Source: an uncultured cyanobacterium (GTDB lineage Bacteria > Cyanobacteriota > Cyanobacteriia > Cyanobacteriales > CAWUOF01). Taken from it: DNA of 64,000 bases. Made by a program: the position numbers and the translations under genes. Under the pieces are notes generated by a model that saw only the letters and a list, made by a program, of their open reading frames with translations, made no database searches and was not told the origin of the DNA. Position 1 is the first letter of the stretch. The number at the start of each line of letters is the position of its first letter. Positions 1 through 64,000 of this stretch are shown here, one piece after another. The stretch lies in contig CAVUSO010000001.1 in assembly GCA_963744145.1 (NCBI GenBank), forward strand, positions 2,496,001 through 2,560,000, read 5' to 3'.

Positions 1-41
1 GTGTACCGCTTGAGGTGTTTGGTAACAAACATCCCAGATAG

Positions 42-1166
<1,125 letters not shown>

Positions 1167-1194
1167 AAAGCTTTTGTTATTTCTGATCAACTGT

Positions 1195-1230
1195 CCCATC
1201 CCCAAGATCGGGGGTGGGTTTACCGTTTGC
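1195..1230 (+). terminator. Probable intrinsic terminator after gap1
   Basis: CCCATCCCC-aagatc-GGGGGTGGG stem followed by a T-rich stretch. Confidence 0.5.
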
Positions 1231-1634
1231 TTTTACTAGGGACTTGGCAATTGTCCAAGCATCGATCGCCCAATCGCGCCTAATTTCTCCCATCGTGATC
1301 GGCTTTTTTTTCGATCGCAGCTAAATCCCTGGCGATGGTAGTTTCAAATTCTCATCATTTTCTCACTACCATAATGGCAATTCCATATTGTCCTAAATTA
1401 CCATTAATTAATAAAATATCGCCGATTCCACCGAAATTTGTGCAATAATTTCGGAGATGATTAAGAAAAACTTTCGATATTTTTCACTAAAAAAAATCAC
1501 GATCAGAAACTTCTGCTCCATTGCATCTTATATTTGCCTGAAGAAACCTGCTAATGTTTGGATTAAGCTCTAACATCTTTATTCATTAATTCAACTTTGA
1601 CCTTCAATTATACTGAGCATAAGAGCCATTACCC

Positions 1635-4600
1635 ATGTTACCCCTATTTTTTAAGCGTTTAATACCCCGATTATATAATAAATCTTCCTTATCAAAAATC
1701 CCCATAAGTCCTAACCTTCGTCAAGTATCCCTGAACCAACTGCTCATCATTCCTTTTGTAGTGCAGATTTCCTTAGCTGTGGGAATAACCGGATATCTAT
1801 CATTTAGGAGTGGACAGCAAGCGATCAAAGACCTAGCAGGACAATTAAGTGAGGAAATTACAGCCCGAACGCGCGATCGCATCCGTAACTATCTTGATGT
1901 ACCGCAACAGATCAATCAATTTAATGCTCATGCAATTGAACTAGGACTGCTAGACTTTCACCAAATCCAAGCAGCTCAACTTTATTTCTGGCGTCAAGTT
2001 CAGACTTATGAGACAGTGGGTAATATCGGTTTTGCTAATGCGGAAGGTCAATATATTCGCGCTGGTTGGGTAAATCGTTTATCTGCGAGTGAACAACCTC
2101 AGATTGCGGAAAGTTTGGTTCCTGGGGGAAATTTCAACTTTTACGATATTGACAAAGATGGGAATCATCTCAGAGTTGCTAAAACTATTCCCAAATATGA
2201 TATCCGTCAAAGACCATCCTATCGGTCAGCGATCGAGAAAGGACAACCAACCTGGAGCAATCTTTATACTAATACCTCTAATTCTTCGTTATTGCAAATT
2301 AAAGCAAATTGGCCATTTTACGATCCTAATGGTAAACTTTTAGGCGTTTTGGGTTGTGAATTGGGGATAAATCAAATCAGTGAGTTTTTACAAACCCTAA
2401 AAATCGGTCGTTCTGGACAAGTCTTTATTATCGAACCAACTGGTGAGTTGGTAGCAACCTCCGTTAAGAATCAATCCGTAATGGTAAACAACTCAAAAGA
2501 ACTGAAACGAATTAATGCGGTGGATAGTGATAGTCCACTCATTCATGGTAGTGCTATTTTTTTAAGCGATCGCTTTGGCAAACTGGAAAATATTCAGAAA
2601 AACACTCAACTCGAATTTAGTTTAGGAGACCAGCGAGAATTTCTCCAAGTATCTCATTTGACTGATAAATATGGATTAAATTGGTTGATCGTTGTAGTTG
2701 TACCTGAAGCGGATTTTATGGAACAAATTAATGCCAATACTCGGACAACTATTTTACTGTGTATTATTGCCTTTGCGATCGCGATTGGTGTGGGCATACT
2801 TACGAGTCGTTTAATCATTCGTCCAATTCATAAAGTTACCAAAGCTGCGGCAGATATTGCTAGCGGTAATTTAGACCAACATATTCAAGCTAAAAACATT
2901 ATCGAAATTGAAACACTTGCCAAATCATTTAACAGTATGGCAGAGCAACTGCGGCAATCTTTTCATACTTTAGAGCAACAAAATCAAGATTTAAAACGTT
3001 TCGACCAACTCAAAGATGAATTTCTGGCTAATACTTCTCATGAACTGCGTACACCGCTTAATGGTATTATTGGAATCGCTGAATCTCTAGTTGATGGTGC
3101 TACGGGAAAACTACCCCAATCTACACAAGCTAACCTCAATTTAATTGTCTCAAGTGGTCGCCGTTTATCCAACCTAATCAACGATATTTTAGATTTCTCT
3201 AAACTTAGACACAAGCACTTAGAATTAAATCTAAAATCAGTGGATTTGAGGACAGTTACCAATACAGTTTTAACCCTCAGTAAACCCTTAGCTACCCAAA
3301 AAAATTTGCAGCTAATTAACTCAATTCCTGCTGAATTTCCTCCAGTCAAAGCTGACGAGAATCGCTTGCAACAGATTTTTTATAATTTAGTCGGTAATGC
3401 CATTAAATTCACTCCAGATGGTCAAGTAGAAGTATCCGCAGTCATCAGAGAGGAAGGTGATATTGCGATTACGATTACTGACACAGGAATTGGGATTTCA
3501 CCAGATAAATTTGAGCGGATTTTTGAATCATTTGAACAAGCAGAAGGTTCTACAGCAAGGGCGTATGGTGGTACAGGATTAGGACTTGCTGTCACCAAAC
3601 AATTAGTTCAATTACATGGAGGTGAAATTAGTGTTAAGTCAGAAGTAGGATCGGGTTCACAATTTACCTTTACTTTACCAAAAGCTCAAGAAAAAGCTGA
3701 GATTTCAGAACAAGTTGCCGCTATTTCTAACCGTGTAGTTTTAGATTTAGCCGCACCAATTATGATTGAAAAATCTGATTCTGTCAGCTTGAGCGGAAAA
3801 CGGTTTAAAATTTTGATTGTTGATGATGAACCAGTTAATCGTCAGGTACTTGTCAATAATCTTTATATGCACAATTACGAGATTACGGAAGTAAGTGATG
3901 GACAAGAAGCTTTGTTAGTAATGGAAAATGGATTTATTCCGGATTTAATTTTACTTGATGTGATGATGCCCCATATGACTGGTTATGAAGTATGCCAAAA
4001 AATTCGCGATCGCTTTCCTGCTTATGAACTGCCAATTGTCATGCTGACAGCCAAAAATCAAGTCGCAGATATTGTCGAAGGATTTTCATCAGGAGCCAAT
4101 GATTATCTTTCCAAACCGATTCAAAAACAGGAAATGTTATCTCGGATTAAGACTCATATATATCTAGCTCAACTAACTTTAGCTTATGGGCGATTTGTGC
4201 CCCGTAATTTTCTGAAATTTTTAGGAAAAGAAAGTATAATTGATGTACAATTAGGCGATCAAATTCAGCAAGAAATGACAATTATGTTTTCTGACATTCG
4301 CGCATTTACTACTTTATCAGAAAGTATGTCTCCTCAAGAAAATTTTAATTTTATTAACTCTTATTTTAGTCAAGTTAGTCCGATTATCCGCCAACATAAT
4401 GGGTTTATTGATAAATATATTGGTGATGCAATTATGGCTTTGTTTCCCAATACAGCTTCCGATGCTGTAGAAGCAGCGATCGCCATGCAGAAACAAGTAT
4501 CTATCTACAACGAAAACCGACAACAGCAAGGTGATCCTCCCATCTCGATCGGAGTTGGTTTGCACACAGGTAATTTAATGCTGGGAACCGTGGGTGAATC

Positions 4601-5042
4601 AGAACGGATGGAAACAACAGTAATTGCCGATGCGGTCAATTTAGCTTCTCGTTTAGAAGGATTAACTAAGCTATATGGAGCGGGAATTTTAATTAGCCAT
4701 AAAACTCTCTGTTGTTTAGAGTATTCAGAAAAACAATGCTTCCGATTTTTGGATCGAGTCATGGTCAAAGGAAAGAAAGCAGCCGTCGCTGTATTTGAAG
4801 TTTATGAGGGAGACGCGATCGAACAGAAGTGCTTAAAGAGTCAAACTCAGGCTCGATTTGAAGTAGCAGTATTTCTCTACTATCAGAAACAATTTGAAGA
4901 AGCACAACAAATCTTTCAAGAGGTTCTCCAAATTAACCAACAAGATCAAGCTGCTCAACTATATGTAAAGCGTTGCCAACAATATCAACAATATGGTATA
5001 GTAGAGGGATGGGATGGCATAACGGAGTTCGATTTCAAGTGA
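1635..5042 (+). CDS. Membrane hybrid sensor: TM-Cache-TM-HAMP-HisKA-HATPase-REC-class III adenylate cyclase
   Basis: H-box SHELRTPL, N-box NLVGNAIKFT, G boxes DTGIGI and GGTGLGL; REC IVDD...LLDVMMP; cyclase FSDIRAFT, DKYIGDA, TVIADAVNLASRLE. Confidence 0.9.
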   Translation: MLPLFFKRLIPRLYNKSSLSKIPISPNLRQVSLNQLLIIPFVVQISLAVGITGYLSFRSGQQAIKDLAGQLSEEITARTRDRIRNYLDVPQQINQFNAHAIELGLLDFHQIQAAQLYFWRQVQTYETVGNIGFANAEGQYIRAGWVNRLSASEQPQIAESLVPGGNFNFYDIDKDGNHLRVAKTIPKYDIRQRPSYRSAIEKGQPTWSNLYTNTSNSSLLQIKANWPFYDPNGKLLGVLGCELGINQISEFLQTLKIGRSGQVFIIEPTGELVATSVKNQSVMVNNSKELKRINAVDSDSPLIHGSAIFLSDRFGKLENIQKNTQLEFSLGDQREFLQVSHLTDKYGLNWLIVVVVPEADFMEQINANTRTTILLCIIAFAIAIGVGILTSRLIIRPIHKVTKAAADIASGNLDQHIQAKNIIEIETLAKSFNSMAEQLRQSFHTLEQQNQDLKRFDQLKDEFLANTSHELRTPLNGIIGIAESLVDGATGKLPQSTQANLNLIVSSGRRLSNLINDILDFSKLRHKHLELNLKSVDLRTVTNTVLTLSKPLATQKNLQLINSIPAEFPPVKADENRLQQIFYNLVGNAIKFTPDGQVEVSAVIREEGDIAITITDTGIGISPDKFERIFESFEQAEGSTARAYGGTGLGLAVTKQLVQLHGGEISVKSEVGSGSQFTFTLPKAQEKAEISEQVAAISNRVVLDLAAPIMIEKSDSVSLSGKRFKILIVDDEPVNRQVLVNNLYMHNYEITEVSDGQEALLVMENGFIPDLILLDVMMPHMTGYEVCQKIRDRFPAYELPIVMLTAKNQVADIVEGFSSGANDYLSKPIQKQEMLSRIKTHIYLAQLTLAYGRFVPRNFLKFLGKESIIDVQLGDQIQQEMTIMFSDIRAFTTLSESMSPQENFNFINSYFSQVSPIIRQHNGFIDKYIGDAIMALFPNTASDAVEAAIAMQKQVSIYNENRQQQGDPPISIGVGLHTGNLMLGTVGESERMETTVIADAVNLASRLEGLTKLYGAGILISHKTLCCLEYSEKQCFRFLDRVMVKGKKAAVAVFEVYEGDAIEQKCLKSQTQARFEVAVFLYYQKQFEEAQQIFQEVLQINQQDQAAQLYVKRCQQYQQYGIVEGWDGITEFDFK

Positions 5043-5155
5043 TCCGAAGTATGATTGTTTTTAGACTATCTCCCTACCCATTCCTTACCTATATCAACAA
5101 TATGGTATATTCTTTGTTTCATAATTTAATAACCCCGCATAATTTGGTAACAGCC

Positions 5156-5419
5156 ATGCAAAATCTCACTAGAATTACCCGCAACCCAGAAGTAATGGGT
5201 GGCAAACCCTGCATCGGAGGAATGCGTGTCACAGTTGGTACGATCGTCGGCTTAATGGCATCTGGACACAGCTTAAACGATATTCTCAATGCTATTTATA
5301 ACCTATTTAAGTCCAACACCAAAACACCACCAGAAGTAGCTTTACTGTTCTTTGCAGGACATTTTATCAAAAAAAAAACTAAAAAATGGGTGAGAACTTC
5401 ATCTGGATGTATCCGTTGA
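5156..5419 (+). pseudogene. Truncated DUF433-family antitoxin-like gene
   Basis: MQNLTRITRNPEVMGGKPCIGGMRVTVGTIVGLMASG matches the DUF433 N-terminus; similarity ends near 5295, where YPxL is expected. Confidence 0.7.
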
Positions 5420-5574
5420 AATCGATTTTTCATGGACATGTCAATCCTTTTAAAAGTCCCTAAACCCATCTTTCACATCTATTTGTAATTCTGTTTTCAA
5501 TTTGGTTACCTTCAATCCACTTAGATTAAAATAACCTTTTTGTGGTTTAACCTACTGAATGTGGAATCTAGAAT

Positions 5575-5597
5575 AGGACAGACATCTTGTCTGTCCT
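5575..5597. repeat. GTGG/GTAG-type REP-like hairpin (GGACAGACATCTTGTCTGTCC variant)
   Basis: Compensated variant of the hairpin at 35563, 35647 and 54969. Confidence 0.65.
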
Positions 5598-5672
5598 AAT
5601 TATTCTTACCAAATTTCTAGTAAAAATCAGAACATTACCATCACGATTTGCTCAAAATATGATCTTGGGTAA

Positions 5673-7145
5673 CTACATAAATATCCCAACTAATTTGATT
5701 TTTTTGCTAGATTCAGTAGGAGTTAGGGATTCACTAAAACCTAAGGTATTTTTCAAAATTTCTTGAGTTTTTTGATAACCAGCATTATTTCCTTGTTGAC
5801 GATAGATATCAGCTGCTTTTTTTACATCTTCAATCGCTGCGGGTTTATTACCAATACTAAAGAAAGTTAATCCTCGGTTGATGTAAGCATTAGCATAGTT
5901 AGGGTTAATCCGGATTGCTTCCGTGTAATCTGTAATTGCACCTTGGTTATCTCCCGTCACTGCTTTCGATAATCCTCTGGTATTATAAGCTTCGGCATAT
6001 TTAGGATTAAGTCGAATCGCTTCATTATAATCAGCGATCGCTGCTGTTTGGTTACCTAGACTAGCTTGGACAAGGCCCCGATTGACAAAGACACTCACGT
6101 AATTAGGATTAAGTCGAATCGCACTGTTATAATCTTGAATTGCTCCAGTTTTGTCACCCAGACCAATTTTAGCTAAACCTCGGTTAACAAAAGCACTCGC
6201 ATCTTGAGGATTAATCGCGATCGCCTGGTTATAATCAGCTATAGCCGCATTTAAGTCTCCCAGATTATGTTGAGCTAGTCCTAGATAAATAAAAGCTTTA
6301 GCATCCTTGGGATTGAGCGCGAGGGATTCATTGTAATCAGCAATTGCTTGGGAGTAATTTCCTAGATTAGCTTTTGCTACCCCACGATTAAACCAAGCAC
6401 TATCATCCTTTGGGTTTAATTGCAAAGCTTGGGAATAATCCGCGATCGCTCCTTGATTATCTCCTTGACGACGCCTGGCATTGCCACGATTATAATATGT
6501 ATCTGGATCTTTAGGATTGAGACGCAAAGCCTGATTATAATCGGCGATCGCTTGTTGATCATTTCCTAGAAACGAGAGCGTATTACCCCGATTAATATAG
6601 GGATTAGGATCTTGGGGATTGAGAGTAATTGCCTGACTATAATCAGCGATCGCACCTTGATGATCACCAAGAATTCGTCGAGCATTCCCGCGATTATAGA
6701 AAGCTGTGGATAATTTCGGATTAATTTGTAAAGCTTGGGTATAGTCAGCGATCGCTTGAGAAGTATTGCCTAAACGACGATAGGCAATCCCGCGATTAAT
6801 ATAAGCATAGACTTCTTTGGGGTTGAGTTGCAACGTTTGATTATAATCAGCGATCGCTCCTTGCTGATCTCCTAGAGCGGCTCGGGCTATACCGCGATTA
6901 TAATAAGCTAAGGCCAAATTAGGATTTTGTTGAATGAGTTGAGTATAAATAGCAATGGCAGTTTGCCAATTGCCATTTTTAGCTTGCTCCATCCCCTCCT
7001 GTAACAATTCCTGGGGAGTAATTTGGTGAACAGGTGGTTGGATGGGAGGAGTTGGTGAGGTTTGAGCCAACAGATGAGGAGAAAAAACATTGATGACACT
7101 AATGGTGCCAAAGCAAGTGAGAATCAAGTGATGGACGTAATTCAT
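5673..7145 (-). CDS. Secreted TPR-repeat protein
   Basis: N-terminal signal-like segment; about 12 34-aa repeats AYYNRG...AIADYNQALxLNP. Confidence 0.9.
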   Translation of the reverse strand: MNYVHHLILTCFGTISVINVFSPHLLAQTSPTPPIQPPVHQITPQELLQEGMEQAKNGNWQTAIAIYTQLIQQNPNLALAYYNRGIARAALGDQQGAIADYNQTLQLNPKEVYAYINRGIAYRRLGNTSQAIADYTQALQINPKLSTAFYNRGNARRILGDHQGAIADYSQAITLNPQDPNPYINRGNTLSFLGNDQQAIADYNQALRLNPKDPDTYYNRGNARRRQGDNQGAIADYSQALQLNPKDDSAWFNRGVAKANLGNYSQAIADYNESLALNPKDAKAFIYLGLAQHNLGDLNAAIADYNQAIAINPQDASAFVNRGLAKIGLGDKTGAIQDYNSAIRLNPNYVSVFVNRGLVQASLGNQTAAIADYNEAIRLNPKYAEAYNTRGLSKAVTGDNQGAITDYTEAIRINPNYANAYINRGLTFFSIGNKPAAIEDVKKAADIYRQQGNNAGYQKTQEILKNTLGFSESLTPTESSKKIKLVGIFM

Positions 7146-7304
7146 ATCTGCCTAGAAAAGAGCGCTCTGATCGTTAGCTTTAAGGCAATATCGCAAATAT
7201 TCTGCAAACATATACAAGATAATTGAATTCTGGGGTGCCAATTCACCCTAATTTTGGATCAAAAAAAAACAGCCAATTTTTGGTAATTGAGGGAGAACTC
7301 GGAC

Positions 7305-7979
7305 ATGAGTCTTTGGTTGGTCTTCAGTGGAGCAATCTTAATTGCAGCTTATTTACTGGGTTCAATTCCCACCGGCTATTGGGTGGGACGCTGGATGTTG
7401 GGGATTGATATTCGGGAGCATGGTTCTGGTTCAACCGGAGCAACTAATGTTTTAAGAATTTTAGGAAAATGGCCAGCTCTGGTAGTATTAGTGATTGATA
7501 CTGGCAAAGGAGCAGGCGCGATCGTCCTATTACGTTGGTTTTATACCTTAGATGTAATGACTAAATTAGCACCCATCAGCATCAATGTCAGTATCTGGGC
7601 TGATTGGTTGACCCCCTTAGCCGGATTAGCCGCTTTATTGGGTCACAGCAAATCAATCTGGCTCAATTTTACAGGTGGTAAATCAGTTGCTACAGGATTG
7701 GGAGTCTTGACGGCCATGTATTGGCCCGTTGGTTTCGGCACCCTGGGGATTTTTGGAGTAGTTTTAGGGATTTTCCGGATTGTGTCACTCAGTTCCATTG
7801 CTGGAGCGATCGCCTGTTCGGGTTTAATGATTAGCTTTGGACAACCTTTACCTAATCAACTCTTTGCGATCGCTGGTGGGTTATATGTGATTTGGCGTCA
7901 CCGCAGTAATATTGAGCGCTTAATCGCAGGAACTGAACCGCGTGTGGGTCAAACCTTACCGACTAATCCCGAATCTTAA
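7305..7979 (+). CDS. plsY: Glycerol-3-phosphate acyltransferase PlsY
   Basis: YLLGSIP, DIREHGSGSTGATN, GGKSVATG, HRSNIERL motifs; ATG at 7305 preferred to TTG at 7287. Confidence 0.93.
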   Translation: MSLWLVFSGAILIAAYLLGSIPTGYWVGRWMLGIDIREHGSGSTGATNVLRILGKWPALVVLVIDTGKGAGAIVLLRWFYTLDVMTKLAPISINVSIWADWLTPLAGLAALLGHSKSIWLNFTGGKSVATGLGVLTAMYWPVGFGTLGIFGVVLGIFRIVSLSSIAGAIACSGLMISFGQPLPNQLFAIAGGLYVIWRHRSNIERLIAGTEPRVGQTLPTNPES

Positions 7980-8798
7980 TTAACTACCAAGTTCTTGCGA
8001 ACGGAGAGTAGCAGCTTTGACTGCTTCAATCACAGCCGAGCGAAACCCAGAACGTTCTAACTGAGCAATCCCAGCGATCGTTGTACCACCAGGACTAGTC
8101 ACACGATCTTTGAGTTCTGCTGGGTGGATTCCTGATGCTTGTAGTAATTGTGCTGTACCGAGAACAGTTTGCAGAGCCAATTGAGCCGCGATCGGACGGG
8201 GCAAACCAGCATAAACTCCACCATCAGCCAAAGCTTCGATCAAAATTGCCACATAACCAGGACCAGAACCAGAAAGACCAGTCACCGCATCCATCAAAGT
8301 TTCCGGAACTTCTACCACTTCTCCTACCGATTGGAAGAGACGATGGGCTAGCTCTAAGTCAGGATTTTTTACATTCCGACCGATCGCGATCGCGGTCATT
8401 CCTGCACCCACAGTTGCTGGCGTATTTGGCATGGCCCGAATTACCGATTGACCAGGAAAAGCCGCTTCTAACTTCTGTAGAGTCACACCAGCCAAAATCG
8501 AAATTATCACTGAGTCATGGTGATCAGATTGCCGGGTAAAACGATCTGTTAACTCTGGAGCGACAGTGTCAAACATCTGGGGTTTAATTGCCAAAAACAA
8601 AACTTCAGCAACAACAGCCACAGTTCGATTGTCACCAGTTACCTGCACCCCATATTTTTCAGCCAAAATCCTTTGACGCTGAAGTTGGGGATCGCTGACC
8701 ATTACTTCATCTGGAAGATAAATTTTTTGGGCAATCAGGCGAGATAAGAGTGCTTCTCCCATCACTCCACCACCAATGATGCCAAATTTAATAGACAT
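7980..8798 (-). CDS. proC: Pyrroline-5-carboxylate reductase
   Basis: GGGVMG, RAMPNT, GSGPGY, VTSPGGTT; conserved position after sepF. Confidence 0.95.
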   Translation of the reverse strand: MSIKFGIIGGGVMGEALLSRLIAQKIYLPDEVMVSDPQLQRQRILAEKYGVQVTGDNRTVAVVAEVLFLAIKPQMFDTVAPELTDRFTRQSDHHDSVIISILAGVTLQKLEAAFPGQSVIRAMPNTPATVGAGMTAIAIGRNVKNPDLELAHRLFQSVGEVVEVPETLMDAVTGLSGSGPGYVAILIEALADGGVYAGLPRPIAAQLALQTVLGTAQLLQASGIHPAELKDRVTSPGGTTIAGIAQLERSGFRSAVIEAVKAATLRSQELGS

Positions 8799-8910
8799 TT
8801 ATTTGTTGATCCAAAGCAGCAATTAGCTTGTTGCTAATTACTAATCCTGTGCGATCGCAGCTAGATCCAGATTAGCAATTAGCAATTAACCAATAATTAC
8901 GGGGACTAAT

Positions 8911-9504
8911 TTATTGAACCACCCTTCCTGGTTCAGCTGGCCAGTTGGGGACAACTGGAGCGGGACGAGGAGTCCGGGCTGACTGGGGCTGCATCACTTC
9001 GTGAACTACACCAGATTGGGTACTGACTTGAACACAGCTTGGGGTAAAGAGGAAGATACTTTCACCAATCCGTTCTTGATGACCATCTAACGCATAAGTC
9101 CCACCAGCGATAAAATCTACCGCTCTTTGGGCTTGATCTGGGTCCATCATCGTTAAATTCAAGACTACAGATTTACGTTCCCGCAATGCTTGAATTGCCT
9201 GGGGCATTTCTTCAAAGGAACGGGGCTCCATTACCACCACTTCCGAAATACTATTAGCAACTCCGGGCATACCAATGACATTATTCATAGCTGGTCTCAT
9301 TCCTATTTCATTAGGGACATTAGGATTTGTTACTGTGCCAATTGACCGTTCCCTTAGACGACGACGGTTCTGACGGTCATCTTCTGCGCTAGGGGGGGCA
9401 GAATTTTCTGGTTCTCCCTCCGTTTCGTCATATTCGTATTCATACTCAACTGGGTCATTTAGACCAACTAGATCCCGTAGCTTGGCCAAAATATTGTTCA
9501 CCAT
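8911..9504 (-). CDS. sepF: Cell division protein SepF
   Basis: EPRSFEE...[15 protein letters not shown]...FLFTP. Confidence 0.95.
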
Positions 9505-9860
9505 TCATGCTCCATCAAAAGTAAACTTAGGAAAATAGGTGCTAACAACTTTCGAGTGTCCGATATGAGATTATTACCTAAGAGGCAGAGCTAGGATAGG
9601 AGTATTGGGTCAGAGTACGTGATGGCATCAGGAAATGATTCAGCTTGGGTTTAATCACCACAATTATCTCCTAATTTCCTCATTCCAGAATGACAAAACC
9701 TTGCCCAATTGGGAATATTTTAGTCTTCCTCCTATCTTAGTTCTTACTCTATCTCTATTTTAGATTTGACTATTCCGACTATTAGCTCAACCAGAAACAA
9801 TTTGGCTAGCCCCAATCAGGTATTGTTGTTGTCAAAGCTGAAATGATCTCAGCCAAAGCA

Positions 9861-10532
9861 TTATATCGCTCGTTCACCAAATAAAGTTGTCCCCAAGCGA
9901 ATATAAGTTGCTCCTGCTTGAATGGCAAGATGGTAATCCTGGGACATTCCCATTGATAGATGTTGCATTTTAATATTTGGGTAGTTTTCTTGGTTGATTT
10001 GAGCCGCTAATTCGCGAGTTTTTTGAAAAACTGTCAAAATTTCCTCCTCATCTAACCCGATCGGCGGAATTGTCATTAATCCCTGAATTTGCAGGTTCCC
10101 ACAGTCATTTAGAGCTGGTAAATTAGCTAGTAGTTCTGGTACTGTCCAACCATACTTATCGGGATCGGGTAACATTTTTACTTGCAGGAGAACTTGTGGT
10201 GACAATGATGACAAGGCAGCTAATCGGTTTAATCGTTGTGCTAATTTCAAACTGTCTAAGGAATGAATCCACTTAAACATTAAGAGAGCTTTTTCAGCTT
10301 TATTGCTTTGCAAATGTCCGATTAAATGCCAGGTGATATTTGCTAAGTCTTGTAACTCAGCTTGTTTGAGGGCAGTTTCAGCAACTTTACTTTCACCAAA
10401 ATCCCTGATCCCAGCCGCATAAGCGGCACGTATTGCTGTTACTGATACCTGTTTCGTGACAGCAATAAGTCGCACTGATGCTGGTAAGGTTTCGGTAATT
10501 TTCGTAATTCTTTCAGTAATGAAACTGGTCAT
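9861..10532 (-). CDS. pipY: PLP-binding YggS-family protein PipY
   Basis: IAVTK, WHLIGHLQSNK, LSMGMS, IRLGTTLFG; follows pipX. Confidence 0.93.
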   Translation of the reverse strand: MTSFITERITKITETLPASVRLIAVTKQVSVTAIRAAYAAGIRDFGESKVAETALKQAELQDLANITWHLIGHLQSNKAEKALLMFKWIHSLDSLKLAQRLNRLAALSSLSPQVLLQVKMLPDPDKYGWTVPELLANLPALNDCGNLQIQGLMTIPPIGLDEEEILTVFQKTRELAAQINQENYPNIKMQHLSMGMSQDYHLAIQAGATYIRLGTTLFGERAI

Positions 10533-10647
10533 AGAGAAAGCCCGGGGGAGATCACTATAGCTCAGGAGATTAAAATCTATGGAAAAAATTATTTTTCCTC
10601 ATTATTTGGCTGGTGTAATCAGTTGATGGTTATTTTGGTAATTAACT

Positions 10648-10917
10648 TTAGTGAAATGTCCGTTGATAAATTACATTTAGTTGCTCGTAATCTTGAGATT
10701 TACCTGTACGTCGAAATAGACGTAGGCGATTTTCTACCATCAGACGAGCATCACTACGGCTAATTGGGTCGAATTTGATCCCACTCAGGCTAGTAGTCAC
10801 TAAAAAAAATAGCCGTTGGGCATAGAGGGTAGTGAATAATTCTTGGTTTTCCTCGAGCAGGCATACCCTGAAGAGAAGACCAAATGTTGGGTGATTCAAA
10901 TAAGTTTCGGTACTCAT
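10648..10917 (-). CDS. pipX: PII-interacting protein X (NtcA co-activator)
   Basis: ETYLNHPTFGLL...LFTTLYAQRLFFLV signature. Confidence 0.95.
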   Translation of the reverse strand: MSTETYLNHPTFGLLFRVCLLEENQELFTTLYAQRLFFLVTTSLSGIKFDPISRSDARLMVENRLRLFRRTGKSQDYEQLNVIYQRTFH

Positions 10918-10995
10918 TCAGGCTCAATTTCAGCAAGTCGGGGCTCGATTTAATTTAATCATGGGTATCACCAATATGTTCAAACACTGGCTATT

Positions 10996-11011
10996 TGTAA
11001 CAATTTACACA
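10996..11011 (-). promoter_or_regulatory. Candidate NtcA box upstream of pipX
   Basis: TGT-N10-ACA (TGTAACAATTTACACA) about 80 bp upstream of pipX; one arm deviates from GTA-N8-TAC and there is no clean -10 at the canonical spacing. Confidence 0.3.
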
Positions 11012-11093
11012 TAGATGTTACTACGGTAGGCGATCATCCTACTAGATCACCAATGTCCTTATTTAAAATAGTCTATATTAAAGATTCTAATAG

Positions 11094-12587
11094 TTAAGTT
11101 TTGCTCTGATTTGCTAGTTTGAGCGCGGTCAGTTGGGCTTCAGCTTTGTGAAGGGATTCGTGCCATTCCCTCTCTGGATCACTATCGGTGACAATTCCTG
11201 CACCTACTTGACCCCAGACTGTGGCTAGACCTGATGGCTGACTTTTAAATAATAAGGTCCGAATCAGGATGTTTAAGTCCAAATTCCCACGCCAGTCTAA
11301 GTAACCACAAGAACCATAAAATAAATTGCGTCTGACTGGTTCTAATTCTTCGATAATTTCTAGACAACGGATTTTTGGACAACCTGTGATGGTGCCACCG
11401 GGAAACATGGCACGGATTAAGTCGATGCTGTTGTAATCGGGACGGACAGTGCCAATGATGTTACTCACTAGGTGCATGACATGACTATAACGTTCGATGA
11501 TTAAGAGTTCATCGACTTTGACTGACCCTGATTCGCAGACCCGTCCTAAGTCGTTGCGTTCTAAGTCCACTAGCATGATGTGTTCAGCTTTTTCTTTGGT
11601 ATTGACCATCAGCTCTTGGGCGAGTTGTTGATCTTGTAATGGTGTTTTTCCCCGCGATCGCGTGCCCGCAATGGGTCTGGTTTTCGCTTTTTTGCCTTGG
11701 AGGTGAACTAATCTTTCTGGTGAACAGCTAATCAGATCTCCCCAGGGGGTTTGCCAATAACTAGCAAAGGGGGAAGGGTTAATTTGTTGCAATGCTCGAT
11801 AAATTGCCCAACTGTTGCTGCTGGTTTCTGTTTCAAAACGTAGGGAAAGGTTAGCTTGAAAAATATCACCCCTTAAGATATAATTTTTAACCTGTCTGAC
11901 CATCCGTTCATATTCAGCTTGTTGGGTGTGGAAAGTAGGGACAATTTTGTTAGTTTGCCAATTCTCTCCTAATTTTTCACTACTTTGACTTCTACTAAAA
12001 CTCTCTAGTTGCTTTTCTAATTGTTCTAGTTGATGTTCAGCACTGGTTGCTAACCACAGAGTTTGTTCCCAATGGTCGAGGACGGCAAAACATTCTGGTT
12101 CATACCAGTACGCGACCGGAAAAGGTAAGTTATCGGATTTGAGATTTGGTAGTTTTTCGATTTCCCACGCTAGATCGTAACCTAACCAACCTAACCAACC
12201 ACCGGTAAAAGGTAGGTTATAATGATTTTTAGGTTGCTCTTGACAAAAATATTTATATGTGCTAAGTGAAGCAAATGGAGATGCTGGAGGTCGTTGGTAG
12301 CTGACTGTCCCATTTTTCCAGAGTTGGTTCAAAAAAGGCAGAATTTGGCCAACTGGTGGAGTCCATAGCTGGGGTTGGTTATCGATCACTCGCGGTCTTC
12401 CAGCACAGATTGAGTAGCGAGCTAATTCGGGGTTAGGTGTAGGATGGGGGCTTTCTAATAAAGTGGCGATCGCTGGAAGTGAATGACCTGGATGATGAGG
12501 TTGACGGAAAAGAGCCGCAAAGATTTGAGAACCACTACGGTTATTTAATGATTGCGATCGCCAATGCCAAGGTTGAATAGGTTTCAT
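11094..12587 (-). CDS. Anthranilate synthase component I family (TrpE/PabB-like; probably aminodeoxychorismate synthase subunit)
   Basis: LLES, GDIFQANLS, NPSPFAS, SPER, PIAGT, EHIMLVDLERNDLG; SPFAS rather than the TrpE SPYM motif favours PabB-like. Confidence 0.85.
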   Translation of the reverse strand: MKPIQPWHWRSQSLNNRSGSQIFAALFRQPHHPGHSLPAIATLLESPHPTPNPELARYSICAGRPRVIDNQPQLWTPPVGQILPFLNQLWKNGTVSYQRPPASPFASLSTYKYFCQEQPKNHYNLPFTGGWLGWLGYDLAWEIEKLPNLKSDNLPFPVAYWYEPECFAVLDHWEQTLWLATSAEHQLEQLEKQLESFSRSQSSEKLGENWQTNKIVPTFHTQQAEYERMVRQVKNYILRGDIFQANLSLRFETETSSNSWAIYRALQQINPSPFASYWQTPWGDLISCSPERLVHLQGKKAKTRPIAGTRSRGKTPLQDQQLAQELMVNTKEKAEHIMLVDLERNDLGRVCESGSVKVDELLIIERYSHVMHLVSNIIGTVRPDYNSIDLIRAMFPGGTITGCPKIRCLEIIEELEPVRRNLFYGSCGYLDWRGNLDLNILIRTLLFKSQPSGLATVWGQVGAGIVTDSDPEREWHESLHKAEAQLTALKLANQSKT

Positions 12588-12695
12588 CAGTTCAGTGTTT
12601 ATCAGTTATTCTGTCCATTTCAGCTTAAACTGGAGATAATTTGCAGCTCAATTGTGATGAAACCAAAATTTTTGGCACTAAGCTTAACTATTATT

Positions 12696-12899
12696 TTATG
12701 AGTTGATTTCGGTTGATGTTATCCTGACCCAACCACGACGAATGCTGTATTGTAATCTTTTCAGTAATTTTTGTCCCTCTGGATCAAGATCAATCAGGTT
12801 TGCTCCCATCACTATTTCATACTGCTCTGAGGTTAGAGTAAAGTAATGTCCAGCATCAAACAGGATCTTATTTAGAGTTTTATGGGAATCTGTCACCAT
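12696..12899 (-). CDS. Small hypothetical cyanobacterial protein
   Basis: ATG at 12899 with GAGG upstream; C-terminal LKRLQYSIRRGWVRI resembles small conserved cyanobacterial proteins. Confidence 0.55.
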   Translation of the reverse strand: MVTDSHKTLNKILFDAGHYFTLTSEQYEIVMGANLIDLDPEGQKLLKRLQYSIRRGWVRITSTEINS

Positions 12900-13070
12900 C
12901 TTATTTAACCTCAACTTAACTATTTTATCATCTTGGCAAAACCATAAATTTGCGATGATCTGCATAGATTAAGTGAGTGATGTTTATCCTCGACCCAAGA
13001 GATCGGAGAGGAAACTTATTGTGATCAAGATCATGATGAGTAATCTTACTGTTTAACTAGATCACGTCAA

Positions 13071-13337
13071 TTGTTGGTTTTAGATGAAGCTTTTGCTGGG
13101 GTTGATATTCAAAGAGAAATAGATTTTTATCATTTATTAAATAAATTAAAACCTGAGTATGGTTGGACGGTGTTACAAGTTTCTCACGATTTGGATGTAG
13201 TTAGTAAACAAGGCGATCGCGTGATTTGTCTGAATCAAACTATTGTTGGCTCTGGTCAACCAGATATTGCGCTTTCACCCCAAAATTTATTAAATACTTA
13301 CCGTCCAACTTTTAGTCATTACCATCATCACGATTAA
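13071..13337 (+). pseudogene. C-terminal fragment of a Zn/Mn ABC transporter ATPase (ZnuC/MntA-like)
   Basis: Begins at Walker B (LVLDEAFAGVD); has the H-loop VSHDL and a His-rich tail; Walker A and signature motif are absent. Confidence 0.8.
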
Positions 13338-13347
13338 CTATCCAAAT

Positions 13348-14076
13348 ATGACTCGACCAACATCAGGAATCCAACTCTATCTCCAAAGATTAGCAGCATT
13401 AAATGCTAGTGATATTTATACTCGTTTACCTAATGATAGCTTTGCATTAGATTGGTTAAACACTAATAAAGAACCTCCGACTTATCAAGAATGGATTAAT
13501 TTATTAACAAAGGAAGCTCACGCGATCTCCAAATTACAAGATGATCAGCGTCTGATCATCTTGCTGGGGGATTCGATCAGCTTGTGGTTTCCTCCCGATT
13601 TACTCCCCACCCAGCGGTTATGGTTAAATCAAGGAATTTCTGGAGATACAATAGCAGGTATTCTGAGAAGGTTATCAGTTTTTGACCAAACTAGACCAAA
13701 TGCAATTTATATTCTCGCTGGTGTTAATGATCTAAAAAATTGTGTCAGCGATCGCACGATTCTCAAGAATTACCGCGAATGTTTGCTCAAATTACACCAC
13801 AATCATCCGCAAACTCAACTAATTGTGCAATCAATTTTACCAACAGATTTACCTAGTCAGATTTTAACGATGAAAATTCCTAATAGTAGAATTAATCAGC
13901 TTAATCAACAGCTAAGAGAATTAGCGAATCAAGAAAATGCTAGCTATTTGGAACTTCATTCTCACTTTCTAGATCAAGCAGGTAAATTAAAACCAGAACT
14001 AACTACAGATGGACTTCATCTTAATTATCAAGGATATAAAATTTGGCAATGGATTTTAGCACAAACAGAATCGTGA
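13348..14076 (+). CDS. SGNH/GDSL hydrolase
   Basis: GDSI, NQGISGD, AGVND and DGLH blocks. Confidence 0.88.
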   Translation: MTRPTSGIQLYLQRLAALNASDIYTRLPNDSFALDWLNTNKEPPTYQEWINLLTKEAHAISKLQDDQRLIILLGDSISLWFPPDLLPTQRLWLNQGISGDTIAGILRRLSVFDQTRPNAIYILAGVNDLKNCVSDRTILKNYRECLLKLHHNHPQTQLIVQSILPTDLPSQILTMKIPNSRINQLNQQLRELANQENASYLELHSHFLDQAGKLKPELTTDGLHLNYQGYKIWQWILAQTES

Positions 14077-14294
14077 TCAAAAACAATCTAAGTTCTCCTG
14101 TTTTAGTTGTTAATCAAACTATTGATATTCCGACCCAGTTAAGTTAAAGAAAATCTATTTCGGTTCCAAGTTAATCGGTACATCTTTTTAGCCCAATTCC
14201 TCGCGAGTTAGCGATCGCCCATTTTCTAGTTTGGGGGTGGATAAGTCCTCGTCCCAACTCCTTTTCACCAAAATGTTAAGTTTTGTTAAGCAAG

Positions 14295-14313
14295 TGAGGG
14301 GTATCACCCCTCA
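14295..14313. promoter_or_regulatory. HetR-type inverted repeat, copy 1
   Basis: TGAGGGGTATCACCCCTCA; same arms as the hetP HetR site GAGGGGTCTAACCCCTC as recalled (GGG-N5-CCC core); TATATT -10 at 14319-14324. Confidence 0.7.
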
Positions 14314-14332
14314 TAGGGTATATTACTAATAT

Positions 14333-14377
14333 GTAGATGCACCCTGATGGACACGCCCAGTTTTTTGGGCGTTTTTT
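14333..14377 (+). ncRNA. NsiR1-like small RNA, copy 1 (~45 nt)
   Basis: -10 box, then GTAGATGCACCCTGATG, then terminator ACGCCCA-GTTTTT-TGGGCGT-TTTTT; duplicated at 14498. Confidence 0.65.
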
Positions 14378-14455
14378 ATTTTTGGGGCATAAATATCTAG
14401 TTAATCTTGATCTTAAGTCCCACTGATGGCAATATGTAAATTTTTGTGAATCAGT

Positions 14456-14476
14456 ATGAGGGGTTTCACCCCTCAT
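14456..14476. promoter_or_regulatory. HetR-type inverted repeat, copy 2
   Basis: ATGAGGGGTTTCACCCCTCAT with perfect 9-bp arms; extended -10 TGcTATAGT at 14479-14487. Confidence 0.7.
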
Positions 14477-14497
14477 CATGCTATAGTAAATATCAAT

Positions 14498-14542
14498 GTA
14501 GATGCACCCTGATGAACACGCCCCGATTTGTGGGCGTTTTTT
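14498..14542 (+). ncRNA. NsiR1-like small RNA, copy 2 (~45 nt)
   Basis: GTAGATGCACCCTGATG identical to copy 1; terminator ACGCCC-CGATTTGT-GGGCGT-TTTTT with conserved stem and changed loop. Confidence 0.65.
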
Positions 14543-14783
14543 GTTTTTGGGGTATAAATAATGTATTCAGCCATTAATTAAGAGGGACATACTTGGACTT
14601 TGGGGACTGAGTTAGTCGAAGTAATCAAAATCTGGAAGTATAAAGTAAAATAAGATTGCCCACATAATTTTTGGATTTTCTGGCTGATTGAGAGCAAATA
14701 TGCCAAAAAATAAGGTAGTTTGGAGCGTTCAGATCGTCCAATTAAAGGAATCTGCTGAAAATTAGGTCGGGAAATTGTCAAGC

Positions 14784-15623
14784 ATGATCAAGCAAATTAG
14801 TCAAACACCCATCAGTTTCTTTGCTGGTGCCACCTATCCCTGTCAAGCTTTCGTCATTCTTAGTAGTAACCCCCGTCTTTGGGGCTATGTCATCCTGCCC
14901 ATTTTAGTAAATCTAGTGGTTGGGATTGGTCTTTATGTCGCTTTGCTATTTCCGAGCTTGGCTGGAATTGATACTCTAGTTGTCAATTTAGAGGTTAAAA
15001 TCAATAACTTAATCACTGGTCTACCTGCTTGGTTAATGCTCTTCGACTATTTGGCCGTAGGATTAGGTTGGTTGTTAAGATTAATTTTAGTGACTGGGTT
15101 ATTATTAGCGATCGGTTTTTTGTTAGTCCAATTTGGGGTAGTGTTGGGGGCTCATTGGTATGGTCAACTGTCTGAGCAACTGGAAGAAATTCGCACTGGT
15201 AAACTGCCAAAAATACCATCAAATAGTATTAAGGCAATTTTTGAAGATCTGAGTAGAGCGTTGTCATTTGAGGTAAAAAAATTACTGCTCGGCCTGCAAA
15301 TTGGGATACCATTACTATTAATCAATTTCCTGCCTGGACTTGGTTCGGCGATCGCGAGTATTGGTGGAGTTATTTTAGGTGCAACGTTGATTTGTCTAGA
15401 TTTTTTAGATGCTCCTTTAGAAAGACGAAGGCTAGAATTTCGGGAAAAATTAAAGATGATTCGTCAGAGTTTACCAGCTAGTGCCAGTTTTGGTTTAGTT
15501 TGTCTAGGTTTAAATAGTATTCCGATTCTAAATTTACTCACCATTCCTTTATGTGTAGCTGCCGGGACGTTGTTTTTTTGCGATCGCATTGCGCCAATTG
15601 TTGATGATCCGACCAGTAAATAA
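14784..15623 (+). CDS. EI24/CysZ-like membrane protein
   Basis: Multiple TM helices; WYGQLSEQLE and CLDFLDAPLERRRL motifs of cyanobacterial EI24-domain proteins. Confidence 0.75.
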   Translation: MIKQISQTPISFFAGATYPCQAFVILSSNPRLWGYVILPILVNLVVGIGLYVALLFPSLAGIDTLVVNLEVKINNLITGLPAWLMLFDYLAVGLGWLLRLILVTGLLLAIGFLLVQFGVVLGAHWYGQLSEQLEEIRTGKLPKIPSNSIKAIFEDLSRALSFEVKKLLLGLQIGIPLLLINFLPGLGSAIASIGGVILGATLICLDFLDAPLERRRLEFREKLKMIRQSLPASASFGLVCLGLNSIPILNLLTIPLCVAAGTLFFCDRIAPIVDDPTSK

Positions 15624-15674
15624 CTGATTTTTACCAAGAATGTGATGCTGCCATCAACATAATGTGAATTTTAT

Positions 15675-15749
15675 GTAGGGGTGAAGCATTCCGGCAGATT
15701 CTGGGATGGCTCAGAACCAGTGATTTACGAGCGGAATGCGTCACACTAT
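15675..15749. repeat. Degenerate GTAG-type REP-like long hairpin
   Basis: GTAGGGGTGAAGCATTCC ... GGAATGCGTCACACTA, same family as 24473 and 43416. Confidence 0.65.
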
Positions 15750-16040
15750 GCGAACACCCTGCTGCTGCTGCGTCCATGAATGCTAATTATTTGAGACATA
15801 GTGGCCAGATGATCGCCATCAGGAAAAAAAATACTTTTTACTGGACTAGCACTCTAGACATATTGCCTGATTTAGGTTCTAATAAGAGATATATTCCCAG
15901 TCCTGCGGGAAAAATTAAATAAAATCATAGTGGCCAAAAAATGCGACTATGTAGCCCACTACCTAATTACTACAGAAGTTAGTTTGATGGGAAGAAATGG
16001 GGCTTTGAGTTAATGTAAGTTAGGTAAAAATAATAAAAGG

Positions 16041-19000
16041 GTGAGCAAAATGCAGAGGTTAATAACAGCATTATTAAGAATATTATCTACAGAAATTACA
16101 TTCTTTAAAAGCAATAAAGGTAATACTAATATTAGTAATCCGGCTGATCCAATTCCTGTTATTAATCAGAATCAGGATAATTCTTCAAACACTAATACTA
16201 ATATTAGTAAGCCTGCCGATCCAATTCCTGTTATTAATCAGAATCAGGATGATTCTTCAAAGTCTTCATCGGTTCAGCCAACTATCTCTAGTGGGGTGAA
16301 TAGCAATTATCAAATCCAACAGGAAATCTACGAGGGAGTGAAAATTGCCTATCCGCAAATCAGTCAGTTAGGTAATGACCAGATTGAGCAGAAGATTAAT
16401 ACTTTAATCAAGAAGGATGCTTTAAGTGTATTAGATGGGTATCAAGGGAATTTACACCAGCTCATATTAGATTTAAAGTATGAAGTGAAATACCAAGGTA
16501 GTGATTTTTTAAGTATCAAGTATTTAGGTTTTGCTTCTAAAAAAGGAGCCGCCTATCTCAGTAATGTGATTTACACGACCACGATTGATTTATCCCAGCA
16601 AAAGGTGGTAGCATTAAAGGAATTAGTCACAGTAGATGACAATTTTGTTGAGAAATTCAATGCTGGAAAATATGTCCCTTATAGCGCCTCATCAGATTTA
16701 CAAACTCAAGCAATTCTAGAACGTGCTAAGGGGGAAAGTAATCAGTCGATTAAAGAAAGGTTGAATGATGAGCAGGCTAAGTATTATTTGACAGGAAATT
16801 CTCTCGTAGTTAGTAGTGAGGTGATCCATGCCCTCGGAGATCACTTTGAACTAGAATTAGATTATCCAGTGACTCCATCGGTTCAATCAACTGTCGCCGG
16901 TACCCTCAATAGTAATTATCAAATCCAACAGGAAATCTATGAGGGAGTGAAAATTGCCTATCCGCAAATCAGTCAGTTAGGTAATGACCAGATTGAGCAG
17001 AAGATTAATACTTTAATCAAGAAGGATGCTTTAAGTGTATTAGATGGGTATCAAGGGAATTTACACCAGCTCATATTAGATTTAAAGTATGAAGTGAAAT
17101 ATCAGGGTAGTGATTTTTTAAGTATCAAGTATTTAGGTTTTGCTTCTAAAAAAGGAGCAGCTTATCTCAGTAATGTGATTTACACGACCACGATTGATTT
17201 AGCCCAGCAAAAGGTGGTAGCATTAAAGGAATTAGTCACGGTAGATGACAATTTTGTCGAGAAATTCAATGGGGGGAAATATGTCCCTTATAGCGCATCG
17301 TCGGATTTACAAACTCAAGCAATCCTAGAGCGTGCTAAGACGGAAAGTAATCAGTCGATTAAAGAAAGGTTTAATAATGATCAGGCTAAGTATTATCTGA
17401 CGGGAAGTTCTCTCGTAGTTAGTAGTGAGGTGATCCATGCACTTGGGGATCACTTTGAACTAGAATTGGATTATCCTGTGATTCCATCGGTTCAACCAAC
17501 TGTCGCCGGTACCCTCAATAGTAATTATCAAATCCAACAGGAAATCTATGAGGGAGTGAAAATTGCCTATCCGCAAATCAGTCAGTTAGGTAATGACCAG
17601 ATTGAGCAGAAGATTAATACTTTAATCAAGAAGGATGCTTTAAGTGTATTAGATGGGTATCAAGGGAATTTACACCAGCTCATATTAGATTTAAAGTATG
17701 AAGTGAAATATCAAGGTAGTGATTTTTTAAGTATCAAGTATTTAGGCTTTGCTTCTAAAAAAGGAGCAGCTTATCTGAGTAATGTGATTTACACTACCAC
17801 GATTGATTTAGCCCAGCAAAAGGTGGTAGCATTAAAGGAATTAGTCACAGTAGATGACAATTTTGTCGAGAAATTCAATGGGGGGAAATATGTCCCTTAT
17901 AGTGCATCGTCGGATTTACAAACTCAAGCAATCCTAGAGCGTGCTAAGACTGAAAGTAATCAGTCGATTAAAGAAAGGTTGAATAATGATCAGGCTAAGT
18001 ATTATCTGACGGGAAATTCGCTCGTAGTCAGTAGTGAGGTGATCCACGCTCTGGGAGATCACTTTGAACTAGAATTAGATTATCCAGTGACTCCATCTGT
18101 TCAACCAACTGTCACCGGTCCACTCAATAGTAATTATCAAATCCAACAGGAAATTTATGAGGGAGTGAAAATTGCCTATCCGCAAATTAGCCAGTTAGGT
18201 AATGACCAGATTGAGCAAAAGATTAATACTTTAATCAAGAAGGATGCTTTAAGTGTATTAGATGGATATCAAGGGAATTTACACCATCTCATATTAGATT
18301 TAAAGTATGAAGTGAAATACCAAGGTAGTGACTTCTTAAGTATCAAATATGTAGGTTTTGCTTCTAAAAAAGGAGCAGCTTATCTCAGTAATGTGATTTA
18401 CACCACCACAATTGATTTAGCCCAGCAAAAGGTGGTAGCATTAAAGGAATTAGTCACGGTAGATGACAATTTTGTCGAGAAATTCAATGGGGGGAAATAT
18501 GTCCCTTATAGTGCATCGTCGGATTTACAAACTCAAGCAATTCTAGAGCGTGCTAAGACGGAAAGTAATCAGTCGATTAAAGAAAGGTTGAATAATGATC
18601 AGGCTAAGTATTATCTGACGGGAAGTTCTCTCGTAGTTAGTAGTGAGGTGATCCATGCCCTCGGAGATCACTTTGAACTAGAATTAGATTATCCAGTGGC
18701 TCCATCCGTTCAACCAACTGTCACCGGTCCACTCAATAGTAATTATCAAATCCAACAGGAAATCTATGAGGGAGTGAAAATTGCTTATCCGCAAATTAGT
18801 CAGTTAGGTAATGACCAGATTGAGCAGAAGATTAATACTTTAATCAAGAAGGATGCTTTAAGTGTATTAGATGGGTATCAAGGGAATTTACACCAGCTCA
18901 TATTAGATTTAAAGTATGAAGTGAAATATCAAGGTAGTGACTTTTTAAGCATTAAGTATTTAGGTTTTGCTTCTAAAAAAGGAGCAGCTTATCTCAGTAA

Positions 19001-22000
19001 TGTGATTTACACCACCACGATTGATTTAGCCCAGCAAAAGGTGGTAGCATTAAAGGAATTAGTCACGGTAGATGACAATTTTGTCGAGAAATTCAATGGG
19101 GGGAAATATGTCCCTTATAGTGCATCGTCGGATTTACAAACTCAAGCAATTCTAGAACGTGCTAAAGCAGAAAGTAATCAGTCGATTAAAGAAAGGTTGA
19201 ATGATGAGCAAGCTAAGTATTATCTGACGGGAAATTCTCTCGTAGTTAGTAGTGAGGTGATCCATGCTCTGGGAGATCACTTTGAACTAGAATTAGATTA
19301 TCCAGTGGCTCCATCCGTTCAACCAACTGTCACCGGTCCACTCAATAGTAATTATCAAATCCAACAGGAAATCTATGAGGGAGTGAAAATTGCTTATCCG
19401 CAAATTAGTCAGTTAGGTAATGACCAGATTGAGCAGAAGATTAATACTTTAATCAAGAAGGATGCTTTAAGTGTATTAGATGGGTATCAAGGGAATTTAC
19501 ACCATCTCATATTAGATTTAAAGTATGAAGTGAAATATCAAGGTAGTGACTTTTTAAGTATCAAGTATTTAGGTTTTGCTTCTAAAAAAGGAGCAGCTTA
19601 TCTCAGTAATGTGATTTACACTACCACGATTGATTTAGCCCAGCAAAAGGTGGTAGCTTTAAAGGAATTAGTCACGGTAGATGACAATTTTGTCGAGAAA
19701 TTCAATGGGGGGAAATATGTCCCTTATAGTGCATCGTCGGATTTACAAACTCAAGCAATTCTAGAACGTGCTAAAGCAGAAAGTAATCAGTCGATTAAAG
19801 AAAGGTTGAATGATGAGCATGCTAAGTATTATCTGACGGGAAATTCGCTCGTAGTTAGTAGTGAGGTGATCCACGCCCTCGGAGATCACTTTGAACTAGA
19901 ATTAGATTATCCAGTGACTCCATCTGTTCAACCAAGTGTCACCGGTCCACTCAATAGTAATTATCAAATCCAACAGGAAATTTATGAGGGAGTGAAAATT
20001 ACCTATCCGCAAATTAGCCAGTTAGGTAATGACCAGATTGAGCAAAAGATTAATACTTTAATCAAGAAGGATGCTTTAAGTGTATTAGATGGATATCATG
20101 GGAATTTACACCATCTCATATTAGATTTAAAGTATGAAGTGAAATACCAAGGTAGTGACTTCTTAAGTATTAAGTATTTAGGCTTTGCTTCTAAAAAAGG
20201 AGCCGCCTATCTGAGTAATGTAATTTACACTACCACGATTGATTTAGCCCAGCAAAAGGTGGTAGCATTAAAGGAATTAGTCACGGTAGATGACAATTTT
20301 GTCGAGAAATTCAATGCGGGGAAATATGTCCCTTATAGCGCCTCATCAGATTTACAAACTCAAGCAATTCTAGAGCGTGCTAAAGCAGAAAGTAATCAGT
20401 CGATTAAAGAAAGGTTGAATGATGAGCAAGCTAAGTATTATCTGACAGGAAATTCTCTCGTAGTTAGTAGTGAGGTGATCCATGCCCTGGGAGATCACTT
20501 TGAACTAGAATTAGATTATCCCGTGACTCCATCGGTTCAATCAACTGTCGCCGGTACCCTCAATAGTAATTATCAAATCCAACAGGAAATCTATGAGGGA
20601 GTGAAAATTGCCTATCCGCAAATTAGTCAGTTAGGTAATGACCAGCTTGAACGCAAGATTAATACTTTAATCAAGAAGGATGCTTTAAGTGTATTAGATG
20701 GGTATCAAGGGAATTTACACCAGCTCATATTAGATTTAAAGTATGAAGTGAAATATCAAGGTAGTGACTTTTTAAGCATCAAGTATTTAGGTTTTGCTTC
20801 TAAAAAAGGAGCCGCCTATCTGAGTAATGTGATTTACACTACCACGATTGATTTAGCCCAGCAAAAGGTGGTAGCTTTAAAGGAATTAGTCACGGTAGAT
20901 GATAATTTTGTTGAGAAATTCAATGGGGGGAAATATGTCCCTTATAGTGCCTCATCAGATTTACAAACTCAAGCAATTCTAGAGCGTGCTAAGGCGGAAA
21001 GTAATCAGTCGATTAAAGAAAGGTTTAATGATGATCAGGCTAAGTATTATCTGACGGGAAGTTCTCTCGTAGTTAGTAGTGAGGTGATCCATGCCCTCGG
21101 AGATCACTTTGAACTAGAATTGGATTATCCTGTGATTCCATCGGTTCAATCAACTGTTACCAGTACCCTCAATAGCAATTATCAAATCCAACAGGAAATC
21201 TACGAGGGAGTGAAAATTGCCTATCCGCAAATTAGTCAGTTAGGTAATGACCAGCTTGAACGCAAGATTAATACTTTAATCAAGAAGGATGCTTTAAGCA
21301 TATTAGATGGATATCAAGGGAATTTACACCAGCTCATATTAGATTTAAAGTATGAAGTGAAATACCAAGGTAGTGACTTTTTAAGTATCAAGTATTTAGG
21401 TTTTGCTTCTAAAAAAGGAGCCGCCTATCTCAGTAATGTGATTTACACCACCACGATTGATTTAGCCCAGCAAAAGGTGGTAGCATTAAAGGAATTAGTC
21501 ACGGTAGATGATAATTTTGTTGAGAAATTCAATGGGGGGAAATATGTCCCTTATAGCGCCTCATCAGATTTACAAACTCAAGCAATTCTAGAACGTGCTA
21601 AGGGGGAAAGTAATCAGTCGATTAAAGAAAGGTTGAATGATGAGCAGGCTAAGTATTATCTGACGGGAAATTCTCTCGTAGTTAGTAGTGAGGTGATCCA
21701 CGCCCTCGGAGATCACTTTGAACTAGAATTAGATTATCCAGTGGCTCCATCTGTTCAACCAACTGTCACCGGTCCACTCAATAGTAATTATCAAATCCAA
21801 CAGGAAATTTATGAGGGAGTGAAAATTGCCTATCCGCAAATTAGTCAGTTAGGTAATGACCAGCTTGAACGCAAGATTAATACTTTAATCAAGAAGGATG
21901 CTTTAAGTGTATTAGATGGATATCAAGGGAATTTACACCAGCTCATATTAGATTTAAAGTATGAAGTGAAATATCAGGGTAGTGACTTTTTAAGTATTAA

Positions 22001-22973
22001 GTATTTAGGCTTTGCTTCTAAAAAAGGAGCCGCCTATCTTAGCAATGTGATTTACACCACCACGATTGATTTAGCCCAGCAAAAGGTGGTAGCATTAAAG
22101 GAATTAGTCACGGTAGATGATAATTTTGTTGAGAAATTCAATGCTGGAAAATATGTCCCTTATAGCGCCTCATCAGATTTACAAACTCAAGCAATCTTAG
22201 AACGTGCTAAGGGGGAAAGTAATCAGTCGATTAAAGAAAGGTTGAATGATGAGCAAGCTAAGTATTATCTGACGGGAAATTCTCTCGTAGTCAGTAGTGA
22301 GGTGATCCACGCCCTCGGAGATCACTTTGAACTAGAATTGGATTATCCCGTGATTCCATCGGTTCAACCAACTGTCATCGGTACCCTCAATAGTAATTAT
22401 CAAATCCAACAGGAAATTTATGAGGGAGTGAAAATTGCCTATCCGCAAATTAGTCAGTTAGGTAATGACCAGCTTGAACGCAAGATTAATACTTTAATCA
22501 AGAAGGATGCTTTAAGCATATTAGATGGATATCAAGGGAATTTACACCAGCTCATATTAGATTTAAAGTATGAAGTGAAATATCAGGGTAGTGACTTTTT
22601 AAGTATTAAGTATTTAGGTTTTGCTTCTAAAAAAGGAGCCGCCTATCTCAGTAATGTGATTTACACCACCACGATTGATTTAGCCCAGCAAAAGGTGGTA
22701 GCATTAAAGGAATTAGTCACGGTAGATGACAATTTTGTCGAGAAATTCAATGGGGGGAAATATGTCCCTTATAGTGCATCATCGGATTTACAAACTCAAG
22801 CAATCCTAGAGCGTGCTAAAGCGGAAAGTAATCAGTCGATTAAAGAGAGGTTTAATGGTGATCAGGCTAAGTATTACTTGACAGGAAATTCTCTTGTGGT
22901 TAGTAATGAGGTAATCCATGCACTTGGGGATCACTTTGAACTAGAGTTGGACTATCCGGTTGTAAAAAAATAG
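16041..22973 (+). CDS. Giant 2310-aa protein of 11 tandem DUF4163/DUF3298 (PdaC/RsiV-like) modules
   Basis: Uninterrupted ORF; unit IxYPQI...KINTLIK...YEVKY...LSIKY...GAAY...TIDL...LKEL resembles DUF4163-type domains (recognition only). Confidence 0.75.
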   Translation: MSKMQRLITALLRILSTEITFFKSNKGNTNISNPADPIPVINQNQDNSSNTNTNISKPADPIPVINQNQDDSSKSSSVQPTISSGVNSNYQIQQEIYEGVKIAYPQISQLGNDQIEQKINTLIKKDALSVLDGYQGNLHQLILDLKYEVKYQGSDFLSIKYLGFASKKGAAYLSNVIYTTTIDLSQQKVVALKELVTVDDNFVEKFNAGKYVPYSASSDLQTQAILERAKGESNQSIKERLNDEQAKYYLTGNSLVVSSEVIHALGDHFELELDYPVTPSVQSTVAGTLNSNYQIQQEIYEGVKIAYPQISQLGNDQIEQKINTLIKKDALSVLDGYQGNLHQLILDLKYEVKYQGSDFLSIKYLGFASKKGAAYLSNVIYTTTIDLAQQKVVALKELVTVDDNFVEKFNGGKYVPYSASSDLQTQAILERAKTESNQSIKERFNNDQAKYYLTGSSLVVSSEVIHALGDHFELELDYPVIPSVQPTVAGTLNSNYQIQQEIYEGVKIAYPQISQLGNDQIEQKINTLIKKDALSVLDGYQGNLHQLILDLKYEVKYQGSDFLSIKYLGFASKKGAAYLSNVIYTTTIDLAQQKVVALKELVTVDDNFVEKFNGGKYVPYSASSDLQTQAILERAKTESNQSIKERLNNDQAKYYLTGNSLVVSSEVIHALGDHFELELDYPVTPSVQPTVTGPLNSNYQIQQEIYEGVKIAYPQISQLGNDQIEQKINTLIKKDALSVLDGYQGNLHHLILDLKYEVKYQGSDFLSIKYVGFASKKGAAYLSNVIYTTTIDLAQQKVVALKELVTVDDNFVEKFNGGKYVPYSASSDLQTQAILERAKTESNQSIKERLNNDQAKYYLTGSSLVVSSEVIHALGDHFELELDYPVAPSVQPTVTGPLNSNYQIQQEIYEGVKIAYPQISQLGNDQIEQKINTLIKKDALSVLDGYQGNLHQLILDLKYEVKYQGSDFLSIKYLGFASKKGAAYLSNVIYTTTIDLAQQKVVALKELVTVDDNFVEKFNGGKYVPYSASSDLQTQAILERAKAESNQSIKERLNDEQAKYYLTGNSLVVSSEVIHALGDHFELELDYPVAPSVQPTVTGPLNSNYQIQQEIYEGVKIAYPQISQLGNDQIEQKINTLIKKDALSVLDGYQGNLHHLILDLKYEVKYQGSDFLSIKYLGFASKKGAAYLSNVIYTTTIDLAQQKVVALKELVTVDDNFVEKFNGGKYVPYSASSDLQTQAILERAKAESNQSIKERLNDEHAKYYLTGNSLVVSSEVIHALGDHFELELDYPVTPSVQPSVTGPLNSNYQIQQEIYEGVKITYPQISQLGNDQIEQKINTLIKKDALSVLDGYHGNLHHLILDLKYEVKYQGSDFLSIKYLGFASKKGAAYLSNVIYTTTIDLAQQKVVALKELVTVDDNFVEKFNAGKYVPYSASSDLQTQAILERAKAESNQSIKERLNDEQAKYYLTGNSLVVSSEVIHALGDHFELELDYPVTPSVQSTVAGTLNSNYQIQQEIYEGVKIAYPQISQLGNDQLERKINTLIKKDALSVLDGYQGNLHQLILDLKYEVKYQGSDFLSIKYLGFASKKGAAYLSNVIYTTTIDLAQQKVVALKELVTVDDNFVEKFNGGKYVPYSASSDLQTQAILERAKAESNQSIKERFNDDQAKYYLTGSSLVVSSEVIHALGDHFELELDYPVIPSVQSTVTSTLNSNYQIQQEIYEGVKIAYPQISQLGNDQLERKINTLIKKDALSILDGYQGNLHQLILDLKYEVKYQGSDFLSIKYLGFASKKGAAYLSNVIYTTTIDLAQQKVVALKELVTVDDNFVEKFNGGKYVPYSASSDLQTQAILERAKGESNQSIKERLNDEQAKYYLTGNSLVVSSEVIHALGDHFELELDYPVAPSVQPTVTGPLNSNYQIQQEIYEGVKIAYPQISQLGNDQLERKINTLIKKDALSVLDGYQGNLHQLILDLKYEVKYQGSDFLSIKYLGFASKKGAAYLSNVIYTTTIDLAQQKVVALKELVTVDDNFVEKFNAGKYVPYSASSDLQTQAILERAKGESNQSIKERLNDEQAKYYLTGNSLVVSSEVIHALGDHFELELDYPVIPSVQPTVIGTLNSNYQIQQEIYEGVKIAYPQISQLGNDQLERKINTLIKKDALSILDGYQGNLHQLILDLKYEVKYQGSDFLSIKYLGFASKKGAAYLSNVIYTTTIDLAQQKVVALKELVTVDDNFVEKFNGGKYVPYSASSDLQTQAILERAKAESNQSIKERFNGDQAKYYLTGNSLVVSNEVIHALGDHFELELDYPVVKK
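16121..16262 (+). repeat. 72-bp direct repeat x2 (24 aa)
   Basis: NTNISxPADPIPVINQNQDxSS twice; DNA copies start at 16121 and 16193. Confidence 0.9.
16299..22961 (+). repeat. 11 x 609-bp intragenic tandem repeat
   Basis: AATAGYAATTATCAAATCCAACAGG recurs at exact 609-bp spacing from 16299 to 22389. Confidence 0.98.
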
Positions 22974-23016
22974 GACAAAAGTTAGCATTATATAAACATT
23001 TCCCATAGGATTTTGG

Positions 23017-24375
23017 TTGACTAAGACAAACCCCCGTCAATTGGCATTTTTAGCCCTTAAATCAGTTCAAAAAGGTGCTTTTGCAGATGTCGCTCTCGAT
23101 CATTTGTTAGAAAAAGCTGATTTAACTGAATTGGATCGACGTTTAATGACAGAGTTAGTCTATGGTTGTGTGAGACGGATGCGATCGCTTGATGCTGTAA
23201 TTGACCAACTTGCGAAAAAAAAGTCTCACCAACAACCTCCCGATTTAAGATTAATTCTGCACCTGGGTTTATATCAATTACGCTATCTTCACCATATCCC
23301 ACCTGCTGCTGCGGTTAATACAACGGTACAATTAGCTAAGGAAAATCTTCTCGGAGGTCTGACAGCTTTTGTTAATGGGATACTGCGACAATATCTAAGA
23401 TTGGTAGAAAACCATCAGGAATCAGTTCTGGAATTACCAGAAAATCCCTTACAACGTTTGGGAATTTTACATAGCTATCCAGACTGGATTATTAGTTTAT
23501 GGTTAGAACAGTTAGATCTAGCAGAAACTGAACAGCTCTGTGAATGGATGAATAGATCACCAACAATTGATCTGCGAATTAATCCGTTAAGAACTTCCAT
23601 TGAAATAGTGGAAACAGCACTTCAATCTCAGGGGGTAGAAGTAATCAGAGTTCCTCCCTTACCTCAAGCTTTAAGATTAACGGGTAATGTCGGTGCAATT
23701 CAAAATTTACCCGGTTTTCAGGAGGGTTGGTGGACTGTTCAAGATAGTAGTGCTCAGTTAGTTGCTCATTTACTTGATCCTCAACCAGGGGAAATAATTA
23801 TTGATACTTGTGCTGCTCCTGGAGGAAAGACAACTCATATTGCTGAATTAATGGGAGATCGTGGTACTGTCTGGGGATGCGATCGCAATCATGGTCGGTT
23901 ACAAAAACTTCAGGAAAACTCACTGCGTTTACATCTCCAATCTATCCAAATTTCTGCTGGAGATAGTCGTCATCTTTCCCACTTTACTAATTCTGCTCAC
24001 CGGGTTTTATTAGATGTACCCTGTTCCGGATTAGGTACACTTCATCGTCATGCTGATGCTCGTTGGAGACAAACCTTTACCTCAGTTCAGCAACTGGCAA
24101 CCCTCCAATCTGAATTATTAGATCAAGCGGTGAATTTAGTCAAGCCAGAAGGGATTTTAGTATATGCAACCTGTACTTTACATCCCTTAGAAAATGAAGT
24201 TACTATTCAAAATTTTCTCAAAACTCATCCTAACTGGGAAATTGATCCACCTGTAACTAATCCGATCGCAGCTAATTTTATCACCCCAGAAGGTTGGCTG
24301 AAAGTTTGGCCACATCGCCATAATATGGATGGGTTTTTTATGGTCAGATTAAAACAGATTAAATCATCTCAGTAG
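23017..24375 (+). CDS. rsmB: 16S rRNA m5C967 methyltransferase
   Basis: NusB-like N-terminus; VQDSSAQ, CAAPGGKT, DVPCSG, YATCT motifs. Confidence 0.93.
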   Translation: MTKTNPRQLAFLALKSVQKGAFADVALDHLLEKADLTELDRRLMTELVYGCVRRMRSLDAVIDQLAKKKSHQQPPDLRLILHLGLYQLRYLHHIPPAAAVNTTVQLAKENLLGGLTAFVNGILRQYLRLVENHQESVLELPENPLQRLGILHSYPDWIISLWLEQLDLAETEQLCEWMNRSPTIDLRINPLRTSIEIVETALQSQGVEVIRVPPLPQALRLTGNVGAIQNLPGFQEGWWTVQDSSAQLVAHLLDPQPGEIIIDTCAAPGGKTTHIAELMGDRGTVWGCDRNHGRLQKLQENSLRLHLQSIQISAGDSRHLSHFTNSAHRVLLDVPCSGLGTLHRHADARWRQTFTSVQQLATLQSELLDQAVNLVKPEGILVYATCTLHPLENEVTIQNFLKTHPNWEIDPPVTNPIAANFITPEGWLKVWPHRHNMDGFFMVRLKQIKSSQ

Positions 24376-24437
24376 AGATGTTCCGGTGGAATGTCTCTGG
24401 ATGGGAATATATCGGTAATAGGGATATACTCTTAATT

Positions 24438-24649
24438 CAATACGCTTCAGTTAATCTTTTTTTAGGAGATGTCGGCGAAGAGGGGCGAAGCATTCGGGGA
24501 TCAGATTACTGGTTTGATTCGTTTAATTGTCGCCCGAATGCTTCGCCCCTACTAGATGGCAACTGCTCTCGGCGAAGAAGGGCGAAGCATTCGGGGATCA
24601 GATTACTGGTTTGATTGTTCAATTGTCGCTAAACATGCTTCGCCCCTAC
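24438..24649. repeat. Tandem pair of GTAG-type REP-like hairpins with upstream TTCAGTTAA end
   Basis: GGGCGAAGCATTCGG...CCGAATGCTTCGCCCCTAC at 24473-24552 and a variant at 24570-24649. Confidence 0.85.
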
Positions 24650-26349
24650 TTGATCACTCCTAAGATAGATGCTACTTCAGGTTTAGCTATCTTTGGAGCA
24701 AATAGATCCTGAGCATAGATGTGAGGATTATGTTGGGAAATTTGGTGATAAGATGCGCGAATTTCTGCATTGACTGACACAGTTTTTACATCATAAATAT
24801 CTGTGGCTAGTTTGGGATACAAACCGATCGCAATAATGGGCACTAAGAAACAAGCGGCAATAAAAACTTCCCGTGGTTTAGCATCAGTAAACTCAGCTTG
24901 AACTGGCAAAACACAACTGGTGCCAAAACAAACAGCTTCTTGATTTCCTTGATGCTTCAAGTCTAGATCCGTCAGATCACAGCTAGGAGCAATATCACAA
25001 GCTGGTGATTGCCCAGAAGCATAAAATATCTGTCTGAGCATAGATAGTAAATAGATCGGTGTCAGGATCAATCCAATTGCTGATAGCAACAGTGTGACAA
25101 GGCGAAAAGATGAGCTATAAATATCGCTAGTAGTTACACCAATAAACACGGCAAGTTCACTAGCAAAACCACTCATCCCAGGAAGGGCCAATGATGCCAT
25201 TACTCCTGCGGTAAATAGAGCAAATACTTTTGGCATTACCTGACCAATACTACCCATCTCATTCAATGTCATTGTATGGGTGTGATCGTAGGTGACACCT
25301 GCGAGGAAGAACAAGACTGAAGCAATTAACCCGTGGGAGAGCATTTGTAACATCGCCCCACTAATGCCCAAATCTGTGAAAGATGCTATCCCCAGTAAAA
25401 CAAATCCCATGTGGGAAACTGAAGAATAAGCGAGACGACGCTTCATGTTTGTCTGAGCAAAAGAGTTAAATCCACCATAAATAATATTGATAACTCCTAG
25501 TATTGCTAGAACTGGAGCAAAGTAAATGTGTGCTTGATGGAGCATTTCTAGGTTGAGACGGATGAGTCCGTATCCACCCATTTTTAGTAATACACCCGCT
25601 AAAACCATTGATACAGGGGAAGATGCTTCTCCGTGAGCATCTGGTAACCAAGTATGTAAGGGGAAAACTGCTAACTTGACCCCAAAAGCAATTAGTAATC
25701 CTGCATAAAGGGGTAATTCCAGCAATAATGGGTAATCCTTCAGAGCTAGTTCGGCTAGATCGAAGGTGAAGTTATTGCCATAAAATGCCATTCCTAATGC
25801 TGCCACTAAGATAAATATGGAAGCGATCGCTGTATATAGTAAAAATTTGGTCGCTGCATACTGGCGTTTTTGACCACCCCAGATTGATACCAGCAGATAA
25901 ACGGGAATTAATTCAATTTCCCACATAATAAATAGCAGTAGTAAGTCTTGGGCGATAAATACCCCGATCTGGGCTGAATACAAGACCAACATTAGACTAT
26001 AAAATAGTCGGGGTTTGAGATTAACTTGCCATGCTGCAAAAATTGAGAGGGTAGTAACGAATCCAGCTAACAAGACGAGTGGGACAGATAATCCATCTAC
26101 CGAAACTGTCCAACTTATCCCTAAGCTAGGTATCCAATTATATTTCTCGACCAGTTGAAAAGTGGCTTTGGTGGGATCGTAATGTTGCCAAAAGGTGTAG
26201 CACATTAACATAAAATCGGCGATCGCTACCCCAAAAGCATACCAACGCACGCTTTTACCTTCTTTATCCGGGATGATGGGAATGAGACAGGAAGCAACTA
26301 GGGGAAACAAAACTATGCAAGTTAACCAGGGGAATTCAGCGGGCATCAT
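24646..26349 (-). CDS. ndhD: NAD(P)H-quinone oxidoreductase subunit 4 (NdhD2-type, Cys-containing C-terminal insertion)
   Basis: FPWL start, [39 protein letters not shown] at 26349. Confidence 0.92.
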
Positions 26350-26429
26350 GGGACTGAGCAAAAATGCTTAATAGTGGATGAATGAATTCTACTAAATTTT
26401 TTAACATTTTAGTTATAAATCTTTACGAT

Positions 26430-26447
26430 TTTGTAAATATATGTAAA
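26430..26447 (-). promoter_or_regulatory. HLR1 (RpaB) motif upstream of ndhD
   Basis: Minus strand TTTACATA-TA-TTTACAAA matches (G/T)TTACA(T/A)(T/A)-N2-repeat perfectly; TAAAAT -10 at 26411-26406. Confidence 0.6.
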
Positions 26448-26643
26448 ATCAGCCCAATCTCAGTTAGTCCATGATCAGGGATGAAGAGATTGGTGATCAA
26501 TATTAAGTCAGGATTATAGGTAGGGAAAACTTTTTTCATGTCCAGTTTTAGAACAGCATGAATCCGGTTATGGATCTGTGGCTGTTAAATATGATGGAAT
26601 TAAATTTAAAATTTTTGGAGTTGCAAAAACTGCAACTAAGAAA

Positions 26644-26752
26644 TTAGACTTCTTGCAAAAGTATGGTTTGTAGTAGGGAATGCGAGTCCCAATCATGCTC
26701 AATACTTGAGGTCAGACAGCCCTTACTACAAACAAATATTTTTGACTTTTGC
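26644..26752. repeat. MITE-like nested inverted repeat
   Basis: GCAAAAGT/ACTTTTGC outer arms and GTTTGTAGTA/TACTACAAAC inner arms. Confidence 0.55.
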
Positions 26753-26776
26753 TTTCTTGTTTATTTTATTGACTAA

Positions 26777-26899
26777 GCAGAAGAAGGGTGAAGCATTCGG
26801 ATCTAGCATTACTACCCTTCGACTACGCTCAGGGTAAACTTTGCTCGCTCAATTATTGTCGCGAGATGCTTCACCCTTACACTTAACTGAACCCTATTG
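26777..26899. repeat. REP-like hairpin carrying a 24-bp insert (26815-26838) and a CTTAACTGAACC end
   Basis: Closely related to 44140-44271; insert CCCTTCGACTACGCTCAGGGTAAA. Confidence 0.85.
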
Positions 26900-27030
26900 C
26901 TATTGTTATATATCATCCTGTCCAGATCATAACTATCACACAGAAATAACAAAAAACTTCGCTCATAATACTTGTAATGAACATTCAGATGAGCAGGATT
27001 CAGCAGGCTATCAATTACTCAGTAAATATA

Positions 27031-27080
27031 TTATATAAAATTTTCCTAGTCTTTATATAAAATTTTCCTAGTCTTTATAT
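27031..27080 (+). repeat. 22-bp tandem duplication upstream of the kinase
   Basis: TTATATAAAATTTTCCTAGTCT x2 plus a partial copy. Confidence 0.85.
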
Positions 27081-27140
27081 TATCGCTAACAATTATAGTT
27101 TATAATATCCGAAAAATTCCTCAGATAGCTAAGGCAAAAA

Positions 27141-30100
27141 ATGGAGATTAACTCAAATAATCTGCTCGGAAAATATCGCTTAATTGAAGAAATTTATACA
27201 AGCGATCGCATTCTAGTATATAGAGGTCAAGCGATCGAGCAAAATCTCAATTCTGGGTCAGTCGTATTAAAAATGCTCAGACAGGAATATCCAACCTTCA
27301 ACGAACTACTCCAATTTCGCCATGAGTATACGATCAGCAAAAATCTGAATATTGCTAAAATAGTACGTCCTTTAGCTTTAGAGCCCTACGGTCATGGTTA
27401 TATTCTAGTGATGGAAGATTTTGGAGGTATTTCCCTAGAAAATTATCTAAAAAATCATCAATTATCTTGGTCAGAAGTATTAGAAATTGCCCAACAACTG
27501 GTAATAAGTTTACATCACTTACATGAGCATAGAGTAATTCATAAAGACCTCAAACCAGCCAATATTTTAATTCATCCACAGACTCAAGAAATAAAATTAA
27601 TTGACTTTAGTATTGCATCATTGTTACCAAAAGAAACTCAAGCCATCAAAAATCCTCAGAATTTAGAAGGAACATTAGCTTATTTAGCACCAGAACAAAC
27701 CGGACGGATGAATCGTGGAATTGATTATCGAACTGATTTTTATAATCTCGGGGTAACCTTATACGAACTAGCAACAGGTAGATTACCATTCTTAGCAAAA
27801 GATCCCCTAGAGCTAGTATATTGTCATTTAGCTAAACAACCAATTTTACCTCATGAGGTTCAGAAAAATATTCCCCCAATCTTGTCAGCAATTATTTTAA
27901 AACTGATGGCAAAAAATGCCGAAGATCGTTATCAGAGTGCTTTAGGACTAAAACATGACCTTGAACAATGTTTACAACAATGGCAAAAAACTGGAACAAT
28001 TAAAGAATTTCCTTTAGGGAAACAGGATCTGTGTGATCGCTTCCTGATCCCAGAAAAACTCTATGGACGGAAAGAAGAAGTAAATACCCTGTTAGCAGCT
28101 TTTGAACGTATTACCAAAGGGACATCAGAAATAATGCTGGTCGCAGGATTTTCTGGGATTGGTAAAACCGCAGTTATTAATGAAGTGCATAAACCAATTG
28201 TCCGACAAAAGGGTTACTTTATTAAAGGTAAATTTGATCAATTTAATCGTAATGTTCCTTTCCTGGCGTTTGTGCAAGCATTTCGGCACTTAATTCAACA
28301 GATCCTCTCAGAAAATCAACAACAATGCCAAAATTGGAAAACCCAGATTCTTGCAGCATTAGCAGAAAACGCGCAAGTTATTATTGAGATCATCCCCGAA
28401 TTAGAGCAATTATTAGGAAAACAACCAAGTGTAGCAGAACTATCTGGAAGTGCGGCTCAAAATCGATTTAATCTGTTATTTCAAAAGTTTCTACAAGTAT
28501 TTACCAAACCAGAGCATCCTTTAGTAATTTTCTTAGATGATTGGCAATGGGCTGATTCTGCTTCTCTGAATTTGTTACAATTATTAATGAATAATACGAG
28601 TTATTTATTAATATTAGGAGCTTATAGAGATAACGAAGTATCACCAATTCATCCATTTATGTTAACATTAGAAGAACTCCAAAAAAAAGGAGTAAAAACC
28701 ACCACTATAACTTTGCCATACTTGCCCGAAAAAGAGATTAATCAATTAGTAGCAGATACCTTAAATTGTCAGGTGGAATTAGCCCAAAAGCTCACAAAAT
28801 TGATCGCGACAAAAACCGAGGGAAATCCATTTTTTATCACCCAATTTTTAAAAGCATTGCATCAAGATAAGTTACTTAAATTTGACTATGACCTTGGTTA
28901 TTGGCAAACCGATTTTACTCAAATACAAGTCCAGAGTTTAACAAATAATATAGTAGAGTTTATGGCTATACAGATCCAAAAATTGTCTCCAGAAACTCAA
29001 AATATCTTAAAATTAGCCGCTTGTATTGGAGGGCAATTTGAACTAAATACATTAGCAATAGTTGCGGAAAAATCAGAGGTAGAAGTAGCAACTAATTTAT
29101 GGAAAGCACTAGAGGAAGGATTGATTTTACCCTTAACTCAAACCTACAAATTTTTTTATGATGAAACAACAGATAATCACGATCAACGACCAATACAAGC
29201 GAGTTATCAATTTCTTCACGATCGGGTCCAACAAGCAGCCTATTCATTAATTCCAGAAACTCAAAAACAAATCACACACTTCAAAATTGGTAAATTGTTA
29301 TTAACCAATTTATCTAGTCAGGCTAAAGATGAACATATTTTTGAAATTGCTAATCAATTGAATTTGAGTAGAGCGATAATTTCTAGTCAAACAGACCAAG
29401 AAGAGTTAGCACAATTAAACCTGAAAGCTGGACAAAAAGCCCAGCTTTCAGCCGCTTACCAAGCCGCGCAAAATTATTATCAAATGGGGATTGATTTATT
29501 ACCATTAGAAGCTTGGCAAACTCACTATAAATTAATCTATGCACTCTATCGTTATGGGTCAGAAGTCGCTTATCTTTGTGGTAATTTTGATCAAGCAGAA
29601 GCACTGTATGCTGTAGCAATTAGCCATGCCCAAAATCCCCTAGATCAAGCTGTAATTTATCGAATTCAGATGACCCAATATCAGCTCCAGGGCCGCAACG
29701 CAGAAGCGATCGTAATTCAACGTCAGAGTTTACAATTGCTGGGATTAACTATCCCATTAGAACCAGAGACTATTCAAGCAGAGTTAAATCAAGAAATTGC
29801 TCAAGTCAATCAATTTTTAGCACAACAAGCGATCGCTTCCATCCTCGACCTAGCCAAAATGACAGATGAAACCACCGCAGAAATTTTACGAATTTTACAA
29901 ATTCTTTTCTATTCAGCTTGGCTCAATGGTCAACCCACTTTAGCATTATTTGCACTAGCCAAAATGACAAGCTTATCCTTGCAATATGGCAACAGCGAAA
30001 TGTCTCCTTTTGGCTATGTCGGTTATGGTTTAATTGCCAATGGAATGCTCAAAAATGCAGCCATGGGATATCAGTTTGGCAAACTAGCTGTAGAAATGTG

Positions 30101-32573
30101 TGAACAATTCGATCATCATGATGTGCGGGGCATGACTAACTTTTTCTTTGCCGCAGATGTTCATAGTTGGAGTCGTCCCCTGAGAGAAGCTGATTTTTAC
30201 TATGAAAATGCTTTTAAATATGGGATGAATGCTGGTAACTGGCTCACGGTTGGTTTTATGATGATGCTCAGTGGTTCAGATCGGCTGACCTACGGCAAAA
30301 ACCTGGAAGAATTATATGCGATCGCCACAACTCATGCTGATTTTTTGCGATCAATCAAAAGTTTGGAGAACCTGGACGCTTTAAGAGCTGGAGTGGTGCA
30401 ACCGATTCGTCAACTTCTGGGATTAACTAAGACACTTTTTGATTTTGATGATGAGAGTTTTAGTGAAACAGAATATTTAGATAAATATCGCCATGCTCCT
30501 TATCATCTAGCTTGGTTATATTCGGTGAAAATTCGTCACGCTTATTTATTTGACCAGCCCACTTTATATGCTAACTTAATCCCTAAGCTGAGTATTATTG
30601 AAAATACTATTCCTACCCATGCTAAAGTTCCTTCTACGGTATTTTATGTAGCTTTGATGCACCTAACGTTAATTGATATTTCTGGGGATGAATCTCTCAC
30701 TCAGTCCCATTGGCAAGCCCTGACTATCCTGGAAGCAAAATTAAATCATTGGCAGAAAGATTGCCCAGAAAATATTCGTCACAAATATCTTTTAGTGCAA
30801 GCTGAAAAAGCACGAATTAAAGGAAAAAAGTCTAAAGCAATTTATTTTTATGAAGAAGCGATCGCGGCAGCTCAAGCTGCAAATTATATTTATGAAGAAG
30901 CGATCGCTAACGAACTTGCAGCTAAGTTTTATCTAGATTGGCACAAACAAAAACTAGCCGCAGGATATATGCAAGAAGCTTATTACTGTTATGCTCATTG
31001 GGGTGCAAAAGCAAAAATCGCTCATTTAGAGGAAAATTATCCACAACTACTGACAGTTATTCTCCAACCCGATCAACTTGTTACCCGCTCTAGCTTAACT
31101 ATCACTAATCGAAGTATAAAGAGTACCAGTGGTGATCAGAATTTATGGCTAGATTTTCCAGCGCTCATGAAAGCAGCTCAAGCAATTTCAAGGGAAATTG
31201 AATTAGAAAAACTTTTAGCAACCTTAATGGAAATAGCTCTTACTAATGCTGGAGCTCAAATTGGAGATTTAATTCTTTACCAAAATGAACAGTGGTTAAT
31301 CGTTGCTCAAACCCAAGAAGGAGAAACAAAAATATCAGCAATTCCTCTTGACCAATACCAGGAAATTCCCCACAGTTTAATTTACTCAGTCATCAATAGT
31401 CAAAAAATGTCGGTTTTTGATCATCTCGCTACCGTTCAAGAATTTGCAACCGATCGCTATATTATGATTAATCAACCTAAATCAGTTTTGTGTATACCGA
31501 TAATTCGGCAAGCAAAATTAATGGGAATTTTGTATTTGGAGAATAACTTAACTGTTGGTGCTTTTACTAGCGATCGCTTAGAAATTCTCAACTTTTTAGT
31601 GAGTCAAGCTGCTATTTCCCTCTTAAATGCTAATTTATACCAACAAATCCAAAACTATTCCCGTACCCTGGAAATGGAGGTCGAAAGAAAAACGCAAGCT
31701 TTACAACAAAAAGCTGATGATTTAGCTCAAGCGTTACGAAAATTACAATCCACGCAAACCCAATTAATTCAAGCAGAAAAAATGTCTAGTTTAGGTCAAT
31801 TAGTAGCTGGTATTGCCCATGAAATTAACAATCCAATTAGTTTTATTCATGGTAATATTATCCATACTAAAAATTATCTGAACGATCTGATCAGTTTACT
31901 GATACTTTATCAAGAGGAATATCCTGAACCCAGTTCAGCTATTCAAACTAAACAAGCAGAAATCGAAATAGATTTTCTCCTTCCCGATCTGGATAAAATG
32001 CTTGAATCTATGAGTATAGGTAGCGATCGGATCAAGCAAATTGTGCAAAGTTTACGCAATTTTGCTCGTTTAGATGAATCAGAAAGTAAACTGGTAGATA
32101 TCCATTCTGGTCTGGATAGCACCTTATTAATTTTACAACATCGACTGCAAACTAATGATGATTATGCCCAGATTAAAATCCTTAAAAAATATAGTCAACT
32201 TCCTTTAGTTAATTGCTACCCATCAGCCTTAAATCAAGTATTTATGAATATTATAAACAATGCGATCGATGCTTTGGAAAAAGCCCAAAAATCTGATCCT
32301 AAATGGAACAAAGAACCGACGATTATTATTGAGACTACCATGGAGAACTCCCAGCATCTAGTCATCCGGATTGCTGATAATGGGTTAGGAGTAGATTCGT
32401 CCCAGATCAATAAAATATTTGATCCATTTTTTACTACTAAACCTGTAGGTAAGGGGACAGGATTAGGATTATCAATTAGTTATGCAATTATTGTAGAAAA
32501 ACACCATGGTGACTTGAGTTGTGTTTCTATAACTGGAGGAGGAACAGAATTTATTATTAAAATTCCGATTTAA
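27141..32573 (+). CDS. Trifunctional Ser/Thr kinase-AAA ATPase-GAF-histidine kinase (HstK/Pkn41-like family)
   Basis: HKDLKPAN, IDFS, APEQTGRMNR; GFSGIGKT Walker A; GAF; AHEINNP, NAIDA, DNGLG, GTGLGL. Confidence 0.92.
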   Translation: MEINSNNLLGKYRLIEEIYTSDRILVYRGQAIEQNLNSGSVVLKMLRQEYPTFNELLQFRHEYTISKNLNIAKIVRPLALEPYGHGYILVMEDFGGISLENYLKNHQLSWSEVLEIAQQLVISLHHLHEHRVIHKDLKPANILIHPQTQEIKLIDFSIASLLPKETQAIKNPQNLEGTLAYLAPEQTGRMNRGIDYRTDFYNLGVTLYELATGRLPFLAKDPLELVYCHLAKQPILPHEVQKNIPPILSAIILKLMAKNAEDRYQSALGLKHDLEQCLQQWQKTGTIKEFPLGKQDLCDRFLIPEKLYGRKEEVNTLLAAFERITKGTSEIMLVAGFSGIGKTAVINEVHKPIVRQKGYFIKGKFDQFNRNVPFLAFVQAFRHLIQQILSENQQQCQNWKTQILAALAENAQVIIEIIPELEQLLGKQPSVAELSGSAAQNRFNLLFQKFLQVFTKPEHPLVIFLDDWQWADSASLNLLQLLMNNTSYLLILGAYRDNEVSPIHPFMLTLEELQKKGVKTTTITLPYLPEKEINQLVADTLNCQVELAQKLTKLIATKTEGNPFFITQFLKALHQDKLLKFDYDLGYWQTDFTQIQVQSLTNNIVEFMAIQIQKLSPETQNILKLAACIGGQFELNTLAIVAEKSEVEVATNLWKALEEGLILPLTQTYKFFYDETTDNHDQRPIQASYQFLHDRVQQAAYSLIPETQKQITHFKIGKLLLTNLSSQAKDEHIFEIANQLNLSRAIISSQTDQEELAQLNLKAGQKAQLSAAYQAAQNYYQMGIDLLPLEAWQTHYKLIYALYRYGSEVAYLCGNFDQAEALYAVAISHAQNPLDQAVIYRIQMTQYQLQGRNAEAIVIQRQSLQLLGLTIPLEPETIQAELNQEIAQVNQFLAQQAIASILDLAKMTDETTAEILRILQILFYSAWLNGQPTLALFALAKMTSLSLQYGNSEMSPFGYVGYGLIANGMLKNAAMGYQFGKLAVEMCEQFDHHDVRGMTNFFFAADVHSWSRPLREADFYYENAFKYGMNAGNWLTVGFMMMLSGSDRLTYGKNLEELYAIATTHADFLRSIKSLENLDALRAGVVQPIRQLLGLTKTLFDFDDESFSETEYLDKYRHAPYHLAWLYSVKIRHAYLFDQPTLYANLIPKLSIIENTIPTHAKVPSTVFYVALMHLTLIDISGDESLTQSHWQALTILEAKLNHWQKDCPENIRHKYLLVQAEKARIKGKKSKAIYFYEEAIAAAQAANYIYEEAIANELAAKFYLDWHKQKLAAGYMQEAYYCYAHWGAKAKIAHLEENYPQLLTVILQPDQLVTRSSLTITNRSIKSTSGDQNLWLDFPALMKAAQAISREIELEKLLATLMEIALTNAGAQIGDLILYQNEQWLIVAQTQEGETKISAIPLDQYQEIPHSLIYSVINSQKMSVFDHLATVQEFATDRYIMINQPKSVLCIPIIRQAKLMGILYLENNLTVGAFTSDRLEILNFLVSQAAISLLNANLYQQIQNYSRTLEMEVERKTQALQQKADDLAQALRKLQSTQTQLIQAEKMSSLGQLVAGIAHEINNPISFIHGNIIHTKNYLNDLISLLILYQEEYPEPSSAIQTKQAEIEIDFLLPDLDKMLESMSIGSDRIKQIVQSLRNFARLDESESKLVDIHSGLDSTLLILQHRLQTNDDYAQIKILKKYSQLPLVNCYPSALNQVFMNIINNAIDALEKAQKSDPKWNKEPTIIIETTMENSQHLVIRIADNGLGVDSSQINKIFDPFFTTKPVGKGTGLGLSISYAIIVEKHHGDLSCVSITGGGTEFIIKIPI

Positions 32574-32598
32574 ACATTAAAGATATTTTAATTATTTA

Positions 32599-32614
32599 TG
32601 TGATCTATATCACA
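32599..32614. promoter_or_regulatory. CRP (SyCRP1-type) binding site
   Basis: TGTGA-TCTATA-TCACA, 15/16 identical to the CRP core consensus TGTGATCTAGATCACA, in an intergenic region. Confidence 0.7.
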
Positions 32615-32739
32615 CTTAATCAAGAGATGAACAAATCTATTGCACCAATCACAACTTAACTCCTAGCCCTTTACAAATTTACCAATAGCCAGTAAGGTTT
32701 CATTGGGACTAAAAAGTTATTTTTTTCAGGATAGTAGTT

Positions 32740-34116
32740 ATGAGTATTTCTGATGTTGTAGATTTGACTTCAGTTCTCCAAGCAGCACAAGCGATTTCGA
32801 GTAAAATTCAACTAGATGAACTGCTGAAGCAAATTAGCCAAATTATGCTCCAAAACTCTAGTGCTGACCAATGTATATTGCTGTTTCCCACTAATAATGA
32901 ATGGCAAATTAGAGCGATCGCAACTAAGGAAACAACTACATTAGTATCCCATCGCTTAGATAATTATTCTGAATTACCTATTCTGGTAATTCAGCAAGTA
33001 AAAAATACTCAAGAGATGATTCTAATTGAGGATCTAAAAACTGATTTACCTGTAATCGATGATTATCTAAATCGACTTCAACCGAAAAGTGTGTTATGTT
33101 TACCTGTGAGCAATCAAACCGAGTTAGTAGCAATTTTATATTTAGAAAATCAAGCAACTACAGGAGTGTTTACCTCTGATGGTATTTCCGTGATCCAATT
33201 ATTATGTACTCAAGCAGCAATTTCTCTCCAAAATGCTTGGCTTTATCAACAATCTCAACAAGCTTTAACTGACTTGAAAGGAGCGCAATTACAAATAGTA
33301 CAAAATGAAAAAATGTTAACATTGGGAAATTTATTAGCTGGATTAGCTCACGAAATTAATAATCCGGTTGGATTTATATCAGGTAATATTGCAGAAGCAA
33401 CAACTTCTTTTCAAGATGTAATAGATTTGCTGGAAACCTATCAAGAAGAATTTCCTGATCCTGGTGAAAAAATCGAGGAAAAGACTGAGGAAATAGACCT
33501 AGAGTATCTGTTAGAAGATTTACCAAAATTGCTCAAGTCAATGGAAGTCGGTTGCGATCGCATTAAAGATATTAGTAACAGTTTGCGAATATTTTCCCGT
33601 ACCGATAAAGACTATAAAGTCTCTTTTAATATCCACACTGGAATTGATAGCACCTTAATCATTCTCAAACATCGGATCAAAGGTAATGAATTTCGGGTGG
33701 AAATTCAAGTAATTAAAGAATATGGTGATTTTGGGGAAATTAAATGTTTTCCTAGTCAGTTAAACCAAGTGTTTATGAATCTCATTACTTATACAGTAGA
33801 TCGGGTTGATGAAATGGCTCAAACTGCTGATTTTAACAAAAATAGTCCCCAAGTAATCACGATTAAAACTGGATTATTAAAGGATGTAAATCAGGTTACT
33901 ATTTCAATTAGTAACCCCAGTTTAGCAATAGCAGAAGAAAACAAAAATCTGATTTTTGATTATTCGTTCACTTCTCAATCTGGGGAGAAAGGACAGGGAT
34001 TAGGACTCGCGATCGCGCGTCAAATTATTGTGGAAAAACATGGAGGAAACTTAATTTGTTCCTCCGAATTAGGTCAGGGTACAGAATTTATCATTACTTT
34101 GCCCGTTTCGGATTAG
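32740..34116 (+). CDS. GAF-HisKA-HATPase protein with degenerate ATP-binding domain (pseudo-histidine kinase)
   Basis: AHEINNP is intact; N-box reads NLITYTVDRV and G1 reads ISNPSLAI instead of NAIDA and DNGxG. Confidence 0.8.
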   Translation: MSISDVVDLTSVLQAAQAISSKIQLDELLKQISQIMLQNSSADQCILLFPTNNEWQIRAIATKETTTLVSHRLDNYSELPILVIQQVKNTQEMILIEDLKTDLPVIDDYLNRLQPKSVLCLPVSNQTELVAILYLENQATTGVFTSDGISVIQLLCTQAAISLQNAWLYQQSQQALTDLKGAQLQIVQNEKMLTLGNLLAGLAHEINNPVGFISGNIAEATTSFQDVIDLLETYQEEFPDPGEKIEEKTEEIDLEYLLEDLPKLLKSMEVGCDRIKDISNSLRIFSRTDKDYKVSFNIHTGIDSTLIILKHRIKGNEFRVEIQVIKEYGDFGEIKCFPSQLNQVFMNLITYTVDRVDEMAQTADFNKNSPQVITIKTGLLKDVNQVTISISNPSLAIAEENKNLIFDYSFTSQSGEKGQGLGLAIARQIIVEKHGGNLICSSELGQGTEFIITLPVSD

Positions 34117-34147
34117 AGGTAGGACTGTTTCAGTCTACCAGAACACC

Positions 34148-34183
34148 GCTCCCCTAACCCCTTGACCATTGGTCGAGGGGAGC
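34148..34183 (+). terminator. GC-rich hairpin after the kinase pair (terminator or dispersed repeat)
   Basis: CCCCTTGACC-att-GGTCGAGGGG stem. Confidence 0.4.
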
Positions 34184-34390
34184 AGAATGAATGTCATCGC
34201 ACTCCCAACCATACCAATTTTCCCTAACCGCATCAATCCATCTCCCAAACATACTAAACAAACTAAACTATATTTACCTAATTTTTTCTAGAACTGTATA
34301 GTCCCGCTTTGGGAGAAATCGCGATCGCTCGGATTTCAATTATTAGCGATCGCACTACGAAAAAAAAATTGTAGTCTCCACCAATAAAAT

Positions 34391-34630
34391 CTATCGTTCA
34401 ATAACATAAACAGCAAACAATTTATTTTTATCTCTAAACGGTTTATTAATAATTGAAAACCCAGATTTTTTTAACAATTCCAAAATAAATACTCCATTTT
34501 CTGGAATGTCCTGAGTTTTTATGTGATTACAAATAATATCAAGGTTTTCTTGATCAAAAGTAAGCCATTCTTTGGTATATATGCTACAGGTTCTTTCATT
34601 ATATATTTCATAAGTTTCACCAACATTCAT
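34391..34630 (-). CDS. Short AT-rich hypothetical ORF, possibly a remnant
   Basis: 79-aa ORF with plausible composition and no recognised motif. Confidence 0.35.
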   Translation of the reverse strand: MNVGETYEIYNERTCSIYTKEWLTFDQENLDIICNHIKTQDIPENGVFILELLKKSGFSIINKPFRDKNKLFAVYVIER

Positions 34631-34918
34631 TTCCGGATCGTAAAAAATAAACTCAGCATTAGCAATCTCAATCAGAGATGGGACATATACACAGGCGATC
34701 GCGACCTACTAAAGTATTACAGTTTTCAGGACTCTGGTCTGTGCAATTAGTCATGGTAAAGACAGTAACTATCATCATCCTGCAACTCATTACTTTCTAG
34801 ACTATTGGAACAAGTTTTAAATAGCTATTCTGTAAACATGAAGAAAAACAGCTAACTCAAAACTGTTAATACTCTCACTCGAAAACACTATCAAAACTTG
34901 ATCAGAAATTTCTCAACT

Positions 34919-35371
34919 ATGAAACTCAACGCATCTTTCTTATTACCTGGTCTAATCGCTTTAACTCTTGCTGCATCTCCCGTAATCGCTTCCTTTAGTC
35001 CAGCTCTTGCAGATTCTGCTCAAACAACAGAACACGGTGGACATGGAAAATGGGGTGAAGGATTTAAAAAGTTAAACTTGACTGATGCTCAAAAAGCACA
35101 AGCAAAACAAATTTTCCAATCTACTCGTCAACAAATGTCTGCTGTTTTTACTCCTGAGCAAAAAGCTCAATTTAAAGCAGCAAGAGCGAACCACACCAAG
35201 CCTAATGTAACTCTTAGTGATGCTCAAAAGGCACAACTTAAACAAATTCGCGAAAGTGCTAAATCCCAATTTGAGGCAATCTTAACACCTGCTCAACTAC
35301 AACAACTTCAAGCCGATCGCACTCAATGGCTTCAAAATCACCCTAATGCTCACTCAGGTCAATCTAACTAA
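34919..35371 (+). CDS. Spy/CpxP-family periplasmic chaperone (LTXXQ motifs)
   Basis: Signal peptide ending in ALA; LNLTDAQK, FTPEQK, LSDAQK, LTPAQ motifs. Confidence 0.88.
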   Translation: MKLNASFLLPGLIALTLAASPVIASFSPALADSAQTTEHGGHGKWGEGFKKLNLTDAQKAQAKQIFQSTRQQMSAVFTPEQKAQFKAARANHTKPNVTLSDAQKAQLKQIRESAKSQFEAILTPAQLQQLQADRTQWLQNHPNAHSGQSN

Positions 35372-35414
35372 ACCAGTAACTATTTAGAGTCTCCTATTTT
35401 CATCCTCGCTAATT

Positions 35415-35444
35415 TGCCTCACTGTAATGGTGGGGCATTTTCTT
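35415..35444 (+). terminator. Intrinsic terminator after the Spy-like gene
   Basis: TGCCTCACTG-taa-TGGTGGGGCA followed by TTTTCTT. Confidence 0.55.
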
Positions 35445-35562
35445 ATTGGGGATATTGGGGGTTCGGGATCGCTTTAATTCTAAAACTATCAAAGCTTTAA
35501 AAAATACTCAAATATCTGCCCAACCATCAAACGTAGTTAAATATAACCTTCATCAGTCATCC

Positions 35563-35730
35563 GTGGGACAGGCATCTTGCCTGTCCGATCAATTCGTCGG
35601 TGAAAGTCGATTGTGATTGATCTGTGTTGGTTGGGCAGGTTTATGAGTGGGACAGGCATCTTGCCTGTCCGTAATCTGTTTGGAGCAGAATTGATTGGTG
35701 AACCTGCCCCTACAAATCCTGGTTGATTGT
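35563..35730. repeat. Composite REP-like cluster
   Basis: GTGGGACAGGCATCTTGCCTGTCC at 35563 and 35647; the second lies inside a GGGCAGGTT...AACCTGCCCCTAC element also found at 43663-43757. Confidence 0.85.
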
Positions 35731-36013
35731 GATCATAAATTTATTGATCCCACATATTTATGAGCAGCAGAAAACCAAAACCACCTCAGAGAATTGGTAC
35801 TCTTAGCTTGGAAAGAGAAAAATAGGTTTGCAGATGTGGCTAAAACTTGGCTAATATTCGCAATCGCCACCCAAACTCCAAAGGTTAGGACATTCAGGTA
35901 AGCACATCTTAATTTTAACTGGGATGCTCCCTTTAATCATCTTCATTACTCCCCATTCCCTCCTAGGGAAGGGGGTTGGGGGGTTAGGTCTATTTATTCT
36001 AATAGAACAAAAA

Positions 36014-37108
36014 TTAACGATAAATTTGCCGATAATAAGTCTGATATTCTTCAGATAACAAAGGTTCCCACCAATCTCGATGATGGAGATACCATTTTAC
36101 CGTCTCACGTAATCCTTCGGTAACTGTAACCGAAGGACTCCAACCTAACTGAGTTTTAATTTTAGTTGCGTCAATTGCATAACGACGATCGTGTCCTGGT
36201 CGATCTTTAACAAAGGTAATTAGTTGTTCACAAGGGTGGATCGGTAAATTTGGTGCTAATTCATCCATTAATTGACATAGCATTCGGACTAGATCAATAT
36301 TTTTGACTTCATTATTACCACCAATATTGTAAGTCTCTCCTGGTTTACCTTGGTGAATAACTACATCTAAAGCACGACAATGATCAATCACATACAGCCA
36401 ATCTCGGATATTTTGACCATCTCCATAAACTGGTAAGGATTTTCCCAGTAATATGTTAATGCACATATGGGGAATTAACTTTTCAGGAAAATGATGGGGA
36501 CCGTAATTATTAGAGCAATTAGTGATAATCGTCGGTAAACCATAGGTATGGTAATATGCACGAGCTAAATGATCACTACCTGCTTTAGAAGCAGAATAAG
36601 GACTATTAGGACTATAGGGAGTAGTTTCTGTAAAAGCAGGATCTTCGGGATGGAGACTACCATAAACTTCATCCGTAGAAACATGGAGAAAGACACTTGG
36701 TTTGGTTTGGGTATTTAGAGGAGATTGAAAAAAGTATTGACGAAATGATTCGAGTAAAGTAAAAGTACCAACTACATTGGTTTGAATAAAAGCACCAGGA
36801 CCGATAATTGAGCGATCGACGTGGGATTCTGCGGCAAAATGAGCAATAGTGTCGATCGCTTCTTCTTTAAGTAAAGTATCGACTAAATGACGATCGCAAA
36901 TATCTCCTTTAACAAAGCGAAAATTATCTCTATCTGTGATCCTCGCTAAATTTTGAGGATTCCCAGCATAGGTGAGAGCATCTAATACTACTACTCGATC
37001 ATCTGGATAGCGATCGCACCAGTAGAGAGTAAAATTAGAGCCAATAAATCCCGCACCTCCAGTAATTAACAAACGTCGCGGTTGTCGATGATTAAAATCT
37101 GTGTTCAT
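36014..37108 (-). CDS. rfbB: dTDP-glucose 4,6-dehydratase
   Basis: [38 protein letters not shown]. Confidence 0.95.
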
Positions 37109-37143
37109 ATTAGTAAAAAATTTGGTGATCAAAATCGGAATTA

Positions 37144-38172
37144 TTACTCTTGATTTAACAGCGATCGTAAGGCTTCTTTCATTTCTGTAGTCGTAGTTGT
37201 CGCCGTACCAAATTGCCGCACTACAATACTAGCAGCTAAATTCCCCAAAACTGCTGCTTCCCAAAAAGAAGCACCTGTAACCATTGCAATAGAAAGAGCT
37301 GCAATCACTGTATCTCCAGCACCAGTAACATCAAAAACAGCAGTCCGATTAAATGCTGGAATATGTTCTACTAATCCTTGACGATCAAATAAACTCATTC
37401 CTTCTTCCCCTCGGGTAATCAACATTTGTTCTGCTTGGGTTAAAGCTAGTAAATCTTGACCAGCAGAGTGAAGAGTTGGAAGATTCGCGATCGCATATCC
37501 TACCGCTAACTCAGCTTCTGGTAAATTGGGAGTGAATAGAGTTGCACCTTGATAACGTTGTAATCCAGCCTGAGCATCCACAAAGGTACGTTGATGAGCT
37601 AAAGTTGCTTTAATCACAGGTGTAGTTAATACACCATCACCATAATCAGAACAAACTACAGCATCGACAGTGCCAATATTGTCACGAATATAATCAGCTA
37701 ATTGCATCTGTAACTCTAGCTCGGGTAAATCATCAGATTTGCGATCGACTCGAACAATTTGTTGAGTAACCGACTGACGAGCATGACCAGAAATCCTAGT
37801 TTTCGTGACAGTTGGTCGGAGCGGATCGATCAAAATTCCTTGAGTATCAATCCCCACAGCATCAAAAATACCTCGTAAAGCTTTTCCTTGGTCATCTTTT
37901 CCTACCAATCCAACCACTTTCACCTGAGAGCCTAACTTCGCTAAATTATAAACAGCATTAGCCCCACCACCCGGGACTTGACGAGTAGATTCGTGACGAA
38001 TAATTAAGACAGGTGCTTCACGAGAAATACGTTCAACTTGACCAGTCAGAAACTCATCTAAAGTTAAGTCACCTACAACTAACACCCTGGTTTGGGAAAA
38101 ACGGTCGATTAATTCTAACAATCGCTCAGACGTAGCACTCAAGCGTTCAAAGAACACAGCATCTATTGACAT
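37144..38172 (-). CDS. Heptose-7-phosphate kinase (RfaE/HldE kinase domain, PfkB family)
   Basis: GDLTLDE...[31 protein letters not shown] at 38172. Confidence 0.88.
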
Positions 38173-38322
38173 AGAACCAACATCAAGTTTCCAGGCTAAT
38201 TTTCGCTCAAACCTAAACTTTTTTGGATGTTTTTTAGAAATCCTCACAAAAATAGACAAGATCATAGAGTAGGAGCAAAAAATTTAGTGCGACTACGAGC
38301 CATCTAGTCATAGAGAATCGTT

Positions 38323-39123
38323 ATGCAAATTACAGAAACCTTAAAATTTACTTCCGTCTATGGACCAGTCACATCTTGGCGCTATGGGCGATCGCTTGGT
38401 ATTGATCCAATTGGTCCAGTATCTACTTGTTCTTTCAACTGCGCTTACTGTCAGTTAGGAGAAATTGAAAACCGAACCAGCGCTCGAAAAATATTTATCC
38501 CAACCAGTCAAATTCGGGAAGACTTAGCAGGTTTTGCCCCTTGGGACGTAGATGTGATTACCCTGAGTGGTAGCGGTGAACCCACCCAAGCTCTGAATCT
38601 AGGAGAAATTTTATTGTCAATCAAAGAACTTACCTCTTGTCCAACCGTAGTTTTAACTAATGGCAGTTTACTAGAACACCCAGATGTTGGTAGTGCTTTA
38701 GCCCATGCTGACCAAGTCGCAGTGAAACTTGATGCAGTATCACCAGATCAATTGTTACGGATTAATCGACCTGTACCGGGACTAAATTGGTTAAATATTT
38801 GGATGGGAATCGAACAATTTCGTCGTCAATATCGGGGTCGTCTAGCAATTCAAACCATGCTCTTGTCAGCTTGGGATGAAGTTTACCAACAGGATTATAT
38901 TAAATTGATGCAAATTTTGGCTCCCGATGAGATTCAACTGAATACGCCGATGCGTCCCAAACCGTTAAATCACCAATTGGATGCTAGAGGAAATCACAGT
39001 CGATCAGAATTTCGGCCCTATAAAGTCAATTTGCTCAAACCGATCAATCAGACAATTTTGGCAGAATTTGCTGCCCGAATTCACGAAGCTACAGGTATTC
39101 TGGTCCGTTTCCCATCTTACTAG
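38323..39123 (+). CDS. Radical SAM protein
   Basis: CSFNCAYC cluster motif, SGSGEPT, N-terminal YGPVxSxRxGxSLGID. Confidence 0.88.
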   Translation: MQITETLKFTSVYGPVTSWRYGRSLGIDPIGPVSTCSFNCAYCQLGEIENRTSARKIFIPTSQIREDLAGFAPWDVDVITLSGSGEPTQALNLGEILLSIKELTSCPTVVLTNGSLLEHPDVGSALAHADQVAVKLDAVSPDQLLRINRPVPGLNWLNIWMGIEQFRRQYRGRLAIQTMLLSAWDEVYQQDYIKLMQILAPDEIQLNTPMRPKPLNHQLDARGNHSRSEFRPYKVNLLKPINQTILAEFAARIHEATGILVRFPSY

Positions 39124-39242
39124 GTCTAATTATGGCCAATCATGAGCAGGGTCAAGGAAATTTGCTAAAATTTTGTCTAAAGAGCTAGACTTTTAACAAT
39201 AACTTGATCTATAATTAAAGACCGTGAGTTTTTGGAAAAAAC

Positions 39243-39605
39243 ATGAAAGCGCAGGAAATTATTCGCTCAATCGAAGCGGAACAACTGAAAAGCAATCTAC
39301 CAGATATCCAGGTAGGGGATACAGTTCGAGTCGGGGTGAGAATTAAAGAAGGGAATAAAGAACGGACCCAACCTTACGAGGGGACGGTAATTGCCAAGCG
39401 CAATGGTGGGATTAATGAAACAATTACGGTCAGAAAGATTTTTCAGGGAGTGGGAGTAGAAAGAGTATTTTTGCTCCACTCCCCCCGGATTGAAAGCATT
39501 AAAGTGTTGCGTCGAGGCAAAGTGCGCCGTGCTAAACTATACTATCTGCGCGATCGCGTCGGTAAAGCCACCAGAATCAAACAAAGATTTGACCGTCCAC
39601 TATAA
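39243..39605 (+). CDS. rplS: 50S ribosomal protein L19
   Basis: [18 protein letters not shown]. Confidence 0.98.
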
Positions 39606-39671
39606 AATTTTTTACAAAAATTAGCTCAAGGAAGGCAAACTTGTGTTACACTGGCGTTATCTCAGTTTTTT

Positions 39672-39744
39672 GCGCTCTTAGTTCAGTTGGTAGAACGCAG
39701 GTCTCCAAAACCTGATGTCGGGGGTTCAAGTCCTCCAGGGCGCG
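39672..39744 (+). tRNA. trnW: tRNA-Trp (CCA)
   Basis: GCGCTCT acceptor stem, anticodon loop CTCCAAA, T-loop GGTTCAAGTCC; conserved position between rplS and secE; 3' CCA not encoded. Confidence 0.97.
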
Positions 39745-39984
39745 CTGAATTACGCCAGGAAAATTAGGACAATCTAAAAGTAAAGCCTGAACAACAGCTT
39801 GAGAATTGGCTAGACTAATGATCAAGATAGTTGCTCAAAGCTAGCAGCGATTAGAGGTGATCCGATCGCGAGTTAAGCTAATCAGCCAAATCTGCGCTAA
39901 CCGCAGGTAGGAAGATCGTGACCAAATCTGGTTAAGCTGCGGGAAGACTGCCAACAACTGCATAAAAGGGGGAAAATAGGAATT

Positions 39985-40206
39985 GTGACCAAGAAAAATG
40001 AGGCAGAAGTGCAAACACCGACAGGGTTTAACGCTGTAAACTTTTTTCAAGATACCAAAGAAGAACTAAGTAAGGTGGTTTGGCCAACTCGACAGCAGTT
40101 GATCAGCGAATCCTTGGCAGTGCTAGGAATGGTGGTAATATCTGCTATTTTTATTTATCTGGTCGATCTTTTTTTTAATTGGGCAGCGTTCACGGTATTC
40201 AGATGA
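39985..40206 (+). CDS. secE: Preprotein translocase subunit SecE
   Basis: EELSKVVWPTR plus one TM helix; GTG start. Confidence 0.95.
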   Translation: MTKKNEAEVQTPTGFNAVNFFQDTKEELSKVVWPTRQQLISESLAVLGMVVISAIFIYLVDLFFNWAAFTVFR

Positions 40207-40832
40207 CTTTTGCATCGGACGAATTACCAGACTCAAATCAGCTAGAAGAAGCAACAGATTCCCTATCCTCGGAAGAAGCTCGCTGGTATGCTGTTCAAGT
40301 TGCTTCCGGTTGTGAGAAACGAGTAAAAACCAATCTAGAACAGCGAATTCAAACCCTGGATGTAGGCGATCGGATTTTTAAAGTGCAAATCCCCCAAACT
40401 CCAGCCGTCAAAATTCGGAAAGATGGTAGTCGTCATCACAGCGAAGAAAAAGTTTTCCCCGGCTATGTTCTAGTCCAAATGTTAATGGATGAGGAAACAT
40501 GGCAGGTGGTAAAAAACACCCCCAATGTGATTAACTTTGTGGGTGCCCAACAAACCCGGAACTATGGAAGGGGACGCGGGCACGTTAAACCGATGCCCCT
40601 CAGTCCTTCGGAAGTAGAACGGATTTTCAAACAAACCCAGGAACAAGAGCCAGTCGTCAAGACCGATATGTCGGTTGGAGATAAAGTCCTGGTCCTCTCA
40701 GGTCCATTCAAAGACTTTGAAGGTGAAGTCATTGAAGTCAGTCCCGAGCGGAACAAACTCAAAGTGTTACTTTCCATATTTGGTCGGGATACACCAGTAG
40801 AATTGGAATTTAACCAGGTTCAGAAACAGTAA
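40203..40832 (+). CDS. nusG: Transcription factor NusG
   Basis: WYAVQVASG, FPGYVL, KOW SGPFKDFEG, IFGRDTPVEL; ATGA overlap with the secE stop. Confidence 0.97.
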   Translation: MTFASDELPDSNQLEEATDSLSSEEARWYAVQVASGCEKRVKTNLEQRIQTLDVGDRIFKVQIPQTPAVKIRKDGSRHHSEEKVFPGYVLVQMLMDEETWQVVKNTPNVINFVGAQQTRNYGRGRGHVKPMPLSPSEVERIFKQTQEQEPVVKTDMSVGDKVLVLSGPFKDFEGEVIEVSPERNKLKVLLSIFGRDTPVELEFNQVQKQ

Positions 40833-40839
40833 AAACTAG

Positions 40840-41265
40840 ATGGCAAAAAAAGTAGTTACGGTCATTAAGTTGGCCATTACAGCGGGGAAAGCTAACCCAG
40901 CTCCCCCGATCGGTCCGGCCCTAGGTCAGCATGGCGTGAATATTATGATGTTCTGCAAAGAATATAACGCCAGAACAGCAGATCAAGCTGGTTTAGTTGT
41001 GCCGGTGGAAATCTCGGTTTATGAAGATCGAAGTTTTACCTTTATTCTCAAAACCCCACCAGCATCAGTGTTGATTACCAAAGCACTAGGAATTCCTAGA
41101 GGATCTGGGGAACCAAACCGGAAAAAAGTTGGCACCCTAACCCGGGCGCAACTGCGGGAAATTGCCCAAACCAAAATGCCTGACCTCAATGCTAATGACA
41201 TTGAAGCAGCTATGAAAATTGTGGAAGGAACTGCCCGGAATATGGGCGTGACGATCGCTGACTAA
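40840..41265 (+). CDS. rplK: 50S ribosomal protein L11
   Basis: [12 protein letters not shown]. Confidence 0.98.
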
Positions 41266-41275
41266 ACCCTTATAA

Positions 41276-41308
41276 GGGGGGAGAGGCTCAGGTCTCGTTA
41301 GCAACCCC
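41276..41308 (+). promoter_or_regulatory. L1 autoregulatory mRNA element before rplA
   Basis: GGGG-GAG(AGGC..GTCTC)-GTTAGCA-ACCCC: stem, internal loop, stem with GGAG core in the rplK-rplA spacer. Confidence 0.6.
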
Positions 41309-41320
41309 AGGAGAGAGAGA

Positions 41321-42038
41321 ATGACCAGAAAAGTATCGCGTCGATTACAAGAACTACAGAAAAAAGTTGAACCGCGGGCCTACGAACCAGTAGAAGCCCT
41401 CGATCTATTAAAGGAAACAGCTACAGCCAAGTTTCCCGAATCAGCCGAAGCACATATTCGTTTGGGGATCGATCCCAAATACGCAGACCAACAGTTACGG
41501 ACTACCGTAGTATTGCCGAAAGGAACTGGTCAAACAGTCCGAGTCGCAGTAATTGCTAGAGGGGAAAAAGTAACGGAAGCTACTAATAGCGGTGCGGATA
41601 TTGCTGGTTCCGAAGAGCTGATTGATGAAATTCAAAAAGGTCGCATGGATTTTGATAAGTTAATTGCGACCCCAGATATGATGCCCCAAGTAGCTAAATT
41701 AGGTAAGTTACTCGGACCGCGGGGGTTGATGCCTTCGCCAAAAGGTGGTACAGTAACATTTGATCTAGCAGCAGCGATCAGTGAGTTCAAAGCTGGTAAA
41801 CTAGAATTCCGTGCCGATCGCACCGGGATAGTTCATATCCTGTTTGGGAAGGCTGCTTTCCCCACCCAAGATTTGCTCGTTAACCTCAAAGCCCTGCAAG
41901 AAACCATCGATCGGAATCGACCATCTGGTGCTAAAGGTCGTTACTGGCGCACAGTATATATCTCGGACCACTATGGGACCTGCAATTCAACTTGAGATCA
42001 ACAGTCTACGGGATTTCAAATTAAGCGAAGCACATTAG
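41321..42038 (+). CDS. rplA: 50S ribosomal protein L1, apparent +1 frameshift at ~41966
   Basis: L1 sequence runs to YWRTVYIS; the conserved TMGP...LRD tail is in the next frame, ending at 42038. Confidence 0.9.
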
Positions 42039-42096
42039 TCAACTTAACTATTGAGGGATCAGCTAACGCCCAAAATTCAACAACTGAATCAGCGAG

Positions 42097-42233
42097 GGCC
42101 AAAGACAGCAGGGGCTAATGCGCTTAATTTCCTGCCGAGGTTTACTCTAATTTCCCAACTGGTCATAGGTTTGACTAATTCAACCTGGATCAATGGGAAA
42201 TGGGGAACCCCGGCTCAATCTCCGGGGTTTTTT
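42097..42233 (+). promoter_or_regulatory. L10 leader with terminator/attenuator hairpin
   Basis: CCAAAGACAGCAGGGG...TTAATTTCCTGCCGAGG core; AACCCCGG-loop-CCGGGGTTTTTT at 42206-42233. Confidence 0.85.
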
Positions 42234-42286
42234 GATTGGTTTTGGGCAAATATCGGTTTTTAGCAACCAGTTAAGGAGGTGAGAAA

Positions 42287-42826
42287 ATGGGTAAAACAGT
42301 AGAACAAAAAAATGTGATTATTGCTGACATTAAGCAAACTTTGAGTGAATCTCAGTTAGCAATTGTCATTGATTATCAAGGATTAAGCGTCGCCGAAATT
42401 ACTGATTTGCGTCGTCGTTTACGTCCGAGCGGTGCAAGTTGTCAAGTCGCTAAAAATACCCTGATGCGAATTGCGGTAGAAGGCGATCGCAACTGGCAAC
42501 CAATGCAGGAATTTTTACAAGGTTCCTCAGCATTCATGTTCGTCAAAGACGATCTTGGTTCAGCAATTAAAGCCTATCAAGATTTCCAAAAAGCCACGAA
42601 GAAATCTCAACTTCGCGGTGGTGTGATGGAAGGACGAGTGCTAGGTGAAGCTGATGTCAAAGCCCTAGGAGATTTGCCTTCTAAGGAACAATTGATCTCG
42701 CAAATTGCTGGTGCGATCAATGGTTTGGCTACTAAGTTGGCTGTTGGTATTAATGAAATACCAGCTTCTCTGGCTCGATCGATCCAAGCGATCGCTGACA
42801 AAGAAAATAGCCCTGCTGAAGAATAA
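42287..42826 (+). CDS. rplJ: 50S ribosomal protein L10
   Basis: DYQGLSV, KNTL, LPSKEQL; AGGAGGT RBS. Confidence 0.97.
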   Translation: MGKTVEQKNVIIADIKQTLSESQLAIVIDYQGLSVAEITDLRRRLRPSGASCQVAKNTLMRIAVEGDRNWQPMQEFLQGSSAFMFVKDDLGSAIKAYQDFQKATKKSQLRGGVMEGRVLGEADVKALGDLPSKEQLISQIAGAINGLATKLAVGINEIPASLARSIQAIADKENSPAEE

Positions 42827-42901
42827 TTGTCATTGAGAAAAATTTTTCTTTCACAATGTGCAATTACTAATCACCAATTAACTAATGATAGGAGTTTATT
42901 C

Positions 42902-43288
42902 ATGTCTACAGCTACTGATGAAATTGTTGAAAAACTGAAAACACTAACTTTGCTAGAAGCCGCAGAATTAGTGAAGCAAATTGAAACCACCTTCGGTGTG
43001 AGTGCGGCTGCGGCTGCTGTTGCAGTTGCGGCTGTTCCTGGTGCTGCTGCTCCTGTGGAAGAAGTAGAAGTCCAAACTGAGTTCAGTGTGATTCTTGAAG
43101 AAGTTCCGGCTGATAAGAAGATTGCTATTCTCAAAGTGGTACGTACTATTACCAATTTGGGTCTAAAAGAAGCCAAAGACTTGGTAGAGTCTACACCTAA
43201 GCCAGTTAAAGAAAGTGTGGCAAAAGAAGTCGCTGATGATATTAAGAAACAGTTGGAAGAAGCTGGCGCTAAGGTTTCTATTAAGTAG
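42902..43288 (+). CDS. rplL: 50S ribosomal protein L7/L12
   Basis: [11 protein letters not shown], Ala-rich hinge, [14 protein letters not shown] at 42902 after AGGAG. Confidence 0.97.
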
Positions 43289-43313
43289 GGTTTTGTGTTT
43301 TTTTAATTAACTT

Positions 43314-43342
43314 AGGGGCGCAAGAGTTCTTGCGCCCCTACT
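43314..43342. repeat. GTAG-type REP hairpin, possible terminator after rplL
   Basis: TAGGGGCGCAAGA-gt-TCTTGCGCCCCTA-C. Confidence 0.7.
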
Positions 43343-43382
43343 ACATATTTGTCAATATTTTTGACAATTAGAAGCGATCGCG

Positions 43383-43495
43383 CAATACAATTCAGGTAAG
43401 ATTTTTTGGATATCTCGGCAAAGAAGGGCGAAGCATTCGGATATAAGATTAATGGGTTTAAGTAATAAATTATCGCCCGAATGCTTCGCCCCTAC
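43383..43495. repeat. REP-like long hairpin without insert
   Basis: CAATACAATTCAGGTAAG end; GGGCGAAGCATTCGG...CCGAATGCTTCGCCCCTAC. Confidence 0.85.
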
Positions 43496-43662
43496 TGGCA
43501 CTTGTGGGCGATCGCGGGTTGGCATCTTTAAAAATTATTCGGTTAACACCAGGATGATCTCCCATATAGCGCTGAAAAATTGGCGCAATTTTCAGTCAGT
43601 AAATGTTGATTTCCGCGATCGCACCTCAGCTATCCCACAAAATGCGATAATCAAGTCAATTG

Positions 43663-43757
43663 TGAGTGATCTGTGTTGGCTGGGCAGGTTTATGATCGTG
43701 ATCTGTTTGGAGCAGAATTGATTGGTGAACCTGCCCCTACAAATCCTGGTTGATTTG
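43663..43757. repeat. REP-like element (empty allele of the 35613-35730 copy)
   Basis: GATCTGTGTTGG.TGGGCAGGTTTATGA...GAACCTGCCCCTACAAATCCTGGTTGATT. Confidence 0.85.
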
Positions 43758-43838
43758 GTGCATCAATTCATCGAATATACATTTTAATGAGCTAATTTAA
43801 TCTTGATTTTCTGGCACTTATCCCATTAGTCCCAATCT

Positions 43839-44061
43839 GGTTCAGTTAACTGTAGGGGCAAAGCATTTCGGCGAAGAAATGATTGATTAAACGTTTACCC
43901 TGAGTTTACCCTGAGCTTACCCTGAGCGTAGTCGAAGGGCGTAGTCGAAGCTTGCCCTGAGCGTAGTCGAAGCTTGCCCTGAGCGTAGTCGAAGCTTGCC
44001 CTGAGCGTAGTCGAAGGGGGCGTAGTCGAAGGGAAGAATAATATTACCGAAATGTGAGAGT
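43839..44061. mobile_element. REP-like element containing 140 bp of nested 24-bp elements (43894-44033)
   Basis: Flanks match the empty allele at 50567-50637; insert parses into TTTACCCTGAGCGTAGTCGAAGGG units. Confidence 0.8.
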
Positions 44062-44100
44062 CCTCACCATCTATGAAGCCAACAGATCAACTATATATTA

Positions 44101-44271
44101 AAATACATTCAGTTACCATCATTTTTTGGGAGATATCGGCAGAAGAAGGGTGAAGCATTCGGATCTAATATTACTGCCCTTCGACTACGCTCAGGGTAAA
44201 CTCAGGGTAAAGTTTGATTGCTCAATTGTCGCTAAACATGCTTCACCCCTACACTTAACTGAACCTTATTG
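44101..44271. mobile_element. MITE-like composite: TTCAGTTA/TAACTGAA ends, REP-like hairpin and 24-bp insert
   Basis: Left end AATACATTCAGTTAC, right end TTAACTGAACCTTATTG; insert 44177-44211. Confidence 0.7.
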
Positions 44272-44361
44272 CCATTAGTATTACAGAACCACCTGAAACC
44301 GAGCGGATTTGATGAATCCGACGGGCATAAAATCTGTTTAAACATCGGAAATTCGATCACC

Positions 44362-44428
44362 TATAGGGACGGGTTCACCGATGAACTTGTCACACACAAA
44401 TAAACTTAATGAACCCGTCCAACCCTAC
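44362..44428. repeat. REP-like long hairpin
   Basis: TAGGGACGGGTTCA...TGAACCCGTCCAACCCTAC. Confidence 0.6.
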
Positions 44429-44651
44429 AGATCACCGGACTGAACTCACTATATCTCACATCCCAGACAACAATGTCTTTAACTAGCCATTCAAACCGAC
44501 ACACGGAACGGACGAACGAACGGAACAGCGCAGTGCCAGGTATTGAGTTAGGGAAAAGCCAATGTTTTCGCAGAAATTATACCATTTTTCTGTAACGCTG
44601 CACTTATAGCCAATCCCCTATAATAGTTTAACAATTTTTTAGGAAATTACA

Positions 44652-45932
44652 ATGACAGAAGAAACAGTAAAAAAACGTCATCCTGGACTTTGGGTTTCAA
44701 TTTTATATTTTGCTGAAGGTTTACCTTATACAGTGGTAAATTTAATGTCGGCAATTTTCTTAAAAGATATGGGTGCTAGTAATGAATTAATTGGATTGAC
44801 GAGTTTTCTGTCTGTTCCTTGGACACTCAAAGGTTTATGGGGTCCGTTAGTCGATGTATTTTTAACTAAAAGACGTTGGATTTTACTGACAGAAGTTTTT
44901 TGTATCTTCCTGTTGGTGATGTTAGCTTTCGGGACATTAAATCCCCAGGTGATCGTGATATCTTTGATCATTTTCACCGCGATCGCCTTTGTTTCCGCTA
45001 CTCACGATATCGCGATCGATGGTTTTTATTTAGATGCTCTGAATAATGAACAACAAGCTTTTTATGTAGGTTGGAGAACTACTGCTTATAAAATTGCTTG
45101 GTTGACGGGTAGTGGAGGATTAGTTTATCTTGCTGGTACAATTAAACCGCTTGATTTGGGATGGGCGATCGCTTTTGGTCTAGCTGGGATTATATTTGTC
45201 TTCCTTTATTTTTTTCATTTATGGTATCTTCCTTATCCTGATCCAACTCCAATTTTAAAAGATCCCGATCTGGAAACTGAATCAACTCCAAATGATAATT
45301 CTCTCGACAGAGCCAATAGTTATTTTGATTCTTTCTGGACTTATTTTAATCAAACCAAAATTGGCTGGATTATCGCTTATGTCCTGATTTTTCGCTTAGG
45401 TGATGCTTTCCTTTTAAAAATGGCACCTCTATTTTTGAAAGATCCCATAGCTCAAGGTGGATTAAATATTTCTACTCAGGAAATGGGCATATTGTATGGT
45501 ACAGTTGGCGTAATTTTTCTGCTCAGTGGTGGCATATTTGGAGGTTATTTAATTGCTAAAGAAGGCTTAAAAAAATGGATGTGGCCAACTTCGATTTTAC
45601 AAAATGCTGCTCTTCCCTTATATTGGTTATTAGCTCTCTATCAGCCTAGCTTAGAATGGGCATATATTGTTAATTCCTTTGAGCAATTTAGCTACGGATT
45701 AGGAGTAGCTGCTTATACAGTATTTTTAATGCAAACCATTCGACCAGAATACAAAGCCTCTCATTATGCAATTACAACGGGATTTATGGCATTAGGAGTT
45801 CTAATTCCTGGTGTAATTAGCGGTTATTTGCAAACATCAATGGGTTATGCTAATTACTTTTTAATGAGCAGTTTTGCTTCCTTACCAGGGTTAGTAACCA
45901 TATTTTTCTTACCCCTGGATGATAAAAAATAA
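44652..45932 (+). CDS. AmpG-like MFS permease
   Basis: LYFAEGLP, PWTLKGLWGPLVD, SATHDIAIDG motifs; about 12 TM helices. Confidence 0.85.
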   Translation: MTEETVKKRHPGLWVSILYFAEGLPYTVVNLMSAIFLKDMGASNELIGLTSFLSVPWTLKGLWGPLVDVFLTKRRWILLTEVFCIFLLVMLAFGTLNPQVIVISLIIFTAIAFVSATHDIAIDGFYLDALNNEQQAFYVGWRTTAYKIAWLTGSGGLVYLAGTIKPLDLGWAIAFGLAGIIFVFLYFFHLWYLPYPDPTPILKDPDLETESTPNDNSLDRANSYFDSFWTYFNQTKIGWIIAYVLIFRLGDAFLLKMAPLFLKDPIAQGGLNISTQEMGILYGTVGVIFLLSGGIFGGYLIAKEGLKKWMWPTSILQNAALPLYWLLALYQPSLEWAYIVNSFEQFSYGLGVAAYTVFLMQTIRPEYKASHYAITTGFMALGVLIPGVISGYLQTSMGYANYFLMSSFASLPGLVTIFFLPLDDKK

Positions 45933-45943
45933 CTGCAACTGGA

Positions 45944-46837
45944 TTAATTACCAGAAAGCGTCAGATCTGGTAAATAAGATTCTGGATCTTCAGCTACCCA
46001 ACCTTGGGAAGAATTAGAGCGAACTTCAAAATGTAGATGAGGCTCTTTACTATCGGGAATGCCACTAGTACCAACTGTACCGATTTGGGTGCCTGCGCTA
46101 ATTTTATCACCTACTTTGACAGTAATTGTCGCTAAATGAGCATAACGAGTTTGTTTACCACCATCATGATTAATCACGACTAAATTACCGTAATTATTGC
46201 CGCGATCGCTAGCATAAGCAACCGTTCCATCCCCAACTGCAAAAACTTTTGTTCCTACTAGTGCTTGTAAATCTAAACCACTATGAAAAAAAAACTTACC
46301 AGTTTGTGGTTGGGTTTGCCAACCATAAGCGAGGATAATTGTTGGTTTACCAGGTAAGGGATAACGACTGAATTCTTGATTAACTAAAGATGGATCAGTA
46401 TTTTGGGTAACACTACTAGGAGAAGGACCATTGATCCCAGGTACAAAGACTGTTGTTGGTACTGGTTGACATCCATTTGCTTCAAATAATACATCTGCTC
46501 GAACTTTATAATTAGCAGCTATTTCCTTCCAGGTCTGACCCTGTGGTACTTCTACTCGAATCCCATTCACAGGAGGAATCAAAATTTCTGTTCCGATTGG
46601 TGCATCACCCTCCTGTAAGATGGGATTCAATCCTAACAGAGTAGCGGGGTTAAGATGATATTTACGAGCAATGCTTTCTGTAGTTTCTCCGACAGCAATT
46701 TTGTGACTAATTAAACGGGATAAGATGGGTTTAGGACAAGCTGAATCCACCTCTTCTGGTTGTTGAGCAATGGTTCGCGCTCCAGAAAGTGTCAGCCATA
46801 ATAGGGTTGAGATGCAAATTAGCCAATATCTTGCCAT
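45944..46837 (-). CDS. LysM plus M23 metallopeptidase
   Basis: Signal peptide, two LysM-like segments, HSGLD, YAHL, PHLHFE. Confidence 0.9.
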   Translation of the reverse strand: MARYWLICISTLLWLTLSGARTIAQQPEEVDSACPKPILSRLISHKIAVGETTESIARKYHLNPATLLGLNPILQEGDAPIGTEILIPPVNGIRVEVPQGQTWKEIAANYKVRADVLFEANGCQPVPTTVFVPGINGPSPSSVTQNTDPSLVNQEFSRYPLPGKPTIILAYGWQTQPQTGKFFFHSGLDLQALVGTKVFAVGDGTVAYASDRGNNYGNLVVINHDGGKQTRYAHLATITVKVGDKISAGTQIGTVGTSGIPDSKEPHLHFEVRSNSSQGWVAEDPESYLPDLTLSGN

Positions 46838-46867
46838 AAGGTTTAACTTAAATTAGATCGTTAAATT

Positions 46868-49465
46868 TTAATCCGGTTCACCGATCAGAGTAAAAGCTGC
46901 CCAATCGGTAGGAAATGGATGTTTTTGCATTGTACTCAGCATTGCATTTCTTAGAGCGCGAGCTTTATCAGGATTTTGCCGAAGATTTTGATAAAATTCA
47001 TTCATCAAGTCAGCTGTAGGAGCATCAGGAATTGACCAAAGGGTAACAATCGCACTGGGAACACCAGCAGTAATTAAGGAACGACTTAGACCAATCACAC
47101 CATCCCCAGTAATTCTCCCTTTACCAGTATTACAAGCACTTAACACTACTAAATCAGCGTTTAGTTTTAATTTCAGAATTTCATTAGCAGTGAGTAGTCC
47201 ATTATCTTGACCACTTGGGGCTAAAGCGATCGCACCTGGAACTCCTAATCCTTCAATATCATCTAGTAATCCATGGGTGGCTAAATGAATTATTCGCGCT
47301 TTGGTCATTGCTGCTAAAATTTTGGCTTTGGTAGCATCTGAGCCAATAATTGCTTCAGTATTGAGTAATTTGGCAATTGTTTTTGCTTCTATTTCTGCTC
47401 CAATCAGTTGGGGAAGGGGTTGTGGGGGGTCTCCCACACTAGGCATTTTCGGGTTTCCCACTACTACTATATCTCTTGGTAGTCCGACGATCAAGGCACT
47501 TTGGGCACCAGATTGTTGATTTTTTTGTTTTTGTTGCCAGGTTAAATCTAATACTTGAATTGCTGGTGCAGTCAAAATGGTATGCTGTTCAATTAAGTAT
47601 TTATCTTGTTGATCTTTTAACGCGGGAAATGGGATCAAAAATAACTCTTTTTGCGGAATAAAAATAACTCTTTCCGTTGGGTCTGTAGGTAATAAATCAG
47701 CGATCGGAGCAATTAATATTTGATGAAGAAGCTTTAATTTAGAACTAGCTAAAGATCCTTGATATTGAAATAAAGCATTTCGACTTTTCAGAAAAATATC
47801 TCGGATATCCAGGATTTTTTTGGGATTTAGATTCGAGCTAGTTCTGGTAAATTCAGTTAGTTTCTGCTCTGTACCTGTTTGCTGATTGAGCGATTGTAAA
47901 TTAACTTCACGAAATCCAATTTCACCAGTAGGTTTAACTACCCAGATGTACAGATATTCATTTAAAATAATTGAATATTCAACTAGGGTAGCATGATGTT
48001 GTTTAGCAATTTGTTTGATTTGGTTAATATTAGGTGGAGTTATTTCCATTGATGTCGATGAATCTGTAGCTAACCGTTTTGCTAATAATTCTACAAATGC
48101 TCTGGCTCTTCCACGCTCTGCTATTTCTAAACTTTCATTAATTTTTTTTTCTTGAATCAATACTTGTTGTAAGTTATCGTAAGCACTAGCTTGGGTATCA
48201 AATAAGGAAATTTTATTAGTATCTTGAACTAATTCAGAGCGAATCGATTCTTGAATGGCGATCGCTGTTCTTAATTTTGCTTCTGCTTCTGGTAATTTTC
48301 CTAAATCTAATAAAATTGTTGCAATATTATTTAAGGAAGTGATTTCCCCTAACCGATCGCCAATTTGTTGTCTAATTGCTAAGGATTTTTCCTGGTAATC
48401 AAGTGCTGATTGATTTTGCTTTAAAGCTAATTCTAAATTTCCCAAATTATTCAGAGTATTAGCTTCTCCCACGCGATCGCCAAGTTGTTGATTTGCAACT
48501 AAAGATTTTGCCAAAAAATCCCTAGCTTGCTGATAATCATTCAGATACAAATAGGTCAATCCAATATTTCCTAAACAACTAGAGATCCCAATTTGATTAC
48601 CAATTTTTTGATCAATTTCTAAAGATTGTTGATAATATTTAACTGCTTCATGATAGTTTTTAGTATCGCTGTAAACATTACCTAGATTACCGAGAGCATT
48701 AGCTTCATAGAGAAGAGCGCCAATTTTTTGAGCGAGAGCTTGTTGTTGTTTATAAAAATCAATGGCTTTTTCATATTGACCGATATAATAGTAAGCATTA
48801 CCAACATTACCAAGAGATTCAACTATACTTGGTTGATCCTGAAGTTGTTGGGAAATAGCTAAAGATTGTTGATGGTAATCTAATGCTTTTTGATATTGTG
48901 CCATGGAATAATAAACATTACCTAAATTTCCTAAAGCTCTACTAATAGCTGCTTGATCTCCCAACTCTTTCGCTAAATCTAAAGAGGGAAGGAGAAAATT
49001 AAGTGCTTGTTGATATTGTCCGAGACTTCGAGAAGACATCCCCAGATTATTGAGAGCATCTGCTTCCCCAGAGCGATTACCAAGCTCACGAAAAATTGTT
49101 AAAGATTGTTGATAATATTGGATTGCTTCGGGAACTTTTCCTATAGTATCATAGACAATTCCCAGATCAAGTAAAGAATCTGCAATTCCAGAGCGATCGC
49201 CAATTTGCTGATAAATTTTTAGTGCTGCTTGAAAAGATGTGATCGCTGCTGGATATTGACTGGTCTGTAATTGAGAAACTCCTTGTTTTTGTAGTTCAAT
49301 AGCTGTAGTTTTAGGATCAATTGAGGTTTGTGCCCATCCAGATTCAGAATGTAATAGCTGCACCGGAATACCAATAGTCAGAGTAGTTAAAAACAAATAT
49401 ACTATTGGTATTTTTAGAAACTGGAGAAATAGTTGGTTAATTTCTGTAAATTTTTGACAAGACAT
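46868..49465 (-). CDS. TPR-CHAT domain protein (caspase-HetF family)
   Basis: 40-aa TPR repeats; HLATHG and LSACNTG catalytic His/Cys are intact. Confidence 0.9.
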   Translation of the reverse strand: MSCQKFTEINQLFLQFLKIPIVYLFLTTLTIGIPVQLLHSESGWAQTSIDPKTTAIELQKQGVSQLQTSQYPAAITSFQAALKIYQQIGDRSGIADSLLDLGIVYDTIGKVPEAIQYYQQSLTIFRELGNRSGEADALNNLGMSSRSLGQYQQALNFLLPSLDLAKELGDQAAISRALGNLGNVYYSMAQYQKALDYHQQSLAISQQLQDQPSIVESLGNVGNAYYYIGQYEKAIDFYKQQQALAQKIGALLYEANALGNLGNVYSDTKNYHEAVKYYQQSLEIDQKIGNQIGISSCLGNIGLTYLYLNDYQQARDFLAKSLVANQQLGDRVGEANTLNNLGNLELALKQNQSALDYQEKSLAIRQQIGDRLGEITSLNNIATILLDLGKLPEAEAKLRTAIAIQESIRSELVQDTNKISLFDTQASAYDNLQQVLIQEKKINESLEIAERGRARAFVELLAKRLATDSSTSMEITPPNINQIKQIAKQHHATLVEYSIILNEYLYIWVVKPTGEIGFREVNLQSLNQQTGTEQKLTEFTRTSSNLNPKKILDIRDIFLKSRNALFQYQGSLASSKLKLLHQILIAPIADLLPTDPTERVIFIPQKELFLIPFPALKDQQDKYLIEQHTILTAPAIQVLDLTWQQKQKNQQSGAQSALIVGLPRDIVVVGNPKMPSVGDPPQPLPQLIGAEIEAKTIAKLLNTEAIIGSDATKAKILAAMTKARIIHLATHGLLDDIEGLGVPGAIALAPSGQDNGLLTANEILKLKLNADLVVLSACNTGKGRITGDGVIGLSRSLITAGVPSAIVTLWSIPDAPTADLMNEFYQNLRQNPDKARALRNAMLSTMQKHPFPTDWAAFTLIGEPD

Positions 49466-49743
49466 TTTTCATTCTCCATCTAAAATTGAGTCCCAGCTAA
49501 AATCACACTTAAACTATTTTCACTCATGAAGGCTAATTGAGTTTAGGATCAGTAAAGCGATCGCGAGTGAAATGGGACGATTTTCATGATTTTTGGTCTT
49601 TTTTTCCAACTCAGCCCCATGATTAGGATCATAACGTAACATGACGGTAAAGACCGTCAGAAATTTTACTTAATGATTAACTTTTTTTGGTTTTCTGGAG
49701 GTAAAATAATAATATCTTTCTACTCAGGTAAGAATGTAACTCA

Positions 49744-50433
49744 ATGAAAAAGATTTCGCTGATTGCCTTGGGTTTAATCGCAAGCATTTCTATAGTTGCT
49801 TGTTCTAACAACGAGACTAAACCTAGCACCCAACCTCAACCTAATACCCAACCTCAACCTAATACCCAACCTCAACCTAATACCCAACCTCAACCTAATA
49901 CCCAACCTCAACCTAATACCCAACCTCAACCTAATACCCAACCTCAACCTAATACCCAACCTCAACCTAATACCCAACCTCAACCTAATACCCAACCTCA
50001 ACCTAGTACCGAGACTCAATCTAGTACCGAGACTAAAAATAATAGCATACCTAAAGCTATTACCGAAAGTAACCTTAGTAACACGAATAAACCTATTACC
50101 CAGAGTAAAGCTATCAACGAAAATCCATCTAGTAGTACCACAGAAAAACGTTGTGGATGGTTAGAAAATCCGACCCCACAAAATTGGTGGTTAAAAGATA
50201 AAGATGGTAGATGGATTATCTCAGCCCAAGGAGGATATAAAGCTAAAGGAATCGAAAATATGCCCGCGATTAATGAAAAGGAATTTATCAAAACCAATGG
50301 TTCTCATGGTAATGCTTGTGCTTGTCTAGATGTGGTAACAGATAGTAGTAAGAAGCAAGTTACCATGATTCAAAGTGCTACACAATTACCCCTGAAAACT
50401 TGTCAGGAAGATGCAGGATTGCCAAAAATGTAG
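49744..50433 (+). CDS. Lipoprotein with (TQPQPN)n linker and DUF4087-like C-terminal domain
   Basis: Lipobox IVAC; RCGWLENPTPQNWWLKDKDGRWIISAQGG and CACL. Confidence 0.8.
   Translation: MKKISLIALGLIASISIVACSNNETKPSTQPQPNTQPQPNTQPQPNTQPQPNTQPQPNTQPQPNTQPQPNTQPQPNTQPQPNTQPQPSTETQSSTETKNNSIPKAITESNLSNTNKPITQSKAINENPSSSTTEKRCGWLENPTPQNWWLKDKDGRWIISAQGGYKAKGIENMPAINEKEFIKTNGSHGNACACLDVVTDSSKKQVTMIQSATQLPLKTCQEDAGLPKM
49828..50007 (+). repeat. 18-bp tandem repeat x10
   Basis: ACCCAACCTCAACCTAAT x9 perfect, plus one copy ending in AGT. Confidence 0.97.
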
Positions 50434-50451
50434 CTGCATCAATGGTAAGAT

Positions 50452-50648
50452 GGGAGCATTTCGGTGATATTATTCTTTCTTTCGACTTCGCCCTTCGACT
50501 ACTCGAGCGAATAAATGAGCGGACAAGCGTTGAAGCCATTATTTATGCGCCGAAATGTGAGAGTGAGGGCAAAGCATTTCGGTAATATTATTCTTCGTTG
50601 AAGCCATTATTTATGCGCCGAAATGCTTTGCCCCTACAGTTAACTGAA
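50452..50648. repeat. Tandem REP-like elements: filled allele (50452-50557) and empty allele (50567-50637)
   Basis: Shared GCATTTCGGT.ATATTATTCTT|CGTTGAAGCCATTATTTATGCGCCGAAATG; the first copy has a ~50-bp CTTCGACT-containing insert at the bar. Confidence 0.85.
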
Positions 50649-50781
50649 AATTGTTATATTTAATAAAATTATCGGAGTTGGCAATGGAGATGATATAGTA
50701 ATTAAATATTAGTTCTAGCCACAATAAATAAATTTGCTATAGCTTCATCTTTGCTGTTTCTAGCTGTGAGTGGGTAAAAAA

Positions 50782-51960
50782 ATGAGTTTATCATTTAAAC
50801 ATCTGACCATCTATCTCGCTTTGCTATCGATTGGGACTGGTACAGTTTGGTTAAATAGTCGCGATCGAGAATTAAATTTTCGTCGTAGTGATTTTGCTGG
50901 ATTGAGAGCAATCTCACGCAGATCATGTCCTTTCCATCATGCTCAACTACCAGAAAACTATTCCAACGGGATTAATTATCCCAATTTTGCTGCTATGGTC
51001 ACAGCAAAAGTTGGACCTGCGGTCGTCAGAATTGATTCAGCTCGTTCAGTCGTTAATCCCACTCCCACATCTGTAACCGATCGGTTAGGTCAATTTTTTG
51101 GTCAGACTCCTCTACCTGTTCCCCCAGAATCAGCCGCAACCGGAACCGGATCAGGTTTTATTCTCAGTGAGGATGGCAAAATCCTCACTAATGCTCATAT
51201 TGTTGATGGTGTAGATCCAGTCAAAGTGACTCTGAAAGATGGACGTAGTTTTGTTGGTCAAGTTGTCGGGGTTGATCCACTCACGGATGTAGCTGTAGTG
51301 AAAATTGATGCAACTGGATTACCCTCAGTTCAATTAGGAGATTCACAAAATTTAATCCCAGGACAATGGGCGATCGCGATTGGTAATCCCCTTGGTTTAG
51401 ATAATACAGTAACTGCTGGTATTATTAGTGCCACCGATCGCGCTAGTTTCCAAGTAGGTGTCCCCGCACCAAGAGTCCATTTGATTCAAACTGATGCAGC
51501 GATTAACCCGGGTAATTCTGGTGGACCATTAGTAAATGAACGGGGAGAAGTAATTGGAATTAATACAACGATCCGGAATAATCCTCAAGGTTTAGGTTTT
51601 GCGATTCCGATCGCAACTGCTCAAAAAATTGCCGATCAGTTATTTAATCATGGTAAAGTTGGGCATTCCTTTTTGGGAATTAAAATGGTAGAAATTACGC
51701 CGGATCTAAGGCAAAAAATTAATCAAGAAACAGGAGTTTTAATTGTCCAGGTCTTGAATAACTCCCCAGCTGCTAAAGCGGGATTACGTCAAGGAGATAC
51801 TATTCAAAAAATTGATCGTATTCCAATTACCACATCCATCCAGGTAAAGGAAATGGTCGAATCTAGTCCAGTCGGTACTTGGCTCAATCTCGAAATTAAT
51901 CGTCAGGGTCAACCCCAGCAAATTCAAGTCCAAACTGGTGTACTCAACCTGAAGGAATAA
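50782..51960 (+). CDS. HhoA/HhoB/HtrA-family serine protease with PDZ domain
   Basis: TNAH, DVAV and GNSGG triad; C-terminal PDZ. Confidence 0.92.
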   Translation: MSLSFKHLTIYLALLSIGTGTVWLNSRDRELNFRRSDFAGLRAISRRSCPFHHAQLPENYSNGINYPNFAAMVTAKVGPAVVRIDSARSVVNPTPTSVTDRLGQFFGQTPLPVPPESAATGTGSGFILSEDGKILTNAHIVDGVDPVKVTLKDGRSFVGQVVGVDPLTDVAVVKIDATGLPSVQLGDSQNLIPGQWAIAIGNPLGLDNTVTAGIISATDRASFQVGVPAPRVHLIQTDAAINPGNSGGPLVNERGEVIGINTTIRNNPQGLGFAIPIATAQKIADQLFNHGKVGHSFLGIKMVEITPDLRQKINQETGVLIVQVLNNSPAAKAGLRQGDTIQKIDRIPITTSIQVKEMVESSPVGTWLNLEINRQGQPQQIQVQTGVLNLKE

Positions 51961-52065
51961 ATTAAAAACAAGTTCATTCCCAATTCACAAAAAAAAACAG
52001 CCTAGGGTGGGAGGATAAAATCTTGCCCCCTCCCAACTTGGACTTTTTTCTTGTTCCAGGAAGAA

Positions 52066-52416
52066 TTATTCACCTGTTTTGGGAGATTTGTTGCCCAAAG
52101 AGCCGGAATGAGTTAAATTGAGATCTAGTTCCATTCGTTGTTCCATTTGTCGGAGAAAATAGCCTGTCATCATCGCTGAAGCAAGTAAACCGGCTAAATT
52201 TTCCCAATCGGTAGTAATTTGCACATTAAAGCTCTCATGGGGTAGAACTCCCACCAATCCCTGGACATTTTGGGAAATAATTTGTTTAATTTCAGGACTA
52301 ACTGACTTAGCGACCCGTGCTAAAACTTCAGGTGGTTGGTGCTGGAGATATTTCAAGAGCGAGTTAACTTGCTCTTCTTCTAAATTAAAATTGGTAAAGT
52401 CAGGTTGAAAAACCAT
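52066..52416 (-). CDS. DUF760 family protein
   Basis: NSLLKYLQ...F.VQITT..ENLAGLLASAMMTGYFLRQMEQR. Confidence 0.85.
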   Translation of the reverse strand: MVFQPDFTNFNLEEEQVNSLLKYLQHQPPEVLARVAKSVSPEIKQIISQNVQGLVGVLPHESFNVQITTDWENLAGLLASAMMTGYFLRQMEQRMELDLNLTHSGSLGNKSPKTGE

Positions 52417-52461
52417 GTGGCCTCTAAATATCTGGCTGGCTTAGGACAGTCTAAACTAATT

Positions 52462-53001
52462 TTAGGTAATCGTACTATCTAGGCATTCCTCGGTTTGGGG
52501 ATCTGCAACAGACAAACTAAGATCTAGTTCTTGAGGTAGTTGATCAACTTGGAAATACTGATGGAATTTATCAGTTACTTGTAACCAATAAGAACGACCA
52601 TCAGATTGTCTGCGCTTACGGACGAATCCTAACTGCACAAGTTCCTGGACATGCTGATAGGCGCCCGAACCACGGAGGTTGACGAGATCAGTTTGGCTAA
52701 TTAATCCTTTCAGAGCGATCGCGGCTAAAGTGCGTAAAGCACCTACTCCTAGGTCTACTGGTAATAAAGTCTGGACTAAATCTTGAAATAGATCTCGTAA
52801 TTGCAAGCAGTAACCCGTAGGTGTTTCTACGATCTCTAAAGCACTATCTCGGTGAGCGTACTCAGACATCAGGTCAATTAAGGATTCCTCAGCACTGATG
52901 CGATCGCACCCTGCATATTCAGCAATTTGCAACAGGGATAAGGGCTGACCCTTGAGATAAAGAATTGCTTCAATTTTAGTCGCTAGACTAGGCATTGGCA
53001 T
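52462..53001 (-). CDS. scpB: SMC-Scp complex subunit ScpB
   Basis: IEAILY, ALRTLAAIA, LRGSGAY; start at 53001 or 52995. Confidence 0.92.
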   Translation of the reverse strand: MPMPSLATKIEAILYLKGQPLSLLQIAEYAGCDRISAEESLIDLMSEYAHRDSALEIVETPTGYCLQLRDLFQDLVQTLLPVDLGVGALRTLAAIALKGLISQTDLVNLRGSGAYQHVQELVQLGFVRKRRQSDGRSYWLQVTDKFHQYFQVDQLPQELDLSLSVADPQTEECLDSTIT

Positions 53002-53205
53002 TCGGACATGAACAACAAACAATCAGCAAAACCAGCTTCTAATCCCATCTAATTGAGGATTTCGGGTTCAGGACTATTGACAGGTTTTGCATAAAAAGGC
53101 ACCATAGATAATACTCAAAAAAAAATCAATTACTTTTAAAATAGCATAACCTTAATCATGTCAATAACCTTTTGGGTTTAAATAGCAATTTTAATTGGGG
53201 TAAAT

Positions 53206-53445
53206 CTAAATTTCTTTCATTTCTAGCAAAGATTGCCATCCAGCTTGCCATAAATTTGGATCTTTAAGCTGTTGTGCGTTTAGCCAAAACCGCACTTGAG
53301 GATCGCAAGCAGCAACCATTTCCGCAAATACCCATTTACCCTGATTTTTGCGATTCACCACCTGAAAATGACGCCATCCCCAGGTGAGCTGTTTCGATGT
53401 CCATTTAGAACCAACCAGATAGGGGAATTTTGGTTTTTGCGACAT
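53206..53445 (-). CDS. TIGR02450-family Trp-rich protein
   Basis: LVGSKWT...WRHFQV...LKD..LWQAGW. Confidence 0.8.
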   Translation of the reverse strand: MSQKPKFPYLVGSKWTSKQLTWGWRHFQVVNRKNQGKWVFAEMVAACDPQVRFWLNAQQLKDPNLWQAGWQSLLEMKEI

Positions 53446-53596
53446 AATGGTTTTCACTGAAACAAAAAATTCGTTTTGATTCATTTTATTTTAACAAGAC
53501 GTAAAATTAACAATTTTAAACATTTTATCAGTATAAATAAGGTCTTTTTTAGGATTAAATTAATGGCAGTAAGCTTTTTTAGTTAGGTAAGAGATC

Positions 53597-54319
53597 ATGC
53601 AACCCCAAAGCAACCTGCTCGGTATTTCAAGACGGAGATTACTCCAGTTAGCTGGTGCAGGAATAGTAGTTAGTACCATTGGTAGCCAATTATTTAACAA
53701 TCAACCAACGATCGCCACAGAAAAAGCTAGCAATATCAGCAGTGACGAAGCTCTGAATAACCTCATAGAAGGAAATAAACGTTTTGTCAATGAAGAAAAA
53801 CTTCATCCTAACCAAACATTGCATCATATTGAAGCATCGGCCAAGGGCCAAAACCCTTTTGCGGTGATCCTTGGCTGTGCTGATTCACGAGTCCCACCAG
53901 AAATTGTCTTCGATCAGGGTCTAAGTAGTTTATTTGTAGTTCGGGTAGCCGGAAATATTCTTGATAACGAAATATTAGGTAGTATTGAATATGCCCTAGA
54001 TCATCTAGGTGTTCCCCTGATCATGGTGCTAGGACATGAAAGATGTGGTGCAGTCAAAGCTACCGTAGATGCTGTCGCTAAAGGTGGTACAGTTCCTCCT
54101 CACATAGATAGTCTGGTGAAAGCGATTAGTCCCGCAGTCCTACAAGTAAAAAACTTAAGTGGAGATCTGGTCGATCAAGCGATTAGAGCTAACATTAAAA
54201 GGGTTGTGGGGCAATTACAACAGTCAACCCTTGTATCAAAATTTGTCAGCGCTAACCAAGTCAAAATTGTTGGTGGCTATTATGATTTAGATACTGGGAT
54301 AGTAGAACAAATTATCTAA
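53597..54319 (+). CDS. Tat-exported beta-class carbonic anhydrase (EcaB-like)
   Basis: SRRRLL twin-arginine signal; CADSR, RVAGN, HERCGAV Zn ligands. Confidence 0.9.
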   Translation: MQPQSNLLGISRRRLLQLAGAGIVVSTIGSQLFNNQPTIATEKASNISSDEALNNLIEGNKRFVNEEKLHPNQTLHHIEASAKGQNPFAVILGCADSRVPPEIVFDQGLSSLFVVRVAGNILDNEILGSIEYALDHLGVPLIMVLGHERCGAVKATVDAVAKGGTVPPHIDSLVKAISPAVLQVKNLSGDLVDQAIRANIKRVVGQLQQSTLVSKFVSANQVKIVGGYYDLDTGIVEQII

Positions 54320-54375
54320 TGGTAAGCAATTTCTGGATCGATTAGGACGAGACTTAGCTGTTAGCAAAAAAACAG

Positions 54376-54951
54376 TTAAGTTCGTCTGAGCAAGCGGGCT
54401 GAAAGGATTCCACCGAGGAAGCCAAAAAAATGTGCTTCCCAAGATATTCCTGGTTGTCCTGGCAAAATTCCCCAGATGACACCACCCCAAAAGAAAATTA
54501 CGATGATTGACAAGAAAATAGAGATGAAACTACGTTCAAAGAAACCGCGTAAAACTAAAAACCCAAGATAACCAAAAATTAACCCACTGGCACCAATATG
54601 AATGGAATTAGGGGCACCAATTAACCAAACACCAAGCCCGCTAACGATCATAGTGACAAAGGTAACGAACAAAAATTCCCCTGTATCTCGTAGCATAATT
54701 AACCATCCCAGCGTTATAAACGGGATCGTATTAGCCATCAGATGAGCAAAATTACCATGGAGAAAGGGCGCAAATAAAATTCCACGTAACCCGATGATTT
54801 GGTGGGGACGAATTCCATAAGTATTAAGACTATTTCTCAGGAAAAAAACATTGATCACTTCAATGATCCACATGAGCCCAATCAAACCACCTAAGATCAG
54901 GAATTGGGTTTTCAGCTCTTGGGCGATCGCATTATTTTCTAACTTACTCAT
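54376..54951 (-). CDS. Rhomboid intramembrane serine protease
   Basis: HLMAN, GASG, AHFFG; ATG at 54951 (the longer ORF start lies in a REP hairpin). Confidence 0.9.
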   Translation of the reverse strand: MSKLENNAIAQELKTQFLILGGLIGLMWIIEVINVFFLRNSLNTYGIRPHQIIGLRGILFAPFLHGNFAHLMANTIPFITLGWLIMLRDTGEFLFVTFVTMIVSGLGVWLIGAPNSIHIGASGLIFGYLGFLVLRGFFERSFISIFLSIIVIFFWGGVIWGILPGQPGISWEAHFFGFLGGILSARLLRRT

Positions 54952-54968
54952 ATTTTTTTTTATCCTTA

Positions 54969-54993
54969 GTGGGACGGGCATCTTGCCCGTCCT
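54969..54993. repeat. GTGG-type REP-like hairpin
   Basis: GTGGGACGGGCATCTTGCCCGTCC, a compensated variant of the 35563 copy. Confidence 0.75.
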
Positions 54994-55136
54994 ATTTATT
55001 TTTGCTTTCTTGTCTAATCCCGATCATCAATCGCTCCTTCCAGATTAGCAAATTCTCGCATTCCGACTAGAAAGCCAGTATTTTCAGGTTTAGTGATGAG
55101 TCGGAATACTTATTAAAAAGCTCATTGCTAGATATT

Positions 55137-55370
55137 TTAGATCCAAGGAATAGTACGTAACCAGTGCCAAACACCAGTTTTTCTTCTCACTAATACTCCT
55201 TTACTGTGTTCTTTGACGACTTCTTGCAGTTCTGCGGTAGTAAAGTCATACCCCTGTTCTTGGGCAACTTGAATAAATTCTGCCGGGTTAGCTACTTCCT
55301 CAAACTGTTTTCTGAACTCTGTATTGTAAGACGCAATTCTTAAAAATTCCACTGCATTTTCTTTAGACAT
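55137..55370 (-). CDS. Nif11-like leader peptide family protein
   Basis: MSKENAVEFL...FIQVAQEQGYDFTTAEL; AGGAG RBS before ATG at 55370. Confidence 0.8.
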   Translation of the reverse strand: MSKENAVEFLRIASYNTEFRKQFEEVANPAEFIQVAQEQGYDFTTAELQEVVKEHSKGVLVRRKTGVWHWLRTIPWI

Positions 55371-55600
55371 AATAAAAATCTCCTTTCTGAAAAAAAAATC
55401 TCCGCTTTCTTCTACTTCTAATTTTAAGCGAAGCTCAAAACAAATCAATCAGTTTAAACTTCTAACTGTGATTGCGGTTGGGAGATTGTCCAACAATAAT
55501 CCCTGCACAAAGTTTTGAGTGATTGGCAATAATAGGATGATCGCTAACACTATAATTTTGGGAATAATATTATTTTGATGTCGAAAATTGAGCATCTTGA

Positions 55601-57542
55601 TTAAAGATTCTCGATCGCGATCGGTTCCAAGTGTTCTGCTGGTTGAAAACCAAATACCCGCGCATAGAAATAAAATTCCCCATCCAAGGAACGTTTAATA
55701 TTTTCAGCAAGACGAAAACCATGTTGTTCCCCAGCAAAAGCCACATAAGCGACTGGTAAACCTTTGGATTTCAATGCTTCAACCATCTTTTCGGTTTGAT
55801 TAGGAGGAACAATTTTATCTTCTAATCCTTGAAAGAAAATTACCGGACAAGATAAACTGTCGATCGCGTGGATTGGCGATCGCTGCACATAAATATCCCG
55901 TCGTTCTGGATAAGCGACCAATCAACCGATCCAAATACCGAGATTCAAACTTGTGAGTATCCTGAGCTAAAGCTTCTAAATCACTCACACCATAATGACT
56001 AGCACCAGCTCGAAACACCTGGCTAAATGCTAGCGCACATAAAGTTGTATAACCACCAGCACTTTTCCCTGTGATTGCTAATCTAGCTTCATCTACCAAA
56101 CCTTGCTGGGCTAGATATTTAGCCCCATTCACACAATCATCAACATCAACTATTCCCCAATTACCATCTAACCGTTGTCGATATTCTCTACCATACCCGG
56201 TACTACCACCATAATTAACATCCAGCACCGCAATTCCACGACTAGTCCAATATTGGGTACTCAGACTAAAGTTACTTGAGGCTGATCCGGTTGGTCCACC
56301 ATGACTTTTAACTAATAAAGGTGGTTTTTCTCCTGATGGTGCAATATAATCGCAATTTTGCGGTGGATAAAAAATAGCATGAGCGATTAACCCATTAGTA
56401 GTGGGAAAAGTAATTTCTTGGGGAATAGACAGATAACCAGGATTCAGTTCTAGTTGACTAGATTGACGTAGCACTTGGATAGTACCTGTAGACAAATCTA
56501 GTTGAGCAATTAATGAAGCTTGGGTCGGGGAACCAGCCAAAAATACCACTGTATTTCCAGATACTTTGACTGAAGAAATCTCAGTATAAGGTGTTTCGAT
56601 CGGCACAAGTTCTTTAGTGCGAGAATTAAGACTAGCTAAATGCCAAATTCCGGATTGAGTGTAAGTACAAATAATCTGATCAGGAGATGCAAAACCATAA
56701 TTCGAGATCCCAAATACCCACCCTGGACGTCCGAATTCAGCTGACATTGGTGCTAAGGGTTCTAGATCAATAGTTTGGTTTGGTTCCCAACGATAAAGAT
56801 TCCACCAACCAGTGCGATCGCTAATCAAGTGTAAAATCCCATCTGGAGACCATTCGGGTTGACAGATCGACTCATTGACACCTCCTGCAACTAAATGGGT
56901 AGCACCAAGAGAACCGTCTTGATTTAATGCTCCTACCCATAATTCGGTTCCATCCCAAGGTAAGTTAGGATGATTCCAGGAGAGCCAACAGAGTTGATTA
57001 CCATCGGGATGAAGACGAGGTGATGAGTAAAAATCCTCACCAGCTACGAGGACTTGGATATCTTCACCATTGAGTAAATTGATACTGACAATGGTATTGA
57101 CTGGTTCTTTAGCGGTAGTATTATGATCTTCTCTGACACAAATTAAACGTCCTCGCTGTTGATCAATAATACCATCTGCATAACGCCAATTGGTTGCTGG
57201 GGTAAGGGGTTGAGGTTCACTAGGATCAGTTTGTTGGTAGAGTCGCTGATCGGTAAAGTTAGCAAAGTAAATTTTCCGTAGGTTAACTAGGTAAGCACCA
57301 CCACCGTATTCATGGACAAGACTACGAGCGTTATAGGGGGATGGGAGCAGATTCAAGATCTGACCATCAGTCGTCCGACGCACAATGACATTACGTCCCT
57401 TTTCTGCGGGTCTTCCTTCCACCCAATAGATATCTTCCCCATCTAGGTAGATTTGTCCTAGTCCAATCGTTTGGGAGACGATTAAATCTGAGGTGATGGG
57501 GGATTTCCAAGCTCCGTATTGTGCAAGTTGTGGTTGGGTCAT
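55601..57542 (-). CDS. S9 (prolyl oligopeptidase-family) peptidase, apparent +1 frameshift at ~55915
   Basis: [19 protein letters not shown]; catalytic Asp (QGLEDKIV) and His (EQHGF) fall in the second frame. Confidence 0.85.
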
Positions 57543-57608
57543 CGATCTAGTTACCGGAAAATAAGAAATTTAGACAAGGACTAACAAAAAAAATACCACG
57601 ATTGTTCA

Positions 57609-58508
57609 TCACATTCTGGCTGCTAGCACTATTTTGGGGATTAATACTGTTTCTAGATCCCTTGTCACCAGTTCACCAATTCCTAAAAATTGCTCGCCTT
57701 CTTGATAAACTTGGAATAGATTTGACAAGTTTAGACTCTCATTTTTCCCCATTATCCCCTGTCCTTGACACCAGCGATCGGCATCAGTTGATGATAAGGT
57801 GATGACTGGTAAATGTGCTAAAGCGGTACTAGGGGGAATGGGAATAAATTTACCTTCATGACTGAGATTTTCTAATTCAGTCAAAGTTAAACTATCTGAT
57901 AACTTAAAACCACTACTTTCTGTCCGAGTTAGAGCTGCGAGGGTTCCTCCAATCTGCAAATCATGACCGAGATCCCTTGCGATCGCGCGGATATAAGTAC
58001 CAGAACCACAAGCGATCGCTACATCAAGTTCGGGAAAATCACCTGGACGCCAATCTAATACTTCTATTTTAAATATTTCCACTGTTCTGGCTGGAATATC
58101 AATCGTTTTTCCCGCCCGAGCTAACTCATATAAACGTTTACCTTTAACTTGAATCGCACTATAATTGGGTGGTACTTGCTGAATTTTACCGACATATTTT
58201 GCTAGTGCGGCTGTGACAGTTTCTAAATTTACCTCTGCTCCTGATTGCTGATTGAGGATTTCTCCTGCTAAATCATCAGTTGTGGTAGTTACTCCCAACC
58301 GAAACGTCCCATGATAAGCTTTATCACTGCGAAGAAATTGTAACAGTCGGGTGACTTTTCCTAAAGCGATCGGTAAAACTCCAGTCGCAGCAGGATCTAA
58401 AGTACCTCCATGACCGACTCGCTTCATTCTGAGGATTTTTCTGACTTGAGCGACAGCATCATGGGAGGTAATTCCCATTGGTTTGTTTAAGGTTAAGAAA
58501 CCTTGCAT
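57609..58508 (-). CDS. truB: tRNA pseudouridine(55) synthase
   Basis: [22 protein letters not shown]. Confidence 0.95.
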
Positions 58509-58529
58509 GATGATAACAAAGAGTTCTAA

Positions 58530-60011
58530 TTAAGCAGATGGAGATTTTGGTTTTTTACCAGTATTGCGAAAATCAATAATTTGGCTTAATGAATCATACC
58601 AGAAGTTTGACCCCATCGAAATTGCCAACCCAGTGAGCACCCAACCTAATATTCGTTTAATTTTCGCCAGAATTGGGTGATCATTTTTATCATAATTTGC
58701 TTGATTATTCAAGTTATCTTGATCCCAACCAATTGGTAAAGAAATGTTTTCTAGAACTTGGTCAATTTTCGCTTGAACTTGGGTAAAATCTCCCGGTGCT
58801 TGATTGTACTCAACTTGAGCAACTTGGGTTGCATATTGGGAGGTCATATTGCGGAGAACCGAATCTTTGGATAAACGATCTACTATAAATAAGGTATCTG
58901 CATTGATAGCTATGGCTAGAAAAAGACTGATTAGAATCGTTACTCCTGTGGCATTACGCTTGAAAACTCCATCGGCTCTGGCCATAGAATCATCATACCA
59001 CTGGGAAAGTCTTTTTTGAAGATAATCACCTACCTCTTCAATATTTTGCACTTGAGTTTGAGTAATTTTAAAAATCACATCTAATCCATTTTTGACTGAT
59101 GAGGGTAACTGATTAATTTTGCTTTCTATCTGTTGATATGACTGATCATGTTCATCATGATTTCCTCCCCCCAATTCTAAATAAATTTTTCTATTGCTTT
59201 TAATTTCTGCGAGTAAATCTGTCAAACTTGATTTCCACCCTCCCATAATCACTGCTTTTTTCTGGCTATCATCAAATTTTAATTTATTCATTTCATTTTC
59301 AAATATTTGGGCTGATATTTCAGTATCTACTAGATAGATTTGACAATTTTTTAGGTAGAGATCTAGTTGTTCAGCTAGATGGTCAATACTAGCAGATAAA
59401 TCAGCTTTATTATCATGAAAATCTTGCACAATGCTACCAAATTTTTGGCTAAGTTTATTATATTCAAATTCTAGGCTATTTTTCTGGTCATCAGTAATTT
59501 CCAAATTTTCTAAATGGTCTATAACTGCGCGAACTTGTTGGAGTTTTTCCACTTGAAATTTTTCCAATCTTGATACTTTTAAGCATTTGATCATCTCTGG
59601 AAAATCGATTGTCAGCAATAAAGCACCAGCAAAAATCTCTCCAGTTATTTTAGAAGGTCCACTGGTTTGATCGCCAAAAATGTTCTCTTTTCCAGTCAAT
59701 TTTCTATAGATTTTACCAATGGTCTGAGTAATTTGGCGAAAAAGTCCCTCAATCCCCTCTCTAGCTTCGTGATTAAGCGCATTAATATATGGGTGATTAT
59801 ATATTTGATTGACTAAATCTTTGACTTCTTTGACTTCTTTGTCATCTTCAGTTCCACTAGTTAATAAACCTTGAATTGATTGCTTTAAATGTACTGCTCT
59901 CCATTGGAATAAAACGGTCAATAATCCTTGAATTTTTGAAGCTAACAGGCTTAAAGTTAAGTAAACGAAAATCAAACCAAGGGCAATGTCTAAAACAAAA
60001 GGTAAGCTCAT
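58530..60011 (-). CDS. Conserved cyanobacterial membrane protein of unknown function, paralog 2
   Basis: LDIALGLIFVYL.LSLLAS.IQ...QWRA, LPIGW, GW.LTG.AISMG..FW. Confidence 0.85.
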   Translation of the reverse strand: MSLPFVLDIALGLIFVYLTLSLLASKIQGLLTVLFQWRAVHLKQSIQGLLTSGTEDDKEVKEVKDLVNQIYNHPYINALNHEAREGIEGLFRQITQTIGKIYRKLTGKENIFGDQTSGPSKITGEIFAGALLLTIDFPEMIKCLKVSRLEKFQVEKLQQVRAVIDHLENLEITDDQKNSLEFEYNKLSQKFGSIVQDFHDNKADLSASIDHLAEQLDLYLKNCQIYLVDTEISAQIFENEMNKLKFDDSQKKAVIMGGWKSSLTDLLAEIKSNRKIYLELGGGNHDEHDQSYQQIESKINQLPSSVKNGLDVIFKITQTQVQNIEEVGDYLQKRLSQWYDDSMARADGVFKRNATGVTILISLFLAIAINADTLFIVDRLSKDSVLRNMTSQYATQVAQVEYNQAPGDFTQVQAKIDQVLENISLPIGWDQDNLNNQANYDKNDHPILAKIKRILGWVLTGLAISMGSNFWYDSLSQIIDFRNTGKKPKSPSA

Positions 60012-60061
60012 TTATTTTCTCCAAATCAATTGAATAAGGTAATGGTTAATCAACATTATTA

Positions 60062-61564
60062 TTACACAGATTTAGAAGTAGATTTAGTTTCTGTTTCTGT
60101 TTCTGGTTTTTTGCCCGCATTGCGAACATCAACGATTTTGCCTAATAAATCATACCAGAACTTCGCACCCATCGAAACTGAAAATCCAGTGATTAGCCAA
60201 CCTAATACTCGTCTAAGTTGCGCCAGAATTGGATTGTAATTGTTCAAATTTTGATCATATTCCTCTTGATTATCCATGTTATCCTTATCCCAACCAATTG
60301 GTAAATCAACATTTTTTAGAGCTGTATCAAGTTTATTTTTAACTTGGTTAAAGTCTCCCAATCCTTGGTCAGGATTGTCAGTAATTGCTTTGGTTCCATA
60401 TTGGGAGATTGTACTGCGGAGAACAGAATCTTTCGATAAGCGACTGATAATAAATAAAGTATCTGCATTGACTCCTATGGCTATAGTAACCCCGATTAAA
60501 ATGGCTACTCCTTTAGAATTACGCTTGTAAACTCCAGATGCTCTTTCCATCGACTTATCGAACCAATCGGAAACTTCTGCTTCGACGTTTTTAGCTGCTT
60601 CTTCAACATTTTCAATTTTAGCTTGAGTGCTTTGACCAATCTTATCTAATCCTTTTAGAACTGATGGAGGTAAGCTATTAATTAGGCTTTCTATTCCTTG
60701 ATAAAAATCACTATCCTTATCTTCGCTAATTTTTTTCAATTCTAAATAAACTCTTCTATTACTCCGAATTTCTTCAACTAAATCTGTCAAACTTGGTTTC
60801 CACCCTCCTGTTAAAACGGCTTTTTCTTGGTCATTATTAAATTTGAGGGCATTCATTTTATTAACAAACACTTTTGCTACCATTTCACTAGGTGGTAGAT
60901 AGACTTGACAATTTTCTATATATGTGTCTAGCTGCTGAGACATCCGGTCAATAGTCGTGGATAAATCGGCTTTATAATTACGAAAATCTTCAGCAATCTG
61001 ATCAAATTTTTTGCCAAGTTGAGTATATTCAGATTCTAGGTGAGATTTAATTTCATCAGTAATTTGCAAACTGGTGATTACGGTATGAATTTCTTCGAGC
61101 TTTTCGACTTCAAATTTTTCCAATCTTGAGATTTTTAAGTGTTTAACTATCTCGGGAAATTTCACTGTATCCAGTAAACTAGCAGCAAAAGTTTGTCCAG
61201 ATATGTAAGAAGGTCCGCTATTTTTATTGCCAAAAATGTTATCTTTTCCAGTTAATTTTCGATAAATTGTCCCAATTACTCTTGTAAATTGGCGAAAAGA
61301 TTGGGCGATCGCTCCTCGGGCTTCTTGATTACTAGAATGAATATATGGGTTATCATAGAGTTGATGAACTAAATCTTTGACTTGATCAACTTTTTCATCT
61401 TCAGCCCCACCCGCAAGTAAAACTTGGATTGATTGCTTTAAATGTGCTGCTCTCCATTGCAATAGGGTGGTCAATAATTCTTGAATTTCTGAAGCTAATA
61501 GGCTTAAAGTTATGTAAACGAAAATTAAGCCAATGGCAATATCAACAATGAAAGGTAGGTTCAT
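60062..61564 (-). CDS. Conserved cyanobacterial membrane protein of unknown function, paralog 1
   Basis: Colinear with 58530-60011 over its full length. Confidence 0.85.
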   Translation of the reverse strand: MNLPFIVDIAIGLIFVYITLSLLASEIQELLTTLLQWRAAHLKQSIQVLLAGGAEDEKVDQVKDLVHQLYDNPYIHSSNQEARGAIAQSFRQFTRVIGTIYRKLTGKDNIFGNKNSGPSYISGQTFAASLLDTVKFPEIVKHLKISRLEKFEVEKLEEIHTVITSLQITDEIKSHLESEYTQLGKKFDQIAEDFRNYKADLSTTIDRMSQQLDTYIENCQVYLPPSEMVAKVFVNKMNALKFNNDQEKAVLTGGWKPSLTDLVEEIRSNRRVYLELKKISEDKDSDFYQGIESLINSLPPSVLKGLDKIGQSTQAKIENVEEAAKNVEAEVSDWFDKSMERASGVYKRNSKGVAILIGVTIAIGVNADTLFIISRLSKDSVLRSTISQYGTKAITDNPDQGLGDFNQVKNKLDTALKNVDLPIGWDKDNMDNQEEYDQNLNNYNPILAQLRRVLGWLITGFSVSMGAKFWYDLLGKIVDVRNAGKKPETETETKSTSKSV

Positions 61565-61690
61565 TTATCATCTCCAAATCAATTCGGTTAACGAGAACAA
61601 AAAAATTTTCTACTCAAAGATTTGTTGAGTGCAGATCAGCCAGCTTAAAATATGGCATTAGGTAAATTTTGCCTAGGATAGTGAAAAATA

Positions 61691-63334
61691 GTGGTCAAAC
61701 AAGCAAGTTGGCATGATCGGTTATGGACTTTGGGGATATTCGGGGGGGCACTTCTCCTATTTGGTATGAATTTGGATGGTTTACCCTTACGCGATTGGGA
61801 TGAGGGAATTGTAGCTCAAGTTGCTCGCGAAATTTGTCGTTATGGAGAAAATAATTGGATTTACCCCACTTTAAACGAACAGCCATATTTGAATAAACCA
61901 CCTTTGGTTCATTGGTTAATTGCGCTATCTTACAGCATCGGTGGAGTCAATGAGTTAACGGCTCGTTTACCAGGGGCAATGCTCACTGCTGTTTCTGTAC
62001 CACTTTTATATCAAATTGGTCGCGAAATATTTACCCAACGTTTAGCAGCAGGATTAGCGAGCTTAGTATATTTGACCATGTTACCGGTGGTGCGCCATGG
62101 TAGATTAGCGATGTTGGATGGAGCAGTATTGTGCTTTTTAATGTGGTTATTCTGGTGCTTACTGCGATCGCGTCGTCATCTTCCTGATAGTTTGGGGATT
62201 GGGATTGGGATCGGGCTGATTTGTTTGACGAAAGGGATTTTAGGATTATTATTAGCCGCGATCGCGATGATGTTCTTGATCTGGGATACACCCCGACTGT
62301 TGAAAACATCCTATTTCTGGATCGGAATTTTTCTAGGAATTGCACCTGTAGCTAGTTGGTATCTAGCCCAATTAGCTCATTATGGTCAGATTTTTACCGA
62401 TGGACATGTTATTAATCAATCTTGGCAAAGGATTTGGTCACCAGTCGAAGGTCATACTGGACCTCCCTGGTATTATCTCCTAGAAATCGGCAAATATTCC
62501 TGGCCCTGGCTCCTATTTTTGCCCCAATCTTTACAACTAACTTGGGAAAACCGCAATCTCAGTTGGGGAAAGTTGGTTTTAGTTTGGGGTGGTGGTTATT
62601 TACTGGTTATTTCTGTGATGGTCACGAAATTACCCTGGTATGTTTTACCTTTTTATCCAGCTTTGGCTTTAGGGATTGGTGCTTATTTAGCCCAAGTATG
62701 GTATGGAGTAATTAATCCTCACGCTCCTCTGGTGGTCAATCCGGAGTTAGCGCGATCGCCTGACCCAATTATTTATCCGCGAGCTTGGGTAATAGTTTTC
62801 AGTATCCTCGCGATCGGCAGTTGGGGTGGTAGTATTTATTTTGGTTTTTTTGGAGCCAAAGCCACTCAAGATTTACTAATGCAATTAGCAGCAGTGGGCT
62901 TAACCATGAGCGTTGCGGCGATGCTAGTATATCGACAAGATCGGCAATTTATCCCAATTTTGATTTGGGGAAGTTATGTAAGTTTATTGCTATTTGTGAA
63001 TTCTCCCCATTGGATTTGGGAACTAGGAGAAGCTGATCCAGTTAAACCAATTGCCACCTTAATTCAGTCAGCCACTCCATCCCAGCAAAAAATAGTTTAT
63101 ACTTCTTATCCTTATAGTCGTCCGGCGCTGAATTTTTATAGCGATCGACAAATTCTACCGCTGAGTGATGCTCAAATCCAGCAATATTGGCAACAAGATC
63201 CTCCGGGTTATTTTTTGATTGATCCTCAGACCCAGAAACGTTTAAACTTGCAACCTCAATTAGAATTGGGTACAGCGGGAGATTGGAGATTAATTACCCG
63301 CTTAGATCTCCAGAAAATTCCATTTCATCATTAG
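61691..63334 (+). CDS. ArnT/GT-C family glycosyltransferase
   Basis: DWDEG, YLNKPPL, ARLP, RLAMLD; many TM helices. Confidence 0.87.
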   Translation: MVKQASWHDRLWTLGIFGGALLLFGMNLDGLPLRDWDEGIVAQVAREICRYGENNWIYPTLNEQPYLNKPPLVHWLIALSYSIGGVNELTARLPGAMLTAVSVPLLYQIGREIFTQRLAAGLASLVYLTMLPVVRHGRLAMLDGAVLCFLMWLFWCLLRSRRHLPDSLGIGIGIGLICLTKGILGLLLAAIAMMFLIWDTPRLLKTSYFWIGIFLGIAPVASWYLAQLAHYGQIFTDGHVINQSWQRIWSPVEGHTGPPWYYLLEIGKYSWPWLLFLPQSLQLTWENRNLSWGKLVLVWGGGYLLVISVMVTKLPWYVLPFYPALALGIGAYLAQVWYGVINPHAPLVVNPELARSPDPIIYPRAWVIVFSILAIGSWGGSIYFGFFGAKATQDLLMQLAAVGLTMSVAAMLVYRQDRQFIPILIWGSYVSLLLFVNSPHWIWELGEADPVKPIATLIQSATPSQQKIVYTSYPYSRPALNFYSDRQILPLSDAQIQQYWQQDPPGYFLIDPQTQKRLNLQPQLELGTAGDWRLITRLDLQKIPFHH

Positions 63335-63350
63335 TTCTCAGATGAGCAAT

Positions 63351-63746
63351 TTATCTAGAAATCTCTGATTCCACCAATTTATTTACGGATTCGATGGTTT
63401 TCTGAATCGAGTTATTTTTTGTCCATGTTCTATCAACGTTAATCCAAACTAAACCAAACATAACCGTCGCGACCACCATCACGATTAGGGAAGGATGCTT
63501 CACTATACCAAAGTCCCGCAATAGCCGCGCTAAGGGACGACTTTGACGTCGGAGCATTTTACCGATCGCAACTTGTTTGAAGTTAAAAGGATCACGGACA
63601 TAATGACCGCTCCAAGTAACCACTAAACGTGCTTGACAATAGGGACAGGTAAATAATCCGTTGAGGATTTTACCCTGGTTCAACCCCTCGTGACGATTGC
63701 AGATCGGACAAGTGACAGAATGACCATCAAATGTGGGAGCGTTCAT
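63351..63746 (-). CDS. Hypothetical Zn-ribbon membrane-anchored protein
   Basis: CPIC...CPYC and one C-terminal TM helix. Confidence 0.7.
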   Translation of the reverse strand: MNAPTFDGHSVTCPICNRHEGLNQGKILNGLFTCPYCQARLVVTWSGHYVRDPFNFKQVAIGKMLRRQSRPLARLLRDFGIVKHPSLIVMVVATVMFGLVWINVDRTWTKNNSIQKTIESVNKLVESEISR

Positions 63747-63810
63747 ATCAGTTTCGCTAGACTCAATTATTAGTCTACCCCTCTAACTGTCGAATACTCC
63801 AACCTGATCA

Positions 63811-64000
63811 TTAAATATTAGTCCAGTTAAACTGCCAATCCTCTAAGCTTTTGATGCCAGCAGCACAGGTTAAGTTATATTGTAGCGGGGTCACGGTAAT
63901 ATAATTTTCGCGAATCGCTTGGACATCAGTGGGAATATGACTGGGAATATACTCACTCATGGTTTGTTCCACGTCTTCCATTACTTCTCCCGCTAACCAA
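63811..64000 (-). CDS. surE: 5'/3'-nucleotidase SurE, 3' end only
   Basis: Manual translation gives WLAGEVMED...PTDVQAIRENYITVTPLQYNLT...*; not in the ORF track because it runs off the window. Confidence 0.85.
   Translation of the reverse strand, partial: WLAGEVMEDVEQTMSEYIPSHIPTDVQAIRENYITVTPLQYNLTCAAGIKSLEDWQFNWTNI

Follow-up and report, generated by a model that had tools for sequence, protein, structure and literature searches.

The closest described system is the HetR-binding site of the hetP promoter in Anabaena/Nostoc PCC 7120, which is quoted in PMC4192349 as 5'-GAGGGGTCTAACCCCTC-3' and to which a site in the hetZ promoter is related. According to the same source, the crystal structures of HetR-DNA complexes require a GGG-N5-CCC arrangement, and the consensus derived from ChIP-seq contains a conserved A two bases ahead of the GGG. 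In Nodularia, the HetR region of the hetZ promoter extends from -56 to -17, and the center of the GGG..CCC element lies at about -45 (PMC3610870). As stated in the relevant passages of PMC13342950, both PhetZ and PhetP are activated by HetR via HetR-binding sites, in E. coli as well, and HetZ is itself a sigma factor that employs DIF1 (TCCGGA at -35 to -30) as its -35 element. In a hetR mutant the gene alr2242 is released from repression (PMC4192349), and HetR is described in PMC11298460 as a protein that "activates or inhibits". The role of HetR and PatX in filaments that never form heterocysts is referred to there as "a mystery".

The second system of relevance is the small RNA NsiR1, known from heterocyst formers, where it is transcribed from a DIF1 promoter and lies next to hetF (PMC6596454; PMC4030482; PMC9045159). 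In Nostoc the RNA is HetR-dependent (PMC9045159, PMC4030482): 30 NsiR1 reads were recorded for the wild type at 8 h and none for hetR, and the transcript starts at the G of GTAGATG (Table S3, PMC4734099). Because HetZ reads DIF1 and HetR activates PhetZ, the dependence of Nostoc NsiR1 on HetR runs via sigma-HetZ. NsiR1-like RNAs outside of the heterocyst formers are not new, given that BLAST homologues are marked in 11 non-heterocystous strains (Table S3, PMC4734099) and that an NsiR1-like RNA is noted in Limnospira (PMC8400943).

The stretch of DNA analyzed here, referred to as the window, is 64,000 nucleotides long. Two tandem units of ~160 nt (161 nt as aligned) with a mean column identity of 86% are flanked by a GDSL-lipase-like gene at 13348-14076 on one side and by a CysZ/EI24-like gene at 14775-15623 on the other. 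The order of elements is the same in both, namely an AT-rich block, a palindrome, a -10 box, the sequence GTAGATGCACCCTGATG, and a GC-rich hairpin terminator followed by a T tail. All are read on the forward strand except for the palindromes, to which no strand is assigned. In the first unit the conserved AT-rich block (TGTTAAGTTTTGTTAAG) occupies positions 14274-14290 and the inverted repeat, GAGGGGTATCACCCCTC, positions 14296-14312. The -10 box, TATATT (14319-14324), follows 6 nt past the palindrome and 8 nt ahead of GTAGATG. Gene 1 (14331-14382) opens with the 5' seed GUAGAUGCACCCUGAUG and closes with its terminator, a hairpin at 14353-14372 followed by a U tail. The corresponding elements of the second unit are the AT-rich block (TGTAAATTTTTGTGAAT) at 14435-14451, the inverted repeat GAGGGGTTTCACCCCTC at 14458-14474, an extended -10 box, TGC-TATAGT, at 14479-14487 (hexamer 14482-14487, 7 nt past the palindrome), and gene 2 at 14495-14547, which has the same seed as gene 1, a terminator at 14518-14537, and a U tail. 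The sequence GTAGATGCACCCTGATG starts 8 nt past the -10 box in copy 1 and 10 nt past it in copy 2. Both hairpins were recognized as intrinsic terminators in a consensus scan, with a T run after each. Since the units are tandem duplicates, the two window sites represent one event rather than two.

The 7-nt arms of the two palindromes are identical, whereas the central triplet is ATC in copy 1 and TTC in copy 2. In both, the GGG-N5-CCC arrangement is satisfied by GGG at positions 4-6, the N5 segment at positions 7-11, and CCC at positions 12-14, and an A is found at position 2, two bases ahead of the GGG. A search of the window for GAGGGGT-N3-ACCCCTC with up to two mismatches returned two matches as compared with 0.12 expected, and at least two matches were observed in none of 100 shuffles. 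Throughout the genome of 7,702,779 bases the perfect 17-mer is confined to the two window copies. Palindromes with one mismatch number two more, and the reversed control pattern occurs once per strand. The 13-nt core, GGGGT-N3-ACCCC, is present eight times in the genome, on three occasions before NsiR1-like genes. Of the two one-mismatch palindromes, L003 is located at a haemagglutinin-like gene's 3' end, and L004 is flanked by a 92-aa ORF and a hydrolase gene. A function of the palindrome as a terminator was considered and rejected, since no U tract follows the repeat.

The transcription start in the window is a predicted one, taken from the start of Nostoc NsiR1 (Table S3, PMC4734099). With a 17-nt spacer assumed, the -35 slot coincides with the left arm of each palindrome. 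Relative to the predicted start, palindrome 1 spans the -35 slot and the spacer, from about -35 to -19, and the centers of the window copies are positioned at about -27 to -32, which differs from the center at about -45 of the HetR-activated Nodularia hetZ site. No -35/-10 sigma-70 promoter was detected at the sRNA promoters in a consensus scan. Copy 1 contains neither a -35-like hexamer nor a TGn element, and copy 2 is furnished with an extended -10 box. A search for sequencing runs across 13900-14900 showed that part of this segment is covered by one soil-metagenome DNA run, and it returned no RNA run. The initial annotation had reported the palindromes at 14296-14312 and 14458-14474, had put them 6-7 bp upstream of the -10 boxes and over the -35 region, and had noted that the arms are conserved and the spacer varies. 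These points were borne out by the sequence reading and the pattern search, and the variability of the spacer extends to the relatives of the window sRNAs, in which 12 triplets were encountered. Its designation of the repeats as HetR-type likewise agrees with the identity of the arms to those of the hetP site as quoted in PMC4192349 and with the presence of GGG-N5-CCC and the preceding A.

Like the hetP site, then, each window palindrome is a 17-bp inverted repeat with the same 7-nt arms, the GGG-N5-CCC arrangement, and an A two bases ahead of the GGG, and it resides in a genome with hetR and a patX candidate. Unlike the hetP site, it has ATC or TTC rather than CTA as its central triplet, it precedes a small RNA rather than a protein gene, and it lies inside the core promoter at about -35 to -19. 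In addition, the host, in contrast to the organism of the hetP system, is probably no heterocyst former. The possibility that the window site is the hetP promoter itself was rejected.

Matches of the window RNAs to the Rfam model RF02399 (NsiR1) were obtained at 14331-14379 for gene 1 (34.0 bits, E = 0.00031) and at 14496-14544 for gene 2 (29.4 bits, E = 0.0043), with both scores lying under the gathering score of 39 bits. The first 16 nt of the window sRNA are identical to those of Nostoc PCC 7120 NsiR1 as counted from its mapped start (Table S3, PMC4734099), and the conserved NsiR1 5' sequence, GUAGAUGCACCCUGAU, followed by a terminator hairpin, is present in both genes. In the predicted folds (-15.0 kcal/mol for gene 1 and -11.6 kcal/mol for gene 2) the 5' part is single-stranded, and the terminator comes after it. 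The window RNAs thus share with Nostoc NsiR1 the 5' 16 nt, a size of ~50-60 nt, a free 5' end, a Rho-independent terminator, an occurrence in multiple copies, and a link to HetR. They differ in that their terminator reads ACGCCC...GGGCG and that the DIF1 motif TCCGGA is absent from the -35 position, where the HetR palindrome stands in its place. Moreover, whereas the 12 Nostoc copies are found upstream of hetF, the two window copies lie in a GDSL-lipase/cysZ-like gene neighborhood, and a tandem array adjoining hetF is absent from this locus, the neighbors being GDSL-lipase-like and CysZ/EI24-like. Because score, promoter, and context all depart from those of NsiR1 proper, the window RNAs are, as judged from their sequences, NsiR1-family sRNAs but not full Rfam NsiR1 members. 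Perfect complementarity of at least 10 nt to the seed was found in the host's own genome mainly in the sRNA genes themselves. The initial annotation contained neither the NsiR1 family assignment nor the DIF1-type sibling copies described below.

About ten further NsiR1-like genes, scattered or in small clusters, are present in the genome. The gathering score is passed by four of these other copies, all of the DIF1 type (48.6, 45.7, 40.5, and 39.3 bits), and TCCGGA or a one-base variant of it occupies the -35 slot in six NsiR1-like copies. The palindrome type is represented by four copies, specifically the two in the window, which are perfect, one at C1:1897251 between gatB and argJ with the exact 13-nt core, and one at C1:5239311 with one mismatch in the core. 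The distance from the -10 box to GTAGATG is 8 nt in both designs (10 nt in window copy 2), and the two designs differ solely in the content of the -35 region. Thus, like DIF1 in sigma-HetZ promoters, the palindrome takes the -35 slot of NsiR1-family genes at the same distance between the -10 box and GTAGATG, and it, too, would bring the sRNA into the HetR circuit. Both kinds occur together in the host genome, and likewise in five genomes of the family designated f14. DIF1 is the -35 element of a sigma factor, and HetR therefore acts there indirectly, through hetZ, whereas the palindrome has the form of a site for a dimeric regulator, at which HetR would therefore act directly.

A profile search of the genome revealed hetR (PF03574, 266 bits, E = 3.9e-79). 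The encoded protein scores 580 bits to crystallized HetR (3qod/4izz/4j00/4j01), and five of its first ~103 aligned residues are different when it is compared with the Fischerella protein in the DNA complexes 4izz, 4j00, and 4j01. The DNA-binding domain is thus ~95% identical to that of crystallized HetR, and given this near-identity the same DNA specificity is to be expected. Directly upstream of hetR lies a 107-aa ORF whose product has a hydrophobic N-terminus and contains the sequence HRGSGR, and an exact TCCGGA motif is located 62-57 nt ahead of its ATG. In these features the ORF fits PatX. The features by which PatX is recognized are in part said to go back to Elhai and Khudyakov in 2018. 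Those remaining are described in PMC7761841.

With respect to the host, nifH is present in the genome, and an absence of nif is accordingly not usable as an argument about heterocyst status. The GTDB family of the host is represented by only one other genome in the sample of the order. It differs from f14, in whose genomes one finds 145-nt DIF1 NsiR1 arrays of the kind typical for heterocyst formers, and which is probably a heterocyst-forming family. Because of this difference in family, the host is probably a non-heterocystous diazotrophic filament.

The distribution of the arrangement was investigated in 401 genomes of the window's order with a module pattern consisting of GGGGT-N3-ACCCC, 18-40 nt, and GATGCACCC. 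The module was found in 184 of the 401 genomes and in 70 of 142 genera, and the reversed control in none. The hetR gene (PF03574) is present in 227 of these genomes. When the 401 genomes were cross-tabulated by hand, 179 contained both module and hetR, 5 the module only, 48 hetR only, and 169 neither. The five module-only genomes (G009, G038, G231, G331, and G357) all belong to hetR-bearing families. Three of them are 82-92% complete, G231 is 97% complete, and G038 is 99% complete with some bases outside the search. This co-occurrence is an association and not proof, inasmuch as families possess the module either throughout or not at all and relatives are not independent of one another. A scan of named genomes gave at least 120 stretches with the module. 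Among the matches listed, the non-heterocystous carriers include Microcoleus, Symploca, Lyngbya, Coleofasciculus, Spirulina, Leptolyngbya, Phormidesmis, Nodosilinea, Okeania, Baaleninema, and others, and the heterocystous genera are Dolichospermum, Anabaena, Rivularia, Richelia, and Iphinoe. Also among the matches listed are about eleven non-cyanobacterial records, which are without the full seed and look like chance matches. Copies of NsiR1 with the DIF1-type promoter occur in 225 of the 401 genomes, and hence the picture of two designs is a general one. With these data further points raised by the initial annotation can be addressed: hetR is present with a near-identical DNA-binding domain, a patX candidate with HRGSGR adjoins it, the genome scan for GAGGGGTN3ACCCCTC returned the window copies as the only perfect sites, and the proposed pairing of a HetR site with an sRNA is conserved across many families and follows hetR (179 of the 227 hetR genomes).

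Inasmuch as the module pattern had forced the arms to match, a search was also conducted with the body of the RNA alone. By this means the window-type sRNA, which constitutes a lineage of its own, was located in 75 of the 401 genomes. The upstream regions were read for the 30 loci returned (30 genomes), comprising 35 genes from five or more families. As can be seen from these, the exact core is positioned 35-40 nt ahead of AGATG in 34 of the 35 genes, and the remaining one has a single mismatch. The DIF1 motif TCCGGA was found at -35 in none of the 35. The 34 exact-core genes display 12 different central triplets, and in 25 of them TAnnnT starts 9 nt past ACCCC. A third GGGGT, two bases upstream, is present in 22 of the 34, and one relative (L247) carries the exact hetP core, GGGGTCTAACCCCTC. 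From family to family the spacing between the palindrome and the -10 box shifts by no more than 1-2 nt, even as the sequence in between changes. Situated 5-20 nt upstream of the palindrome in the relatives is the block TGTAAA(g/t)TTTT.T.AA, which resembles the AT-rich blocks of the window. Three genomes negative for the pattern (G005, G042, and G053) yielded six more genes, five of which have sites degenerate by one base that retain GGG-N5-CCC and one of which has nearly lost its site. No compensatory changes in the arms were seen among the 35 genes. The combination of invariant arms, a free center, and a lack of compensatory pairs points to a protein site and not to an RNA helix.

The 168 distinct modules fall into two length classes, where length is counted from the core's first G through the last base of GATGCACCC, with 45-50 nt for the short class and 51-54 nt for the long class. 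The window modules belong to the short class, which is characterized by the terminator ACGCCC...GGGCG and a variable palindrome center. The long class is the commoner one, with 127 modules after a seed filter, and its terminator reads GGGAGAG...CTCTCC. In 61 of these 127 the center is GAC, which creates the -35-like hexamer GTGACA; TGnTAnnnT is present in 55 of the 127, and a further ACCCC two bases on is likewise present in 55. The center of the site is at about -35. From these sequence features the long class looks like a self-sufficient promoter overlaid by an operator.

Taken together, it is quite likely that the palindromes are direct HetR operators, irrespective of the sign of regulation. 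The reading we prefer, with a probability of roughly 0.45, is that of a HetR operator in the core promoter through which HetR would activate the NsiR1-like sRNA. A HetR dimer would be bound to the operator inside the core promoter of each NsiR1-family sRNA, and because of that location its control would be direct rather than via the sigma factor HetZ. Bound at the left arm, HetR would replace the -35 contact beside a good -10 box. The sRNA would then be produced in cells with active HetR and would drop when the PatX-derived RGSGR peptide releases HetR from the DNA. With a length of ~50 nt and its 5' seed free, it may pair with the 5' regions of mRNAs as Nostoc NsiR1 does. Favoring activation are the lack of a -35-like hexamer or TGn in copy 1, the placement of the left arm in the -35 slot, and the maintained spacing to the -10 box. 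Furthermore, the known strong HetR palindromes are activating, and Nostoc NsiR1 is positively HetR-dependent. Counting against it are the 48 hetR-bearing genomes without the exact pattern, and related genomes are not independent samples. A site lying between the -35 and -10 elements more often belongs to a repressor, and an extended -10 box (TGn) can function without a -35 element or an activator. The opposite sign, with HetR as the same binder, is somewhat less likely: sitting between the -35 slot and the -10 box it would block RNA polymerase, such that the sRNA would be on where HetR is low or is kept off the DNA by PatX/RGSGR and off in HetR-active cells, in which the DIF1-type siblings would be switched on by sigma-HetZ. 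Such repression would suit the location of the centers, which for the window copies lie at about -27 to -32 and for the long class at about -35, as opposed to about -45 at the activated hetZ site (PMC3610870), and it would equally suit the extended -10 box of copy 2 and of 55 of the 127 long-class modules and the GTGACA within the palindrome in 61 of the 127. HetR does repress some genes (PMC4192349, PMC11298460), and when the sRNA table of Nostoc 7120 was searched by seed strings, only the NsiR1 row and an unrelated 340-nt row were found, with no palindrome-type HetR-dependent sRNA among them (Table S3, PMC4734099). It is hard to see, however, what would drive copy 1, which has no -35-like hexamer or TGn, if not an activator. 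In addition, where strong palindromic HetR sites have been tested, at hetP and hetZ, they activate according to PMC13342950, and simple occlusion does not require a spacing to the -10 box that is kept within 1-2 nt. Activation is therefore slightly favored over repression.

A binder other than HetR, for instance another dimeric regulator of filamentous cyanobacteria or a special sigma factor, is unlikely; the resemblance to the HetR site and the co-occurrence with hetR would in that case be owing only to shared filamentous ancestry. The co-occurrence with hetR is indeed confounded by phylogeny, families being everything or nothing. The core-promoter position is unlike that of the hetZ site (PMC3610870), the second conserved block and the third GGGGT half-site (22 of 34) suggest a more complex assembly, and NsiR1 and hetF receive 0 mentions in the main text of the ChIP-seq paper (PMC4192349). 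On the other hand, the 14 arm bases are those of the best characterized HetR site, L247 has the exact hetP core, and the DNA-binding domain of HetR is almost unchanged. To our knowledge, no factor other than HetR is known for the GAGGGGT-N3-ACCCCTC motif. The degenerate copies, moreover, keep the GGG-N5-CCC that the crystal structures require (PMC4192349). It is very improbable that the palindrome acts as RNA, transcribed from upstream as a 9-bp hairpin that would serve as a processing site, a stabilizer, or a part of a longer precursor. The segments would fold stably (-14.9 and -14.2 kcal/mol), and some transcription may reach the region since a terminator-like hairpin is located upstream at 14234-14255. 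A helix would tolerate paired changes, however, whereas 34 of 35 genes have unchanged arms and it is the loop that varies. No U tract is seen past the repeat, the distance to the -10 box downstream of it is fixed, the Nostoc NsiR1 start is the G of GTAGATG (Table S3, PMC4734099), and the Rfam model begins past the palindrome. That the palindrome arose by chance, or is a selfish repeat copied along with the sRNA gene, is hardly credible. The units are tandem duplicates with 86% mean column identity, so that the two sites count as a single event, but two sites were obtained in 0 of 100 shuffles, the module occurs in 70 genera at different genomic places, and the reversed control gave none.

In the literature accessible to the search, from which some relevant subscription papers fall outside, no description of a HetR palindrome in an NsiR1-type promoter was found. 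The perfect operator ahead of a 50-nt RNA provides a sharply defined and widely kept candidate for a direct HetR target, and with it the role of HetR in non-heterocystous filaments becomes testable. We lean toward the broader view of a pre-heterocyst HetR-to-sRNA module common to filamentous cyanobacteria, in which a separate NsiR1-like lineage would have its core promoter organized around a HetR operator of the strongest type known and one seed would be fed by two tiers, the direct one and that of the sigma-HetZ/DIF1 siblings in the same genomes. If true, few direct HetR targets in heterocyst-free filaments would be kept as widely as this sRNA, which could possibly be an ancestral output of the HetR-PatX patterning pair. 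The picture of NsiR1 would be revised to that of a family with two promoter designs that nearly every hetR-bearing genome of the order contains, which fits the cascade described in 2026 with HetR and sigma-HetZ as its two steps (PMC13342950). If HetR should instead repress, sibling sRNAs with the same seed would be made in complementary cell states, a new motif of one-dimensional patterning.

The genomic places of the module vary among the genomes of the order. In G168, which contains palindromes L211-L215, a 130-aa ORF downstream of one of them gave no NCBIfam match. In other genomes the module is found downstream of ylqF or between gatB and argJ. The single short-class copy in f14 was considered as a hetP promoter, an assignment that was rejected; it sits just downstream of ylqF. 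The tandem arrays of f14 are positioned between gatB and argJ, as is the copy at C1:1897251 in the host's own genome.

In the genomes of family f14, which are probable heterocyst formers, the single short-class copy (45-50 nt from core to seed end) is always located directly 3' of ylqF, a ribosome-biogenesis GTPase gene, and the long-class arrays (51-54 nt) lie in the gatB/argJ intergenic region (L061, L063, L213). The copy at C1:1897251 of the genome under study (G000, contig coordinates) likewise occupies the gatB-argJ position. These placements point to an old, syntenic locus.

Additional elements surround the predicted HetR-binding palindrome. In 22 of the 34 short-class promoters (L222-L251) an extra half-site is present, GGGGT-NN-GGGGT-N3-ACCCC, and its mirror form, GGGGT-N3-ACCCC-NN-ACCCC, is observed in 55/127 long-class promoters (L031-L210). 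Such third half-sites may allow more than one HetR dimer to bind. Neither promoter of the window copies 1 and 2 contains one. Both window copies, and most relatives with the window-type sRNA (L222-L251), also carry an AT-rich conserved block, TGTAAA(g/t)TTTT.T.AA(g), 5-20 nt 5' of the palindrome; it extends from 14274 to 14290 for copy 1 and from 14435 to 14451 for copy 2. Its spacing to the palindrome is not fixed across this set, and its sequence weakly resembles an NtcA site (GTA-N8-T.A).

Elsewhere in the genome, outside the window, the near-perfect palindrome GAGGGGT-N3-ACCCCCT occurs in two intergenic regions (G000:C1:1576398-1576414 and 3378222-3378238). One site precedes an ORF for a 199-aa membrane protein and the other a 546-aa ORF, both of which are possible further HetR targets. 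The 13-nt core is also found within one spacer of a CRISPR-like array whose repeats are 36 nt long (G000:C1:5095500-5099500); this match is coincidental. The hetR gene itself is immediately preceded, on the same strand, by a candidate patX encoding 107 aa with HRGSGR (G000:C1:6242476-6244283, outside the window; loci L005, L084). An exact TCCGGA lies ahead of the patX candidate, and this layout matches the one reported for Leptolyngbya BL0902 (PMC11298460).

In the order-wide pattern search, TCCGGA (DIF1) followed by the NsiR1 seed was found in 225 of 401 genomes, approximately the same set as those bearing hetR. It is also present in at least seven genomes of family f33 (G033, G062, G158, G174, G190, G222, and G236), in which no hetR match was found. 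NsiR1 extends beyond the heterocyst formers.

Six small terminator-bearing elements outside the window (G000:C1:443895-443945, 2180195-2180245, 2186180-2186230, 3477175-3477220, 3479548-3479591, and 5439943-5439986) have a portion of the NsiR1 seed in common, either TGCACCCTGAT... or GTAGATGCACCC..., but their bodies are different. All six lack the palindrome and a clear DIF1 motif. They may represent additional seed-sharing sRNA families or decayed copies.

Within the window, copy 1 is closely preceded by a hairpin resembling a terminator, GGGGTGGATAAGTCCTCGTCCC with a T-rich tail (14234-14255); it may terminate the transcript of the upstream gene or be what is left of a third sRNA copy. In the 2310-aa ORF at 16041-22973, PdaC-like repeats (Pfam PF13739, E = 7e-67) occur at least 11 times, and the ORF's many weak matches to unrelated families suggest that it encodes a highly repetitive protein.

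Follow-up and report, generated by a model that had tools for sequence, protein, structure and literature searches.

The role of HetR in filamentous cyanobacteria without heterocysts is an open question of the field, and it is raised in a concrete form by a pair of small tandem genes in the genome of an uncultured cyanobacterium. In the parts of the literature drawn on here, NsiR1 is described as belonging to heterocyst formers, with promoters of the DIF1 type and a location near hetF (PMC6596454, PMC4030482, PMC9045159), and an NsiR1-like RNA of 57 nt has been noted in passing in Limnospira (PMC8400943). The two genes lie in a 64,000-nt stretch of DNA, referred to below as the window, and a first-pass annotation likened them to NsiR1. 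The question is whether that likeness holds, and which regulator the two genes may answer to.

The locus is a direct repeat of two units of about 125 bp each at 14274-14561, with a seed-to-seed distance of 165 bp (Table 1). Each unit consists, from 5' to 3' on the + strand, of a palindrome, a -10 box, the sequence GTAGATGCACCCTGATG, a GC-rich hairpin, a T-run and a shared tail (14379-14395 and 14544-14560). The two copies, their -10 boxes, the identical 5' sequence, the stems, the T-runs and the tail had all been described in the first-pass annotation and were found where it had placed them. Its description of the spacer as unrelated is true only for about 40 bp (roughly 14397-14434), as the similarity of the units in pairwise alignment (87% mean column identity over 145 columns) continues for about 60 bp ahead of the seed and takes in the palindrome. 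The invariant GTAGATGCACCCTGATG runs from 14333 in copy 1 and from 14498 in copy 2, beginning 8 nt and 10 nt after the respective -10 box, and the slightly longer ATGTAGATGCACCCTGATG is identical in both copies (14331-14349 and 14496-14514). A sigma-70 scan found no -35/-10 pair at either copy. Both hairpins were detected on the + strand by a terminator scan, which returned three sites against 0.6 expected in shuffles; ACGCCC/GGGCGT stems are present in both copies and the loops differ between them. In the predicted folds the 5' part of about 20 nt is mostly unpaired, with one weak 2-bp stem inside, and the remainder is the terminator. The fold of copy 1 has -14.1 kcal/mol (z -2.16), and that of copy 2, with -10.2 kcal/mol (z -0.71), is no better than shuffles.

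Table 1. Positions of the repeat units, their parts and the neighbouring genes in the window
Feature	Position	Strand	Basis or remark
Upstream neighbour, GDSL-like lipase/acylhydrolase (context)	13348..14076	+	Pfam PF13472, 9.6e-26
Repeat unit 1 (palindrome, -10 box, sRNA, terminator, tail)	14274..14396	+	pairwise alignment
Palindrome 1, TGAGGGG-TATCA-CCCCTCA	14295..14313	.	core GAGGGG-N5-CCCCTC 14296-14312, centre 14304
-10 box, copy 1, TATATT	14319..14324	+	read from sequence; without -35 consensus upstream
NsiR1-like sRNA, copy 1 (predicted start 14331-14333; seed 14333-14349)	14331..14379	+	Rfam RF02399
Intrinsic terminator 1 (8-bp stem ACGCCCAG/TTGGGCGT and T-run)	14353..14378	+	fold and terminator scan
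Repeat unit 2	14435..14561	+	pairwise alignment
Palindrome 2, TGAGGGG-TTTCA-CCCCTCA	14457..14475	.	core 14458-14474, centre 14466
Extended -10 box, copy 2, TGCTATAGT	14479..14487	+	read from sequence
NsiR1-like sRNA, copy 2	14496..14544	+	Rfam RF02399
Intrinsic terminator 2 (6-bp stem ACGCCC/GGGCGT, 8-nt loop, T-run)	14518..14543	+	terminator scan
Downstream neighbour, CysZ/EI24-family membrane protein (context)	14775..15623	+	Pfam PF07264, 7.2e-39; match to NCBIfam CysZ below that model's cut-off

The identity with the 5' end of NsiR1, which the first-pass annotation had proposed, is borne out by the consensus of the Rfam model (RF02399). In the search with that model, a check suggested in the first-pass annotation and run here over 551 bp, both copies align end to end (model positions 1-60), copy 1 with 34.0 bits (E 5.7e-05) and copy 2 with 29.4 bits (E 7.9e-04), yet both are under the gathering cut-off of 39 bits; a gathering-threshold search of the whole window reported only a tRNA and an L10 leader and neither of the NsiR1-like copies. 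The consensus 5' end GGUAGAUGCACCCUGAU is matched from GUAGAUGCACCCUGAU onward, its initial G being U in both copies, and the conserved GUAGAUGCACCCUGAU is identical to the model consensus in each. The low score is due to the hairpin, since the alignment covers 49 nt and the 10-11 deleted model positions all fall there. Judged from these alignments, the window RNAs are NsiR1-like in sequence and plan, and under the cut-off set by Rfam they fall outside the family. Both copies have the hairpin and the T-run, and the total length of about 45-49 nt agrees with the earlier remark that the RNA is shorter than NsiR1 (about 60 nt). Equally accurate were the statements that the pair is not next to hetF, its neighbours being the GDSL lipase and the CysZ/EI24 gene with no CHAT/hetF-like gene, and that the DIF1 motif TCCGGA is absent upstream of either copy. 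Nor is the unit a high-copy dispersed repeat, as the whole genome holds 14 Rfam NsiR1 matches at E<=1.

Ahead of each -10 box stands the palindrome, the element that the first-pass annotation had missed and the main point of the locus. Its centre lies 29 nt upstream of G14333 in unit 1 and 32 nt upstream of G14498 in unit 2 (the conserved G of GTAGATG), and it occupies in both units the place of a -35 element or of the DIF1 motif. The portions of the hetP promoter study used here (PMC4192349) state that GAGGGGTCTAACCCCTC is bound strongly by HetR, that HetR crystal structures require GGG-N5-CCC, and that the perfect repeat of hetP is absent from other HetR-regulated promoters of Anabaena. Both window palindromes have the GGG-N5-CCC core and 6-bp arms identical to those of the hetP site (12/12 arm positions), and each equals GAGGGGTCTAACCCCTC at 15/17 positions, including the T after GGGG. 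By this published definition, as far as it is given in those portions, they are putative hetP-type HetR recognition sites. In the 7.70-Mb genome the perfect GAGGGG-N5-CCCCTC occurs at these two sites only, and the reversed pattern does not occur. Degenerate palindromes are not enriched genome-wide, with 5 sites against 3 in the reversed control at one mismatch or fewer and 61 against 125 at two or fewer, and hence the evidential weight lies with the perfect sites. One HetR is encoded in the genome (a 317-aa ORF with 266 bits against PF03574).

The arrangement of palindrome and seed is not restricted to this genome. An exact-pattern scan (GAGGGG-N5-CCCCTC, 12-30 nt, TAGATGYACC) over one genome per prokaryote species returned 110 loci in public genomes, against about 3 expected by chance from our own arithmetic with equal base frequencies; one of the 110, from an unpublished genome, was left out of all later counts. 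By record titles, the non-heterocystous carriers include Moorena, Microcoleus, Microseira, Floridaenema, Aerosakkonema, Phormidium, Symploca, Caldora, Coleofasciculus, Desertifilum, Leptolyngbya, Phormidesmis, Alkalinema and Stenomitos, and heterocyst formers are represented by Scytonema (up to 6 tandem copies), Brasilonema, Mastigocoleus, Iphinoe and Tolypothrix campylonemoides. When the host's order was sampled evenly, 44/401 genomes and 22/142 genera, the host included, had the arrangement and none had the reversed pattern; the arrangement is conserved across many genera. The counts on loci and on the 123 units come from a pattern in which the arms and ten seed bases are fixed. At positions that the pattern leaves free, CTGAT follows the seed in 122-123 of the 123 units, Y is C in all 123, a T precedes the palindrome in 106 and an A follows it in 114. 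Likewise, a TAnnnT hexamer is present in 117/123 units, most commonly 8 nt before TAGATG (63 units).

The RNAs themselves are conserved in an uneven manner. Nucleotides 2-13 and 16 are invariant among 92 non-redundant RNAs, all of which end, in per-sequence folds, in a hairpin of 6-14 bp followed by a T-run, and these hairpins are built from at least 6 unrelated stem sequences. An invariant 5' part joined to unrelated stems is the signature of a selected 5' seed with a free terminator. The RNAalifold consensus fold of the 92 RNAs (MAFFT alignment) predicted no pairs because the unrelated stems are out of register in that alignment. When 20 palindrome-type loci from elsewhere were compared with the Rfam NsiR1 model, 3 passed the cut-off and 5 more reached 37.5-38.8 bits. 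The arrangement also co-occurs with hetR, as a HetR homologue at E<=1e-60 was found in 29/30 named carrier genomes, the exception being a metagenome bin. Moreover, DIF1-type copies (TCCGGA, 24-38 nt, seed) are present in 24/30 carrier genomes, with none in the reversed control, and they often form arrays, the counts being 22 for a Moorena, 11 for Caldora and 10 for Symploca. NsiR1 genes with either type of promoter are therefore common in non-heterocystous cyanobacteria.

A recurrent genomic position was found for one part of the palindrome class. The distance from the palindrome centre to the seed falls into two classes, 28-31 nt (32/123 units) and 33-37 nt (91/123 units), and the window pair belongs to the short-spacing class, the commoner class being centred at -35. 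Among the long-class loci, 39/77 are preceded by gatB, followed by argJ, or both, with the genes on the same strand (18 gatB only, 17 argJ only, 4 both), and among the short-class loci 0/32 have either gene; these counts are lower bounds, as the flank available at many loci is limited to 300 bp. A diverged copy in the host, at C1:1897251, is flanked by gatB (C1:1895672-1897141) and argJ (C1:1897366-1898604). A sample chosen independently of the palindrome, namely the argJ loci of 30 genomes from 29 families with the seed sought within 400 nt upstream, gave the NsiR1 seed in 8/30, and gatB was in the same locus for 8/8. The distance from the RNA gene to argJ, which follows it on the same strand, is 73-348 nt, and 6 of these 8 loci have a GGGG-N5-CCC whose centre is exactly 35 nt ahead of the G of the seed. 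The outer arm bases of the six sites vary without compensation, for example AAGGGG with CCCATC. Uncompensated arm changes at a fixed position argue for a protein recognition site and not for an RNA hairpin.

These six sites bear on the view that the palindrome is not a HetR site at all. It could be recognized by another factor, or it could be a structural hairpin of DNA or RNA, for instance what is left of a terminator for transcription arriving from upstream, in front of a HetR-independent promoter. The palindrome is able to form a GC-rich hairpin of 7-8 bp, and its resemblance to a HetR site is based on one published site. However, it is not followed by a T-run, GGGG-N5-CCC and the 35-nt distance stay fixed in the argJ set where the arms vary, HetR is encoded in nearly all of the carriers (29/30), and every arm position is that of the hetP site; this alternative is therefore regarded as improbable.

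The conservation of the gatB-argJ locus argues for a vertical inheritance of the palindrome class across families, as far as gene order can indicate it. The window pair has no such neighbours; no homologues of its GDSL and CysZ genes were found at 109 other loci, and in the absence of shared flanking genes it looks like a lineage-specific extra locus. Hence, of the first-pass proposal of an 'ancestral or alternative' module, the second term suits the pair, and the first suits the palindrome class at gatB-argJ and not the window pair with its non-conserved position. A tentative extension, which is somewhat more doubtful than not, would make palindrome-driven NsiR1 the original direct HetR output, predating heterocysts, inherited vertically at gatB-argJ from Leptolyngbya-like to Scytonema-like cyanobacteria and later amplified as HetZ/DIF1 arrays. 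If this were true, the 15-nt seed, unchanged in every examined homologue, would suggest a single conserved target that is central to HetR-patterned cell differentiation in all filamentous cyanobacteria, even those without a known differentiated cell type.

Taken with the Rfam alignments and the palindromes, the locus probably comprises two paralogous genes for trans-acting sRNAs of the NsiR1 family, about 45-49 nt long, each with its own promoter and terminator and directly controlled by HetR, which would give this known sRNA family a second class of promoter. A HetR dimer would bind the palindrome and turn on transcription from a promoter that has a -10 box alone, with the RNA starting at the predicted 14331-14333 in copy 1. 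The invariant single-stranded 5' seed GUAGAUGCACCCUGAU would pair with target mRNAs, and the role of the 3' hairpin would be limited to transcription termination and RNA stabilisation. The relevant parts of one study have HetR-recognition sites acting directly and DIF1 promoters acting via HetZ, which is itself HetR-controlled (PMC7377430). Because published work separates the two promoter types in this manner, one seed may be under a direct and an indirect arm of one circuit: the window RNA would be a direct output of active HetR, and the DIF1-type copies elsewhere in the genome an indirect output via HetZ.

The palindrome centres at about -29 and -32 in the window are shifted by half a helical turn from the commoner -35, and one activation geometry does not readily account for both. 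This half-turn difference between the spacing classes keeps HetR repression among the rivals. In that case the sRNAs would be real, HetR on the palindrome, which overlaps the stretch from -35 to -10, would obstruct RNA polymerase, and the RNA would be produced wherever HetR activity is lacking. Such centres (about -29 and -32 in the window, -28 to -31 in 32/123 units) are inside the core promoter, and a gene derepressed in a hetR mutant is mentioned in the consulted part of the hetP promoter study (PMC4192349), so that a negative action of HetR is possible. On the other hand, there is no -35 hexamer such as an activator-independent promoter would have, the centre in 91/123 units (-33 to -37) takes the place of the -35 element in the manner of an activator site, and known NsiR1 needs HetR for its expression (PMC9045159, as far as drawn on here). 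Repression is thus unlikely, and activation by HetR is the reading followed below.

The other copies in the host genome place the window pair within a diverse family. Four of the 14 Rfam matches are above the cut-off, with 48.6, 45.7, 40.5 and 39.3 bits. A DIF1-like group, in which the seed is preceded at about 31 nt by TCCGGA or by a variant of it with one base changed, includes C1:2709636, 2709522, 1316360, 5237880, 5239217 and 7472675. The palindrome group includes the window pair, C1:5239313 with a degenerate palindrome, and C1:1897251, which is preceded by AGGGGGTATTACCCCTC and has the start of its seed changed. Three or four elements of a third group have only TGCACCCTGAT in common. No CHAT/hetF-like gene was seen among the scanned neighbours of the other copies. 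The premise of a genome without DIF1-type NsiR1 did not survive, since DIF1-type copies are present, four of them above the Rfam cut-off; with both promoter classes in the host, this is not a genome with the 'alternative' module alone.

Degenerate relatives such as those at C1:5239313 and C1:1897251 could suggest that the window pair is itself a decaying, non-functional NsiR1 duplicate, in keeping with its sub-threshold Rfam scores, its shortened hairpin and its lack of synteny with the 109 other loci. In both copies, nevertheless, the palindrome and the 17-nt seed are perfect and the -10 box and a working terminator stem are retained, and the differences between them are confined to the loop and the spacer. 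The same short-hairpin GACGCCC form is also kept in Floridaenema, Aerosakkonema, Symploca and Coleofasciculus, among other genera. Decay is accordingly very improbable.

The host had been thought to look non-heterocystous, and it probably is. Heterocyst formers are grouped in one large GTDB family. The GTDB family of the host has 2 genomes in total, and in a HetR tree the six heterocystous HetRs form a clade (support 93/99) with the host HetR outside it. For these two reasons, and as nifH is present in the genome, the host is taken to be a cyanobacterium that has HetR, is probably non-heterocystous and may be diazotrophic. The TSLTS motif (PMC6985446) occurs also in non-heterocystous HetRs of the comparison set and so is not diagnostic. 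Similarly uninformative for placement were the identities of the host TrpE with those of 28 named genomes (62-73% throughout) and of its HetR with the others (77-85%).

The targets of the window RNAs can be discussed only as leads. The known targets of Nostoc NsiR1, in the part of the source used here, are the hetF 5' UTR and the hetP-like alr3234 (PMC9045159). In a genome-wide duplex scan of the host, about 11 non-self sites were better than the best reversed-seed control (-26.1 kcal/mol). The top duplex site, 59 nt upstream of a WecG/TagA glycosyltransferase gene, was rejected as it is not conserved in 28 homologous loci. The hetR 3' UTR of the host has a 12-nt seed match that overlaps its terminator, with similar matches in 4/30 other genomes and nothing in the rest, and two paralogous TPS-CHAT genes are preceded, at about 53 nt, by a perfect 12-nt seed complement; each is a lead only. 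The host genome has 78 CHAT matches, and among the leaders of CHAT genes 7/66 reach -16 kcal/mol or better against 1 control, a count that is inflated by paralogues. In the argJ leaders of 22 loci, seed complementarity was not above the control. Thus, no conserved target emerged across the duplex-site homologues, argJ leaders and hetR 3' UTRs examined.

The argJ leaders also concern the possibility that the units are not genes for trans-acting RNAs, and that they form a cis element, such as a leader or attenuator of the cysZ-like gene, or encode a small peptide (ORFs at 14446-14577 on the + strand and 14276-14479 on the - strand). The pair is co-oriented with the CysZ gene 230 nt downstream, and the conserved locus likewise has its RNA gene upstream of argJ on the same strand. 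Against a cis element are the two strong terminators in series, the variation of downstream genes between loci, and the argJ leaders without seed complementarity. The listed ORFs cover the two copies unequally, which disfavours a peptide, and an invariant stretch of 15 nt followed by free stems is RNA-like conservation, which speaks against both; cis element and peptide are together exceedingly improbable. The small ORFs overlapping the units were set aside as peptides on this conservation pattern.

A trans-acting, HetR-controlled RNA would have several consequences. The compact promoter of palindrome and -10 box is a candidate for direct HetR control beyond the model strain, and it could serve as a ready reporter of HetR activity in non-heterocystous cyanobacteria. 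One sRNA family made directly by HetR and indirectly through DIF1 would be a testable two-arm circuit. In Anabaena only hetP is said to have the perfect palindrome, so that more natural high-affinity sites would help to define HetR's DNA code. What is new is that a known sRNA family has a second promoter class, apparently controlled by HetR directly, and a much wider range of hosts. The literature search found no report of palindrome-type NsiR1 promoters, and in the literature searched there was no overlap between NsiR1 papers and relevant papers with HetR and GAGGGG; key subscription papers outside the search may already mention such sites.

The closest known system is NsiR1 of Nostoc/Anabaena sp. 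PCC 7120 (RF02399), which has in common with the window pair its 5' sequence, its plan of a single-stranded 5' part and a terminator hairpin, and its organization in tandem direct repeats with a promoter for each copy. Its expression is heterocyst-specific and, according to the source as used here (PMC9045159), HetR-dependent. The Nostoc RNA is about 60 nt long, whereas the window RNAs have about 45-49 nt; its promoter has the DIF1 motif TCCGGA and theirs the HetR-type palindrome. Nostoc NsiR1 adjoins hetF, with one copy antisense to the hetF 5' UTR, and its host is heterocyst-forming, whereas the window pair is elsewhere and its host is probably non-heterocystous. The HetR site of hetP is a 17-bp inverted repeat with the same 6-bp arms as the window palindromes, and the differences are held in the central three bases; that site fronts hetP, and the candidate sites in the window front an sRNA gene. 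HetR is released from sites of the hetP type by RGSGR peptides. The DIF1 promoters of patS, patX, hetR and nsiR1 resemble the window promoters in that the -35 element is replaced and a -10 box stands alone, and both promoter types drive NsiR1-family genes within the same genomes. The DIF1 promoter is HetZ-dependent in the part of the work consulted (PMC7377430), whereas the palindrome is a different motif that would be recognized by HetR directly. Multicopy 'sibling' sRNAs, as described in the part of PMC9045159 used here, are diverged copies with one seed and perhaps additive or divergent targets, and the same may be said of the present family. Its copies, unlike those siblings, differ also in promoter class, which may allow a control of timing or cell specificity and not of dosage alone.

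The regions that could pair with the NsiR1 seed in the host genome (C1 coordinates, all of them outside the window) include the upstream sequences of two paralogous giant genes with TPS and CHAT domains, of 1893 and 2325 aa (C1:2180232 and C1:2186217). Both paralogues have GGGTGCATCTAC, which is perfectly complementary to nt 1-12 of NsiR1, about 53 nt upstream of the ATG and beside a hairpin, and the NsiR1 duplex energy at these two sites was inside the control range. HetF, the known target of NsiR1, is itself a CHAT protease; the host genome has 78 CHAT-domain matches, one of which is in the window (table). The hetR 3' UTR of the host (C1:6242430-6242476) contains a 12-nt stretch that is the complement of nt 8-19 in copy 1 of the NsiR1-like pair in the window; this stretch is immediately 3' of the stop codon and overlaps the 5' arm of the hetR terminator. 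Comparable matches were present in 4/30 other hetR 3' UTRs.

Near-perfect HetR-type palindromes are located upstream of an ammonium transporter gene (two mismatches, with TATAGT directly after) and of a 1652-aa TPS-CHAT gene (one mismatch), at C1:3378222 and C1:394534, respectively. Either palindrome may have arisen by chance, because the count of degenerate HetR-type palindromes in the host genome was not above that of the reversed control.

Within the window, the tRNA gene and the ribosomal protein L10 leader were the only Rfam matches at gathering thresholds. The repeat ORF gave many weak, spurious Pfam rows, as is typical for a repetitive protein.

Other features of the window
Feature	Position in window	Strand	Remark
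ORF of ~11 PdaC-like repeats, 2310 aa	16041-22973	+	
tRNA gene	39672-39744		Rfam match at gathering threshold
Ribosomal protein L10 leader	42081-42242		Rfam match at gathering threshold
TPR + CHAT domain protein, 865 aa	46868-49465	-	One of the CHAT-domain matches

Three near-identical elements of the host (C1:443895, 3479548 and 5439943), each reading TGCACCCTGATTAAATACCTCACC...GGTGGGGTTTTTT, share a common upstream sequence that has neither the palindrome nor DIF1, and they may represent a third branch of the NsiR1 family. Palindrome-type NsiR1 genes, each with a HetR homologue, were also found in bins titled Actinomycetota (L041) and Sphingobacterium (L085), the homologues being 87% and 52% identical to host HetR; these bins look mislabelled or contaminated by cyanobacterial contigs.

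At C1:1895672-1898604 of the host, a diverged palindrome-type NsiR1 gene stands between gatB and argJ. This order is common to 39/77 long-class loci elsewhere, in which the palindrome centre is 33-37 nt upstream of the seed (gatB upstream and/or argJ downstream), and it recurs in 7 other families in a sample of argJ loci not chosen by palindrome (30 genomes of 29 families). In two Scytonema records (L011 and L040), 5-6 palindrome-type copies are arranged in tandem with a period of ~143 bp immediately upstream of argJ, and these arrays resemble the DIF1-type NsiR1 arrays known from Nostoc.
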